Shown: positions 1-55,190 of the stretch, one piece after another
How positions within the stretch are numbered: position 1 is the stretch's first letter
Layout: each line of letters starts with the position of its first letter
Assembly (NCBI GenBank): GCA_913775005.1
Contig: CAJYKY010000383.1
Span: 1 to 55,190 of the forward strand
Length of the DNA stretch: 55,190 nt
Source of the DNA: an uncultured Achromobacter sp.
GTDB taxonomy: Bacteria; Pseudomonadota; Gammaproteobacteria; Burkholderiales; Burkholderiaceae_B
Direction: 5' to 3'
Program-made: the position numbers and the translations under genes
Notes under the pieces: model-generated
What the model saw: the letters and a program-made list of their open reading frames with translations, nothing else
Database searches by the model: none
Told to the model about the DNA's origin: nothing

Positions 1-348
1 CCCGGTTTCCTGTTGCTGCTGGTCAACCTGACGTGGATATCGCTGTTGCTCGGCGTGCTGTGCGCGCGCTATCGCGATATTCCGCAAATCGTGTCCAGCC
101 TGATGCAGGTGATTTTCTACCTCACGCCGATCATGTGGCTGCCCAGCCTGCTACCCGAGCGCGCCGGCACCTATATGCTCACGATGAATCCGTTCTATCA
201 CCTGCTGGAAATCGTGCGCGACCCCCTGCTCGGATACGCGCCGGACGCCCAGAACTGGTTGGCCTCGCTGGCGCTGGCGGTGGTTGGCTGGCTTATTACC
301 TTGATGCTTTATGGCCGCTATCGGCGCCGCATCGCCTACTGGCTCTAA
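1..348 (+). CDS. wzm: ABC-2 type polysaccharide export permease (5'-truncated by window)
   Basis: Frame open from base 1; motifs RYRDIPQIV, FYLTPIMW, NPFYHLLEIVRDPLLG and C-terminal RRIAYWL; directly upstream of wzt. Confidence 0.9.
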   Translation, partial: PGFLLLLVNLTWISLLLGVLCARYRDIPQIVSSLMQVIFYLTPIMWLPSLLPERAGTYMLTMNPFYHLLEIVRDPLLGYAPDAQNWLASLALAVVGWLITLMLYGRYRRRIAYWL

Positions 349-375
349 GCTCTTTTCTCACAGATTCTGGCTACC

Positions 376-1119
376 ATGGCAACTATCAAATTCGACCAGG
401 TATGTGTCGACTTTCCTATCTACAACGCCAGCGCGCGCTCGTTGAAAAAGCGCCTTTTCCAAGTCGCAACGGGCGGTCAAATCAGTGCTGACCAATCCGG
501 ACGCGTCGTGATCCGGGCGTTGGAAAACCTGAGCTTCCATCTGAAAGACGGGGATCGCGTCGGGCTGCTCGGCCATAATGGCGCAGGTAAAAGTACACTG
601 CTGCGCGTGCTTAGCGGGGTTTATGCCCCCTCCAGCGGCACGGCCCAGATCGACGGCGAGATCGGATCGCTGATCGATATCGGGTTCGGTATCGACGCTG
701 AATCCACCGGCCGGGAAAATATTTTCCTGCGTGGCGCGCTGCTTGGTCTGGATCGCGCATCTATCAAACAGAAAGTCGAAGAAATCATTGAGTTTTCCGA
801 GCTCGGTGATTTTATCGACATGCCTATCCGCACCTATTCGGCGGGTATGCACTTGCGCCTGGCGTTCTCGGTGTCCACGGTGATCCGGCCCGAGATCCTG
901 TTGATGGACGAATGGCTTTCCGTGGGCGACGAAGGATTCAAGGCACGCGCCGAGCAGCGCCTGAATGAACTGGTGGCGTCCACCAGCATCCTGGTTATCG
1001 CCAGCCATTCCAAGGATTTGATCTGTCATACCTGCAACCGCGTATTGTGGCTGGAGCATGGACGTATCAAGATGGATGGTCCGCCGCAGGAAGTGACCCA
1101 AGCCTATTTCGGCTATTGA
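376..1119 (+). CDS. wzt: Polysaccharide ABC transporter ATPase, no C-terminal carbohydrate-binding domain
   Basis: Walker A GHNGAGKST, signature YSAGMHLRLAF, LMDEWLSVGD; 247 aa. Confidence 0.92.
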   Translation: MATIKFDQVCVDFPIYNASARSLKKRLFQVATGGQISADQSGRVVIRALENLSFHLKDGDRVGLLGHNGAGKSTLLRVLSGVYAPSSGTAQIDGEIGSLIDIGFGIDAESTGRENIFLRGALLGLDRASIKQKVEEIIEFSELGDFIDMPIRTYSAGMHLRLAFSVSTVIRPEILLMDEWLSVGDEGFKARAEQRLNELVASTSILVIASHSKDLICHTCNRVLWLEHGRIKMDGPPQEVTQAYFGY

Positions 1120-1165
1120 GCCGTAAACACTGACCCACGCGTCTCGGCGCGTTTGCATCGTCTAG

Positions 1166-2998
1166 ATGATCATGCCAATACCGCAAAAAATGAAGGGGAT
1201 TGCCCGTCGCTGCTTTAATAAGCTGGCGGCCAGAGTCAATGGCCCGGCCATTGCGGATCTGTTCGACGCGGATTGGTACCGCACGCAGGCCCCTGGCCTG
1301 GAAGACGTGAAAAATCCGGTGGCGCATTATCTGGCCAAGGGTGTGGAACTGAATCTGAATCCTAGCCCGCTGTTTCACACTGACTGGTATTTGCGGCAGA
1401 ACCCGGACGTTGCGAATGCCGGCCTTAATCCCCTGGTTCACTACATCGACTCGGGCGCCAAGGAAGGCCGTAGCCCCTGCGCCTATTTCGATGGGCAGTG
1501 GTACGCGCGCAAATATCCCCTGAGCCGATTAAAGCAGGGCGGCGCGCTCGCGCATTTCATGAAGACGGGCGCCCGCAACGGCTGCAATCCGAACCCGTAT
1601 TTCGATACGGCCTGGTATCAGGCTCAATATCCGGAAGTGCAGAAATATCCGCGTGATCCCCTGAGCCATTTCGTGCTGATCGGCGAACCGGCCGGATACC
1701 GTCCGGGCCCGGCGTTCGACCCCGAGTGGTATCTGATGCGCAACCCCGATGTGGCGCAATGGGCCGGCACGCCTTTCACGCACTATCTGTTGACGGGCGC
1801 GCGAGAGAAACGCTCTGCCGTCAGAGGCCCGTTTGATTATCACGATACCGCGGCACTGTCGCGGCAGCTGGCGGCGCCCGTCGTATCGACGGAAAGCGTT
1901 CGCGCCACGTTGGAACTGCCCGCAGGCAGCGTGCAGAATCTGCTGAGCAAACCGGAAGACGCCGAGCTGATCTACCAGGCGGCGCAACGCAATGTCGTAG
2001 GCGTTTCCGAGCCGCTTGGGTCCTACCCTGGTGTGCCGTATGTGGCGTTGCTGCATAACGTATTGGCCCTGGGCGGCACGCGCTATATCGCGGCAGGAGA
2101 ACGCTTCATTCATGACGAAGTAGCGGCGTTCCAGAATGTGAAGGACGCCGCAGTGAAGTATCACCGCGCAAGCCTGTCGCCCGCTGACAACCTGATTCTG
2201 AATTTCCAGCTGAAGCCCGCCAACTGGGTGGACGCGGGCATCAGCATCATGCACGAGTATTCGAATAACTACTTCCACTTTGTGGCCGAGACATTGCCGC
2301 GCATGATCCTGGCGGAAGAAGCCGGGCTGCCCGCGCATGTGCCGTACATCGTCGAACGCGAACTGCATCCTAATATGTTGCAGTTGCTGAACGTTGTGAA
2401 CGATGCGGGCCGGCCGATTCTTCCCGTCGAGTCCGACACCATGTATCGTGTCGGTTCGCTTTATCTGCCGTCGGACGTCTCCTCGGTCGTGGACTCGTAC
2501 GAGGCCGGTGAAGCAGGCCGGCAGTCGTGCCTTGATGTGGCGCGGATCCGTACGGCGGTCGCGCGATGCAAAGCACGCTTTCCTTCGCTAGGCGCGAGGC
2601 ATAAGCGCAAGATCTATGCGGGACGCAGCGGCGGTTTGCGGCAACTGACGAATCAGCAGGAACTGGAAGCGGCGCTGGCGGCGCGGGGTTTCGAAATTAT
2701 TCGCACGGATGGCCTGGACGTCCAGACGCAAATATCGATTTTCCGCGACGCCGAAATCATCATCGCCCCCACCGGCGCGCAATTGACCAATGTAATTTGG
2801 ACCGAACCGGGCACACAAGTCATCGTGCTGGCCTCGGATCACCCCAGCCATCAACTCTATCTTTGGGAGTTGCTGGGCAGGGTGTCACAGGCAAACGTTA
2901 CCAGCGTCGCAGGCCCGCGCGCATTTGTCCGCAACGACAAATACAGCGTGCATGATGATTATTCGATCAACGTGCAGAACGTTCTAGATCTGATATAG
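1166..2998 (+). CDS. GT61/DUF563-like glycosyltransferase with five N-terminal FDxxWY repeats
   Basis: C-terminal NNYFHFVAETLPR, QISIFRDAEIIIAPTGAQLTNVIW; repeats such as FHTDWYLRQNPDV and FDPEWYLMRNPDV; start codon uncertain (1166/1172/1190). Confidence 0.7.
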   Translation: MIMPIPQKMKGIARRCFNKLAARVNGPAIADLFDADWYRTQAPGLEDVKNPVAHYLAKGVELNLNPSPLFHTDWYLRQNPDVANAGLNPLVHYIDSGAKEGRSPCAYFDGQWYARKYPLSRLKQGGALAHFMKTGARNGCNPNPYFDTAWYQAQYPEVQKYPRDPLSHFVLIGEPAGYRPGPAFDPEWYLMRNPDVAQWAGTPFTHYLLTGAREKRSAVRGPFDYHDTAALSRQLAAPVVSTESVRATLELPAGSVQNLLSKPEDAELIYQAAQRNVVGVSEPLGSYPGVPYVALLHNVLALGGTRYIAAGERFIHDEVAAFQNVKDAAVKYHRASLSPADNLILNFQLKPANWVDAGISIMHEYSNNYFHFVAETLPRMILAEEAGLPAHVPYIVERELHPNMLQLLNVVNDAGRPILPVESDTMYRVGSLYLPSDVSSVVDSYEAGEAGRQSCLDVARIRTAVARCKARFPSLGARHKRKIYAGRSGGLRQLTNQQELEAALAARGFEIIRTDGLDVQTQISIFRDAEIIIAPTGAQLTNVIWTEPGTQVIVLASDHPSHQLYLWELLGRVSQANVTSVAGPRAFVRNDKYSVHDDYSINVQNVLDLI

Positions 2999-3048
2999 GC
3001 CTTACCGTAGCAACACAGCACTGATGCTATAGACATAAGAGACACGAC

Positions 3049-3489
3049 ATGAATTCCAAACCCTCGCAGTCGCTTGATGACGCCATTCAGCTCATCGACC
3101 TTACGAAGATTTCCGACCCCCGGGGCAACCTCACATTTGTCGAGGCAAACAAGCACGTCCCCTTCGATATTCAGCGCGTCTATTATCTGTACGACGTACC
3201 CAGCGGTGAAATGCGAGCCGGGCATGCGCACTACAATCTTCAACAGCTGATTATTGGCATTTCCGGAAGCTTCGATCTGCTGCTGGACAACGGCTACGAG
3301 AAGAAAACCATTACCTGCAATCGGCCGTTCCAGGGCGTGCTGATGAAGTCCCTGGTATGGCGCGAATTGAATAACTTCTCTTCGGGTGCGGTCTGCTTGG
3401 TGCTGGCCTCGATGCATTACGAAGAATCCGACTATATCCGCAACTACGCGGACTTCCTGAAAGTTGTCGCCGAGAAAAACCCATCATGA
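3049..3489 (+). CDS. dTDP-4-keto-6-deoxyglucose 3,4-ketoisomerase (FdtA/QdtA family cupin)
   Basis: [30 protein letters not shown] (two catalytic His), [10 protein letters not shown]. Confidence 0.9.
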
Positions 3490-4586
3490 TCTCTTTCTTT
3501 GATATCAATGCCGGCCACGCCGAACTGGGCAATGGCCTGCAGGACGCCTTCAAGCGCGTGCTGGACAGCGGCAGCATCATTATGGGTGCTGAGCTCAAGG
3601 CGTTCGAAGACGAATTCGCCGCCTACTGCGGCGTCAAGCACTGCATCGGCGTCGGCAATGGGCTGGATGCGCTGGCGCTGGCGCTGCGCGCACGCGGGAT
3701 CGGACCGGGCGATGAAGTCCTGGTGCCGTCGCAGACGTTCATCGCCAGCTGGCTCGCCGTTTCCATGACCGGCGCAACGCCGATTCCCGTGGAAATCGAC
3801 CTGAATACCTACGGCATCGACGCCTCGCTGCTGCGCGACCACGTGACCCCGCGCACCAAAGCCATCATGCCGGTGCACCTGTACGGCTCGCCGGCTGACA
3901 TGGATGGCATCAATGCCGTCGCCAAGGAATTCGGCCTATTCGTGCTGGAAGACGCGGCCCAGGCGCATGGCGCCTTCTATAAGGGCAAGCGTGCAGGCTC
4001 GCTGGGGCATGCCGCGGGCTTCAGCTTCTACCCGAGCAAAAACCTCGGCGCCCTGGGCGACGGCGGCGCAATCGTCACCGACGATGATGCGCTGGCCGAC
4101 GACATGCGCCGGTTGCGCAACTACGGTTCGACCAAGAAGTATGTCCATGAAGTCGCCGGCGTGAACTCCCGCCTGGATGAACTGCAAGCCGCCATCCTGC
4201 GCCTGAAGCTGCCCGTGCTCGATCATGGCAATGAACGCCGCCGCGCCATTGCCGATCGCTACACCGCAGGCCTGCAAGGCATCGCCGACCTGCACACGCC
4301 GCAGTCGGTGGACGGCGCCACGTCGGTCTATCACCTGTATGTCATCCGCACGAGCAAGCGCGACGAGCTGGCCGCCTATCTGAATCAACAGGGCGTTACC
4401 TGCCTTATCCATTACCCGATCGCCCCCCATCAGCAAGGCGCGTACGCTGACCTGAAGATTCCGGCCGACAGCCTGCCGCTGGCCAATCAGGCCGCTGCCC
4501 AGACCCTGTCTTTGCCGATCTGGCCGCAAATGCCGTTCTCGTCCGTGGATGAGGTCATTGCCCACATCAAGACGTTCATGGGCTGA
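3486..4586 (+). CDS. DegT/DnrJ/EryC1/StrS sugar aminotransferase (FdtB/QdtB-like)
   Basis: [34 protein letters not shown] (PLP Lys), [10 protein letters not shown]; ATGA overlap with the isomerase. Confidence 0.9.
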
Positions 4587-4598
4587 TCCGGCACCGGC

Positions 4599-5552
4599 AT
4601 GAACACTCCCCTTGTCTCGGTGATCATCCCTGTTTTCAATCAGGGGAAGCTGGCGGTGCAAGCCATTGATAGCGTGTTGTCACAACGCTATCCGCACGTG
4701 CAGGCCATCGTGGTGGACGACGGCTCGACGGACGGCACCGCCGACTTGATCGCTCAGCAGTTTGGCGACCGCATCACGCTGATCCGCCAAACCAACAAGG
4801 GGCCCAGCGCAGCGTCGAACGCCGCGCTGGGCGTTGCACAGGGCGACATCATTGCGCTCATGGGCGGCGACGACCTCTGCACGCCCGACCGCCTTGCGCA
4901 CCAGGTGGAGATTCTGTCGTCCGGGCATTGGGACATCGTTTTTTCCCGGCCCACGCTGATCGACGAGCAAGGCGTTACGCTTGAAGATGCGCGATACCCC
5001 GTATTTTTCGACACGCGCCGTCATCAGGCGGTTTTTACGAGCCTGTACTTCGACGACAACTATTTCTGCGCGCCGTCGGCCACCATGCACCGCGCCGTGG
5101 TCGACTCGGTCGGCCCCTTTCACGAGGGTCTGATCCAGTTGCAGGACTATGACTACTGGCTGCGCGCCGCGGGTCAGGGCTACCGGCTTGGCATCTTCGA
5201 TACCCGCGTTGTGAAGTACCGCCGCCACGTCGGCAACCTGTCAACGACACGGCGCGACTTTGCCACGCGGGCCGAGATCCCGGTAGTGTTGAAACGCGCG
5301 CTGCGCCTGGCCCGCCCCGAGGTCATCCGCCCGTTGTTCCCCGGCCTGGTGTTGCCCGTCGCCAACCCTGCCCAACCCTTGTCGCCGTTTGAGCACAGCA
5401 CCTTGCTGCTCGCCCATTCGCGCGAAGAAGTCCGCCTGGCGGGCCTGGATTGCGCTATTTCGCTGCTAGACGATCCGTCTGCCCCGGCATCCGCGCATGG
5501 TGCCGTGGACGTGTTCCGCTACATCTACGAAGCCGGGCAAGACCGCGACTGA
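4599..5552 (+). CDS. GT2 family glycosyltransferase
   Basis: PLVSVIIPVFN, VVDDGSTDGT, QDYDYWLR. Confidence 0.85.
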   Translation: MNTPLVSVIIPVFNQGKLAVQAIDSVLSQRYPHVQAIVVDDGSTDGTADLIAQQFGDRITLIRQTNKGPSAASNAALGVAQGDIIALMGGDDLCTPDRLAHQVEILSSGHWDIVFSRPTLIDEQGVTLEDARYPVFFDTRRHQAVFTSLYFDDNYFCAPSATMHRAVVDSVGPFHEGLIQLQDYDYWLRAAGQGYRLGIFDTRVVKYRRHVGNLSTTRRDFATRAEIPVVLKRALRLARPEVIRPLFPGLVLPVANPAQPLSPFEHSTLLLAHSREEVRLAGLDCAISLLDDPSAPASAHGAVDVFRYIYEAGQDRD

Positions 5553-5729
5553 CCCACGCGGGCGGCGAGCGGTCAGCACACATCCTCGCGGATTTTCTTA
5601 CATCTCTATGAAAGCCGCTGTCATCGGCAGCTTTCGTGATGCCTTCCGCTGACATTTCACGGATTGACCGCGCTATACTCCGCAAAAAATACCACTGCGG
5701 CAGTGGCTCCTCTTAATTGTCCACACCCT

Positions 5730-7130
5730 ATGAGCGCCTTGCACTATCTTCGCGTGCTTCGAAACAAGCTCGTAGGTCTGGCTCAAACGACCAGCAGGTT
5801 GGACGCGCTGGACCTGCGTATCCACGACCTGTCCAGCCAGCTAAGCGCGTTGGCCGATCAATTACGGGCCTCGGATACGCAGGGCGCACGCGCACGTGAC
5901 GACATCGCCGCTCTGCATGCGGATCTGACCGCGCAGCACGCCTTGGTCAGCGCGTTACCCGGGCAGCACGATGCCGCGCTGAATCAGCTTGGCGATCGAA
6001 TCGGCGCGGACACCAGCGCGCTATTCGGGCGCCATGCCAACTTGTTCCACGCCCGGCCGCCCCGTGCCCCCGCCCCGCCCCACACCGCCACCGTCATCGA
6101 CCGCATCGCCTTTCTGGTGCATTCGAAAGAATTGCTCAACCACTACGGCTGTGTGTGGGATCTGATGCCCGAGGGCAGCTTCGACGTCGTGCTGCACGGC
6201 AAGGCGGGCTTGCCGACTGCGGCGGATCTGGCGCGGTGGAATTGCAATGTCACCACCACGCGGGCCTTGCTGGATGCGGGCCAGGCCTACCGCTGCCTGG
6301 TGTCCAACCACCCGGTGTCGGACGACGGCCAGCCGCTGATCAAGCGTCTTGCTGAAATCAATATCCGTTTCATGTATGCCGCCGGGAAATCGGGCTGGAA
6401 CCTGTCCAGCTGGAATCGGCTGTATGACGTCGTCCTTTGTTTCGGCCCCTACCACGCGGTGAACTTCTCACAAGCCTGTGACGCCGTCATCGTGCAGATG
6501 GGCTATCCGCGCTTCGACCGGTACTTCAACGAAAAGATCGACCGCAAGGCCTTGGCAGAGGCACAGGGCTGCGACCCCGCCAAGCCCACGGTTGTCTGGC
6601 TGCCCACCCAGGGCGCCCTCTCGTCCCTTGGCCACTTTGACGAAGAAATCGGCGCGCTGACGGATCGCTACAACGTCATCGTGAAAGTGCATCCGCTGAC
6701 GCCGTCAGCCGAGCCCCTGCGTATTGCCGCGCTGAACCGGTTGAACCTCACGCGGATCATCACGGACGCCGAAGACAATCTGCCGCTGTACCAGTTGGCG
6801 GACGTCATGCTGTTCGATTATGGCGGCCCGCCCCTGGCCGGCATCTATGCCGATAAGCGCATGGTGCTGCTGAACGTACCCGGCGCCGCGGACGATCATC
6901 TGACGGGTGACGATTCCCCCGACATCAGCATCCGCCGGCATCTGGTCAACGTGAACGTTGATGACAACGCGCTTGCCGCCCTGCTGGCCGACGAAGCAAC
7001 CTGGACGCTCCAACAGCATGCGCGGCGCACGTTGCGCAGCCTGTACTTCGCGCCGCATCACGGTTTCTCGTCGCATGTAGCAGCGCAAACCCTGCTCAAC
7101 GTGGACAAACTCCTCACTACAGAGATCTGA
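5730..7130 (+). CDS. CDP-glycerol glycerophosphotransferase (TagF-like) fold protein with N-terminal coiled-coil-like segment
   Basis: GYPRFD, VVWLPT, VKVHP, ADVMLFDYGG resemble Glyphos_transf motifs; ATG 5730 preferred over TTG 5664. Confidence 0.6.
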   Translation: MSALHYLRVLRNKLVGLAQTTSRLDALDLRIHDLSSQLSALADQLRASDTQGARARDDIAALHADLTAQHALVSALPGQHDAALNQLGDRIGADTSALFGRHANLFHARPPRAPAPPHTATVIDRIAFLVHSKELLNHYGCVWDLMPEGSFDVVLHGKAGLPTAADLARWNCNVTTTRALLDAGQAYRCLVSNHPVSDDGQPLIKRLAEINIRFMYAAGKSGWNLSSWNRLYDVVLCFGPYHAVNFSQACDAVIVQMGYPRFDRYFNEKIDRKALAEAQGCDPAKPTVVWLPTQGALSSLGHFDEEIGALTDRYNVIVKVHPLTPSAEPLRIAALNRLNLTRIITDAEDNLPLYQLADVMLFDYGGPPLAGIYADKRMVLLNVPGAADDHLTGDDSPDISIRRHLVNVNVDDNALAALLADEATWTLQQHARRTLRSLYFAPHHGFSSHVAAQTLLNVDKLLTTEI

Positions 7131-7131
7131 C

Positions 7132-7656
7132 ATGGTGATTTGGCTGGTGGGTTTATCCGGTTCGGGCAAGACCACGCTGGGCCGCGAGATGGCGGAACAA
7201 TGGCGGCGCATCGAACCGAACACCGTGCTGCTCGATGGCGACGAAGTGCGCGAAGTCTTCGCGCACGATCGCAGTGATGACGCCTATACGGTCGCGGGCC
7301 GCCGGCTGAATGCCGAGCGCCTGGTCGCGCTCTGTCAGATGCTGGATCGGCAAGGCATCAATGTCGTGTGCTGCATCCTGTCGCTGTTTCCCGATATGCG
7401 CGAGGCCAATCGCACCCGGTTCAGCCGTTACTTCGAGATATTCATGGACGCTGACATGAACGCCCTGGCGCTGCGTGACACCAAAGGGCTGTACCGCGCC
7501 GCAAAGGCGGGCACGCAACGCAATGTGGTCGGCGTGGATATTCCGTTTCCCCGCCCCGCCAATCCGGATCTGACGATTGTGTCGTCCGGCGAATGCCCGG
7601 ACATTGCCGAACTGGCGCGCCGCACGCTCGCGCAGGCGCAGGCAGGTTCACGATGA
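7132..7656 (+). CDS. APS-kinase-like P-loop kinase; Cj1415-like cytidine diphosphoramidate kinase
   Basis: IWLVGLSGSGKTT, LLDGDEVR, RDTKGLY, NVVGVDIPF; context with Cj1416-1418 homologues. Confidence 0.75.
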   Translation: MVIWLVGLSGSGKTTLGREMAEQWRRIEPNTVLLDGDEVREVFAHDRSDDAYTVAGRRLNAERLVALCQMLDRQGINVVCCILSLFPDMREANRTRFSRYFEIFMDADMNALALRDTKGLYRAAKAGTQRNVVGVDIPFPRPANPDLTIVSSGECPDIAELARRTLAQAQAGSR

Positions 7657-8219
7657 GCGCCGCACAAACCCCGCGCTATCCCTATGCCACCGGCGATTTG
7701 CTCGAGGTGCGCAACAGCTATTCGTACACGCCCTATCACGGCGCAAGCTTCCTTGAGGCGTGGAGGCTCCAGCGCGACGCGGCGATGGCAACAGACGCGG
7801 CGTCGCGGCCTGCCGATACGCCAGCGGAAAGTCCAACGGGTGCGCTGCTGCGCGATACGCTGGCCGGACTGGCCAGCGCCACCCCCGATGACGCCATCAA
7901 TACATTGAATCGCCTGCTGCAACGATTCGAAGTGACCAAGCGCGTCCACGGCGAATACAACGCCAATTGGCGCCCCGTGGATCCGCAGGACTACCACGAT
8001 CTGAATCTGTACCTGCAATTGGCCCGTTGCCTGGACCAAGCCTATGCACTGACGAGTGGGCTGCAATACCTAAATGGCCTGTTGAAATGCCTGGACACGC
8101 TGACGGCCTATCAAGCGACGCTGCCTCCCGGGCAACGCGAAACGCTGCGCGAACTGGTGCACGCAGAGCGGCGCCACGTGGACGCGTTGCAGCGCAAGCT
8201 GCAAGAGGCATCGACATGA
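7653..8219 (+). CDS. Hypothetical alpha-helical protein
   Basis: ATGA overlaps at both ends (7653-7656 and 8216-8219); no family recognised. Confidence 0.75.
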   Translation: MSAAQTPRYPYATGDLLEVRNSYSYTPYHGASFLEAWRLQRDAAMATDAASRPADTPAESPTGALLRDTLAGLASATPDDAINTLNRLLQRFEVTKRVHGEYNANWRPVDPQDYHDLNLYLQLARCLDQAYALTSGLQYLNGLLKCLDTLTAYQATLPPGQRETLRELVHAERRHVDALQRKLQEAST

Positions 8220-8947
8220 GGCTCGACAAGGTCATCATGCTGGCCGCGCATACGGCACGGTCACAAGCCTATCTGCAAACCCTGGTCGCGCGCGATCTTC
8301 TGCCCGGCGCGGTCATCCTGCTGGCGCCGCCCGAGAAGGCCTCGGCGCCACGCGCCAGTACGCGGCTGTCCTTGCCTGACCTGGTAGCGCCAGACCTGGG
8401 CGAATCGGTGCCAGCCACCTGCGCACGCGCCGGCATCCCCGTCATCCACGTGGACACACCCGACGTGAATAGCGCGCAAGTGGTGCAGGCCATCGCCAGC
8501 TGCCAGGCCGATACGGTGATCTATTCCGGTTACGGCGGGCAAATCGTGGCAGACCACGTGTTGGCTTCAGGACCGGTCTTCCTGCATATGCATTCCGGGT
8601 GGCTGCCGGACTACCGGGGCAGCACGACGCTGTATTACGCCCTGCTCAACGGCGATCCGCCGGCCGTTTCCGCTTTGCTGCTGGACAAGCATATCGACAC
8701 AGGTCCTGTCGTGGCACGCCGGCAGTACCCCGTCCCCCCTGCGCACATTGACGTGGACAGCGTGTACGACGCCGCGATACGCGCGGACCTGCTTGCCCGG
8801 GTGCTTCAGGAATATGCCGCTTCTGGCCAATTCCAAGGCGAACCGCAACAGGCCGCTGCCGGCACGGCCCCCTATTACGTCATTCACCCGGTGCTCAAAC
8901 ACCTGGCCTTGCTGTCTCTCGCTTCGAAGGGTGCTGAAGATGGTTGA
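8216..8947 (+). CDS. Formyltransferase (Formyl_trans_N) family protein
   Basis: HMHSGWLPDYRGST and DKHIDTGPV motifs; start at ATGA overlap. Confidence 0.8.
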   Translation: MRLDKVIMLAAHTARSQAYLQTLVARDLLPGAVILLAPPEKASAPRASTRLSLPDLVAPDLGESVPATCARAGIPVIHVDTPDVNSAQVVQAIASCQADTVIYSGYGGQIVADHVLASGPVFLHMHSGWLPDYRGSTTLYYALLNGDPPAVSALLLDKHIDTGPVVARRQYPVPPAHIDVDSVYDAAIRADLLARVLQEYAASGQFQGEPQQAAAGTAPYYVIHPVLKHLALLSLASKGAEDG

Positions 8948-11354
8948 ACGCCCGCTCTCCACCACCAGCCCACGGTCCTTGTTCGCGTTCGGCACCAAGG
9001 CGGAAACGCTCCAGCGGCTGCAAGCGATGCTGCAACATGCGCGCGTGCCGGACTTCCTGTTCTTTACCCTGAAGGAATGGCGGGTCCGGCGTACTGCGGT
9101 CATCGCGCGCGTGCTGGAAAAGTTTGCCGGGACGCCGCTCGCCGTGCGCAGCAGCGCATTGATCGAAGACGGCGCGCGTCATTCCATGGCCGGCGCGTTC
9201 CTGAGCCTGCTGGATGTGGACGGATCCAACCCGGACGCCGTCGCCAATGCCATCGACCGCGTAGCGCAATCAATGACGGGCGATTCGCGAGACCAGGTCC
9301 TGGTGCAACCGATGATCAGCGACGTCGCGGTGAACGGCGTGATCATGACGTATGACATGGTGCACGGGACGCCCTACTACTGCATCGACTTCGATGATGA
9401 GAGCGGCCGCACGGACACGGTGACGGGCGGCAGCGCCATCAATAAAGGGCTGTTCGTCTATCGCCATACTGCGGCGGAATATCTGCGATCTTCCCGTGTC
9501 GCGCGCTTTCTTGAACTGGCGCGTGAGCTGGAATCGTTGTGCCAATGCGCCGCGCTGGACATCGAATTCGGCTTGAGCCGCGACGGACAGCTATACCTTT
9601 TTCAGGTCAGACGCATGTCGATGGCGGGGCAATGGCACCCCGTTACCGAACGCCGCGTAGAGCGGCAACTGGCCTTCGTGGAAGCCTTTGTGCGGGATTG
9701 CTCCTTGCCGCGCGACGGCATCGTGGGCGACACGACGATACTTGCCATCATGCCGGACTGGAATCCTGCCGAGCTGATCGGCACCACGCCCAAACCCTTG
9801 TCCGCATCGCTGTACCGCGAAATGATCACGCGCGCGACGTGGCACAAGGCGCGCGCCACGATGGGTTACCGCCCACTGCACGACGCCGAACTGATGGTGC
9901 AGATCAATGGGCATCCCTATATCGATGTGCGCCTGAGCTTCAATTCATTTTTACCCGCCGCGATCAGTGACGACGTCGGCGCCAAATTGGTGAACGCATG
10001 GCTGACGCGGCTGCGCGACAACCCGGAATTCCATGACAAGGTGGAATTCGATGTCGTTCCCACCTGTCTGGACTTCTGTTTCGACGAGGACTTCAACGCG
10101 CGCTATGGGTCAGTGCTGGATGACGCGCAACGGCAAGACTATCGCGCGGCGCTTGCGGCGCTGACGCGGCAAGCCGTCGCGCCGGGCGCGGCGTCGACCT
10201 TGACGCAGGCGCTGCAAAGCGCCGAGCGCCTGGCGCAAACCGCGTCACCGTCGCGGCATCAGGCTTGCGCGCGCACTGCGCTAGCCAACGCCAGCCGCCT
10301 GATGAATGCGTGCCGCCAGCAGGGCGTGCTGCCCTTCGCCATTGCAGCCCGCCATGCATTCATCGCGGAAGCGCTGATGCGTTCCGCGGTTCGCCGAGGC
10401 GCCTTGACGCAGGCGCGCCTGGACGCGTTCAAACGCAGCATTCACACCGTCACCGCCAACATCGTTGGCGAGTATGCCCAGGTCTGTCTTGGCAAGCTGC
10501 CGCGCGATGTGTTTCTGGCGCGTTATGGGCACCTGCGTCCGGGCACCTACGAGATCACCTCGTTGCGCTACGACGAACGAGACGATCTTTTCGATAACGA
10601 AGCACCGTTGCTGCATGAGGTGTCCGCCCCGGCATTCCACCTGGATGTTGCGGAACGAGACGCGCTGAATGCGCTGTTGAAAGAATCCGGGCTGGACGTG
10701 CTGGACGCGGATCAGCTCTGTGACTACGCGCGCACCGCGATCGCCGCGCGCGAGTCAGTCAAGTTCATGTTCACCAAGGTGCTTTCCGACGCGCTCTCGT
10801 TGCTGATTGCCTGGGGCGAACAGGTCGGCCTGTCGCGCGATGACCTGGCCTATCTTGACTGGAACGCCATTCAGAACAGCCTGACGCAACCGCCGATGGA
10901 TCATATAGACCGGCATTACCAGCTGCTTGCCGCCAACGCGCGGCTTCAGTCGGAATCGGCGCACGCATTCAAGCTTGCCCACATCATCTCTGGCGTGCAG
11001 GATATTTACGTGGCCACGCTGAATCGCAGCGTCCCGAATTTTGTCGGCACGGGCGCGGCGTCGGCAAGCATCATCGAACTGACCGCGCAAATGTCGGCGC
11101 ACGCCAACATCGAAGGCAAGATCATTTGCATCGAAAACGCGGACCCTGGGTTCGATTGGATCTTCACGCAACGGCCGGCCGCATTAATCACCCGCTTTGG
11201 CGGCGCTAATTCACATATGGCGATCCGTTGCGCGGAATTCGGTTTGCCTGCGGCGATCGGCTGCGGCGACCAGCTGTATTCGCGCCTGGTGGCGGCGGGT
11301 AGCGCTGAATTGAATTGCGCGGAAAAAATCCTGCGGGCGCTCCATGACAAATGA
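8940..11354 (+). CDS. PEP-synthase/dikinase-like enzyme; Cj1418-like L-glutamine kinase
   Basis: FGTKAETL, AVRSSALIEDG..SMAGAF, DQVLVQPMI, LDIEFG, MPDWNPAELIG, YGHLRPGTYEI, C-terminal phospho-His motif GGANSHMAIRCAEFGLPA. Confidence 0.85.
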   Translation: MVERPLSTTSPRSLFAFGTKAETLQRLQAMLQHARVPDFLFFTLKEWRVRRTAVIARVLEKFAGTPLAVRSSALIEDGARHSMAGAFLSLLDVDGSNPDAVANAIDRVAQSMTGDSRDQVLVQPMISDVAVNGVIMTYDMVHGTPYYCIDFDDESGRTDTVTGGSAINKGLFVYRHTAAEYLRSSRVARFLELARELESLCQCAALDIEFGLSRDGQLYLFQVRRMSMAGQWHPVTERRVERQLAFVEAFVRDCSLPRDGIVGDTTILAIMPDWNPAELIGTTPKPLSASLYREMITRATWHKARATMGYRPLHDAELMVQINGHPYIDVRLSFNSFLPAAISDDVGAKLVNAWLTRLRDNPEFHDKVEFDVVPTCLDFCFDEDFNARYGSVLDDAQRQDYRAALAALTRQAVAPGAASTLTQALQSAERLAQTASPSRHQACARTALANASRLMNACRQQGVLPFAIAARHAFIAEALMRSAVRRGALTQARLDAFKRSIHTVTANIVGEYAQVCLGKLPRDVFLARYGHLRPGTYEITSLRYDERDDLFDNEAPLLHEVSAPAFHLDVAERDALNALLKESGLDVLDADQLCDYARTAIAARESVKFMFTKVLSDALSLLIAWGEQVGLSRDDLAYLDWNAIQNSLTQPPMDHIDRHYQLLAANARLQSESAHAFKLAHIISGVQDIYVATLNRSVPNFVGTGAASASIIELTAQMSAHANIEGKIICIENADPGFDWIFTQRPAALITRFGGANSHMAIRCAEFGLPAAIGCGDQLYSRLVAAGSAELNCAEKILRALHDK

Positions 11355-11943
11355 ACGTCGTATCGGCATCTCGATGCGGATCGTGCAAGCCGTGGGCTAT
11401 GCCGAGCCGCGCGATGCGCTGTCGCAGGAATGGGCGAGCCTGATGGCGCGAGCGCTGCCGGGTACGCCCTGGCTGCCCATCCCGAATCTAGGCGCCGAAG
11501 CCGTCGTGGCGTTCTGCGCCAATTGGAAACTGAACGGCCTGATCGTGAGCGGCGGCGACGACATCGGGCAAACGCCCTTGCGCGACAGTACCGAGCGGGC
11601 GCTGCTGGATTGGGCCGAGCGCCATGATGTGCCCACGCTCGGTGTGTGCCGCGGCATGCAGCTGATGTGCGAACGCGCGGGCGTCAGCCTCGTCGGCATG
11701 CACGGTCATGTACGAACGCGGCATGCACTCATTGGCGAACGCAGCGGCGAGGTCAACAGCTTTCATGCCTGGGCGCCCGAGCGTTGCCCCGCAGGATTCC
11801 GGCCCGTGGCCCACGCGCCTGACGGCGTGCTGGAAGCCATTGCGCATGACACGCTGCGTTGGGAGGGTTGGATGTGGCATCCCGAACGCGAAGCGTCGCC
11901 GGACGCCCTGGACGTGCAAGGTCTGAAAAGGATATTCGAATGA
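11344..11943 (+). CDS. Class I glutamine amidotransferase/peptidase C26; Cj1417-like gamma-glutamyl-CDP-amidate hydrolase
   Basis: [13 protein letters not shown] (Cys), VNSFH, MWHPERE (His-Glu). Confidence 0.85.
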
Positions 11944-12659
11944 AAGCAATCATCCTGGCGGCGGGACGCGGCAGCCGCATGGGCGACATGACGGCCGAAC
12001 AGCCCAAATGCCTGACCCAGATCAAAGGCGTCACCTTGCTGGATCGCCAACTGGCGGCATTGCGCGAGGCGGGCGTGGACGAGATCGGCATCGTGACGGG
12101 GTATCGGCGCCAGGCCCTGGCGGATCGCGGCTTGCACGAGTTTCACAACCCGGATTGGGCCGATACCAACATGGTGTCGTCGCTGGCGTGCGCGCAGTCC
12201 TGGCTGTCGGAAGGCCCTTGCATCGTCAGCTATTCCGACATTTTCTATAGTGCCCAGGCCGTGCGTTCATTGATCGACGAGAACAGTGCGCTGGCGCTGA
12301 CGTATGACCCCAACTGGCTGTCGCTGTGGGGTGCGCGGTTCAGCGACCCCTTGTCCGACGCGGAGACGTTCCGGCTGGCGCCGGACGGCACGCTGCTTGA
12401 AATCGGCGAAAAGCCCCGGACCGTGCAGGAAGTCCAGGGGCAATACATGGGGTTGTTGCGCTTTACGCCCGCAGGCTGGAAGGCGTTGGAAGCCATGCGC
12501 GCGGTGCTTACGGCCGACGTCTGCAATCGCATGCACATGACCGGCGCCTTGCAACGCTTGATTCAAGCTGGCGGTATCGCCATCCGCGCCATTCCGTACA
12601 CCGGAGAATGGGGCGAGGTTGACTCGCAGGACGACCTCGCCGTTTACCAATCTCCCTGA
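11940..12659 (+). CDS. Cytidylyltransferase (LicC-like); Cj1416-like CTP:phosphoglutamine cytidylyltransferase
   Basis: [44 protein letters not shown]; ATGA overlap. Confidence 0.85.
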
Positions 12660-12671
12660 AAGCCCCTCAGG

Positions 12672-13682
12672 TCAATTCACCCCAGCCGCATGCGCCTGCT
12701 CATCCGCATGATAAGAAGACCGCACCATCGCGCCCACCGCCGCATGCGAGAAGCCCATCGCATACGCTTCACGTTCGAACATTGCGAACGTATCCGGGTG
12801 CACGTAACGCAGCACCGGCAGGTGATGCTCTGACGGCTGCAAGTACTGGCCGATGGTCAGCATGTCTACGTTGTGTTCGCGCATATCGCGCATCACTTGC
12901 AGGATTTCTTCGTCGGTTTCGCCCAAGCCCAGCATCAGCCCGGACTTGGTTGCCACTTCGGGATGCAGCTTCTTGAATTCCGCCAGCAGCTTCAACGAGT
13001 GCATGTAATCCGAACCCGGACGTGCCTGCTTGTACAGACGCGGCACCGTTTCCAGGTTGTGGTTCATGACGTCGGGGGGGCCGGCGTTCAGGATGGTCAG
13101 CGCGCGGTCCAGGCGGCCGCGGAAGTCGGGCACCAGCACTTCGATGCGGGTGGTGGGCGACAGTTCGCGGATGTGCGTGATGCAGTCGACAAAGTGGCCG
13201 GCGCCGCCGTCGCGCAGGTCGTCGCGATCAACCGAGGTGATGACGACGTACGACAGCTTTAACGCGGCGATGGTGCGCGCGAGGTTCTCGGGCTCTTTGG
13301 GGTCCAGCGGGTCGGGGCGGCCATGGCCCACATCACAGAACGGGCAGCGGCGCGTGCACTTGTCGCCCATGATCATGAACGTGGCGGTGCCCTTGCCGAA
13401 GCATTCGCCGATGTTCGGGCAGGACGCCTCTTCGCAGACCGTGTGCAGATTGTGTTCGCGCAGGATGCGTTTGATGTCGTAGAAGCGCGAGCCGGGCGCG
13501 GCGGCCTTGACGCGGATCCACTCAGGTTTCTTCAGGCGCTCTGCCGGAACGATCTTGATGGGGATGCGTGCCGTCTTGGCCTGCGATTTCTGTTTTTGCG
13601 TCGGATCGTAGACCGCTTCCGCAGGCGCTGCGGCAGGGGCGGATTCGTTCGAGGGGACAGGGGACTCGGCGAGCGTAGACAT
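12672..13682 (-). CDS. lipA: Lipoyl synthase
   Basis: [27 protein letters not shown]. Confidence 0.97.
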
Positions 13683-13852
13683 TGGGCACCTTCAAAACCA
13701 GGACGCAGGGCGGCCGGTCTGAGACAAAAAAGGCATTTTACCCTTCACCGCCCAGGTCCGCCCATCGGCCACTGGCGGGGGTGAACGCCCCCCGCGCTGC
13801 CTGGGTTATCGTCTTGCCTGACAAACACCCGGATTTCCTCGGTTTCCCGCCC

Positions 13853-14665
13853 ATGCCTGCTTCCGCCTCGCCCCGCCTTATTGCCCTGATCGCCCCTCGC
13901 CTGGACGCTGGCCCCCACAGCCGGGCCATTCAGGCGGCGGCTGACCGACTGGCGCCCGAAGGCTATTTCCTGATGGCGGGTCCCTGGCATGACCCCGCCC
14001 TGCTGCCGCAACTGGCAGCCCTGGGACCGGCCGGCGCGCTGGTGATGGGGCCGCTGGACGACCCGGCCCTGCGCTTGGGCCTGGCCGCGCTGGAGATACC
14101 GGTGGTGGAAACCTGGAGCGCCTCGTCGCACCCGCTGGATACGGCGGTTGTCATCGACAACGAAGAGGCCGGCCGCGCCGCAGCACGCCATCTGGCCGAA
14201 AAGCGCCATGCGCTGGTGGCGTGCATCAGCGCCGACAACCCCTGGGAACGCGCGCGGCGCCAAGGCTTCATCAGTGCAGCGGCCGGACTGGGCCTGGACC
14301 GCGTGGCCGACATCGTGCAGCCCGAAGTGCTGCAAATGAACGACGGCCGCATGGCGTTCTTGCGCCTCTTGGCAACCAACACGATCTTTGACGCGGTGTT
14401 CTGCACGTCGGACCTGCTGGCTGCTGCGACGGTATCGGAAGCGCACAACCGGGATCTGCATGTGCCGCAAGACCTGGCCGTGCTGGGCTTCAGCGACGAC
14501 GGCAGCGCCGTGCAATGGGCGCAAGGCCTGACGACGCTGAGTGTGAACGCGGCCGACCTTGGCCGGCGCGCGGCCCAGGCGCTGCTTGACCGGCTACAGG
14601 GCGAACTGCCCGCCGGGCAGCATCAAACGCTGGAAGTGACTTTCGAAGCTCGTCTTAGCACCTAG
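13853..14665 (+). CDS. LacI/GntR-type sugar-binding domain protein lacking the HTH
   Basis: IPVVETW, IDNEEAGRAAARHL, DAVFCTSDLLA, VPQDLAVLGFSD, LTTLSV; start ATG 13853. Confidence 0.75.
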   Translation: MPASASPRLIALIAPRLDAGPHSRAIQAAADRLAPEGYFLMAGPWHDPALLPQLAALGPAGALVMGPLDDPALRLGLAALEIPVVETWSASSHPLDTAVVIDNEEAGRAAARHLAEKRHALVACISADNPWERARRQGFISAAAGLGLDRVADIVQPEVLQMNDGRMAFLRLLATNTIFDAVFCTSDLLAAATVSEAHNRDLHVPQDLAVLGFSDDGSAVQWAQGLTTLSVNAADLGRRAAQALLDRLQGELPAGQHQTLEVTFEARLST

Positions 14666-14710
14666 GATTTAGCACCTAGGATTTAGCACCTAGGACTTAG
14701 CACCTAGGAC
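14654..14710 (+). repeat. Tandem repeat, 4 x 14 bp (C/T)TTAGCACCTAGGA
   Basis: Core TTAGCACCTAGGA at 14655, 14669, 14683 and 14697; first copy contains the TAG stop of the upstream gene. Confidence 0.95.
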
Positions 14711-14736
14711 GCAGGCCGCGCATCTGCGCGCCCCCC

Positions 14737-15456
14737 TCAGACCTCGTACAAGGCCGGAAAGCCGCAGTCCTGCAACATGCCGTTGGCTTCCTTCAGGAAC
14801 GCGGGCGTGGACGTTTCCGGCACGCGCACCAGCCATTGCACGGCCTCTTCCTTCTGGCCGCGCAACAGCAGCAGGCGGCCCAGGTGGAACATGCCCCGGA
14901 AGTCACCGCCTTCGGCGCAGCGCTGGTAGCAGTCGAACGCGCGCGCCATGTCCTGCTCAACCACGTCGCCCGCTTCGTAGAACCGGCCGACCACGCCAAT
15001 CGATTTCACATGCCCCATCTGCGCGGCCTGCTGATACAGCGCCAGCGCCGCAGCCTTGTTCTGCGTGACGCCGCCGCGTCCGCTGCGCAACATGTGCGCG
15101 TAGTTGTACATGCCCCAATCCAGGCCCCGGTCGGCGGCCAGCCGGAACCAGTAGGCCGCGACGGTATCGTCCGCAGGCACGCCCCAGCCGTTTTCATAAC
15201 AGCGGCCCACCATATTGATGGCCATCACGTTGTCGGCATTGGCGGCGCGCTTGAACCACGCCAGCCCTTCTTCGGGTTGGCGGGCCACGCCCACGCCGTC
15301 CAGCAGCATCTGACCGTAGATGGTCTGGGCTTCGACCAGCCCTAGATCGGCCGCCGCCCGGATCCAGGCGGCGTAGTCTTCGGCCGGGCCTTCGCGCAGC
15401 CGGGCCAGTTCCTCGGGCGAGGTGGCGGCCACGTCGGCCGCGCTGTAGGTCTTCAT
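14737..15456 (-). CDS. Sel1-like repeat protein
   Basis: [46 protein letters not shown] repeats; overlaps lipB stop. Confidence 0.85.
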
Positions 15457-16103
15457 GTCGTGCTTCCTCTGCGGCGCCAGGCATCCGCCAGATTTTGGGC
15501 CAGCGCATCGCCCACATCGGTGGGCGTGCGCGTGACGCCACAGGCCGCCATATCGACGGTGCGCAGCCCTTCGTAGCCACAGGGGTTGATGCCCAGGAAC
15601 GGCGTCAGGTCCATCTGCACGTTCAGCGACACCCCATGGTAGGCACGCCCGTTACGGATCTTGATGCCCAGCGCGGCGATCTTGGCCAGTTCGCCGCTGC
15701 CGGGCGCGGCGCCCGGATCCGGCACATACACGCCCGGCGCGCCGGGCTTGCGACAGGCGCCTGCCACGCCATGCTGGGTCAGCGTGTCGATGACCGCGCT
15801 TTCCAGCAAGGTGACGTATTCCTTCACGTACATATCCACGCGCCGCAGGTCGAACAGCGCATAGGCCATCACCTGGCCAGGACCGTGATAAGTCACCTGG
15901 CCACCGCGATCGCAATGGACGATGGGAATGTTGCCGGGGTTCAGCACATGCTGGGGCAGGCCCGCCTGACCCAGCGTGTAGACCGGCGTGTGCTCGCAGA
16001 GCCAGATCTCGTCAGGCGTGTCGGCGCCGCGCAGGCTGGTGTAGGCCTGCATGTCTTGCCAGACCGGCAGATATTCCGCCGGCCGCGCGAGCCACTTGAT
16101 CAC
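15453..16103 (-). CDS. lipB: Octanoyltransferase
   Basis: [34 protein letters not shown]. Confidence 0.96.
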
Positions 16104-16113
16104 AGCGCTTCGC

Positions 16114-16386
16114 TTACAGAACGATGGACACCATGGGGTGGCCGTGCAAAGCCTTGTAGAGGTTGTCCAGCTGCTCGCGCGAGGTGGCGCGCACGATGAA
16201 CGTCAGGCCCATGTAGTTGCCGCCCTTGCTGGGCCGCATCTCGACGGTGGCGGCGTCAAATTCGGGGTCGAACTGCAAGACGACGTCAGTCAGCGTCTGG
16301 GCGAATTCGGGATGCTGCTTGCCCATGACCTTGATGGGAAAGTCGCTGGGATATTCGATGAGCGATTCTTCGGGCGGAATATGCAT
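16114..16386 (-). CDS. ybeD: YbeD/DUF493 family protein
   Basis: [22 protein letters not shown]; upstream of lipB. Confidence 0.9.
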
Positions 16387-16567
16387 AAGAGTTACCTACG
16401 GAGGTTGATTGCCCCTGAATGTTCTTATATGGGGGCAAGCGGCGCAGAGGCAAGGCAAAAGCAGGCAAAAGCAAGGCGCAACCCAAGGCGCCAGCACGAC
16501 GCCTGTATCGCGGGCTTGCGACGCCGCGGCAACGCGCTAGCGGGGGCCACAGCAGCTGCCGACCCGC

Positions 16568-17434
16568 TTACAGCGCGGCAATCCGGGCATCATAACCCGC
16601 TCGCAAACGCTCAAAAACAGGGCCGGGCTTGCCCCTCCCTACCGGTTTGCCATCCAGCGACACGATAGCCAGCACTTCCTTGGTGGCCGACGACAGCATC
16701 AATTCATCCGCCGATTCCACCTCGGCCTGCGTGATGCGGCGCGCCTCGAACGGGACACCGGCTTCTGCCGCCAGCTCGCCCATCAGGCCGTAGCGGATGC
16801 CTTCCAGGATCAGGTTGTTCTTCGGCGGCGCCAGCAATTTACCGCCGGCCACCACCCAGATATTGGAGGACGCCCCTTCGGTCAGGTAGCCATCTCGAAA
16901 CTGCACGACTTCGTCGGCGTTCGCGTCCACGGCTTGCTGCTTGGCCAGCACGTTACCCAGCAACGACACCGATTTGATCTCGCAGTGCAGCCAGCGCTCG
17001 TCGGGAATGCTGATGGCCGCAAGGCCCTGGGTGCGCTGCGCGGCGGGCGGAGGCGCCCACGCGGAAATCATGCCGAACACGGTCGGCGTGACGGGCGTGG
17101 CGGGGAATTGGTGGTCGCGCTTGGCAACGCCGCGCGTCACCTGCAAATACACGATGCAGGTGTCCAGATTCGAGCGTGCGAGCAGTTGCTGGATCAGATC
17201 GACCCAGCCGTCGCGATCGAACGGCTGCGCGATCCGCAAGGCGGCCAGGCTGCGATCCAGCCGGTCCAGGTGTTCGGCCATGCGAAACGCATTGCCTTGG
17301 TACACGGGGACAACTTCATAGATGCCGTCGCCGAAGATAAAACCGCGATCCAGAACCGAGACCTTGGCCTCGTCCAACCGCAGGAACTCACCGTTAAGAA
17401 ACACCTGGCTTTCGCCCGGCACGCCCGGAATCAT
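16568..17434 (-). CDS. dat: D-amino-acid aminotransferase (class IV PLP)
   Basis: DRGFIFGDGIYEV, IKSVSLL, TEGASSN, ILEGI. Confidence 0.88.
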   Translation of the reverse strand: MIPGVPGESQVFLNGEFLRLDEAKVSVLDRGFIFGDGIYEVVPVYQGNAFRMAEHLDRLDRSLAALRIAQPFDRDGWVDLIQQLLARSNLDTCIVYLQVTRGVAKRDHQFPATPVTPTVFGMISAWAPPPAAQRTQGLAAISIPDERWLHCEIKSVSLLGNVLAKQQAVDANADEVVQFRDGYLTEGASSNIWVVAGGKLLAPPKNNLILEGIRYGLMGELAAEAGVPFEARRITQAEVESADELMLSSATKEVLAIVSLDGKPVGRGKPGPVFERLRAGYDARIAAL

Positions 17435-17455
17435 GATGCACTCCTGAAGTGGACA

Positions 17456-17485
17456 CCGCGACGCGCCGGAAATGGCGCGTCGCGG
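17456..17485. other. Perfect 12-bp GC-rich hairpin between dacC and dat
   Basis: CCGCGACGCGCC-ggaaat-GGCGCGTCGCGG; no U-tract, so possibly an mRNA stability or processing element. Confidence 0.5.
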
Positions 17486-17497
17486 ATTGCGTAATGC

Positions 17498-18760
17498 TTA
17501 CTGGAACCAGCGCTTGACGGTATCGACCATGCGGCCAAAGAAGCCCGCACGTTCGACGGCATCCTGCACCACCAGCGGCTCGGTGCGCAGCACCTTGCCG
17601 TCCAACGTGAATTGCAGCGTGCCCACTTGCTGACCCTTGGCAAGCGGCGCGATCAGCGGGTCCGTGCGCTGCGCCACCGGCTTGAGGTCGCCGGCCTTGC
17701 CGCGCGGCACGGCGATCGACACCGGATTCGGCGGGCCCAGCTTGACGTTTTCTGCCGTGCCTTCCCAGACGCGCGCATCGATGCCCGGCTGGCTCTTGTC
17801 GAACAGCTTCACGGTATCGAAGTTCTGGAAGCTCCAGTTCAAAAGCTTCAGGCTTTCTTCAGCGCGCGTGGCTTCGCTATCGGTGCCCACCACCACGACC
17901 AGGATGCGGCGGTCGCCACGCACAGCGGTCGACACCAGGCAGTAACCGGCCGAATCCGTGTGGCCCGTCTTCATGCCGTCTACCGACGGATCGGCCCACA
18001 GCAGACGGTTGCGGTTCGGCTGCGTGATCTTGTTGTAGGTGTAGCTCTTCTGCTTGTAATAGTGGAAGTAGTCAGGGTGATCGGTGATCAGGTGCGCCGA
18101 CAGCGTGGCCAGATCCCGCGTGGACGTCGTGTGCTGCGGGTCGGGCAGGCCGGTCGCGTTCATGAAGTGCGTGTTCTTCATGCCCAGGCGCTCGGCTTCC
18201 TGGTTCATCAGCGACGCGAAGGCGGATTCGCTGCCGCCAACGGCTTCGGCCAGCGCCACGGAAGCGTCGTTGCCCGACTGCACGATCATGCCCTGGTTCA
18301 GCTCGTCGACGGTGACAGGCTTGCGCGGTTCGATGAACATGCGCGAACCGCCGGTGCGCCAGGCGTGTTCTGACACGGGAACGGTCTGCTCCAGCGTCAG
18401 GCGCTTTTCTTCCAGCGCGTTGAACACGACGTAGGCCGTCATGATCTTGGTCAGCGAGGCCGGCTCAACCTTCATATCCGGGTTGGATGCGGCCAGCGTC
18501 TGCCCGCTGTTCACGTCGATGACGATCCACGCCTTGGCCGCGATAGTAGGCGCCGGCACCGCCGACACGTCGCCCACCGGCACTGCCCCCGAGGCCGTCG
18601 GCGCCGGGGCCGTGGTGCCTGCGGCGGCCGGCGCGGCGGCGGGCGCGGTCTGCGCCCAGACCGGCATCGAGGTCGCAAGCATCGCCGACAGCACTGCGCC
18701 GGACAACAGGCGGCGGGTAAAGACAGCGGGGGATTGGGCGGAGTAAGGCAAATTCTTCAT
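17498..18760 (-). CDS. dacC: D-alanyl-D-alanine carboxypeptidase (PBP5/6)
   Basis: PASLTK (SxxK), SGN, KTG motifs; signal peptide; start ATG 18760. Confidence 0.92.
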   Translation of the reverse strand: MKNLPYSAQSPAVFTRRLLSGAVLSAMLATSMPVWAQTAPAAAPAAAGTTAPAPTASGAVPVGDVSAVPAPTIAAKAWIVIDVNSGQTLAASNPDMKVEPASLTKIMTAYVVFNALEEKRLTLEQTVPVSEHAWRTGGSRMFIEPRKPVTVDELNQGMIVQSGNDASVALAEAVGGSESAFASLMNQEAERLGMKNTHFMNATGLPDPQHTTSTRDLATLSAHLITDHPDYFHYYKQKSYTYNKITQPNRNRLLWADPSVDGMKTGHTDSAGYCLVSTAVRGDRRILVVVVGTDSEATRAEESLKLLNWSFQNFDTVKLFDKSQPGIDARVWEGTAENVKLGPPNPVSIAVPRGKAGDLKPVAQRTDPLIAPLAKGQQVGTLQFTLDGKVLRTEPLVVQDAVERAGFFGRMVDTVKRWFQ

Positions 18761-18912
18761 CGGCAACGTGGGTCCAGGAAAGACGCCCGCCGGCGCGGGG
18801 CGAATGGCTGACAATTATAGGCAGCCGATTGGACCGCCCCCGCGCGCCAGGGGTTCCTTGCTAAAACAAACATGCAACCTGTTGCAACCTGCGGCCGCGC
18901 AGCAAAGCCGTT

Positions 18913-19566
18913 TTAGTCCAGCGCGACCTTCAAACGCGCTTGCACCAGTTGGCGCAGCACCAGCAGTTTGCCGTGGAAAAAGTGTGACGCGCCTGGCACT
19001 ACCACCACCGGAATCGAACGCGGACGCGCCCAATCCATGGCTTCAGACAGCGGCACGACCTCGTCCTCTTCGCCGTGCACCATCAGCGTATCGTCAGGCA
19101 CCTGCACTTCGTGCGACTGGAATCGGTTGACCGCCGGGCCCATCAGCATCAAGGCCGACGGCAGCACGGTTTCGCCCGCATCGGCCAAGGCCGCGTAGGT
19201 TTGCGCCGCCACGGCGGTGCCGAACGAAAAGCCCGCCAGCACCCACGGCGCGGCGGCCAGCTCTGGATGCAGCTCGCGCATCTGCGCCACCACAGCCAGC
19301 ATGTCCTGCGTTTCGCCTACCGACTTGTCGAACTCGCCTTCCGACTGGCCAACGCCCCGGAAGTTGGGGCGCACGGCCACCAGCCCGTGCTGCACGCAAG
19401 CGCGTGACAACGTCGTGACCACCTTGTTCTCACGCGCGCCGCCTTGCAGCGGATGCGGATGCAGAACCAGGGCCCAGCCGCGCGGCGTGCCGGCGGGCCA
19501 GTCAATGGCGCAGTCAATGCGGCCAGCGGCGCCGGCAAAGGCGTGGGTATCAGTACGTGCGGACAT
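18913..19566 (-). CDS. Alpha/beta hydrolase
   Basis: HPHPLQGG, GFSFG, HGEEDEVV, ASHFFHG. Confidence 0.85.
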   Translation of the reverse strand: MSARTDTHAFAGAAGRIDCAIDWPAGTPRGWALVLHPHPLQGGARENKVVTTLSRACVQHGLVAVRPNFRGVGQSEGEFDKSVGETQDMLAVVAQMRELHPELAAAPWVLAGFSFGTAVAAQTYAALADAGETVLPSALMLMGPAVNRFQSHEVQVPDDTLMVHGEEDEVVPLSEAMDWARPRSIPVVVVPGASHFFHGKLLVLRQLVQARLKVALD

Positions 19567-19626
19567 AGCGGGACTCAGCAAGCGAAGGGTGCGAAAAATG
19601 CGAAAGAGGAAATAGCGGCGACGGCA

Positions 19627-20229
19627 TCAACGCGGGTTGCCGCCTTGCCGCGTCACATCGGCCAGCCACTGCGCCAACTGATCAGCGGCCTCGTCGGTGG
19701 CTTGGCGCAACGCGGCCACGCCGCCGGCGGCGTCCTGCGTGGGCGCGGGCGCCTGGACCTGGATGCGCTTCTGGTCGACGACGTTACGGCCATTGAGCAG
19801 CACCGCCTGCAACAGCACACGGCCCTCGCTGGACTGGCCGTCTTCGGCGTAGACCTGTTCAAACTGCATCAGCGACAACTGCAACTGCGGCATCTGAAGA
19901 TTGACACGGTCCGCCAGTACCGGCCCTTGGCGCGACAGGCGGTCGGTGATGCGTTGCCGCACCAGCTCGCTGGGCGACGAAGCCCAGCGGAACGTGGCGT
20001 AGGCCTTGGGCGCGGCGCTATCGCCCACGCGCCAGATCATGCTGGTGTCGGATAGCGCCGGCGCGGCCTGCAAGCTGAGCGCGATGGGCGCGCGCGCGGG
20101 CAAGGCAGGCACGGGCTTGGCGTCCAGCCCCAGGTCAAAGACCGACGGCGGTGACGCCACGCGGCCAATGCCGCAACCGGCCAGCACGGTGGTCAACGTC
20201 AAGATCAACAAAGCGCGGCGCATCTTCAT
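19627..20229 (-). CDS. ABC-type transport auxiliary lipoprotein (PqiC-like)
   Basis: Lipobox LAGC; RWASSPSEL; last gene of the MCE operon. Confidence 0.8.
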   Translation of the reverse strand: MKMRRALLILTLTTVLAGCGIGRVASPPSVFDLGLDAKPVPALPARAPIALSLQAAPALSDTSMIWRVGDSAAPKAYATFRWASSPSELVRQRITDRLSRQGPVLADRVNLQMPQLQLSLMQFEQVYAEDGQSSEGRVLLQAVLLNGRNVVDQKRIQVQAPAPTQDAAGGVAALRQATDEAADQLAQWLADVTRQGGNPR

Positions 20230-21182
20230 TTGGGCTGTCTCCCGAAACCGGCAAAACCGGCTTCGCCGGGTCCGGGCGCAACAGGCGCCGGGCCGAACAA
20301 GAATGATTGCGGCGTGCTGTCCACACGGCGCAGGGTAACGGTGGCGCCGCGCGCAGCCGCACTGACGTTCGCCGCCATGTTGGTGACGGCGGGCAGGGTT
20401 TCGCCATCGAGCCGCGCGGCGGCCAGCGCGATGTCGTTGAGGCTGCGCGTGGCCACCGACAGCGGGCCGTCGGGCGCGTTCAGACGCGCCAGCGCCTGGC
20501 GCGACTGCTGCGCCAGATCTGCAATTTCGCGCGCGGCGCGGTCGGCCTGGCGCGACGTGCTGCCCAGCGAATCCACCAGCGGGCCAAGCTTGGCCAGGGT
20601 GGGGCCGAGGTCACGGCTGGCGTCGCGCAAGGATTGCGTGATGTCGGTCGCGTTTTGCAGGCTGGCCGTCAGCGCTTGCACGTTTTGCTCGCTCAGCACG
20701 CGGCGCAGCTGCTCGGTGGCTTCTTCCACATTGGAAATCAGCTTGCCGCCGCGCTGCTCGATGCGGTCCAGAAAGCCCGGCCGCAGCGGAATAGCCGCCG
20801 GATGTTCAGCCGACGATGCCAGCCGTACGATCGACGAGCCATCGTCGCGCAATTCCACGTTCGCCATGCCCGTCACGCCCTGCACGCCCAGCTCGGCCCA
20901 GGTGGATTCGGTGATGGGTGTGTTGGGCGCCACGCCGATGCGGATGCGCACCTGGCCGGGTTTGTCGGGGTTCAGCGCCAGCGACTGCACTTTGCCCACC
21001 GGCACGCCCTGGTAGCGCACGGCCGATTGCGGGTTCAAGCCGCTGACGGCCGTGGCCGACACGATTTCGTAGGGTTTCAGCTGGGTCCGGTCCCGGCCGA
21101 TCCAGATGGCCACCAGCACGGCGGCGGCCAGCAAGACCAGCGTGAAGATACCGGCCATGAGCGCATGACTACGGTTTTCCAT
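20226..21182 (-). CDS. MCE/MlaD family protein
   Basis: N-terminal TM, VSGLNPQSAVRYQGVPVGKV, helical C-terminus. Confidence 0.88.
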   Translation of the reverse strand: MENRSHALMAGIFTLVLLAAAVLVAIWIGRDRTQLKPYEIVSATAVSGLNPQSAVRYQGVPVGKVQSLALNPDKPGQVRIRIGVAPNTPITESTWAELGVQGVTGMANVELRDDGSSIVRLASSAEHPAAIPLRPGFLDRIEQRGGKLISNVEEATEQLRRVLSEQNVQALTASLQNATDITQSLRDASRDLGPTLAKLGPLVDSLGSTSRQADRAAREIADLAQQSRQALARLNAPDGPLSVATRSLNDIALAAARLDGETLPAVTNMAANVSAAARGATVTLRRVDSTPQSFLFGPAPVAPGPGEAGFAGFGRQPK

Positions 21183-22008
21183 GATGCAATCCCTTCGGCG
21201 CCAGATCCCCAAGCGCGCGCAAGCCGCGTTCGCCCAGGAAGAATGTGTGAATGAACGGGTGGTCGACCTTCAATACTTCCGGCACCGTGTCGCACACGAT
21301 CACCCGCTTGTCCGCCAGCACGGCGACACGCGTGGCCAACGCCAGCAGCGTGTCCAGATCGTGCGTCACCATGACGACGGTAAATCCCAACTGCCGGTGC
21401 AGGCTGCGCACCAGGTCCACAAATTCGTCCGAACGCAGCGGGTCCAGGCCCGCCGTGGGTTCGTCCAGAAACAGAAGCTCGGGGTCCAGCGACAGCGCGC
21501 GCGCCAGCGCCACGCGCTTGACCATGCCGCCGGACAGGTCCGAGGGCCGCTTGTCGGCATCCTTGGCGGTCAGCCCCACCATGGCAAGGCGGCACATGAC
21601 GACATCGCGCACCAGGTCTTCCGGCACCGTGCGCAATTCGCGCAGCGGCAGCGCCACGTTGTCGAAGACGGACAGCGCCGAGAACAAGGCCCCCGCCTGG
21701 AACAGCATGCCCCAACGATACGACAGGCGCCGGCGCTCGCTGGGCGACAGGTCGAACAGCGAATGCCCCAGCACTTTCACCATGCCGGCGGCGGGCCGGT
21801 CCAGGCCGATGATCTGGCGCAGCAGCACCGTCTTGCCCGTTCCCGATCCGCCCACCAGCACCAGGATTTCCCCGGGGAAGACGGTCAGGTCCAGGTTGTC
21901 GTGCACCACGTGGTCACCAAACGCGGTGCGCAAGCCGCGCACCGAGATAACGGGTTCGACGGTGACGCTGTCGTCCGTGAACAGGCGATGTTGAGCAGTG
22001 CCGTTCAT
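21169..22008 (-). CDS. ABC ATPase (MlaF/Ttg2A-like)
   Basis: GGSGTGKT, LSGGMVKR, LFLDEPTAGLDP. Confidence 0.92.
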   Translation of the reverse strand: MNGTAQHRLFTDDSVTVEPVISVRGLRTAFGDHVVHDNLDLTVFPGEILVLVGGSGTGKTVLLRQIIGLDRPAAGMVKVLGHSLFDLSPSERRRLSYRWGMLFQAGALFSALSVFDNVALPLRELRTVPEDLVRDVVMCRLAMVGLTAKDADKRPSDLSGGMVKRVALARALSLDPELLFLDEPTAGLDPLRSDEFVDLVRSLHRQLGFTVVMVTHDLDTLLALATRVAVLADKRVIVCDTVPEVLKVDHPFIHTFFLGERGLRALGDLAPKGLHHGKP

Positions 22009-23144
22009 CAGATGCCCACCGAGCTGAAGATGATGGCGTACAGCGCATCAAGCAGGATGACGCCCGTGATGGACGTGACGACGGAGGTGGTGGTGCCGCG
22101 CCCCAGGCTTTCGGTATTGGGCTGGATGCGCAGGCCGAAGTGGCACGCGATCAACGCGATCAGGATGCCGAAAGTCACGCCTTTCAGCATGCCGATCCAG
22201 TAGTTGGTCAGGGAAATGGCGTCGGGCAACGAACTCAGGAACCATTGCGCCGACACGCCCAACTGCATTTGCGCAGCGATCATGCCGCCCAGCAGCGCCA
22301 TCGCGCCCGTCCACAGCACCAGCAGCGGCATAGTGACCGCCAACGCCAGCACGCGCGGCAGGATCAGCCGCTGCCCGTGTGAAATGCCCATGACGAGCAT
22401 CGCGTCCAGTTCCTGCGTGACCCGCATCACACCGATCTGCGCGGTGATGGCCGAACCCGACCGGCCCGCTACCAGAATGGCTGCCAGCACCGGGCCCAGT
22501 TCGCGCACGATGGACACGCCCAGCAGCCGCACGATGAAGCGGTCTGCGCCAATCATCTGTAATTGCTGCGCCGACAGATACGACAGCACCACGCCAATCA
22601 GGAAACCCACCAGCGCCGTGATGCCCAGCGCCTGCGCGCCGGTGCGGTAGATTTGCGCCGAGATCTCGCGCCAGGGTCCCAGGCGCGGGCGGCGCAGCAT
22701 GCCGCCCAGGTCCAGGATCAGCTGGCCCAGCATGATGAGCAGCGCCCGGCCGTTTTCGGCCGCCCGGAAGATCGCGCCGCCCAGCGCGCGGATCCAGCCC
22801 CAGGATTCCGTCTTGACGGGCGGGGCATGCATTTCGCCCTTGTTCATGGCGAGCGTGTTGAACACGTCGTGCTGGCCGGCCGACCAGCGCACGCGCTCGG
22901 GCAGCTTTTCGCCCCAGGCCTGCCAGATCAGCAGCGCGCCGATGGTGTCCAGCCGGCTGATGCCGTGCATGTCCCAGCGTGCGCCATTACGGGCCGCGTC
23001 CGCCATGGCGGTGCGCCGGCGCTCTACCTCGCCGGGTTCGGCCAGGGCCAGCACGCTCCAGTCGCCCGCCACATGGCAGACGTTCCCGTCCTGGCGGAAC
23101 GGGGCGGCGGCGGCAGCGGACGCGGGCAAAGCGGAATGCGGCAT
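22008..23144 (-). CDS. MlaE-family permease with N-terminal STAS-like domain
   Basis: RELGPVLAAILVAGRSGSAITAQIG, GRGTTTSVV; start uncertain. Confidence 0.9.
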   Translation of the reverse strand: MPHSALPASAAAAAPFRQDGNVCHVAGDWSVLALAEPGEVERRRTAMADAARNGARWDMHGISRLDTIGALLIWQAWGEKLPERVRWSAGQHDVFNTLAMNKGEMHAPPVKTESWGWIRALGGAIFRAAENGRALLIMLGQLILDLGGMLRRPRLGPWREISAQIYRTGAQALGITALVGFLIGVVLSYLSAQQLQMIGADRFIVRLLGVSIVRELGPVLAAILVAGRSGSAITAQIGVMRVTQELDAMLVMGISHGQRLILPRVLALAVTMPLLVLWTGAMALLGGMIAAQMQLGVSAQWFLSSLPDAISLTNYWIGMLKGVTFGILIALIACHFGLRIQPNTESLGRGTTTSVVTSITGVILLDALYAIIFSSVGI

Positions 23145-23240
23145 GTAGGCGGGGCACCGGTGCAAAAATGTATCGCCAATGATAAACGCTTAGGGGCCGA
23201 AAGACCGCGTGCCGTGGCCGCGTGCCCTACAATCGCCGCC

Positions 23241-24092
23241 ATGTCCGATCACGTCCGCCCTATCGACCTGCCCGCGCCGGAAGCCCTGGCCCGGGAGCTC
23301 GCTTCCCGCCTGCCCGCATTCCAAGACATCACCTGGACCGCCAGCACCGGGTCGACCAACGCCGACCTGCTGGCCCGCGCCCGCTCGGGCGCCGCCGCTG
23401 GCAAACCGTGGCTGCTGGGCACGCATCTTCAGGAAACCGGCCGAGGCCGCGCGGGCCGTCCGTGGCAGAACCGCAGCGGATCCACCCTGATGTTTTCCTG
23501 CGCGTACGACGTCCACCTGCCGGCCGTTCAACTGCCCGCGCTGTCGCCGCTGGCGGGCGTCGCCGCGTGCGAAGCGCTGCGTGCCGTAGCCGGACCCGGC
23601 GCGCATGGGCTGTGCATGAAGTGGCCGAACGACGTGCAATGGCACGATGCCAAGCTGGCGGGCGTGCTGGTCGAAACCACCCGCAACCCCGGCGGGCGCG
23701 ACGCCGGCTACACCGTGGTGATCGGCATGGGCGTGAACTTGCGCGACGCCGAACAATTGTCGCAAACGCTGGGCCGCGACGTGGCCGACTGGCAGCAGGT
23801 AGAGGCCCAAGCGAGCCGGGCCGCTTCGGCCGCCGACCTGATCTGCGCCAGCGCCACCGCCTGGCACGACGCCGTGCTGACACTTGAGCGCGACGGCTTC
23901 GCCGCGTTCCGGCAACGCTTTGACCAGGTGGACGCCCTGGCAGGACGGCAAGTCAACGTGCTGGAGAAAGGCGATATCCTACTGAGCGGTCCCGCCTGTG
24001 GCGTGGACGACCAAGGCCGCCTGCTGGTGCAAACGCCTGACGGCGCCACGCCGATCTCGGTGGGCGAAATTTCGATCCGACGCCAAGCATGA
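23241..24092 (+). CDS. birA: Biotin-[acetyl-CoA carboxylase] ligase
   Basis: [32 protein letters not shown]. Confidence 0.93.
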
Positions 24093-24895
24093 TTATTCTT
24101 ATCGACTCCGGCAACAGCCGTCTCAAGGTGGGTTGGCTGGACACCAGCAACCCCGACATGCCGCGCGAACCGGCGGCGGTCGCCTTTGACGGCCTGGACC
24201 TTGACGCGCTGGACGGCTGGCTGGCCGCGCTGCCGCGCCCGCCGCTGCGCGCGCTGGGCGTGAACGTGGCGGGCGAGGCGCGCGGTGCCGCCATCGCTGC
24301 CATTCTGCAAAAACACGGTTGCGCGGTGACGTGGTCGCCGTCGCAGGCAACGACCTTGGGGCTGGTCAACAGCTACCGCGCGCCCACCCAGTTGGGCGCC
24401 GACCGCTGGGCTGCGTTGCTGGGCGTGCTGTCGCGCTTGCCCGGCGCGCATCCGCCCTTCCTCTTGGCCAGCTTCGGCACCGCCACCACCATCGACACCG
24501 TCGGACCCGACAACGTCTTTGCCGGCGGCCTGATCCTGCCCGGCCCGGCCATGATGCGCAACGCGCTGGCCCACGGCACCGCCAACCTGCCCATCGCCAA
24601 CGGCCAGGTCGTGCCCTACCCCATCGACACACACGAGGCCATCGCCTCCGGCATCGCCGCCGCCCAGGCCGGCGCCGTCGTGCGCCAATGGCTGGCGGGC
24701 CGCCAGCGCTACGGCCAGGCGCCGCAAATCTTTGCCGCCGGCGGCGGCTGGTCGGAAGTGCATCAGGAAATTGAACGTCTGCTGGCCGACGCCGGCGGCG
24801 CTTTTGGCGCGGCGCCCGTGCCGGTCTACCTGGACCACCCCGTGCTGGATGGTCTGGCCGCCGTGGCGCGCAGCACCCTGGACCCCCACGCCTGA
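24089..24895 (+). CDS. coaX: Type III pantothenate kinase (Bordetella baf orthologue)
   Basis: [30 protein letters not shown]. Confidence 0.93.
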
Positions 24896-24908
24896 ACGCG
24901 AGCCCACC

Positions 24909-25073
24909 ATGCGAGTGCTCTTCATCCTGATCCTGCTGGCCAATCTTTGGGTGCTGGCGCTGGGCCAAGGCTGGATAGGCGTGCGGCCCGACGACGAAGG
25001 ACGGGACACGCGCAAGTTCAGTCAGGAATTGAATCCTGGGGCGGTGACGTTGGTGCCGCGAGCGGCCTCGTAA
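24909..25073 (+). CDS. Small membrane-anchored protein (54 aa)
   Basis: MRVLFILILLANLWVLALGQGW; follows coaX by 13 bp. Confidence 0.6.
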   Translation: MRVLFILILLANLWVLALGQGWIGVRPDDEGRDTRKFSQELNPGAVTLVPRAAS

Positions 25074-25245
25074 TAATGGAATGTGGCGCGTAGAATGGCG
25101 CCGCCGCACGCAGCCCCAGGGCGCAATATTATTCTTCCGCCTTGGCGGCCGGTCACCGTGCTGACGCGGCACGCTTAAATTCTGCAAATCACCGGACTGT
25201 CCCAACGACTCCCCGCCCGGCCGGGTAGTCAGCTTAAGGAATGCA

Positions 25246-26595
25246 ATGACATCAGCAGCGCCCAGCCGCAAAGGTTCCACGACGCGCTTCATGTTCGTGT
25301 GGCTGTGCTATTTCCTCATTCTTGCAGCCTACGCAACGCTCGTACACCATCCCGCCGGGCAAGTGGACGCGTTTGCCACCACCGCGCGCGACCTGCTGAA
25401 ATTCATTCCATCGGATCCCGGTAGTTTCATGACGGGCGCCATGGATATCGCCAAAAACGGTTGGATATCCCCCGAAAACAACTGGATCACGAGCTTCTGG
25501 CCACCTGGCTTCCTGCTGATCGAAGCGGGACTGATCAAGCTGATGGGCTTGGATGCGCCGTACTTTGTTTTGGTGCTGCAACTGCTCGCTTGCGCCGCAT
25601 GGGCGGCGGTTCTGGGTCAGTTTCACAAGGTGCTGCGCGCGCTGGTTAATGCGCCGCTGGCCGCTGCGTTGCCGCTGCTGTTGTTCGCCCCGCCGATCGC
25701 CCGCGCGTTCCTGCTGGAACCCGGCCGCGTCATTTACGGCGAAACTTTTTCCATCGCGTTTTTCTTTCTGGGTGTGCTATTTGCACTGCAAGCCTGCGCC
25801 GCCGCCCGCCCTCGCAAGCTGGCCATCGCCGCTGGAGTCAGTATCGGGATCGCTGCGTACTTTCGGTCACAATTCGAGTTGTTTGTTTTAGGCCTGACGT
25901 TTTGGCTGCTAGTAGCATGGCTGTGGAGCATCGTGCGAGCCAAACATCGCCCCGCCAAAGGCCGCTGGATGGGCATTGCCCTGACGCTGGTTATTTCGGC
26001 CCATGTGGTCATGGCCCCCTGGCGGATCTATCACCAAGTCACGATGGGCAGCCCCAAATGGGTCTATACCGAAACGCTGTCTTTCTCGACGTCTGTGATG
26101 AGCCGAGAACACCTGCTCAGCCAGGGCGGCGAGTTCATCGTCGAGGGCGGCGGCGGCCTGACTTGCCGCATCGATCCGACCACTTGCGGCCGGATCGGCG
26201 AGGCGCCCCAATTATTCGTACACACGCTGCTGACGCATCCGCTGGAATGGCACGCGATAAAGTTCGGCATCATCGGCAAGTATTTCTACGCCAGCCAACA
26301 GGATCTGGGCCGGGCCGTGACGCCCGCCACCGCATTGGATACCGTCACGAACATCCTGTTCCTCATCGCCATTATCGTGGCGCTGTGGATGGGGATCGCG
26401 CTGGCTCGGCGCCGTTCAATCTATGCCCCCATCCTGAACTGGACCAACGCCACCATCGTGTCGGCGTATTACCTGATTTTCATGGTGCATCAGTATGAGG
26501 TCCGCTATTTTTATTTCGGCAAGCTATACGCCACGCTGATTGCATTGATCGGGCTGATCTTGTATTTCACGCGCCAGAATCAACAGACAAACTAA
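25246..26595 (+). CDS. Polytopic membrane protein, putative GT-C fold glycosyltransferase
   Basis: Many TM segments; SDPGSF, WPPGF, YGETFS, AAYFRSQF, YEVRYF motifs; context with GtrA/GtrB; RBS AAGGA. Confidence 0.6.
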   Translation: MTSAAPSRKGSTTRFMFVWLCYFLILAAYATLVHHPAGQVDAFATTARDLLKFIPSDPGSFMTGAMDIAKNGWISPENNWITSFWPPGFLLIEAGLIKLMGLDAPYFVLVLQLLACAAWAAVLGQFHKVLRALVNAPLAAALPLLLFAPPIARAFLLEPGRVIYGETFSIAFFFLGVLFALQACAAARPRKLAIAAGVSIGIAAYFRSQFELFVLGLTFWLLVAWLWSIVRAKHRPAKGRWMGIALTLVISAHVVMAPWRIYHQVTMGSPKWVYTETLSFSTSVMSREHLLSQGGEFIVEGGGGLTCRIDPTTCGRIGEAPQLFVHTLLTHPLEWHAIKFGIIGKYFYASQQDLGRAVTPATALDTVTNILFLIAIIVALWMGIALARRRSIYAPILNWTNATIVSAYYLIFMVHQYEVRYFYFGKLYATLIALIGLILYFTRQNQQTN

Positions 26596-26607
26596 GCCGA
26601 AACCGCC

Positions 26608-27642
26608 ATGACAAGCGCAACTGCACCCTCCTCTGCGGACCAGCCCGAGGCCGAAGACTGCGGCCTGGAAGTTTCTATCGTCATTCCCGTTTACCGAAGC
26701 GAATCCATCCTGCCCAAGCTGGTAGCGAAGGTGGCTGAGGTGATGGACGCACTACACCTGTCGAATAGCTTCGAGCTCGTGCTGGTCAACGATTGCAGCC
26801 CGGACAACAGCTGGAAGGTCATCACCGAACAAGCGGCCCAACATACCTTCATCAAGGGCATCTCGCTGCGCAAGAATTTTGGCCAGCACAATGCCGTCAT
26901 GGCAGGCCTGCACCACGCCAAAGGCCGCTTTGTGATCTTGATGGACGATGATCTTCAGCATCCGCCCAGTTCCATCGGCAAACTGCTCGATGCCCTGCGC
27001 TCGGGCTATGACGTCTGCTACACCAATTACGTTGGCCGCCAACACGCGCTGTGGAAAAAAGTTGGCAGCAAATTCAACGACCTGGTCGCCACCTATGCGT
27101 TGCGCAAACCCAAAGGCCTGTATCTGTCGTCATTCAAGGCGCTGCGCCAGGAAGTCGTCCAGGAAGTCATCCGGTACGACGGCCCCTACGCTTACGTGGA
27201 CGGGCTGATCCTGGATGTCACGAATTCGATCACGTCGGTGGACATTGAGCATCAGGCTCGGCTGGAAGGGGAAGGCAATTACAACCTCAGGAAATCCTTG
27301 TCGTTGTGGATGAAGATGCTGACCAGCTTCTCGATCCTGCCGCTGCGCTTTGCGACCTGCGTGGGCTTTGGTATGTCGGCCCTGAGCTTGCTCATGATTC
27401 TGGTGCTTATCGTGCAGAAATTCCTGCACCCTGAATACCCGAGAGGCTGGACGTCGCTGATTGCCACGATTCTGCTGGTGGGCGGTATTCAAACGCTATG
27501 CCTGGGCATGATTGGTGAGTACCTGGGCCGCGCCTACCTGAAGGTGAATCGCAAGCCGCAATTCGTGGTGGCGCGCACCACCTTTGCTCGCAACGCATCA
27601 GCGGTAACGTCCGCAGCCGAACCGGCCCCCGATCATGTCTAG
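26608..27642 (+). CDS. Polyprenol-phosphate glycosyltransferase (GtrB/ArnC-like GT2)
   Basis: VNDCSPDNSW, RKNFGQHNAVMAG, MDDDLQHPP, two C-terminal TM helices, GEYLGR. Confidence 0.88.
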   Translation: MTSATAPSSADQPEAEDCGLEVSIVIPVYRSESILPKLVAKVAEVMDALHLSNSFELVLVNDCSPDNSWKVITEQAAQHTFIKGISLRKNFGQHNAVMAGLHHAKGRFVILMDDDLQHPPSSIGKLLDALRSGYDVCYTNYVGRQHALWKKVGSKFNDLVATYALRKPKGLYLSSFKALRQEVVQEVIRYDGPYAYVDGLILDVTNSITSVDIEHQARLEGEGNYNLRKSLSLWMKMLTSFSILPLRFATCVGFGMSALSLLMILVLIVQKFLHPEYPRGWTSLIATILLVGGIQTLCLGMIGEYLGRAYLKVNRKPQFVVARTTFARNASAVTSAAEPAPDHV

Positions 27643-28036
27643 ATGGAAACACGAAGCGCATCGCATGATGCGTTATGCCATCAGCGGCGGCTTGAACACC
27701 CTGGTTGGCTTTGGCATCATTTTTGCGCTGATGGGGCTGGGCGTCTCGGCGGTTCTGGCCAATGTCATCGGCTACACCGTCGGCTTCATCCAGAGTTTTT
27801 TCTTTTCCAAGAAGTTTGTTTTTCGCAGCGACGGGAAGATGGCCAGCGAAGGGCTGCGCTATCTTTATATGTTCATCATCTGCTTCTTGCTGAACCTGGC
27901 CGTGTTGAAAATTCTGCTGGCGTATGACGTCCGGCCGTTGCTGGCTCAACTTGCGGCCGCGTGCACATATAGCGGCCTGATGTACGTGCTGTCGGCCTGG
28001 CTGGTGTTCCGGCCCAAGCGGCCGTCAGATCTCTAG
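27635..28036 (+). CDS. GtrA-family flippase
   Basis: RYAISGGLNT, ANVIGY, KKFVF, WLVF; four TM segments. Confidence 0.88.
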   Translation: MSRWKHEAHRMMRYAISGGLNTLVGFGIIFALMGLGVSAVLANVIGYTVGFIQSFFFSKKFVFRSDGKMASEGLRYLYMFIICFLLNLAVLKILLAYDVRPLLAQLAAACTYSGLMYVLSAWLVFRPKRPSDL

Positions 28037-28091
28037 CATGACCCCCTCTTTTTCTGGCTTTGCCAACGCAGCATTTCCCCAGGAGATAATA

Positions 28092-28844
28092 ATGATCCAC
28101 CCCTCCGCCATCGTTTCCCCAAACGCGAAGATCGGCAGCAATGTCACGATCGGCCCCTTCACCATCATTCACGACAACGTGCAGATCGGTGACAACAGCA
28201 CCATCGGTTCCAACTGCGAAATCGGCCATCCGACGCCACTGGCCAAAGGCCAGCCCTTGGTGATCGGCGCCAATAGCCTGATCCGTTCGCATAGCGTCTT
28301 TTACGAGGGATCGACATTCGGTGAAAAGCTGGTTACCGGCCACCGCGTCACCGTACGTGAAGGCACCCTCGCCGGAAAGAATCTTCAGATCGGCACGCTC
28401 AGCGATATCCAAGGCACGTGCCAGATTGGCGACTATGTCCGTTTTCATAGCAACGTGCATATTGGCCAGCAGTCGAAGATCGGCAATTACGTGTGGATCT
28501 TCCCGTACGTCGTATTGACCAACGACCCGCATCCGCCCAGCGACATCATGCAAGGCGCGACGCTTGAAGACTATGTCGCCATCGCAACCATGTCGATCAT
28601 TCTGCCCGGCGTCACGGTCAAGCAGGGTGCCCTGGTCGGCGCACACAGCTCGGTCAATCGCGACGTCGAACCCGACAGCGTAGTGGCAGGCAGCCCCGCA
28701 AAATTCATTTGCGAAACCAGCAAGATCAAGCTGAAAGACGGCTCGCAGGCCAGCGCTTATCCGTGGCGCAGGCATTTCCATCGCGGTTATCCCGAGGCGG
28801 TTGTCGCGCAATGGCTCAATGAGTTTCCGCGCAGCGCAAACTGA
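28092..28844 (+). CDS. Left-handed beta-helix N-acetyltransferase, QdtC-like
   Basis: Hexapeptide repeats; TGHRVTVRE, IGTLSDIQ, FPYVVLTNDPHPPS, YPWRRHFHRG resemble QdtC as I recall it; RBS AGGAG at 28081. Confidence 0.8.
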   Translation: MIHPSAIVSPNAKIGSNVTIGPFTIIHDNVQIGDNSTIGSNCEIGHPTPLAKGQPLVIGANSLIRSHSVFYEGSTFGEKLVTGHRVTVREGTLAGKNLQIGTLSDIQGTCQIGDYVRFHSNVHIGQQSKIGNYVWIFPYVVLTNDPHPPSDIMQGATLEDYVAIATMSIILPGVTVKQGALVGAHSSVNRDVEPDSVVAGSPAKFICETSKIKLKDGSQASAYPWRRHFHRGYPEAVVAQWLNEFPRSAN

Positions 28845-28874
28845 TCACACGCCACCACAGGGTGGCGCGTAATC

Positions 28875-30152
28875 TCAGCGCAAAAGCGGAGCAAGGGCGT
28901 GCATCGTGCGCGCGCTTGCTCCGGCGTGGCTTGCCGACCAGGCCCTGGCGGCCTCGCCGATGGTTTGTCGACGCGAGTGATCGGCAAGAAGCTCCAGCGC
29001 TATTTCCACAGCGCCTGACGCGTCCGGCGCACGCAATACTGCACCCGCCGCAATGGCGTCTTCTGCGGCCTGCTGGAAATTGAACGTGTGTGTGCCGACA
29101 ATGGTCGGCACGCCCGCTGCACAAGCTTCGATCAGATTCTGTCCGCCCAAGGGCGCAAAGCTGCCGGCCACGATCGCAACATCGGATGCCGCGTAGTAAA
29201 ACGCCATCTCGCCTAACGTATCGCCAAGCAGCACCGCCGTGTCAGCACCGGGTTCGCCTCCCGCGCCGCGCCTGACGAACGGCAAGCCGGCGCTGGCCAG
29301 AAGCGCGGCGGCTTCATCGAAGCGCTGCGGATGACGCGGGATCAAGATGAATAGCGGTCCACCCGGCGCACCGCCCAGCCGTTTGATCGCGTCGATAAAA
29401 AACGCATCTTCGCCCTCGCGCGTACTGGCGATGCTGATGACGGGCCTGCCCTGACGGGCTCGCCACGATTGGCCATCCTGGACTTGCGCGGCAGGCAGCA
29501 TCAGATCGAACTTCAGGTTGCCGGTGACGATGGGCGTTGGGGCGCCAGCCTGTTCCAGCCGCGCAGCATCCTGTGGCGTCTGCGCCAGCACCCGGTCCAG
29601 ACCGCCAAGCGCCTCGCGCATGACGCTGCCCATTCTTGCCGCCTGACGCAATGAAGAGGCGGAATACCGCGCGCTGACCAGCGCCATCGGCACGCCCGCT
29701 TTCCTGGCGGCAGCCAGCAGATTGGGCCAGATTTCGCGTTCGATCAGCAGTCCGCAACGGGGCCGCCACAAACGCATGAAACGGCGCGTCGCGCCTGGAA
29801 AATCGTAAGGTAGCCAGACTTGGCGCAGTTGCCCGCTGGCGATGGCCTCCGGAAACAAGCGCGCGCCTTCGGTCCGCCCGGTGGCCGTCATGTGGGTCAA
29901 CAGGACCGGCAAGCCTTCGTCTAGCAAGGCTCGCAACAGGGGCTGCGCTGCGCGCGTCTCGCCCAGGCTGACGGCGTGCACCCAAACGGGCGCGGTATCC
30001 GCCGGCGTAGGCATGGATGCAGGCAGCCGGCCAAATCGCTCTGCGGAAAATATTTCCCAGCGGCCCCCGGCGCGACGCGCGCGCTTAGCCATCCAGAGCC
30101 AAATCAGCGGTGCCGCCAACCGTAGCGCCAATGAGTAGACGCCGCGATTCAT
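28875..30152 (-). CDS. waaA: Kdo transferase
   Basis: WVHAVSLGE, EREIWPN, TGNLKFD, PRHPQRF, GGQNLIEA. Confidence 0.95.
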   Translation of the reverse strand: MNRGVYSLALRLAAPLIWLWMAKRARRAGGRWEIFSAERFGRLPASMPTPADTAPVWVHAVSLGETRAAQPLLRALLDEGLPVLLTHMTATGRTEGARLFPEAIASGQLRQVWLPYDFPGATRRFMRLWRPRCGLLIEREIWPNLLAAARKAGVPMALVSARYSASSLRQAARMGSVMREALGGLDRVLAQTPQDAARLEQAGAPTPIVTGNLKFDLMLPAAQVQDGQSWRARQGRPVISIASTREGEDAFFIDAIKRLGGAPGGPLFILIPRHPQRFDEAAALLASAGLPFVRRGAGGEPGADTAVLLGDTLGEMAFYYAASDVAIVAGSFAPLGGQNLIEACAAGVPTIVGTHTFNFQQAAEDAIAAGAVLRAPDASGAVEIALELLADHSRRQTIGEAARAWSASHAGASARTMHALAPLLR

Positions 30153-30153
30153 G

Positions 30154-31191
30154 TCACTTCGCGGCCAGCGCCTGCTCAACCGAGGCCATGACCGCTTCGC
30201 GCGATGGCGACGCGCCCCGGTCGCCCAGGCTGGCGGTGTAGTTCGAGCCCACCAGCGGCGTGCGCACCGGTGTCGAGGCGCGGTAGATGCCGATCGTGGG
30301 GCGGCCCAGCGCGGCGGACAGATGGGTCAGGCCGCTGTCCAGACCCACCATCAGGCGGGAACCGGCAAGCAGCTTGGCCACCGCCGTCAAATCCATGCGC
30401 GGCATGACCTCGGCGCCGTCCATGCCGGCCACGAGCAAGCCGGCGCGTTGCGCCTCGGCCTCGTTACCCGCCAGCAGTTTCAGCGTGCATCCGGCTTCGC
30501 GCAGCCGCCGGAACACGGCGCGCCAATCGTCTTCGGGCCAGAGTTTGTCGTCGCGGCTGGCCGACGGCATGATCACCGCGTAACCCTTGTCATTGTCCAG
30601 ATGGTGCAGACGCGGCAGCTCGGTGGCGTTCAAGCCGGCGCTGCCGACTTCCACGACGGGTTCGGCAGCTTGCCCAGCCTGACGCACAAAATTCTGCAAA
30701 CCAAAATCCGGCAAGCCGGCATGCTGGTAGCCGAAGGTCAGGCCTGCCAGCTTGCGCTGACGGATCACGGCGGGTTGCCAGAATTCCACTTTGTGGCGCA
30801 CGTTGTAGAACAAGGACGCTAGCGGCTCGCGCGCCGAGCGCCAGTCCAGGCCATGGCGCACGCCGCGCGCCTGGCGCACCAGCCACGCAGATTTCAGCAG
30901 CGCCTGCATGTCCAGCACGATGTCGTATTGGGTAGAGCGCAAGCGCTCTTTCAACGCCCGGCGCTCGGCGCGTACCTGAGACGACCACCAGGATTTGCGC
31001 CAGCGGCGATGCGCCACCTTGATGACTTCATTGACGGCCGGATGCCACGAGGGGATTTCGGCGAATGCTTCCTCGACGATCCAATCGATCTGTGCGTCAG
31101 GGACGTGCCGGGCTATGTCGGTAATAGCCGGCAGCATGTGGACGAGGTCGCCCAGGGAGGACGTGCGAACGATGAGAATTCGTGTGGGCAT
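30154..31191 (-). CDS. waaC: LPS heptosyltransferase I
   Basis: RTSSLGDLVH, DWIVEEAF, VGLDSGLTHLSAAL. Confidence 0.93.
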   Translation of the reverse strand: MPTRILIVRTSSLGDLVHMLPAITDIARHVPDAQIDWIVEEAFAEIPSWHPAVNEVIKVAHRRWRKSWWSSQVRAERRALKERLRSTQYDIVLDMQALLKSAWLVRQARGVRHGLDWRSAREPLASLFYNVRHKVEFWQPAVIRQRKLAGLTFGYQHAGLPDFGLQNFVRQAGQAAEPVVEVGSAGLNATELPRLHHLDNDKGYAVIMPSASRDDKLWPEDDWRAVFRRLREAGCTLKLLAGNEAEAQRAGLLVAGMDGAEVMPRMDLTAVAKLLAGSRLMVGLDSGLTHLSAALGRPTIGIYRASTPVRTPLVGSNYTASLGDRGASPSREAVMASVEQALAAK

Positions 31192-31302
31192 GAGTAAGGA
31201 TTCGTGCTTGGCGCCGCCCTCAACCCGATGGTGGCGGGCGCCGTTCGACGCAGCCCGCACTTTACAACAACATTGCCGGTTACAGCGACGCGCCCGGCAG
31301 GC

Positions 31303-32409
31303 CTACTGACGCTTCTTCTTCTTTTTCACGATCATCCATTTGGGCATGCGAAACAGCACCAGATGGCGATACAGCAGGATATACGTCGTAGAAAATACCG
31401 CTGTAAAAAACATCAGCAGATAAGGCTGTTGCCAGAACAACACCGCAGGAATCACCGCCAACGACGACAGCAACCACAAATAGGGCGACGTCATGGAATT
31501 ACGCTGGGTCTGATGCCGCATTTCGCGCGAGCCGATTGCCCAGCGTACCAGGCGCTTATAGACGAGCATGTGCAGGTGCACACCGTCCGGCGCACCGGGG
31601 GAGCGGCCTCGCAGAATCTTTTTCCGGTATATCGAGAATAGCGTTTCAAATACCGGATAGATGCAAAGCAGCAGCGGGAACCACGCCGATACCTGCGGGT
31701 GACGGGCCAGCATCAATACCGACAATTCGCCAATGATAAAGCCCAGAAAATACGCGCCACCATCACCCAGGAAAATATGGCCGTGAGGATAATTCCAAAC
31801 CAGAAATCCGATGACCGCGCCCAGCGTGCTTAATGCCACGATCAATAAAAACCGATCGCCCAGATAAAAAGAAACGTAGGCGAAACCCGCCAATATCATC
31901 GCGGAAACCACAGCCGCCAGACCGTTATATCCATCGATAATATTGATCGCGTTGGCAGCGCCGCCGATAGCCACCGACGTGAAAACCAGCGACACCACGC
32001 CAAACTGCAACAACCAATCAATGCCGATAATATCGACGCGGGTCACGGCGGCATCCAGCAGATAATAGGCAACCAGCCCGGACAGCATCGCCAAACCCAA
32101 GCGCACGATAACGCGAACCTGTTTTGTCAGGTCTTCGGCAAACCCGCCCAAAAACGCCGGCATGGCCGCCGCCAGCAAGAGCACCATGCTGGGAAGCACA
32201 TCGGGTTCACGCACGGCTACCAGCGCGCACGTCACGGCGCTGGCGATCAATAGAGACAGTCCGCCAATGCGCGGCACCGGCGCGGCGTGATACTTTTGGA
32301 CGCCTTCCATATCATGATCAGCCGTCAGGCCATCATGCCAAGAGCGGTAGCGAACGATCAGCAAGGTCGAGATGAGCGAAACCAAAAACGCTACTAGGAC
32401 GTACAACAT
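31303..32409 (-). CDS. wecA: MraY/WecA-family polyprenyl-phosphate HexNAc-1-P transferase
   Basis: VPRIGG, NAINIIDGYNGL, IFLGDGGAY, PDGVHLH. Confidence 0.8.
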   Translation of the reverse strand: MLYVLVAFLVSLISTLLIVRYRSWHDGLTADHDMEGVQKYHAAPVPRIGGLSLLIASAVTCALVAVREPDVLPSMVLLLAAAMPAFLGGFAEDLTKQVRVIVRLGLAMLSGLVAYYLLDAAVTRVDIIGIDWLLQFGVVSLVFTSVAIGGAANAINIIDGYNGLAAVVSAMILAGFAYVSFYLGDRFLLIVALSTLGAVIGFLVWNYPHGHIFLGDGGAYFLGFIIGELSVLMLARHPQVSAWFPLLLCIYPVFETLFSIYRKKILRGRSPGAPDGVHLHMLVYKRLVRWAIGSREMRHQTQRNSMTSPYLWLLSSLAVIPAVLFWQQPYLLMFFTAVFSTTYILLYRHLVLFRMPKWMIVKKKKKRQ

Positions 32410-32468
32410 GGAAAACCGCGCAGGAGGAAGATTGCCGGGATTGTAGCGTCAGACGTGGACAAGGCATG

Positions 32469-32488
32469 AAAACTGTATCCACAGTTTT
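32469..32488. promoter_or_regulatory. Perfect 8-bp inverted repeat in the divergent wecA/pgi promoter region
   Basis: AAAACTGT-ATCC-ACAGTTTT. Confidence 0.4.
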
Positions 32489-32651
32489 GCAAAAGAACTG
32501 AAACGTCGCTTGCAAAATAAAAAGGGCCTCCTAGAGCCTGAATTGAACGGCTAAACTCGCGGTTTTAAGAAAAGGCGTGAAATCCCTTCGTCCCGTGTCA
32601 GGGGCATCCGGACGCCCCGATATCAGTATTAAGACGTATTCACAAAAAAAT

Positions 32652-34253
32652 ATGCTGCCGCCTTTAGAACCCGCTAACCCTGCTGCTCCTGCTGACGCCG
32701 CTGGTCACACGAACCTGCTCGAATTGCCTGAATGGCAGGCGTTCCGCCTCGCCATTGAGGACGCCACCTTCTGCACCGATGAACTGCGCCTTGTCGAAGC
32801 GGCGGGCCTCACCGTCGATCTGAGCGCACATGTGACGTCACCCGCCACCCGAGACGCCGCCGTCGCCCTGCTCAACGCAAGAGGGTTCGATCAGGCGCGC
32901 CAAGCCTTACTGGCGGGCGAACACGTCAACAAGACCGAAGACCGCGCCGCCTGGCACACCATGTTGCGTGCGCCGGACCCGATCCTTGAGGTCAGCCGCG
33001 AACACCAACGCGTGCGCGAATTCGTGCAGCAGGCAGACGCCGACGGGCGTTGGAAAGCCATTATTCATATCGGCATCGGCGGCAGCGACTGGGGCGTGCG
33101 CCTGGCCACCGACGCGTGCAGCGGCAGTGGCGCGCGACGGGCATTGAAGTTCGTAGCCAACATCGACGGCCATGCGCTCGAAGACGCCATCCTGGGGCTT
33201 GATCCCAAGGAAACGCTGGTCATCGCGACGTCCAAATCCTTCACCACAACGGAAACGCTGGCCAATCTGCGGCGCGCCGTCGCCTGGCTGGCGCAAGCCG
33301 GCATCGACCAGCCTTACGAACAGGTGGTGGCCATTACCGCCCGCCCCGACGCGGCGCGAGCGCTGGGCATCCCCGCCTCGCAGGTCTTCGAGTTCTGGGA
33401 TTGGGTCGGCGGACGCTATTCCTTATGGTCGGCCGTCGGCCTGCCTGTTGCGCTGGCCGTCGGCATCGATGTCATCGAAGACATCCGCGCTGGCGCAGCG
33501 GCCATGGACGCGCATTTCGCGCAAACCCCCATCGCCCAGAATGCGCCGGCCCAGCTAGCGCTGGCCGCCGTGGCGAACCGGAGCGTGCTGGGTTACGGTT
33601 CGCTCAGCATCGCCGCCTACGACGCCCGCCTGCAATTCCTGGCCCCCTACCTGCAACAACTGGATATGGAATCCCTGGGCAAGTCGGTAGATATGGCCGG
33701 CAACCCGGTGGGCGTACCGACGGGTCCGTCCGTGTGGGGCATGCCGGGTACCGACGGCCAGCACACGTTCTTTCAATGGCTGCATCAAGGCACCGACGGT
33801 GCGGCGGTCGATTTCATCATGTGCCGCGAAGCCGACCACCAATGGACGGAAGAACACGCGATGCTGCTGGCCAACTGTCTTGCCCAGCGCCAGACCTTGT
33901 TGCAAGGCACCTCGGCCGATGCAGACCGCGACCACCTGCTTGCCCAAGGCATGCCCGCGGACAAGGCCGAATGGTTATCGCGCCACCGCAAGCATCAGGG
34001 GGGCCGCCCGTCGACGCTGATCGTGCTGCCCCGGCTGACGCCTTACGCGCTGGGCGCGTTGCTGGCGCTCTACGAACACAAGATCTTCGTCCAGGCGCTG
34101 ATCTGGGGCATCAATCCTTTCGATCAATGGGGCGTTGAAGCCGGCAAGAAAATGGCCAGCGGCATTCTGCGTGAGCTTCACGGCCAGGAGCCGGACGCCT
34201 CGCACGACCTGTCCACCCATCACTGGATTTCGGTGCTGGCGCAGGGCCGCTGA
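32652..34253 (+). CDS. pgi: Glucose-6-phosphate isomerase
   Basis: GIGGSDWG, SKSFTT, DWVGGRYSLWS, QQLDMESLGK, NPFDQWGVEAGK; start uncertain. Confidence 0.93.
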   Translation: MLPPLEPANPAAPADAAGHTNLLELPEWQAFRLAIEDATFCTDELRLVEAAGLTVDLSAHVTSPATRDAAVALLNARGFDQARQALLAGEHVNKTEDRAAWHTMLRAPDPILEVSREHQRVREFVQQADADGRWKAIIHIGIGGSDWGVRLATDACSGSGARRALKFVANIDGHALEDAILGLDPKETLVIATSKSFTTTETLANLRRAVAWLAQAGIDQPYEQVVAITARPDAARALGIPASQVFEFWDWVGGRYSLWSAVGLPVALAVGIDVIEDIRAGAAAMDAHFAQTPIAQNAPAQLALAAVANRSVLGYGSLSIAAYDARLQFLAPYLQQLDMESLGKSVDMAGNPVGVPTGPSVWGMPGTDGQHTFFQWLHQGTDGAAVDFIMCREADHQWTEEHAMLLANCLAQRQTLLQGTSADADRDHLLAQGMPADKAEWLSRHRKHQGGRPSTLIVLPRLTPYALGALLALYEHKIFVQALIWGINPFDQWGVEAGKKMASGILRELHGQEPDASHDLSTHHWISVLAQGR

Positions 34254-34343
34254 AGCGGGTCGCGGCAGGCTGCCCACTGCGTTGGTAGCCAAAGCCGTAC
34301 TTTGGGACGAGAATGTGCATACAACTCTTCTAAGGAGACAGCC

Positions 34344-34913
34344 ATGCGCATTGCCGATGCCCAATGGATTCCTTCGACGCGTCACCAGACCTGGGACGCG
34401 TTGACCGACCCGAGAGTTTTGCAGAAGTGCATTCCGGGCTGCGTGGAAGTTGCGATGCGCAGCGCAACCGAATATGCCGTCACCCTGCGGGCAAAGATCG
34501 CAGGGATCGACACCGACTACGAGGGCGAGATCCTGCTCTCTGATGTCAACGCCCCCGACAGCTGCACGCTGGTGTTCGAAGGCAAGGGGCGCGCCGCCTG
34601 CCTGGCCATCGGCACCGCCCAGATCAACCTCACCGACAAAGACCAAGGCACGCGCGTGGCCTATACCGTTGCCGGCATGGCGGGCGGCAAGCTGGCCGAA
34701 TGCGGGGAAAGCCTGCTGCTCAAGGCCGGCGAGAAGATCATCGAAAAGTTCTTCGCGGCGTTCATTGACCACATGGCCGCGCAGCCACGCATCGCGCCGC
34801 CGCCACCGCCCCCCGAGCCCGAAGCCCGTGGCCTGTCCAATTCCCGATGGTCATGGGTGCTGGTGGTTCTAGTCATCGCGGTATTCTGGGGATACCACTC
34901 GTTCTACAAGTGA
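34344..34913 (+). CDS. CoxG/SRPBCC family protein
   Basis: WDALTDPRVLQKCIPGC, GGKLA, C-terminal TM; RBS AAGGAG. Confidence 0.85.
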   Translation: MRIADAQWIPSTRHQTWDALTDPRVLQKCIPGCVEVAMRSATEYAVTLRAKIAGIDTDYEGEILLSDVNAPDSCTLVFEGKGRAACLAIGTAQINLTDKDQGTRVAYTVAGMAGGKLAECGESLLLKAGEKIIEKFFAAFIDHMAAQPRIAPPPPPPEPEARGLSNSRWSWVLVVLVIAVFWGYHSFYK

Positions 34914-34946
34914 AAACCCTAGTGGGCTGGTGATATCCTAAGCGGC

Positions 34947-36365
34947 ATGACTCCGCCGCCCCCACCAGCCCAGCCATCGACTGACCCCGCCCACTCTCGA
35001 CGGGACTTGTTGATGGCGATGGCAGGGGTATCCGCCACGGTGGTATTGGCCGCGCTGGATTCCACCATCATCAGCACCACGCTGCCGCGCGTGGCGGAAG
35101 CGCTGAACGGCATGGCGCTATATGCCTGGGTCGGTACGGGCTACCTGCTGGCCACCGCGGCGTCGATTCTGATCTTCGGCCGGCTAGGCGACATGTTCGG
35201 CCGCAAGCCCTTGATGCTGGTGTCCGTCCTCATCATTGCGCTCGGGTCCATTGCCTGTGGCTTGGCGCAAACCATGACCCAGCTGATCGTATTTCGCACC
35301 TTGCAGGGCGTGGGTGGCGGCATGATGATCGCCACCGCGTTCGCGGCGCCGGCGGATCTGTTTCCCGATGCCAAGCAACGTGTGCGATGGATGGCATTGG
35401 TGTCTGCGGCCTTCGCCATGGCCAGCGGCATCGGACCCGTGCTGGGCGGTGCGGCGACGCAGGCGCTGGGCTGGCGCGCCGCCTTCTTCATTTCTCCGAT
35501 TGCCGCCGCCGGTGCATTCTTCCTGCTCGCGCGCTACTTTCCGCGTTTTCGACCCATTCACGATGGCAGTCGCAAGATCGACTGGCTTGGCGCCATCCTG
35601 CTGGTGCTGGCCGTTGGCGCCCCGCTGGCCGCGCTGGAACTGGCGTTTGCCCGGGGCGAACACGCGCATCCGCTGCTGGGCGCCATGCTGGCGGTGATCG
35701 GCGTGGCCGCCATCGCTATCCTGATCCCCACTGAACGCCGCGTAAAGTCACCGATCTTTCCGCTGCGCGTGCTCGCTGGCCAGGAATCCCGGCTGTTGAA
35801 TCTGGCCGCGATGATGGTGGGCGCGGTGATGTTCGTGCTGATCTTCTATAGCCCGCTGCTGTTGCAGCAGGTGCTGGGTTACACGCCCAGCGAAGCCGGT
35901 CTGCTGCTGACGCCGCTGGTGGCGGCGATTTCGGTGGGCAGCATCATCAATGGGCGCCTCTTTCCCCGGCAGACCGAGCCGCAGCGCCTGATGGTCTTTG
36001 GCGGCGTGCTGCTGGCGGCGGGCTGCCTGATGGTGTTGATGATTTCCCCCGGCACTTCGGCATGGTGGATCCTGGCGGCCTTCTTCGTCAATGGCTGCGC
36101 GCTGGGCTTTCTGTTGCCCAACCTGACGCTGTTCATGCAGATGCTGAGCGAACGCCGCGATGTCGGCGTGGCGTCCGCGCTGGTGCAGACCACGCGCGCG
36201 ATTGGCAGCGCGCTGGGCACGGCGATTGTCGGCATCATCATTTCGCACGGCACGGTACTAAACGGAGTGCGGGCGGGTCTGGTCCTTTGTATTGTCCTGT
36301 CGCTGACCTGCGCGCTGCTGGCGCACCGGGTGAAGATGAAAAATCTGGCCACCGGCCGTAAGTAA
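34947..36365 (+). CDS. MFS transporter (DHA2-like)
   Basis: LDSTIIST, GRLGDMFGRK, RTLQGVGGG, GPVLGG. Confidence 0.9.
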   Translation: MTPPPPPAQPSTDPAHSRRDLLMAMAGVSATVVLAALDSTIISTTLPRVAEALNGMALYAWVGTGYLLATAASILIFGRLGDMFGRKPLMLVSVLIIALGSIACGLAQTMTQLIVFRTLQGVGGGMMIATAFAAPADLFPDAKQRVRWMALVSAAFAMASGIGPVLGGAATQALGWRAAFFISPIAAAGAFFLLARYFPRFRPIHDGSRKIDWLGAILLVLAVGAPLAALELAFARGEHAHPLLGAMLAVIGVAAIAILIPTERRVKSPIFPLRVLAGQESRLLNLAAMMVGAVMFVLIFYSPLLLQQVLGYTPSEAGLLLTPLVAAISVGSIINGRLFPRQTEPQRLMVFGGVLLAAGCLMVLMISPGTSAWWILAAFFVNGCALGFLLPNLTLFMQMLSERRDVGVASALVQTTRAIGSALGTAIVGIIISHGTVLNGVRAGLVLCIVLSLTCALLAHRVKMKNLATGRK

Positions 36366-36448
36366 CCGGCAACGTAACTACGCAACCGCTTCCGACCCTT
36401 ACACGGAATTCTTCCGATCGCGCCCAAGCGGCGCCCCTGAGACCCATC

Positions 36449-37330
36449 ATGCGCCAACGCAATCTACTGGACCTGCTGCTGCTTGCAGCGGTCTGGGGCG
36501 GTTCCTTTTTGTTCATGCGAGTTGCCGTGAAGGAATTCGGCCCCATCGCGCTGATCGAACTTCGGGTGGGGCTGGCGGCGCTGTTCCTGCTGCCCGCCGC
36601 GATGTGGCGCGGCAAGCTGCCGTTGATCGCGCGGCGCTGGAAGGCCTTGTTGGTGGTCGGCACGCTCAATGCCGCGATTCCGTTTTTGCTCTACGCGTAT
36701 GCCGCGCAATCGCTAGGCGCCGGGTTCCTGTCCGTAGCCAACGCCGTGACGCCGGTGTGGGGCGCGGTGGTTGGATGGCTGTGGTTGAAAGACAGGTTGC
36801 CGTGGATGCGGTCGTTGGGATTGTTGATCGGCTTTCTGGGCATCGTGGTGCTGGTGTGGGACAAGCTCAACTTCCAGGCGGGCGGCACTGGGCCTGCGGT
36901 GCTGGCAGCGGTATCCGCGCCGGTGTTCTACGGCATTGCGGCCAACTTCACAAAGCGCTTCCTGACCGGCGTGGATGCGCTGGCCAGCGCCACGGGCAGC
37001 ATGATCGGCGCGTCTCTGGTGCTGCTGCCGCTCGCCATTTCGGCATGGCCCGAGGCGCCGGCATCGGCGGCCGCGTGGATATCCACCATCCTGCTGGCGG
37101 TGGTGTGCACCGGCGCGGCGTACATCGTGTTCTTCCGCCTGATTGCCAACGTGGGCCCGACTGCGGCGGTCAGCGTCACCTTCCTGGTGCCGATCTTTGG
37201 CGTGGTGTGGGGCGCGTGGTTTCTGGATGAAAACATCACGACGTCGATCGCGGTGGGCGCGGCGGTGATTCTGGTGGGCACTGCGCTGGCGCTGGGCTTG
37301 ATCAAGCCCCGGCCCCGTCCGGCGCCGTAA
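36449..37330 (+). CDS. EamA/DMT family transporter
   Basis: VWGGSFLF, two EamA repeats, about 10 TM segments. Confidence 0.9.
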   Translation: MRQRNLLDLLLLAAVWGGSFLFMRVAVKEFGPIALIELRVGLAALFLLPAAMWRGKLPLIARRWKALLVVGTLNAAIPFLLYAYAAQSLGAGFLSVANAVTPVWGAVVGWLWLKDRLPWMRSLGLLIGFLGIVVLVWDKLNFQAGGTGPAVLAAVSAPVFYGIAANFTKRFLTGVDALASATGSMIGASLVLLPLAISAWPEAPASAAAWISTILLAVVCTGAAYIVFFRLIANVGPTAAVSVTFLVPIFGVVWGAWFLDENITTSIAVGAAVILVGTALALGLIKPRPRPAP

Positions 37331-37363
37331 CGGCTCGACGGTAGCCCCAGCGGTAGCGCCGCA

Positions 37364-38575
37364 CTAATACTTATCCGACGTCCCCGTCAGCGCCACGCCG
37401 ATCCGCAGCATGGTGTAAGACACCGCGTCCACCCAGCGCCGCACCCAGCCACGGCGCTGATAATCCAGCGGACGAATGAAGCGGCCGCCTTCGCGGATCG
37501 CGGTTTCCAGGCGTTCCTGCAAATCCCACGCAAAGGGCTGGTCGTCCACAACGACATTGGCCTCGCGCGCCAGCAGCAGGCTGAAAGGATCCAGGTTGGA
37601 CGAACCCACCGTCGCCACGTTGTCGATCACCGCGACCTTGGCGTGCAGGTAGCTGGGCATGTATTCGTAGATCTCGATGCCGTCGCGCAGCAGCTGGTCG
37701 TACAGCGAGCGCGTGGCGTGATACTGCATGCGGTATTCGACCTTGCCTTGCAGCAGCAAGCGCACGCGTACGCCGCGCGCAGCGGCTTTGGCCAGGGCGC
37801 GGCGGAACTGTCGGCCCGGGAAGAAATACGCGTTGGCGATCAGGATGTCACGGCGCGCTTGCGTGATGCCATATAGATACGCGCGTTCGAACGTCTGCCG
37901 ATAGCGCAGGTTGTCGCGCAGCACCAGCGCGGCGCGCAGCGTGCCGCAAGGTTCCACATGCGCATGATGCGGCTTGGTGAGCCGCATGCGGCTCCAGTCG
38001 CGCGGATGGCGCCGCAGCCGCGCCCAGTTCAGCCGCACCCACAACAGGTCCTGCGCGTAGGCGGCTTCGGTGACCAGCGGCCCTTCCACTTGCACGGCGA
38101 AGTCGAAACGCGGCGCGTTGATGCCATCGGTAGGGTCCAGGTCATCGTAGTCATCAATGACATTGATGCCGCCAATGAACGCGATGCGTCCATCCACGAT
38201 GGTGACTTTGCGATGCAGCCGTCGCAGCCGGCTGCGCGACGGAATCATGCGCGCGAACCAGCGGGGCTCGGGCCGGAAAATGCGACATTGCGCGCCGGCT
38301 TCCAACAACAGCGTGCGCACGTAGTCGACGCTCATGGCACTGCCAAAACCGTCCAGCACCACCCGCACCTTCACGCCGCGCCGCGCCGCCGCCGTCAGGC
38401 ATTCCAGCACCTGCGAGCCGCTACGGTCGACCATGAAGATATAGGTCTCCAGGTGCACGCTGACCTGCGCGGCATCGATGGCCTCGCACAAGGCGGGAAA
38501 GAAGTCGGACCCGTTCTGCAACAAGCGGATGCTGTTGCCCTCCGTCCACTCCAGCTTGACCTGCTCGGTCTTCAC
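37364..38575 (-). CDS. clsB: Cardiolipin synthase B
   Basis: Two HKD motifs (HRKVTIVD, HAKVAVID); GTG start overlapping the upstream stop. Confidence 0.9.
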   Translation of the reverse strand: MKTEQVKLEWTEGNSIRLLQNGSDFFPALCEAIDAAQVSVHLETYIFMVDRSGSQVLECLTAAARRGVKVRVVLDGFGSAMSVDYVRTLLLEAGAQCRIFRPEPRWFARMIPSRSRLRRLHRKVTIVDGRIAFIGGINVIDDYDDLDPTDGINAPRFDFAVQVEGPLVTEAAYAQDLLWVRLNWARLRRHPRDWSRMRLTKPHHAHVEPCGTLRAALVLRDNLRYRQTFERAYLYGITQARRDILIANAYFFPGRQFRRALAKAAARGVRVRLLLQGKVEYRMQYHATRSLYDQLLRDGIEIYEYMPSYLHAKVAVIDNVATVGSSNLDPFSLLLAREANVVVDDQPFAWDLQERLETAIREGGRFIRPLDYQRRGWVRRWVDAVSYTMLRIGVALTGTSDKY

Positions 38576-39438
38576 GGAAGTTCCAGCTCGGCCAGCAAGG
38601 GAGAGTGATCGGAAAGCCGCGCCCACTCCCGTCCGCGCAGCACGCGCGCGCTGCGCACGGCAAAGCCGCGCTGATAGATGCGGTCCAGACGGAACCACGG
38701 GAACACGGCGGGGAACGTGCGGGGCGGCGGCAGCAGCAGACGCGAGCTGCCCTCCATGCCCAGCTGATTGTTGCGTTCCATGACCGACAGGCCGCTGTTG
38801 GGCAGGCCCCGCAGCGCATTGCTGAGCCGTTTGACGGAATCCCGCAGGCGCGGCAATTCACCGCCATGGCTGCGCGGCGCATGCGAGAACACTTCGTACA
38901 GGCCAAGCTGCTGCACGAACAGCGGCGCAAGCCGGTCATTCCAGTCGTTGAAATCGCCGGCGATCAGGATGGGTTCGCCATCGGGCACCATGCGCCGGAT
39001 GCGCTCGGTCAGCGCCAGGATCTGGCGGCTGCGGCTGCCGGCGAACAGGCCAAGATGCACCACGAAGCAATGCACCGCCCGGCCATCGAGTTCAATGCGC
39101 GCGTGCAGCAGCCCGCGTTGCTCTAGCCGATGGTCAGAGATGTCGAGGTTTTCGTGGTCAAGAATGGGGTAGCGCGACAGCAGCGCATTGCCGTGATCCG
39201 TGGCATGGCGCACGGCGTTGCGGCCATAGGCCACATCCAGCCGTAAGGCGGCGGCCAGCGATTCGTGTTGAAGATCAAGCAGTGACTTCTGCTCGTTGCG
39301 GCCTTGGACTTCCTGAAGAAAGACCAGGTCAGGGCGCAGGCCGTAAAGACCCAGGCGTAGTTCATTCAGGGAATCGCGCCGGCCCAACGCCGAACGGCCC
39401 TTGTGAATGTTGTAGCTGACGACACGGATGAGCGACAT
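38572..39438 (-). CDS. Endonuclease/exonuclease/phosphatase family (YbhP-like)
   Basis: SYNIHKG, LQEV, GDFND, LDRIY, SDHSP. Confidence 0.9.
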   Translation of the reverse strand: MSLIRVVSYNIHKGRSALGRRDSLNELRLGLYGLRPDLVFLQEVQGRNEQKSLLDLQHESLAAALRLDVAYGRNAVRHATDHGNALLSRYPILDHENLDISDHRLEQRGLLHARIELDGRAVHCFVVHLGLFAGSRSRQILALTERIRRMVPDGEPILIAGDFNDWNDRLAPLFVQQLGLYEVFSHAPRSHGGELPRLRDSVKRLSNALRGLPNSGLSVMERNNQLGMEGSSRLLLPPPRTFPAVFPWFRLDRIYQRGFAVRSARVLRGREWARLSDHSPLLAELELP

Positions 39439-39590
39439 AAAAGCGATGGCGCCTTTGAAAACAGAGGAACCACTAACCAAGCCCGAACAGCGGCCCAGTC
39501 AGCACCGCCAACAAAGCGGCGTTTGCCAGATTACCTCAATTCCACACCACCCCGCCGCAACAGAAATCTCTCCGTAAGCAACACGCTCGG

Positions 39591-39676
39591 CCCAAGCGAG
39601 GCCGCCGGGATCCGGCTCCGCCGGTCCCGCGAGGCGCCCCCCTGGGGGGGAGGCGCCCCGGCGCCTCGGGGGGGGG
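39591..39676. repeat. GC-rich REP-like palindromic element downstream of aspS
   Basis: Nested inverted repeats GGATCCGG..CCGGTCCC, CCCCCCTGGGGGG, GAGGCGCC..GGCGCCTC and a G9 run; single copy in window. Confidence 0.55.
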
Positions 39677-39677
39677 A

Positions 39678-41465
<1,788 letters not shown>

Positions 41466-41505
41466 GCGGGATGACTCCGTTGTGTGCTTAGTTTGAGCGT
41501 AAGGG

Positions 41506-42177
41506 TTACGAATCGGCGGGCGGCGCGTCTTGCGCGCTACCTGCCGGAGAGAGCGGGGCCGGCCGGCTCCCGGGCGTGAACGCCTGGGCCGGGGCGACCA
41601 CGCCCATGGAAACGATGTACTTCAATGCCGCGTCCACGCTCATCTGAAGATCGATCGCGTCGGCGCGAGGCATCATCAGGAAAAAGCCGGACGTGGGGTT
41701 CGGCGTCGTCGGCACGTACACGCTGATGTGGTCGCCTGGCATCAGGTCGGCCACTTCACCGCTGGGCGTGCCGGTGACAAAGGCAATGGTCCAGGATCCC
41801 GCGCGCGGGTACTGCACCAGCACCGCGCGGCGAAATGCCTGGCCGTTCGGCGCCAGCACGGTATCGCTGACCTGCTTGACCGAGTTGTAGATGGAGCGCA
41901 CCAGGGGAATGCGGCCCAGCAGGTTTTCCCACTGGTCCACCATGGTGCGGCCGATCAGGTTGGCCGCGAAAATGCCCGTCAACAGTACCACCACGATAAC
42001 CAGAACGAAGCGGAAGCCGGGGATGTCGATGCCGAACAGCGATTCGGACGACAGAAAGCCAGGCACGAACCCTTCAAGGGTGGCGACCAGCAGACCCAGC
42101 ACCCACACCGTGATGACCAGGGGAACCCAGATCAGCAGGCCGGTGATGAAGTACTTCTTGATCAGGCGCATCCGCAT
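41506..42177 (-). CDS. DUF502 family membrane protein
   Basis: [31 protein letters not shown]. Confidence 0.9.
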
Positions 42178-42187
42178 CGCGATGGCT

Positions 42188-42508
42188 CTAGGCGGCCGAC
42201 CCGCCCGTGGGCGCGGCCGGAGCCGCAGCCGGCGCCGCAGCGGCCGGCGCTGACGCAGCCGGGGCAGCCGGCGCGGCGCCTTCCGAGGGAGCCGGCGTGC
42301 TGGTCGGCGCAGCGCCGCCAGAACCGTTGCCCCGGAAATCGGTGACATACCAGCCGGAGCCCTTGAGCTGGAATCCAGCCGCGGTCACCTGCTTGGAAAA
42401 CGTGCTTTGACCGCATTCGGGGCAAACCGAAAGCGGCGCGTCGGAAATCTTCTGCAAGACGTCTTTGGCATGGCCGCAGGCGCTGCACTTATAAGCGTAG
42501 ATGGGCAT
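42188..42508 (-). CDS. FmdB-family zinc-ribbon protein
   Basis: MPIYAYKCSACGH, CPECG, FQLKGSGWYVTDF, Ala/Pro tail. Confidence 0.9.
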   Translation of the reverse strand: MPIYAYKCSACGHAKDVLQKISDAPLSVCPECGQSTFSKQVTAAGFQLKGSGWYVTDFRGNGSGGAAPTSTPAPSEGAAPAAPAASAPAAAAPAAAPAAPTGGSAA

Positions 42509-42700
42509 CAGGAGCTCCCAGGCGCGGGCCCGGAAAATCAAAAGCCGTCGGGAACCGAACGTTAAGGTTCAGGGCGGCGGTCGGGCATGGCCGGAAAAAA
42601 ATCGGGAAAGTCTTGAATTTTAGCGGTTTTTCGTGAAGCGTCGGTGTCCGGCCCGGCGGGGCTGCGCCGGGGCCACAGATTGCCTGCCTGGATGGCCTGC

Positions 42701-43984
42701 CTAGACCGGCAGCAGGAACATCACCGCCGCGATCAGGGTCGGCCCCAACGCCGACAGGAACAGGCGGCCCGACGAAATGCTGCCGTCCGGAAAATGGTTT
42801 TTCAGGATGGCAAAACCCGCCGGGTTGGGCGCGTTGGCAATCACGGTCAGCCCCCCGCCCGTGACGGCGCCGGCCACCAGCATGTAACGCCAGGCCTCGC
42901 TCGTGCCCTCCACCAGCGACCCCAGATACGTCAGCGCGGCGTTGTCGGTAATGGCCGTCAACGCCGTTGCGCCCCAGAACAGCACAAAGGGTTCCAAGCC
43001 GCCCAGCAGATCCTGCAACCACCATTTCTGCAAACCGCCCAGCACCACCAGCCCGGCCAGAAAGAAGCCCACCATCAGTCCTTCTTTGATCAGCAGGCGG
43101 TTCTGATGGCGCTTGTACGCTTCCGAGAAGCCGATGAACATCATCAGCAGGCCCAGGAAAATCGCGGGGTGATGCGCCGTCAGCACCACGGCCACCAGGA
43201 AGACGAGGTGCACCAGGATCACGATGGCGGGCACGGGCGGACGCTTGTCCGCGCCCTCTTCGCCGTCCACGCCGCTGCCCGTCCCTACCGACCGTTCCAT
43301 CAGCGCCTTGCGGCAGATGAAGGTGAGCAGGCCTGCGTTCAGGCACACGGCGATGGCGGCACGCCAGCCGAAATGCTGCGCCATGTATGCCGTGTCCCAG
43401 TTGAACGTGGACGCCACCATCAGCACCGGCGGCGCGGCATAAGACGTCAGCACGCCGCCAATCGACACGTTCACGAACAGCACGCCCAGCGTCAGATACT
43501 TGAAGCCCGCGCGGCCGCTCGTGCGGAAATAAGCGTCGCGCAGCAAGATCGCGGCCAGCGTCATGGCGGCCGGTTCGGTAATGAAGGAACCGCCCAGCGG
43601 CACCAGCGCCATCACCACGAAGAAGGTGGCCAATTCACGCGGCAGCGGCAACACGCGCGCCACGATGCGCACCATCAAGCCCACCATTTCCAGGATGGGC
43701 CGGCTGGCCGCCACCACCATGATCACAAAGACGAACAGCGGCTCGGTGAAGTTGCGCGTGTCCATGTAGTTGATCGCGCTGGCCGGGCCGGACAGCGCGG
43801 CCATCGTCACGATCAGCGCAAAGGCCCAGACGCCGAACACCGCTTCGACTTCAGCCAGCAGATGCCAGAAGCCCGCGTGGGGACCGCCACGGTGCGCCAG
43901 CCGCGCAAACACAGGGACCGAGAACGTATGAAGCACCGCCACGGCGAACAGAATTGTGGCGATGACTTCAATGGGCTGAGGCAT
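42701..43984 (-). CDS. Putative Na+/H+ antiporter (DUF1504 family)
   Basis: HLLAEVEAVFG, TEPAAMT, TDNAALTYLG, TVIANAPNPAG. Confidence 0.8.
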   Translation of the reverse strand: MPQPIEVIATILFAVAVLHTFSVPVFARLAHRGGPHAGFWHLLAEVEAVFGVWAFALIVTMAALSGPASAINYMDTRNFTEPLFVFVIMVVAASRPILEMVGLMVRIVARVLPLPRELATFFVVMALVPLGGSFITEPAAMTLAAILLRDAYFRTSGRAGFKYLTLGVLFVNVSIGGVLTSYAAPPVLMVASTFNWDTAYMAQHFGWRAAIAVCLNAGLLTFICRKALMERSVGTGSGVDGEEGADKRPPVPAIVILVHLVFLVAVVLTAHHPAIFLGLLMMFIGFSEAYKRHQNRLLIKEGLMVGFFLAGLVVLGGLQKWWLQDLLGGLEPFVLFWGATALTAITDNAALTYLGSLVEGTSEAWRYMLVAGAVTGGGLTVIANAPNPAGFAILKNHFPDGSISSGRLFLSALGPTLIAAVMFLLPV

Positions 43985-44084
43985 GACGGGACCTTCGCGA
44001 AATAGGGACTCGGACTATAACGCGGCGGCTGCGCGATGAAACTACGGGTCTACACCGGGGTTGGCACGTTGATCCGCCAGCGCA

Positions 44085-44981
44085 TCACGCAATCGGCGCG
44101 GGCGGCTCCGCGCCCAGTTGCGCGGCCTTCATCTCCATCAACAAGCTGTGCAGCATCTCGGTGGACAAGCCATGCAGCACCAGGCGGTAGCCCGCGCGCA
44201 GCGTCGACAGCGGCACCAGCGGGTGGCTGTTGTTGACCAGGATCAGGTGCTGCGGCGCGCCCAGCAACTTGGCCGCATAGATGCCGATGGTCTCGTCCAG
44301 CTGTAGCGAATTGCAGGCGCGCCAGAAATCGTTGTCGGTCAGCATCAGCTGATACAGCGGCGTGAAAAGTTCGATGGCGCTTTGCAGGTCCAGAAAATTC
44401 AGCTTGCCGCGCGGCATGTCCTCCAGCTTGAGCGGCGGATCCTGGATCATCGAAAAATCCACCGACTCGGGCGCGTGCATTTCCACGCCCGCGTCCCGCA
44501 ACGCCTGGTTCAAGCGGATCACGAAGTTGAAGAGGTTCAGGTCATGTTTGACGAAAAGCTCGTCCGCCAAATCATCGATCTCCAGAGGTTCCAGCGGCGT
44601 CGTCGTGATCGGCACCGGGGAATTCGCCGCGATGAAGGCCAGCGCCTGCGCGCCCAGATGGAAGTGGCGCAGGATCAGCCAGTTGGCTTCGGGCGAGACA
44701 AAGCGCTTGAGCCCCCACGCCAGGATGCGGTGCAGCAGCTTGGAATGCGACCAGCGGCGCGGCAGGAAGGTCTTCACCACCTGGATCAGGATGATGAAAG
44801 CGCGCGCCAGCGGCCGCAGAAACGGCAGCAGGTATTGGCGCGACGCGCAGCTGGAATCCGTCAGCCAGGCCTTCTTCACCTTGTCCGGCAGCGGCGTGCT
44901 GCGGTCCAGGTACAAGGCCAGCCAGGGGCTAGGGTCAGCCGGGTCGTGCGGCTTGGCCAGGAATTCGGGTTCCGTGCTCAT
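44085..44981 (-). CDS. Conserved hypothetical protein of the KAS/desaturase cluster
   Basis: ATGA overlap with the upstream fusion gene; motifs PSPWLALYLD, LILRHFH, NSLQLDET; no catalytic family recognised. Confidence 0.75.
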   Translation of the reverse strand: MSTEPEFLAKPHDPADPSPWLALYLDRSTPLPDKVKKAWLTDSSCASRQYLLPFLRPLARAFIILIQVVKTFLPRRWSHSKLLHRILAWGLKRFVSPEANWLILRHFHLGAQALAFIAANSPVPITTTPLEPLEIDDLADELFVKHDLNLFNFVIRLNQALRDAGVEMHAPESVDFSMIQDPPLKLEDMPRGKLNFLDLQSAIELFTPLYQLMLTDNDFWRACNSLQLDETIGIYAAKLLGAPQHLILVNNSHPLVPLSTLRAGYRLVLHGLSTEMLHSLLMEMKAAQLGAEPPAPIA

Positions 44982-46921
44982 GCCGCATCGCCCTCCATCA
45001 CGTGGTGAAACTGCATCAGATACAGCGCGGCGGTGCGGCGCGCGGTGTCGACAATGCGTTGCTCGGCGCGGCCGTCTTCGTCGCAATCCAGCGCCAGCTC
45101 CACGGCGGACAACCAGCGCGCCAGGTGATGCTCGTCGTTATGACCGTGGTATTCCAGAAAGCGGAAAGCGTCCGGCGGCAGCGCGAGGCTGGCCTTCAGC
45201 AAGGGCAGCAGCGCCGGCACGATGCGCTGGCCTGTGCCTTCAATGATGTAGATGGCGCCCAGCAGGCCAATTGGGTCGCGCGTTGCGGCCAGGCTGTGCA
45301 GATAGGCGTTCAGCGCCTCGCCGCCGGGGTTGCGGCGCAGCGCGTCGATGCTGTCGACCGTGCCGCCGGCATTGCGGTAGTCCTGGAAAAGAATCTGGAA
45401 ATCGTTTTGCTCTTCGCCCGCATGCATGTCGATCAGCGCGGCCAGCGGCGCGTACTGTTCCGTGAGCGAGGCCGCGCCTTCGCGCATCCACTTGCTGCCT
45501 TCGCGCACCTGCGGAATCCAGTTTTCCATCCAGTTCAGATAGTCGGACGTCTGGAACTGGCGGTTGCGCAAGCGCCGCACTACCGGCGTGCGCCACACGC
45601 GCGAACGGTAGTCATGCCAGATCGCCGCAAGCTCTGTCAGCAATTGGCCCAGGCCTTGCGGCGCCATGTCGGGGTCATGCGGGGGTGCGATGGCGGCCGC
45701 GTCATCGCTTTGCTCGTGTTCGCGCGGCGGGTGCGCTACTTGCACAGCTTGCGGCGTGGCAGACGCCACGGCCCCCGACGCACCATGCACGGCTTCCGCC
45801 TCCAGCAGCATGTACGCCGCCATGAACCGGCCCGACTCGGGGATGTAGCAGAAGATCTGCTCGCCCGGTTTGATCTCGCGCGTTTCCAGGAACTCGGCCA
45901 GCATGATCAGGATGGACGCCGCCCCCGTGTTGCCGCGCCAGGCCAGGTTGCTGAACCAGCGTTCACGCGGGATCACCAGACCCGCTTTTTCCATCAAGTC
46001 TTCCACCACCGGAATAAATTTTTCCGACGAGTAGTGGCAAAGGAAGTGATCCACCTGGTCGGGATCCAGCCAGCCATCGCGCACCAGCTTGGCGTATTCG
46101 TGAATGCCGATATCGAACAGATGCGGCAACAGGCGGATGTCCTGACGCAGCGACAGCGCGCCATCGGCTTCGGCCTCGTTCCACGACGGATAATCCAGAT
46201 GCCCTTTCTGGCGGTCGGCCGACAGGCCCAGCTGCATGCACACCGGATAGTCGCCCGAGAACGAACGCTGATGCACCCATTTCAATTTCAGCCGCACGCC
46301 GCTGGAAGCGCCTGGCAGCGCACGGCCGGAATTGCCCAGCAACAGCGCGCCCGCGCCGTCCGATAGCATCCAGCGCAAGAAGTGCGCGTCGAAGTCAGCG
46401 TCATAACCGCGCGCGGCAAAGCGCGAGCGCTTGAACAGCCGCGACGGCAGTTCGCTGGCCACGGCCAGCGCGCTGGCGTGTCCGCCCATTTCGACGCCTT
46501 GCGCCGCCACCTGAATGGCCGACACGCCCGCCGCGCAGATGCCGTGCACCGACAGCGTTTCCATCGGATGCGCAGCCAGCTCGCCCTGGATCATGTTCGA
46601 AAAACCCGGCATCAACGCATCACCACCCGACGACCCGCTGGTCAACAGCGACACGGCCGACAGATCGCTGTCATGACGCCGCAGGCAATCCCGGATGGCG
46701 TGGGCGGCCAGCTGCGCATTCGTGTACACCGTCTGCCCTTCCGGGTCGATGGCGTAGTAACGCTGCTTGATGCCGTTCTCAGCCAGGATGCGGCCCTTGA
46801 TGCGCGTGGACATGCGGTTCAGCGGCGCGATGTAGCTGTCCATGGCGTCGTTGGAAACGGGTTCGCCCGGCATGAAATAACCGGCGCTTTCCAGATAGAC
46901 ACGATTGAACGCGATGGGCAT
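44978..46921 (-). CDS. KAS-III/DarB-like condensing enzyme fused to a heme-oxygenase-like diiron domain
   Basis: Cys-His-Asn triad (GICAAG, CHYSS, GNTG), VPESGRF-like IPESGRF; C-terminal HAGEE, YIIEG, YHGHNDEHH. Confidence 0.8.
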   Translation of the reverse strand: MPIAFNRVYLESAGYFMPGEPVSNDAMDSYIAPLNRMSTRIKGRILAENGIKQRYYAIDPEGQTVYTNAQLAAHAIRDCLRRHDSDLSAVSLLTSGSSGGDALMPGFSNMIQGELAAHPMETLSVHGICAAGVSAIQVAAQGVEMGGHASALAVASELPSRLFKRSRFAARGYDADFDAHFLRWMLSDGAGALLLGNSGRALPGASSGVRLKLKWVHQRSFSGDYPVCMQLGLSADRQKGHLDYPSWNEAEADGALSLRQDIRLLPHLFDIGIHEYAKLVRDGWLDPDQVDHFLCHYSSEKFIPVVEDLMEKAGLVIPRERWFSNLAWRGNTGAASILIMLAEFLETREIKPGEQIFCYIPESGRFMAAYMLLEAEAVHGASGAVASATPQAVQVAHPPREHEQSDDAAAIAPPHDPDMAPQGLGQLLTELAAIWHDYRSRVWRTPVVRRLRNRQFQTSDYLNWMENWIPQVREGSKWMREGAASLTEQYAPLAALIDMHAGEEQNDFQILFQDYRNAGGTVDSIDALRRNPGGEALNAYLHSLAATRDPIGLLGAIYIIEGTGQRIVPALLPLLKASLALPPDAFRFLEYHGHNDEHHLARWLSAVELALDCDEDGRAEQRIVDTARRTAALYLMQFHHVMEGDAA

Positions 46922-46955
46922 GGGACAGGTCTCAGGTAAAAGGTGGAACGCGGCG

Positions 46956-47864
46956 CTAGCGGACGTGCTCGGGCGCCATGCATGAACGGCTGCGCAGGCG
47001 CGGCACGACCAGGCTCAGCACAAACACGCGAAACATATAAGGCGCCAGCCCGCGTTCATTCAGCGCGGGATTGACGCGATGGCGGTAATGCTCGCGATGC
47101 AGGCGAGTCAGTTCAGACCAGTGCGCACGCGGATGTTCGTGATGCGCGGTGTGCAAGCCGATGTTGAACAGCAGCGGGTTGACCAAGCCTTCGAAATTGC
47201 GCGCGTAGTTCAGCCCGGCAACGTGGCGCGGGCCACCATCGGCATGCGCGTGTTGCAGGTAATTTGTGGCCAGCAGCCAGTGCAAGCCATGCAACTGCGG
47301 CACGATCACGAACACCAGCGCCTTGACGGGGTTCACCATCAACAGCCCGCCCCACAAGCCGAACCACGCGCCGTACTGCGCCACGCAATAGCGCCACGCG
47401 CCGGGCCAGTGGCGGCGCAAGCGCGCCAGCCACGCAAAGAACATCGGATACAGCACCCAGCCGGCCTGGAAAGGATGCAGCACGTACCCCAGCAGATGAT
47501 TCGTGTCGCCACCGAATCGATACGTGCGCGCGGCATCGCGCGCGCCGTGCTTGTAGCGATGATGGTTAGCCACATGCGCCGGGTAGAACACGAAGGTGGG
47601 ATGCCCTTGCAACAGCGTGATCCAGAAATCGGTCGCGCGATTGGTCCAGCGGCCGTGCCACATCCGGATGTGCGTGTGGTTGTGATGAATAACGCCGATG
47701 CCCAGCGTCAAGAACAGCATCAACGCATACAGCGGCCACCAGAACCCGTGCACCCACTGCCAGGCCGCCAGCGCGGGCAGCGCAGCCAGATAGGCCAGGC
47801 TTTGCCAGTCGCGACGATTGCGCAGCGACGGCAGCCGGCGCCGGGAACTAGGCGCGCCCGCCAA
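46956..47864 (-). CDS. Membrane fatty acid desaturase family protein
   Basis: His boxes HHNHTH, HVANHH, HTAHH. Confidence 0.85.
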   Translation of the reverse strand: MAGAPSSRRRLPSLRNRRDWQSLAYLAALPALAAWQWVHGFWWPLYALMLFLTLGIGVIHHNHTHIRMWHGRWTNRATDFWITLLQGHPTFVFYPAHVANHHRYKHGARDAARTYRFGGDTNHLLGYVLHPFQAGWVLYPMFFAWLARLRRHWPGAWRYCVAQYGAWFGLWGGLLMVNPVKALVFVIVPQLHGLHWLLATNYLQHAHADGGPRHVAGLNYARNFEGLVNPLLFNIGLHTAHHEHPRAHWSELTRLHREHYRHRVNPALNERGLAPYMFRVFVLSLVVPRLRSRSCMAPEHVR

Positions 47865-48624
47865 GCGATTCTCTGCGCTGGAAGGCGTCCAGCTGGGGGG
47901 CCGCCGCTTCGGCTTTCAAGCGCGTGCGGAACAGGCGGTCCATGAAGGTGAACTGAAAACCGTAATTGCCGTTGTAGCAGGCGTGGTGCAGATGATGCCG
48001 GCGGCTGGCAGCGAACCAGTGCGCATACGACACCTTCGGGAAAAAGTCGTAATTGGCGTGGCCGATGCAATTGAAAAACAGGCTGAACAGCGGCACGGAG
48101 GCCAGCGCCCAGAAACTGAAGTCGTGCAGCACCATGGGCAGCATGATCACATTGCCCAGCATCAGCGCTTCGATGGGGTGAAAGCTGTAGGTGGAAAACG
48201 GCGTGGTCACCACCGACCGATGATGCGGCAGGTGAAAGCGGCGCAGCGGCTTGGTATGCAGCAGGCGGTGGTTGATCCAGAAGTGCACGTCGTTCCAGGC
48301 GACCAGCACCAGGATTTCGATCACGACTTTCTGCCAGGTGGGGTCCGGATCCAGATGGGCCCACCCCAGTTGCAACAAACCCCACGGGAAAATCATGCCG
48401 GTGCCGAACAACAGGATGGACAGGCCCGATTGCATGAATTCGCGGCGCAGCTGGCCGGGCGCCAAGGGGCGCGGGTCCAGCGGCCGGCCGATGCCCAATG
48501 CCGGCAGCACGTGTTGCGTCAGCAGCCACGTGGCCGCGCCAAAGAGCAGATAGATGCCGCCGAAAAACAGGAGCCCCGCCAGCATGACCTGCCAGGCGGA
48601 CAAGGCTTCAAAAGCGTGGGCCAT
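47848..48624 (-). CDS. Sterol desaturase/fatty acid hydroxylase family protein
   Basis: HRLLH, HLPHH, HHLHH, NYG. Confidence 0.85.
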   Translation of the reverse strand: MAHAFEALSAWQVMLAGLLFFGGIYLLFGAATWLLTQHVLPALGIGRPLDPRPLAPGQLRREFMQSGLSILLFGTGMIFPWGLLQLGWAHLDPDPTWQKVVIEILVLVAWNDVHFWINHRLLHTKPLRRFHLPHHRSVVTTPFSTYSFHPIEALMLGNVIMLPMVLHDFSFWALASVPLFSLFFNCIGHANYDFFPKVSYAHWFAASRRHHLHHACYNGNYGFQFTFMDRLFRTRLKAEAAAPQLDAFQRRESLGGRA

Positions 48625-48757
48625 GAACGTGTGGTTTCACCCTGAGAATGGCCGCATCATAAGCAATCCGTCAGTTTCCCGGTAGGTCATTTATTACAAA
48701 ATGAATCCGGGCAACACAAAGCTGCCAGCCGCGCCCGGATCACGGCCTAACTTCCGG

Positions 48758-49651
48758 CTATTGGCACGGAAACTGGCGGTTCAAGCCTGCTACGGCCGCA
48801 TCCATGCGTGCCGCCAAGGCCGCGCTGGCCGCCGGCATGGGCAGGCGCAATTCGTCTGTCAACAATCCCTGCCGGCCGAGTTGCGCCTTGAGCGGACCCG
48901 GATTCGGTTCTTCAAACGCCAGCTGAATCACGGGCGCCAAGGCCATGAAGAGGCGGCGGGCAAGGTCCAGCTGCTGCGCGCGCACCGCCTGGTACATCGC
49001 AACGAACAGATCAGGGCGGATGTGCGCCGCCGCCGCGATCATGCCCGCGCCGCCCAGACACAGCACGGACAACGTTTGCAAGTCTTCGCCCGCCAACACA
49101 TTCATCTGGCCGTCGTTGATCAGCGCCAGCGTCTTTTCCAGCGACCCGCCGCAATCCTTGATGGCCGCAATGTTCGGATGCGCGGCCAGCGACAGCAACG
49201 TTGCGGTCTCCAGTGTGGTGCCGGTGCGGTAGGGAATGTCGTAGAGCACCAGGGGAAAGCGCGAGGCATCGGCCAAGCTGCGGAAGTAGGCAGCGGCGCC
49301 CTGTTGGCCGGCGCGCACGTAGTACGGCGCGGGCGCCAGAATGCCGGCCAGCGGGCGTGTGCCGAAGGCCGACAGGCGTTGCAACACATGGCCCTGATGA
49401 TTGCCGGCAAGGCCCATGATGACGGGTAGCCGGCCGGCTTCGGTCAGCACGGCGTCCAGCACGGCCAGCTGTTCGGCGTCATCCAGCGAGGCCGCTTCGC
49501 CCGTGCTGCCGCACACGACCAGGCCATCAACGCCAGCCGCCGCGTAATGGCGCACCAGCCGGCGCAACGCACCGCCATCCACGGCGCCGCCGGAAAACGG
49601 CGTCACCAGCGGCACCCAGACGCCCTGGAAAAGAGATTGTTGAATCGACAT
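48758..49651 (-). CDS. DapA-family (4-hydroxy-tetrahydrodipicolinate synthase-like) protein, probably a paralogue
   Basis: LVTPF, GSTGE, PYY, LYDIPYRTG, IKD (Schiff-base Lys), EPNPGPLK. Confidence 0.85.
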   Translation of the reverse strand: MSIQQSLFQGVWVPLVTPFSGGAVDGGALRRLVRHYAAAGVDGLVVCGSTGEAASLDDAEQLAVLDAVLTEAGRLPVIMGLAGNHQGHVLQRLSAFGTRPLAGILAPAPYYVRAGQQGAAAYFRSLADASRFPLVLYDIPYRTGTTLETATLLSLAAHPNIAAIKDCGGSLEKTLALINDGQMNVLAGEDLQTLSVLCLGGAGMIAAAAHIRPDLFVAMYQAVRAQQLDLARRLFMALAPVIQLAFEEPNPGPLKAQLGRQGLLTDELRLPMPAASAALAARMDAAVAGLNRQFPCQ

Positions 49652-49753
49652 GTGAACACTCCTTCGGTGTAAGGACCGTGGTTGGACCGTACAGAAGTGC
49701 TCGGGATATCAGTGGTGCGCGCGACAGGCGCCAAGAAGCGCCGCCAAGAGGCC

Positions 49754-49803
49754 GCTGTTCCGTCGCCCATCTGACGGAACAGCATGCTCCGGTCAGATGA
49801 GCG
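49754..49803 (-). promoter_or_regulatory. Mutually exclusive RNA hairpins in the dapA-like leader
   Basis: 11-bp stem 49754-49764/49773-49783 competes with stem 49765-49775/49792-49802, which covers the leader stop codon. Confidence 0.65.
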
Positions 49804-49891
49804 GCTGTTTTTTGGATTTCAGGCCGACGGCAGTCAGCACCACGCACAGGGCGCGGATGCAGAAAGCGGAAGAGTTGGCCTGATGAATCAT
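49793..49891 (-). CDS. Putative 32-aa leader peptide MIHQANSSAFCIRALCVVLTAVGLKSKKQPLI
   Basis: Hand-translated; ATG at 49891, AAA-TCC-AAA-AAA near the 3' end, TGA at 49795-49793; below the ORF-track cutoff; no strong Shine-Dalgarno. Confidence 0.55.
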   Translation of the reverse strand: MIHQANSSAFCIRALCVVLTAVGLKSKKQPLI

Positions 49892-49927
49892 GAATGAATG
49901 GAACGCGCGATAAGCGACGGATGCAGA

Positions 49928-49956
49928 AATCTACCGGGCGGCTGCAAGGCTGTCAA
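49928..49956 (-). promoter_or_regulatory. Sigma70 promoter for the leader/dapA-like transcript
   Basis: -35 TTGACA (49956-49951), 17-bp spacer, -10 TAGATT (49933-49928). Confidence 0.7.
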
Positions 49957-50010
49957 CGCGGATCGATACGCGGCGTCCGCAGCCGTGGCTTGGACCTCAG
50001 CGCCTGCCCC

Positions 50011-50496
50011 TTAGCGCAGGCTGGCCAGGAACACAGCGCACAGCGCCTGCATGCCTTGGCGGTCGTCTTCGTCGAAGCGATCGGGCACGGGGCTGTCCAC
50101 ATCCCACACGCCGATCAACTCGCCGTTATGCACCAGCGGCACCACGATCTCGGAACGCGAAGCCGCATCGCAGGCGATGTGGCCTGGGAACGCGTGTACG
50201 TCCGGCACCAGCTGCGTTTCGCGCTGGCTGGCGGCCGCGCCGCACACGCCGCGGTTCAGCGGAATGCGCACGCAGGCCGGCTTGCCCTGGAAAGGCCCCA
50301 GCACCAGTTCCGTGCCGTCGAAGAAATAAAACCCCGCCCAGTTCAGCTCGGGCAGGGCCTGGTAGGCGAGCGCGCTCAGGTTGGCGGCGTTGGCGATGCG
50401 ATCCGGCTCGCCTTCAAGCAGGGCGCGGGCTTGCGCGACCAGCGCTTTGTACAGGGCGGCTTTGGAATCGGCATGAATCGGGGCGGCTTCAAACAT
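50011..50496 (-). CDS. msrC: GAF-domain free methionine-R-sulfoxide reductase
   Basis: LNWAGFY, LGPFQGKPAC, GVCG, HIACDAASRSEIVVP, DVDSP. Confidence 0.88.
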   Translation of the reverse strand: MFEAAPIHADSKAALYKALVAQARALLEGEPDRIANAANLSALAYQALPELNWAGFYFFDGTELVLGPFQGKPACVRIPLNRGVCGAAASQRETQLVPDVHAFPGHIACDAASRSEIVVPLVHNGELIGVWDVDSPVPDRFDEDDRQGMQALCAVFLASLR

Positions 50497-50655
50497 AGCG
50501 GTAAATGTAACTGTACAGGCAGTTTTCGATGCAGGTGATTTTAGGGGTTCTACGCGTTAAAGGGGCCGGGCTGCTACCGTGTGGGACAATACTTTTTTTG
50601 TTGCAGTCCCCCGTACCGCCTCTTTCTTTCACTCTTCTTGATCAAGAAGCAATCC

Positions 50656-51858
50656 ATGGACAAGCCTCTCGAACCTGCGTTTTCCTTTTCGGAACGCGCT
50701 CAGCAACTTACCAGCTCCGCCATCCGCGAGATCCTCAAGGTCACCGAGCGCCCTGAAGTCATTTCGTTCGCAGGCGGCCTGCCGGCGCCCGGCGGCTTCC
50801 CGGTAGAGGTGGTACGTGCTGCATTCGACAAGGTATTGTCCACCAACGGCCGCGCGGCCCTGCAATACGGCCCCACCGAAGGCTACGGCCCGCTGCGCCA
50901 ATGGGTTGCTGATGATCTGAACCGTGCCGGCGCCAACGTCGCCCCCGACCAGGTCCTGATCGTCTCGGGTTCGCAGCAAGCGCTGGACCTGCTGGGCAAA
51001 GTGCTGGTCGACAAAGACAGCAAGGTGCTGGTCGAAGACCCGAGCTACCTGGGCGCGCTGCAATCGTTCAGCCTGTACCAGCCCAAGTTCGTGCCGGTGC
51101 CCACCGACGAAGGCGGCCTGATCCCCGAAGCGATCACGCCCGAACTGGCTGACGGCGCCCGCTTCCTGTACGCGCTGCCCAACTTCCAGAACCCCACCGG
51201 CCGCACGCTGAACCTGGAACGCCGCGTTGCGCTGCTCAAGCGCGCCGCCGAACTGAACCTGACCATCATCGAAGACGACCCCTACGGTGAACTGCGCTAC
51301 GCAGGCGAGCCGCAGCCGGGCCTCATTTCGATGGCGGCCGAATACGGCGCCAACGTCGTGCGCCTGGGCACGTTCTCGAAGGTGCTGGCTCCCGGCTTGC
51401 GCCTGGGCTACATCGTGGGCGGACGCGCGCTGATCAACAAGCTGGTGCAAGCCAAGCAAGCGACCGACCTGCACACGCCCACGCTGACCCAGATGGCCGT
51501 CTACGAAATCGTCAAGGAAGGCTTCCTGGAAGAGCATCTGCCCAATGTGCGCGAAATCTACCGCGCTCAAGGCACCTGCATGCTGCAAGCCATCGCGCGC
51601 GAATTCCCGTCCACCGTCACCTGGACCAAGCCGGAAGGCGGCATGTTCATCTGGCTGACGCTGCCCGAGCACATCGACAGCACCAAGCTGCTGGAAAAGG
51701 CCATCGCCCAGAACGTGGCCTTCGTGCCCGGCGCGCCGTTCTACTGCGGCCCTGGCCGCGCGAACACGCTGCGCCTGAGCTTTGCCACGGTGCCGGAAGA
51801 CAAGATCCGTACCGGCATCGCCATCCTGGGCAAGCTGCTCAAGGAATACACCGCCTAA
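50656..51858 (+). CDS. Class I PLP aminotransferase (LysN/2-aminoadipate transaminase-like)
   Basis: SSAIREILK, ISFAGGLP, PNFQNPTG, EDDPY, GTFSKVLAPGLRLG. Confidence 0.88.
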   Translation: MDKPLEPAFSFSERAQQLTSSAIREILKVTERPEVISFAGGLPAPGGFPVEVVRAAFDKVLSTNGRAALQYGPTEGYGPLRQWVADDLNRAGANVAPDQVLIVSGSQQALDLLGKVLVDKDSKVLVEDPSYLGALQSFSLYQPKFVPVPTDEGGLIPEAITPELADGARFLYALPNFQNPTGRTLNLERRVALLKRAAELNLTIIEDDPYGELRYAGEPQPGLISMAAEYGANVVRLGTFSKVLAPGLRLGYIVGGRALINKLVQAKQATDLHTPTLTQMAVYEIVKEGFLEEHLPNVREIYRAQGTCMLQAIAREFPSTVTWTKPEGGMFIWLTLPEHIDSTKLLEKAIAQNVAFVPGAPFYCGPGRANTLRLSFATVPEDKIRTGIAILGKLLKEYTA

Positions 51859-51929
51859 GCGGCGTTCAAGACGCTGCATGCCGTCAGGCGCGGCCTCAAA
51901 ACCGCGCCTTGATCGGCGATAGACCTTCC

Positions 51930-51960
51930 ACGGCCGGGCGCAATGCCCGGCCGTTGTTTT
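51930..51960 (+). terminator. Rho-independent terminator
   Basis: ACGGCCGGGC-gcaat-GCCCGGCCGT followed by TGTTTT. Confidence 0.7.
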
Positions 51961-51992
51961 ATGCTGTCGGCTTTCCCGACCATTTTCCGACC

Positions 51993-52925
51993 GTGACAGT
52001 GAGCGCCTCGCAACAACCTCCCGTCGACCTCAGCGACATCGTCTTCACCGACTGGGTCGAACGCTGGCTTCCGAAGTCCTGGCGTCCCTACGCCCGCCTG
52101 TGCCGCCTGGACCGCCCCATCGGCACCTGGCTCACGCTGCTGCCCGCCATCGCCGCGCTGGTGCAAACGGCGGGCGGATTGCCGGATCTGCAACGCCTGA
52201 TCGTCTTCTCGCTGGGTGCGCTGTTGATGCGCGGCATCGGCTGCACCGTCAACGACATGTGCGACCGCAACTTCGACAAGCACGTCGAACGCACGCGCTT
52301 CCGGCCGCTGACCAGCGGCCAGTTGACGATGAAAAACGCCGTGTGGTTCCTGCTGGGCCAATTGCTGGTCTGCGGATCGCTGCTGTTCTTCTTGAACGAG
52401 ATGAGCCGCTGGCTGGCGGTGGCGGTGCTGCCCTTCGTCTTCATCTACCCGCTGTGCAAACGCGTCACGTATTGGCCGCAAGTCGTGCTGGGCATCTGCT
52501 TTAACTGGGGCATGCTCATGGCCTGGTCCGACACGCAGAACCACGTGCCGCTGGCCGCCATCGCCATGTGGGCGGGCGCGGTGATGTGGCAGGTGGGCTA
52601 CGACAGCATTTACGCCTATGTCGACGTGCGCGATGACCGCAGCCTGGGCCTGCATTCCACCGCGATGCGGTTTGGCGACCAGGGCAAGCTGTGGATCGGC
52701 GGCTTCTACCTGGGCACGGTCGTGCTGTGGTCCTGGGGCGGGTACGCGATGGGCTTGTCGTGGGCCTATCAGGTGGGCATTGCCGCCGTGGCGCTGCACC
52801 TGGCCTGGCAATTGAAGGTGTTCGACATCCAGCACCCCAGCCGCAACTTCATGCTGTTTCGCGCGAACCTGTGGCTGGGCGCGCTGCTGGTGGCCGCTGC
52901 GCTGGCGGGTACGCTGATCCGCTGA
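51993..52925 (+). CDS. ubiA: 4-hydroxybenzoate polyprenyltransferase
   Basis: RLDRPIG, NDMCDRNFDKHVERT..RPL, YDSIYAYVDVRDD; GTG start (51993 or 51999). Confidence 0.88.
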   Translation: MTVSASQQPPVDLSDIVFTDWVERWLPKSWRPYARLCRLDRPIGTWLTLLPAIAALVQTAGGLPDLQRLIVFSLGALLMRGIGCTVNDMCDRNFDKHVERTRFRPLTSGQLTMKNAVWFLLGQLLVCGSLLFFLNEMSRWLAVAVLPFVFIYPLCKRVTYWPQVVLGICFNWGMLMAWSDTQNHVPLAAIAMWAGAVMWQVGYDSIYAYVDVRDDRSLGLHSTAMRFGDQGKLWIGGFYLGTVVLWSWGGYAMGLSWAYQVGIAAVALHLAWQLKVFDIQHPSRNFMLFRANLWLGALLVAAALAGTLIR

Positions 52926-53010
52926 GCCGCACTGTCTTGACCCCGCGCATTGCCGCCGATGCCGGATCAAGCGATCATGACGCTTCCGCCCCGCCTTACG
53001 GAGACACCGC

Positions 53011-53415
53011 ATGCCCGCATTGATCAAATCCCTGACCGCTGCCGCCGCTGTGTGCGCGCTGGCCGGCTTCGCGCCGGCCCAAGCCGCTACCGATTGCTCG
53101 GCCCAGCGCGGCTGCGCCGCCAAGTTCTGCGAGATCGAAAACGACATTGCAGCCGCCCAGGCGCAGAACAACACCCGCCGCGAAGCCGGCCTGCGCAAGG
53201 CGCTGGCTGAAGCCCGCGCCCACTGCACCGACGGCCGCCTGCAATCCCAACGCGAAGCCGATGTGCGCGAGAAGCAAACCAAAGTGTCTGAACGCGAACA
53301 GGAACTCAAGGAAGCGCGCGCCAAGGGCAAGCAGGACAAGATCGACAAGGCCCAGCGCAAGCTGGAAGAAGCGCAATCCGAGTACAACGCCGCGCTGGTG
53401 GAACTGAACCGCTAA
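53011..53415 (+). CDS. DUF1090/YqjC-like periplasmic protein
   Basis: Signal peptide; CAAK, AGLRKALAE, coiled-coil C-terminus. Confidence 0.8.
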   Translation: MPALIKSLTAAAAVCALAGFAPAQAATDCSAQRGCAAKFCEIENDIAAAQAQNNTRREAGLRKALAEARAHCTDGRLQSQREADVREKQTKVSEREQELKEARAKGKQDKIDKAQRKLEEAQSEYNAALVELNR

Positions 53416-53453
53416 CGCCCTGCCCGCGTCGACAGACGCGTTGCTGCCATCAC

Positions 53454-53490
53454 ACAAGACCCCGGGCCTGTCCCGGGGTTTGTCGTTTCT
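53454..53490 (+). terminator. Probable Rho-independent terminator
   Basis: ACAAGACCCCGGG-cctgt-CCCGGGGTTTGT then CGTTTCT. Confidence 0.6.
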
Positions 53491-53751
53491 GAAGGTTTTC
53501 TACCCCGAGTCCGTCGTGGCCAACCCCAAGCTATCGTGTCATCAGATGGAAATATCACCACCCATGGTGCCAACATGGACAATTGACGGCGATTAGTACA
53601 TATTTTGGAAAGATGTTTTCAGGTAATAAGGGTTTATCCCGAGGTTGTTTGAGCACAGAATGCATCTCATCGGGACCACAGCAAGCGAACTCCTCGGCAA
53701 TCACGCCAGCCCAGTTCGGATCCCAAGCTCACAAGACACCGGAGGTCTGCT

Positions 53752-54144
53752 ATGAAAACCCTTGCAACCGCTTTGATGCTTTCCCTGTCCGTTATCGCCG
53801 CTGGCGCTCAAGCCGCTGAAGCCGACCAAGGCCCGACGCGCGCTCAAGTCCAAGCCGAACTGCAACAAGCCAAGGTTTCGGGCCAATACACGTTTGGCGA
53901 AGAAGGCTACCCCGCCGCCATCGCCCAGAAGTCCAGCCTGACCTCGCAACAAGTTCAAGCTGAACTGGCCCAAGCCAAGAACGCCGGCGAAGTCACTTTC
54001 GGCAACCTGGACTACCCGCCCGTCGCTTCGGCTGAACACAACACGTCGCTGACGCGTGCTCAAGTTGAATCGCAACTGGCACAAGCCAAAGCTGAAGGCC
54101 TGGTGACCTTCGGCAACATGGACTACCCCCCCATGGGCAGCTGA
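53752..54144 (+). CDS. DUF4148-type secreted repeat protein
   Basis: Signal peptide; three T(R/S)xQVxxEL/QLxQAK..G..TFG..YP repeats; RBS GGAGG. Confidence 0.85.
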   Translation: MKTLATALMLSLSVIAAGAQAAEADQGPTRAQVQAELQQAKVSGQYTFGEEGYPAAIAQKSSLTSQQVQAELAQAKNAGEVTFGNLDYPPVASAEHNTSLTRAQVESQLAQAKAEGLVTFGNMDYPPMGS

Positions 54145-54181
54145 TCCACGGGCCGAGAGGCCGTGACAGCACCCTTGCAAA

Positions 54182-54216
54182 GCCCCTCGGCCCCCCGGCC
54201 GCGGGGCGTTGTTTTT
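54182..54216 (+). terminator. Probable Rho-independent terminator
   Basis: GCCCCTCGGCC-cccc-GGCCGCGGGGC then GTTGTTTTT. Confidence 0.6.
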
Positions 54217-54291
54217 GACATAACGACAACTCGTTTAGTCATAGTGACGATTGCTTCAGCCGTTACGACACTTTTTGCTCTACAAATCGAC
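54217..54291 (+). promoter_or_regulatory. Four phased 11-bp boxes (GNC-N5-GAC-like), 21-22 bp period
   Basis: GACATAACGAC 54217, GTCATAGTGAC 54238, GCCGTTACGAC 54259, TACAAATCGAC 54281. Confidence 0.55.
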
Positions 54292-54347
54292 AACACTCCC
54301 GCATAGCATGAGGCCAACCCATCCCCCCTCATTGCAGGAGCAGCACC

Positions 54348-55190
54348 ATGTCAGCATCCCTTCGTCCGATTGTTCTGTTGGGCGCCGGAAAAATCGGCTT
54401 CGCCATCGCCCTGATGCTGGAACGCAGCGGCGACTATTCCGTGCTGGTGGCCGACCAGGACCCCGCCCGTCTGGCCGTACTGGCTGAACTGGGCTGCCAG
54501 ACGCGGCAGATCAGCGACGACGCCTCGGTGGCCAGCGCGATCGAAGGCGCCTATGCCGTCGTCAACGCCCTGCCCTTTCACCGCGCCACGGCCGTGGCCG
54601 GACTGTGCGCCAAAGCGGGCGTGCATTATTTCGACCTGACCGAAGACGTGGCCAGCACGCACGCCATCCAGGCGTTGGCGCAAGACGCGCGCAGTGTGCT
54701 GATGCCGCAATGCGGCTTGGCGCCGGGCTTCATCGGCATCGTCGGCAACGCGCTGGCGCGCCGCTTCGACACCTTGCTGGATTTGCGCATGCGTGTCGGC
54801 GCCCTGCCGCGCTATCCGTCGAACAGCCTGCGCTACAACCTGACGTGGAGCACCGAAGGCCTGATCAACGAATACTGCAACCCGTGCGAAGCCATTGTGG
54901 ATGGGCAATTGACCTCGGTGCCCGCGCTGGAAGGCTATGAAACCTTTGCGCTGGACGGGGTCGAATACGAAGCCTTCAACACGTCCGGCGGGCTGGGCAC
55001 GCTACCGGCCACGCTGCTGGGCCGCGCGCGCAATGTGGATTACAAGTCGGTGCGCTACCCGGGCCACTGCAACATCATGAAGCTGCTGCTCAATGATCTG
55101 CGCCTGCGAGACCGCCGCGACCTGCTCAAAGACATTTTCGAATCGGCCATTCCCACGACTGAGCAGGACGTCATTGTGATCCAGGCATCG
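54348..55190 (+). CDS. Saccharopine dehydrogenase/lysine 6-dehydrogenase family (3'-truncated)
   Basis: Not in the ORF track; MSASLRPIVLLGAGKIG Rossmann motif, HYFDLTED, PQCGLAPG, YNLTWSTEGLINEY, RYPGH; RBS AGGAG. Confidence 0.88.
   Translation, partial: MSASLRPIVLLGAGKIGFAIALMLERSGDYSVLVADQDPARLAVLAELGCQTRQISDDASVASAIEGAYAVVNALPFHRATAVAGLCAKAGVHYFDLTEDVASTHAIQALAQDARSVLMPQCGLAPGFIGIVGNALARRFDTLLDLRMRVGALPRYPSNSLRYNLTWSTEGLINEYCNPCEAIVDGQLTSVPALEGYETFALDGVEYEAFNTSGGLGTLPATLLGRARNVDYKSVRYPGHCNIMKLLLNDLRLRDRRDLLKDIFESAIPTTEQDVIVIQAS

Follow-up and report, generated by a model that had tools for sequence, protein, structure and literature searches.

The window analysed here, a stretch of 55,190 nucleotides from an Achromobacter contig, carries in front of a dapA paralogue a leader that is, by comparison of related loci, a real conserved cis-element, and that probably acts as a ribosome-mediated lysine attenuator of this second, predicted feedback-insensitive dapA. 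The comparison reveals a short upstream ORF (uORF), lysine codons at fixed positions, compensatory changes in three hairpins (A', A and B) and a link to the dapA paralogue, replaced once by a LysP-like permease (Table 1). Lysine control in bacteria is usually credited to a riboswitch, enzyme feedback or transcription factors, and the classical leader-peptide attenuators are trpL, hisL, thrL, leuL, pheL and ilvL, a set in which an attenuator for lysine would fill a gap. An earlier note on this DNA had proposed lysine sensing, and this reading is supported by our analysis, including the occurrence of the same leader before the permease at one locus. The alignment of related upstream regions that it had suggested as a check yielded a conserved uORF with conserved lysine codons and covarying stems, so that the lack of conservation named there as an objection does not apply.

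Table 1. Features of the leader and of the gene downstream in the window.
Feature	Position	Strand	Remarks
Sigma70-type promoter match	49928..49956	minus	-35 at 49956-49951, -10 at 49933-49928; predicted
Leader ORF, 32 codons	49793..49891	minus	N-terminal part variable, C-terminus K-x-K-K-x-x-L-x-stop conserved; no Shine-Dalgarno
Lys codons -8, -6, -5 counted from the stop (candidate sensing codons)	49808..49819	minus	
Early hairpin A'	49778..49809	minus	Last Lys and next codons pair with the post-stop segment; stop codon in the loop
Hairpin A (segments 1:2)	49765..49802	minus	Predicted ON state, ribosome stalled at Lys
Hairpin B (segments 2:3)	49754..49783	minus	Predicted OFF state, ribosome at the stop
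Spacer	49701..49753	minus	Pyrimidine-/C-rich across the leader family (candidate Rho loading site); weakly so in the window
Hairpin C	49656..49700	minus	Here pairs with the dapA Shine-Dalgarno; core motif in 48/70 relatives
Predicted regulated gene, DapA (DHDPS) paralogue, 297 aa	48758..49651	minus	Catalytic residues kept, lysine-feedback residues lost

Distribution and coding character of the leader

The leader, which many Burkholderiales carry, was found at 26/26 genus loci and, overall, in nine families belonging to two orders. A protein search recovered orthologues of the downstream gene in 24/24 genus relatives. All 25 genus loci compared (the window's included) and the locus L031 share the GLKSKKQPL[I/V]-stop end and keep the hairpins, while the N-terminal codons of the uORF vary among these 26 loci. 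An order-wide draw added, in six other families, 13 orthologues with a K-x-x-K-x-x-L-x-stop leader, besides one orthologue (L045) whose leader is disrupted; in the same draw, the leader was absent from 13 distant-paralogue or canonical dapA loci. Bordetella, Paraburkholderia, Paucimonas, Pseudorhodoferax and Ideonella are among the named leader-bearing loci. At L045, what appears by eye to be the end of an insertion-sequence-like gene splits the uORF from the hairpins upstream of dapA.

A gene-blind scan of metagenomes with a DNA pattern returned at least 120 loci; among the matches listed, a dapA-like gene lies directly downstream in 112/120, and the other eight comprise six that are cut off, one dapA remnant (by eye) and one LysP-like permease. 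From 229 copies, 82 representatives were chosen, on which a covariance model was built. This model was matched by 21/151 genomes of the window's own family (window included), by 13/40 genomes of family f5 and 10/40 of f36 and, as strong hits, by 3/41 of f32. Family f254, which belongs to a different order within the class, had the element in 6/40. Each strong hit inspected, among them all but two of those in f254, adjoins the same dapA paralogue. Across a phylum-wide draw of 150 genomes, strong hits were restricted to f36 and f254. The DNA pattern in its strict form gave no match in 400 class-wide genomes and proved too strict, as the covariance model later matched f254. Four weak model hits (L302, L303, L338, L339) were rejected as chance-like on inspection. 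The model found the leader at 0/25 other lysP-like loci and, among 19 other dapA-type loci, just one degenerate copy (L113), where a deletion takes the end of the uORF and segment 1 and hairpin B remains upstream of dapA. Two viral-contig matches came from the pattern scan, of which one was a genuine copy in front of dapA and the other arose by chance; a plasmid search added nothing useful. On one IMG/VR contig (L131:196-287, minus strand), the leader stands with its dapA at the contig end and may represent flanking host DNA.

Within the window, the near-consensus promoter described before (TTGACA-17-TAGATT) was recovered as the sole promoter-like site on the minus strand between 48000 and 51500, a match that is weak taken alone since shuffled controls of this region already yield 0.5 ± 0.8 sites. 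It was the top-scoring site at 26/26 genus loci, with hexamers and spacing unchanged and a varying spacer. The uORF with its LKSKKQPLI-stop end was present exactly as claimed, and the distance from its stop to the ATG of the paralogue (gene start at 49651), given earlier as about 140 nt, was measured as 141 nt. The closest named relatives of the paralogue gene belong to Achromobacter species. The leader of 286 nt folded better than 200/200 shuffled sequences (z -4.2), and a chance control in the same genome found an ATG-led short ORF with at least three terminal Lys codons 60-250 nt upstream of 3/1452 control genes.

Over the 81 of 82 representatives with enough flank, which are related copies so that these and the following counts are not independent, an in-frame ATG occurs 25-45 codons before the stop in 74/81, as against 5 and 9 in the other frames. 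The reading frame is open over 25 codons in 81/81 (67 and 48 in the other frames), and the length of the uORF is mostly 29-36 codons. Lysine accounts for 215/444 codons at positions -5 to -10 and for 4/1623 farther upstream. Among the metagenome matches listed, it stands at -8 in 109/120 and at -6 in 103/120, both positions lying outside the search pattern. From this coding pattern, we conclude that the uORF is under selection as an ORF. An SD-like motif precedes it in just 2/74 cases. Nine copies have their ATG placed exactly 7 nt past the predicted -10 element, an arrangement suggestive of leaderless initiation in these nine. Searches of NCBIfam and Pfam gave no match to the uORF. Two hallmarks of an attenuator are present, namely a short conserved uORF in front of the putative target gene and clustered codons for the pathway amino acid at a fixed place (lysine, with a dapA-like or LysP-like gene downstream).

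Alternative hairpins and ribosome position

Hairpins A and B fold as the earlier note had claimed, being mutually exclusive through one common strand, with energies of -25.0 kcal/mol for A and -19.4 kcal/mol for the 11-bp hairpin B. A further hairpin, A' (-11.5 kcal/mol), had escaped description; in it, the region of the last Lys codon pairs with the start of segment 2. Hairpin A is paired in 92.6% of cells across the 82 representatives, with double changes at eight pairs; 0/500 shuffles scored as high, a control inflated by the relatedness of the sequences, and slid controls reached 31-44%. The core of hairpin B is 90-99% paired, and one pair of A' is kept in 71/82 representatives compared to 37.6 after shuffling. 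The shared strand covaries with both of its alternative partners, as seen from a three-way combination that reads A-T-A in 55 and G-C-G in 13 of the 82 sequences, and from a second one, joining an A' pair with B, that reads C-G-C in 20, A-T-A in 19 and G-C-G in six. Of the Lys codons, -8 and -6 fall outside the stems; the last one, like the stop codon, falls within covarying stems.

The effect of ribosome position was modelled by folding the leader with a masked ribosome footprint, using two footprints plus a largest one. Before segment 3 is transcribed, hairpin A was the predicted fold in 82/82 sequences. With the A-site at codon -5, mean P(A) came to 0.53/0.49 for the two footprints; it fell to 0.34/0.08 when the A-site was at -4 and to 0.06/0.03 when it was at -3, and P(B) was 0.88 with the ribosome at the stop. 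In the model, A persists to codon -5 and collapses at -4/-3, and the end of the Lys cluster thus falls roughly at the farthest position that still tolerates A; with the largest footprint, codon -5 already favours B (0.24/0.68) and the boundary shifts to -6. At equilibrium, A beats B in only 44-55 of the 82 sequences when the ribosome is stalled at lysine, and the model therefore requires co-transcriptional kinetics. The mutual exclusion of the hairpins is borne out by covariation, and their dependence on ribosome position comes from the folding model only.

According to the proposed mechanism, a ribosome stalled anywhere from codon -8 to codon -5 would keep segment 1 accessible, and hairpin A, the first to form during transcription, would then persist. 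A ribosome that has moved past codon -5 and stands at the stop would melt hairpin A and allow hairpin B to form. Scarcity of charged tRNA-Lys would hence stall the ribosome, retain hairpin A and turn the second dapA on; the assignment of ON to A and of OFF to B is what we infer from the logic of the pathway.

The second dapA and permease genes as predicted targets

The paralogue scored 218.7 bits against the dapA family TIGR00674 (cut-off 206.15), a narrow pass, and dapA was its best family match by a wide margin; the canonical dapA of the same genome reaches 351 bits and shares about 35% identity with it. In DHDPS residue numbering (T45, H56, E84, Y107, Y133, R138, K161), the catalytic residues T45, Y133, R138 and K161 are kept in 47/47 leader-linked proteins and Y107 in 46/47. 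H56 is changed to Q in 40/47, and at position 84 E is outside the five commonest residues among the 47 proteins; the canonical DapA of the genome retains both H56 and E84. We predict from these residues that the paralogue is a feedback-insensitive dapA copy, and as such it would have to be controlled through its expression. If true, the leader would explain a second dapA without feedback residues, control having moved from the enzyme to the ribosome. Changes at E84 desensitise plant DHDPS to lysine feedback, as stated in the available text of PMC8821502, and a different DapA paralogue of Pseudomonas, PA0223, had no activity in one study (available text of PMC3281039).

A quick tree of 50 proteins placed the paralogue clade apart from canonical dapA (SH-aLRT 98). 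All intact leaders fall in two subclades (18/20 and 13/14 rows), fractions that are not unbiased because some rows were chosen through the leader. Before a sister-class dapA paralogue, a small ORF of about 80-100 aa (L053:1168-1482, plus strand; G000:C177) takes the place of the Lys leader, and the same arrangement was seen at L026, L037, L040 and L050-L052. These small ORFs had no Pfam match, and their pattern, ACT-like by eye, could indicate a protein-based alternative control.

At the single permease locus, the leader (L182:1175-1266, minus strand) lies directly before the gene (L182:2-1111, minus strand) on a metagenome contig of 51% GC; it is of the canonical type with two Lys codons. The best family of the permease was PRK10836 (565 bits vs 337 for the next), which we take to be the LysP family. 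An unrelated Q-rich repeat protein is encoded upstream at L182. A paralogous hairpin platform was detected in three further genomes (L304:1410-1552, plus strand, and L305 and L306; G886, G879, G897), some 500 nt ahead of a LysP-like permease. In these three variant copies both hairpins, A and B, are retained through compensatory changes, but the Lys cluster is mostly missing; their uORF ends in N-R-L-S-[T/K]-P-K-L-I, with AGG at -8 and TTA at -7. The platform is possibly an arginine-sensing or degenerate variant. Rfam gave no match to the variant region, and another conserved-looking stretch lies between the platform and the permease gene. That all these leaders constitute a widespread family of terminator-less lysine-sensing attenuators gating a second DapA and a transferred permease, a modular platform recoded by AGG to arginine in one genus, is a tentative and somewhat doubtful generalisation; if true, a rare AGG at the first sensing position would have retargeted the element to arginine for a basic-amino-acid permease.

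Alternative readings, output step and known systems

The lysine codons might be decoded slowly for a reason other than lysine shortage, such as tRNA-Lys wobble modification or general translation stress. This would fit the excess of AAA over AAG in the leaders of the representatives (231 vs 7), to which the AAA fixed in the DNA search pattern contributes, set beside an AAA share of 18.8% in 1461 genome ORFs. It would also fit the AGG-TTA variant leaders, which retain the hairpins, and the Lys-codon uORF of B. subtilis abrB, which responds to MnmE (available text of PMC13733827). In the window, the note's statement that all Lys codons of the uORF are AAA amid AAG-rich genes held for the counts (3/3, against AAA 8 and AAG 30 in six neighbouring genes), but the bias is partly structural, as the last AAA pairs in hairpin A'. 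Family f254, moreover, uses synonymous AAG at two leader Lys positions, and both types of regulated gene are linked to lysine, which makes another cause of slow decoding quite improbable. A purely RNA-level element (riboswitch-like, protein-bound or a small RNA), with the ORF as a by-product of structure, appears more improbable still. The missing SD of the uORF, the last Lys codon and stop within covarying stems and the G-G mismatch recurring in hairpin C are in its favour, whereas the in-frame ATG and open frame of the representatives, Lys -8 and -6 outside the stems, the near exclusion of lysine farther upstream and the nine copies with an ATG placed as in leaderless mRNA argue for a translated ORF.

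It is also conceivable, albeit unlikely, that the switch is driven by Lys codons and that the paralogue serves another lysine-linked aldol reaction instead of acting as a biosynthetic DHDPS. The narrow pass of the dapA cut-off, the low identity to the canonical copy, the separate clade and the lack of a close solved structure for the paralogue are compatible with such a role; against it stand the invariant catalytic residues and dapA as best family by a wide margin.

For the output of the proposed lysine attenuator, the claim that no U-tract follows hairpin B was confirmed on the leader strand of the window; across the representatives, a U-tract occurs in only 4/82, on which ground an intrinsic terminator was rejected, and a terminator lacking a U-tract is rather unlikely. 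We favour, with doubt and confidence in about equal measure, Rho-dependent attenuation as in mgtL, in which hairpin B would shut the gene off by way of Rho at the untranslated, C-rich spacer. The spacer contains more C than G in 79% of 70 leaders, compared with 51% of 276 control genes (skew 0.19 vs 0.03), the 40 nt after hairpin B in the window being barely C-rich (C16/G14). As for masking of a Rho loading site in the ON fold, unpaired pyrimidines number 18.5 in the A fold vs 19.6 in the B fold, and among the 70 leaders, 28 are more open in the B fold and 12 less.

Hairpin C, lying over the RBS, might provide a translational output, with a clearly smaller chance than the action of Rho. This hairpin, likewise absent from the earlier description, carries the recurrent G-G mismatch. 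The dapA SD has an accessibility of 0.31 over 50 leaders, compared with 0.42 over 150 control genes. When the stop-codon loop was tested for pairing with an SD-adjacent motif, the mean z was -1.3 (29/70 below -1.64); the sequence types of the two sites co-occur (50/54 vs 1/14) but track two clades. Two other models failed. The first, unmasking of the RBS by a freed segment 3 that draws away the anti-SD, found no support in equilibrium folding: SD accessibility stayed at 0.34-0.35 in all four ribosome states across 70 leaders, and segment 3 paired with the spacer no more strongly than in shuffles (mean z -0.09; 8/70 below -1.64). The second, frameshifting at lysine-starved codons that would let translation read through the leader, was rejected, the +1 frame being open in 25/70 vs 24.4 expected and the -1 frame in 35 vs 31.2.

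The leader resembles classical attenuators, and also the Corynebacterium ilvB uORF (available text of PMC11109978), in its short uORF with cognate codons near the end, its alternative hairpins and the biosynthetic gene downstream. It differs in that the cognate amino acid is lysine, the uORF lacks an SD, a ribosome stalled on it is predicted to let the first long hairpin form rather than block it and, compared to the trp/his type, there is no intrinsic terminator. Known uORF-controlled Rho-dependent attenuators comprise Salmonella mgtL, corL and mgtM as well as tnaC, speFL and Bordetella cruR (available text of PMC12360218). As in these, the speed of uORF translation would refold a leader that lacks a U-tract and may offer a C-rich untranslated stretch, and stalling, which gives ON in the mgtL type, is predicted to do so here. 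The signals of these attenuators are Mg2+, Trp, ornithine and copper, and the available part of the same source lists no Lys-codon uORF among them.

Like the lysine riboswitch (L box), the leader would control genes of lysine synthesis and transport from the 5' end; unlike the riboswitch, it contains a conserved ORF, and its signal would be charged tRNA. The Rfam search proposed before was run and found neither a lysine riboswitch nor any other match in the window's leader or in 16 related loci. The abrB leader peptide shares with our leader a Lys-codon uORF that modulates the downstream gene, and differs in its seven codons with tandem Lys, its response to tRNA modification and its regulator target; alternative hairpins are not mentioned in the available text (PMC13733827). 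A literature search, with subscription journals outside its scope, turned up no account of a leader with Lys codons in front of dapA or lysP, and the available part of one supplement of PMC8632094 mentions neither dapA nor lysine. The element would offer a clean case of attenuation lacking an intrinsic terminator and might be used as a sensor of charged tRNA-Lys; it is compact, occurs in cultivable genera and comes with natural compensatory variants, which makes it directly testable.

Regarding the surroundings of the leader, a GAF-domain gene lies upstream (window 50011-50496, minus strand), the end of which lies upstream of the promoter in most Achromobacter/Bordetella loci. Downstream, a cluster on the minus strand (window 44085-48624) encodes a 647-aa protein with an N-terminal part that is ketoacyl-synthase III-like by eye, together with a desaturase-like ORF and a fatty-acid hydroxylase; this cluster probably serves lipid modification unconnected with the leader.
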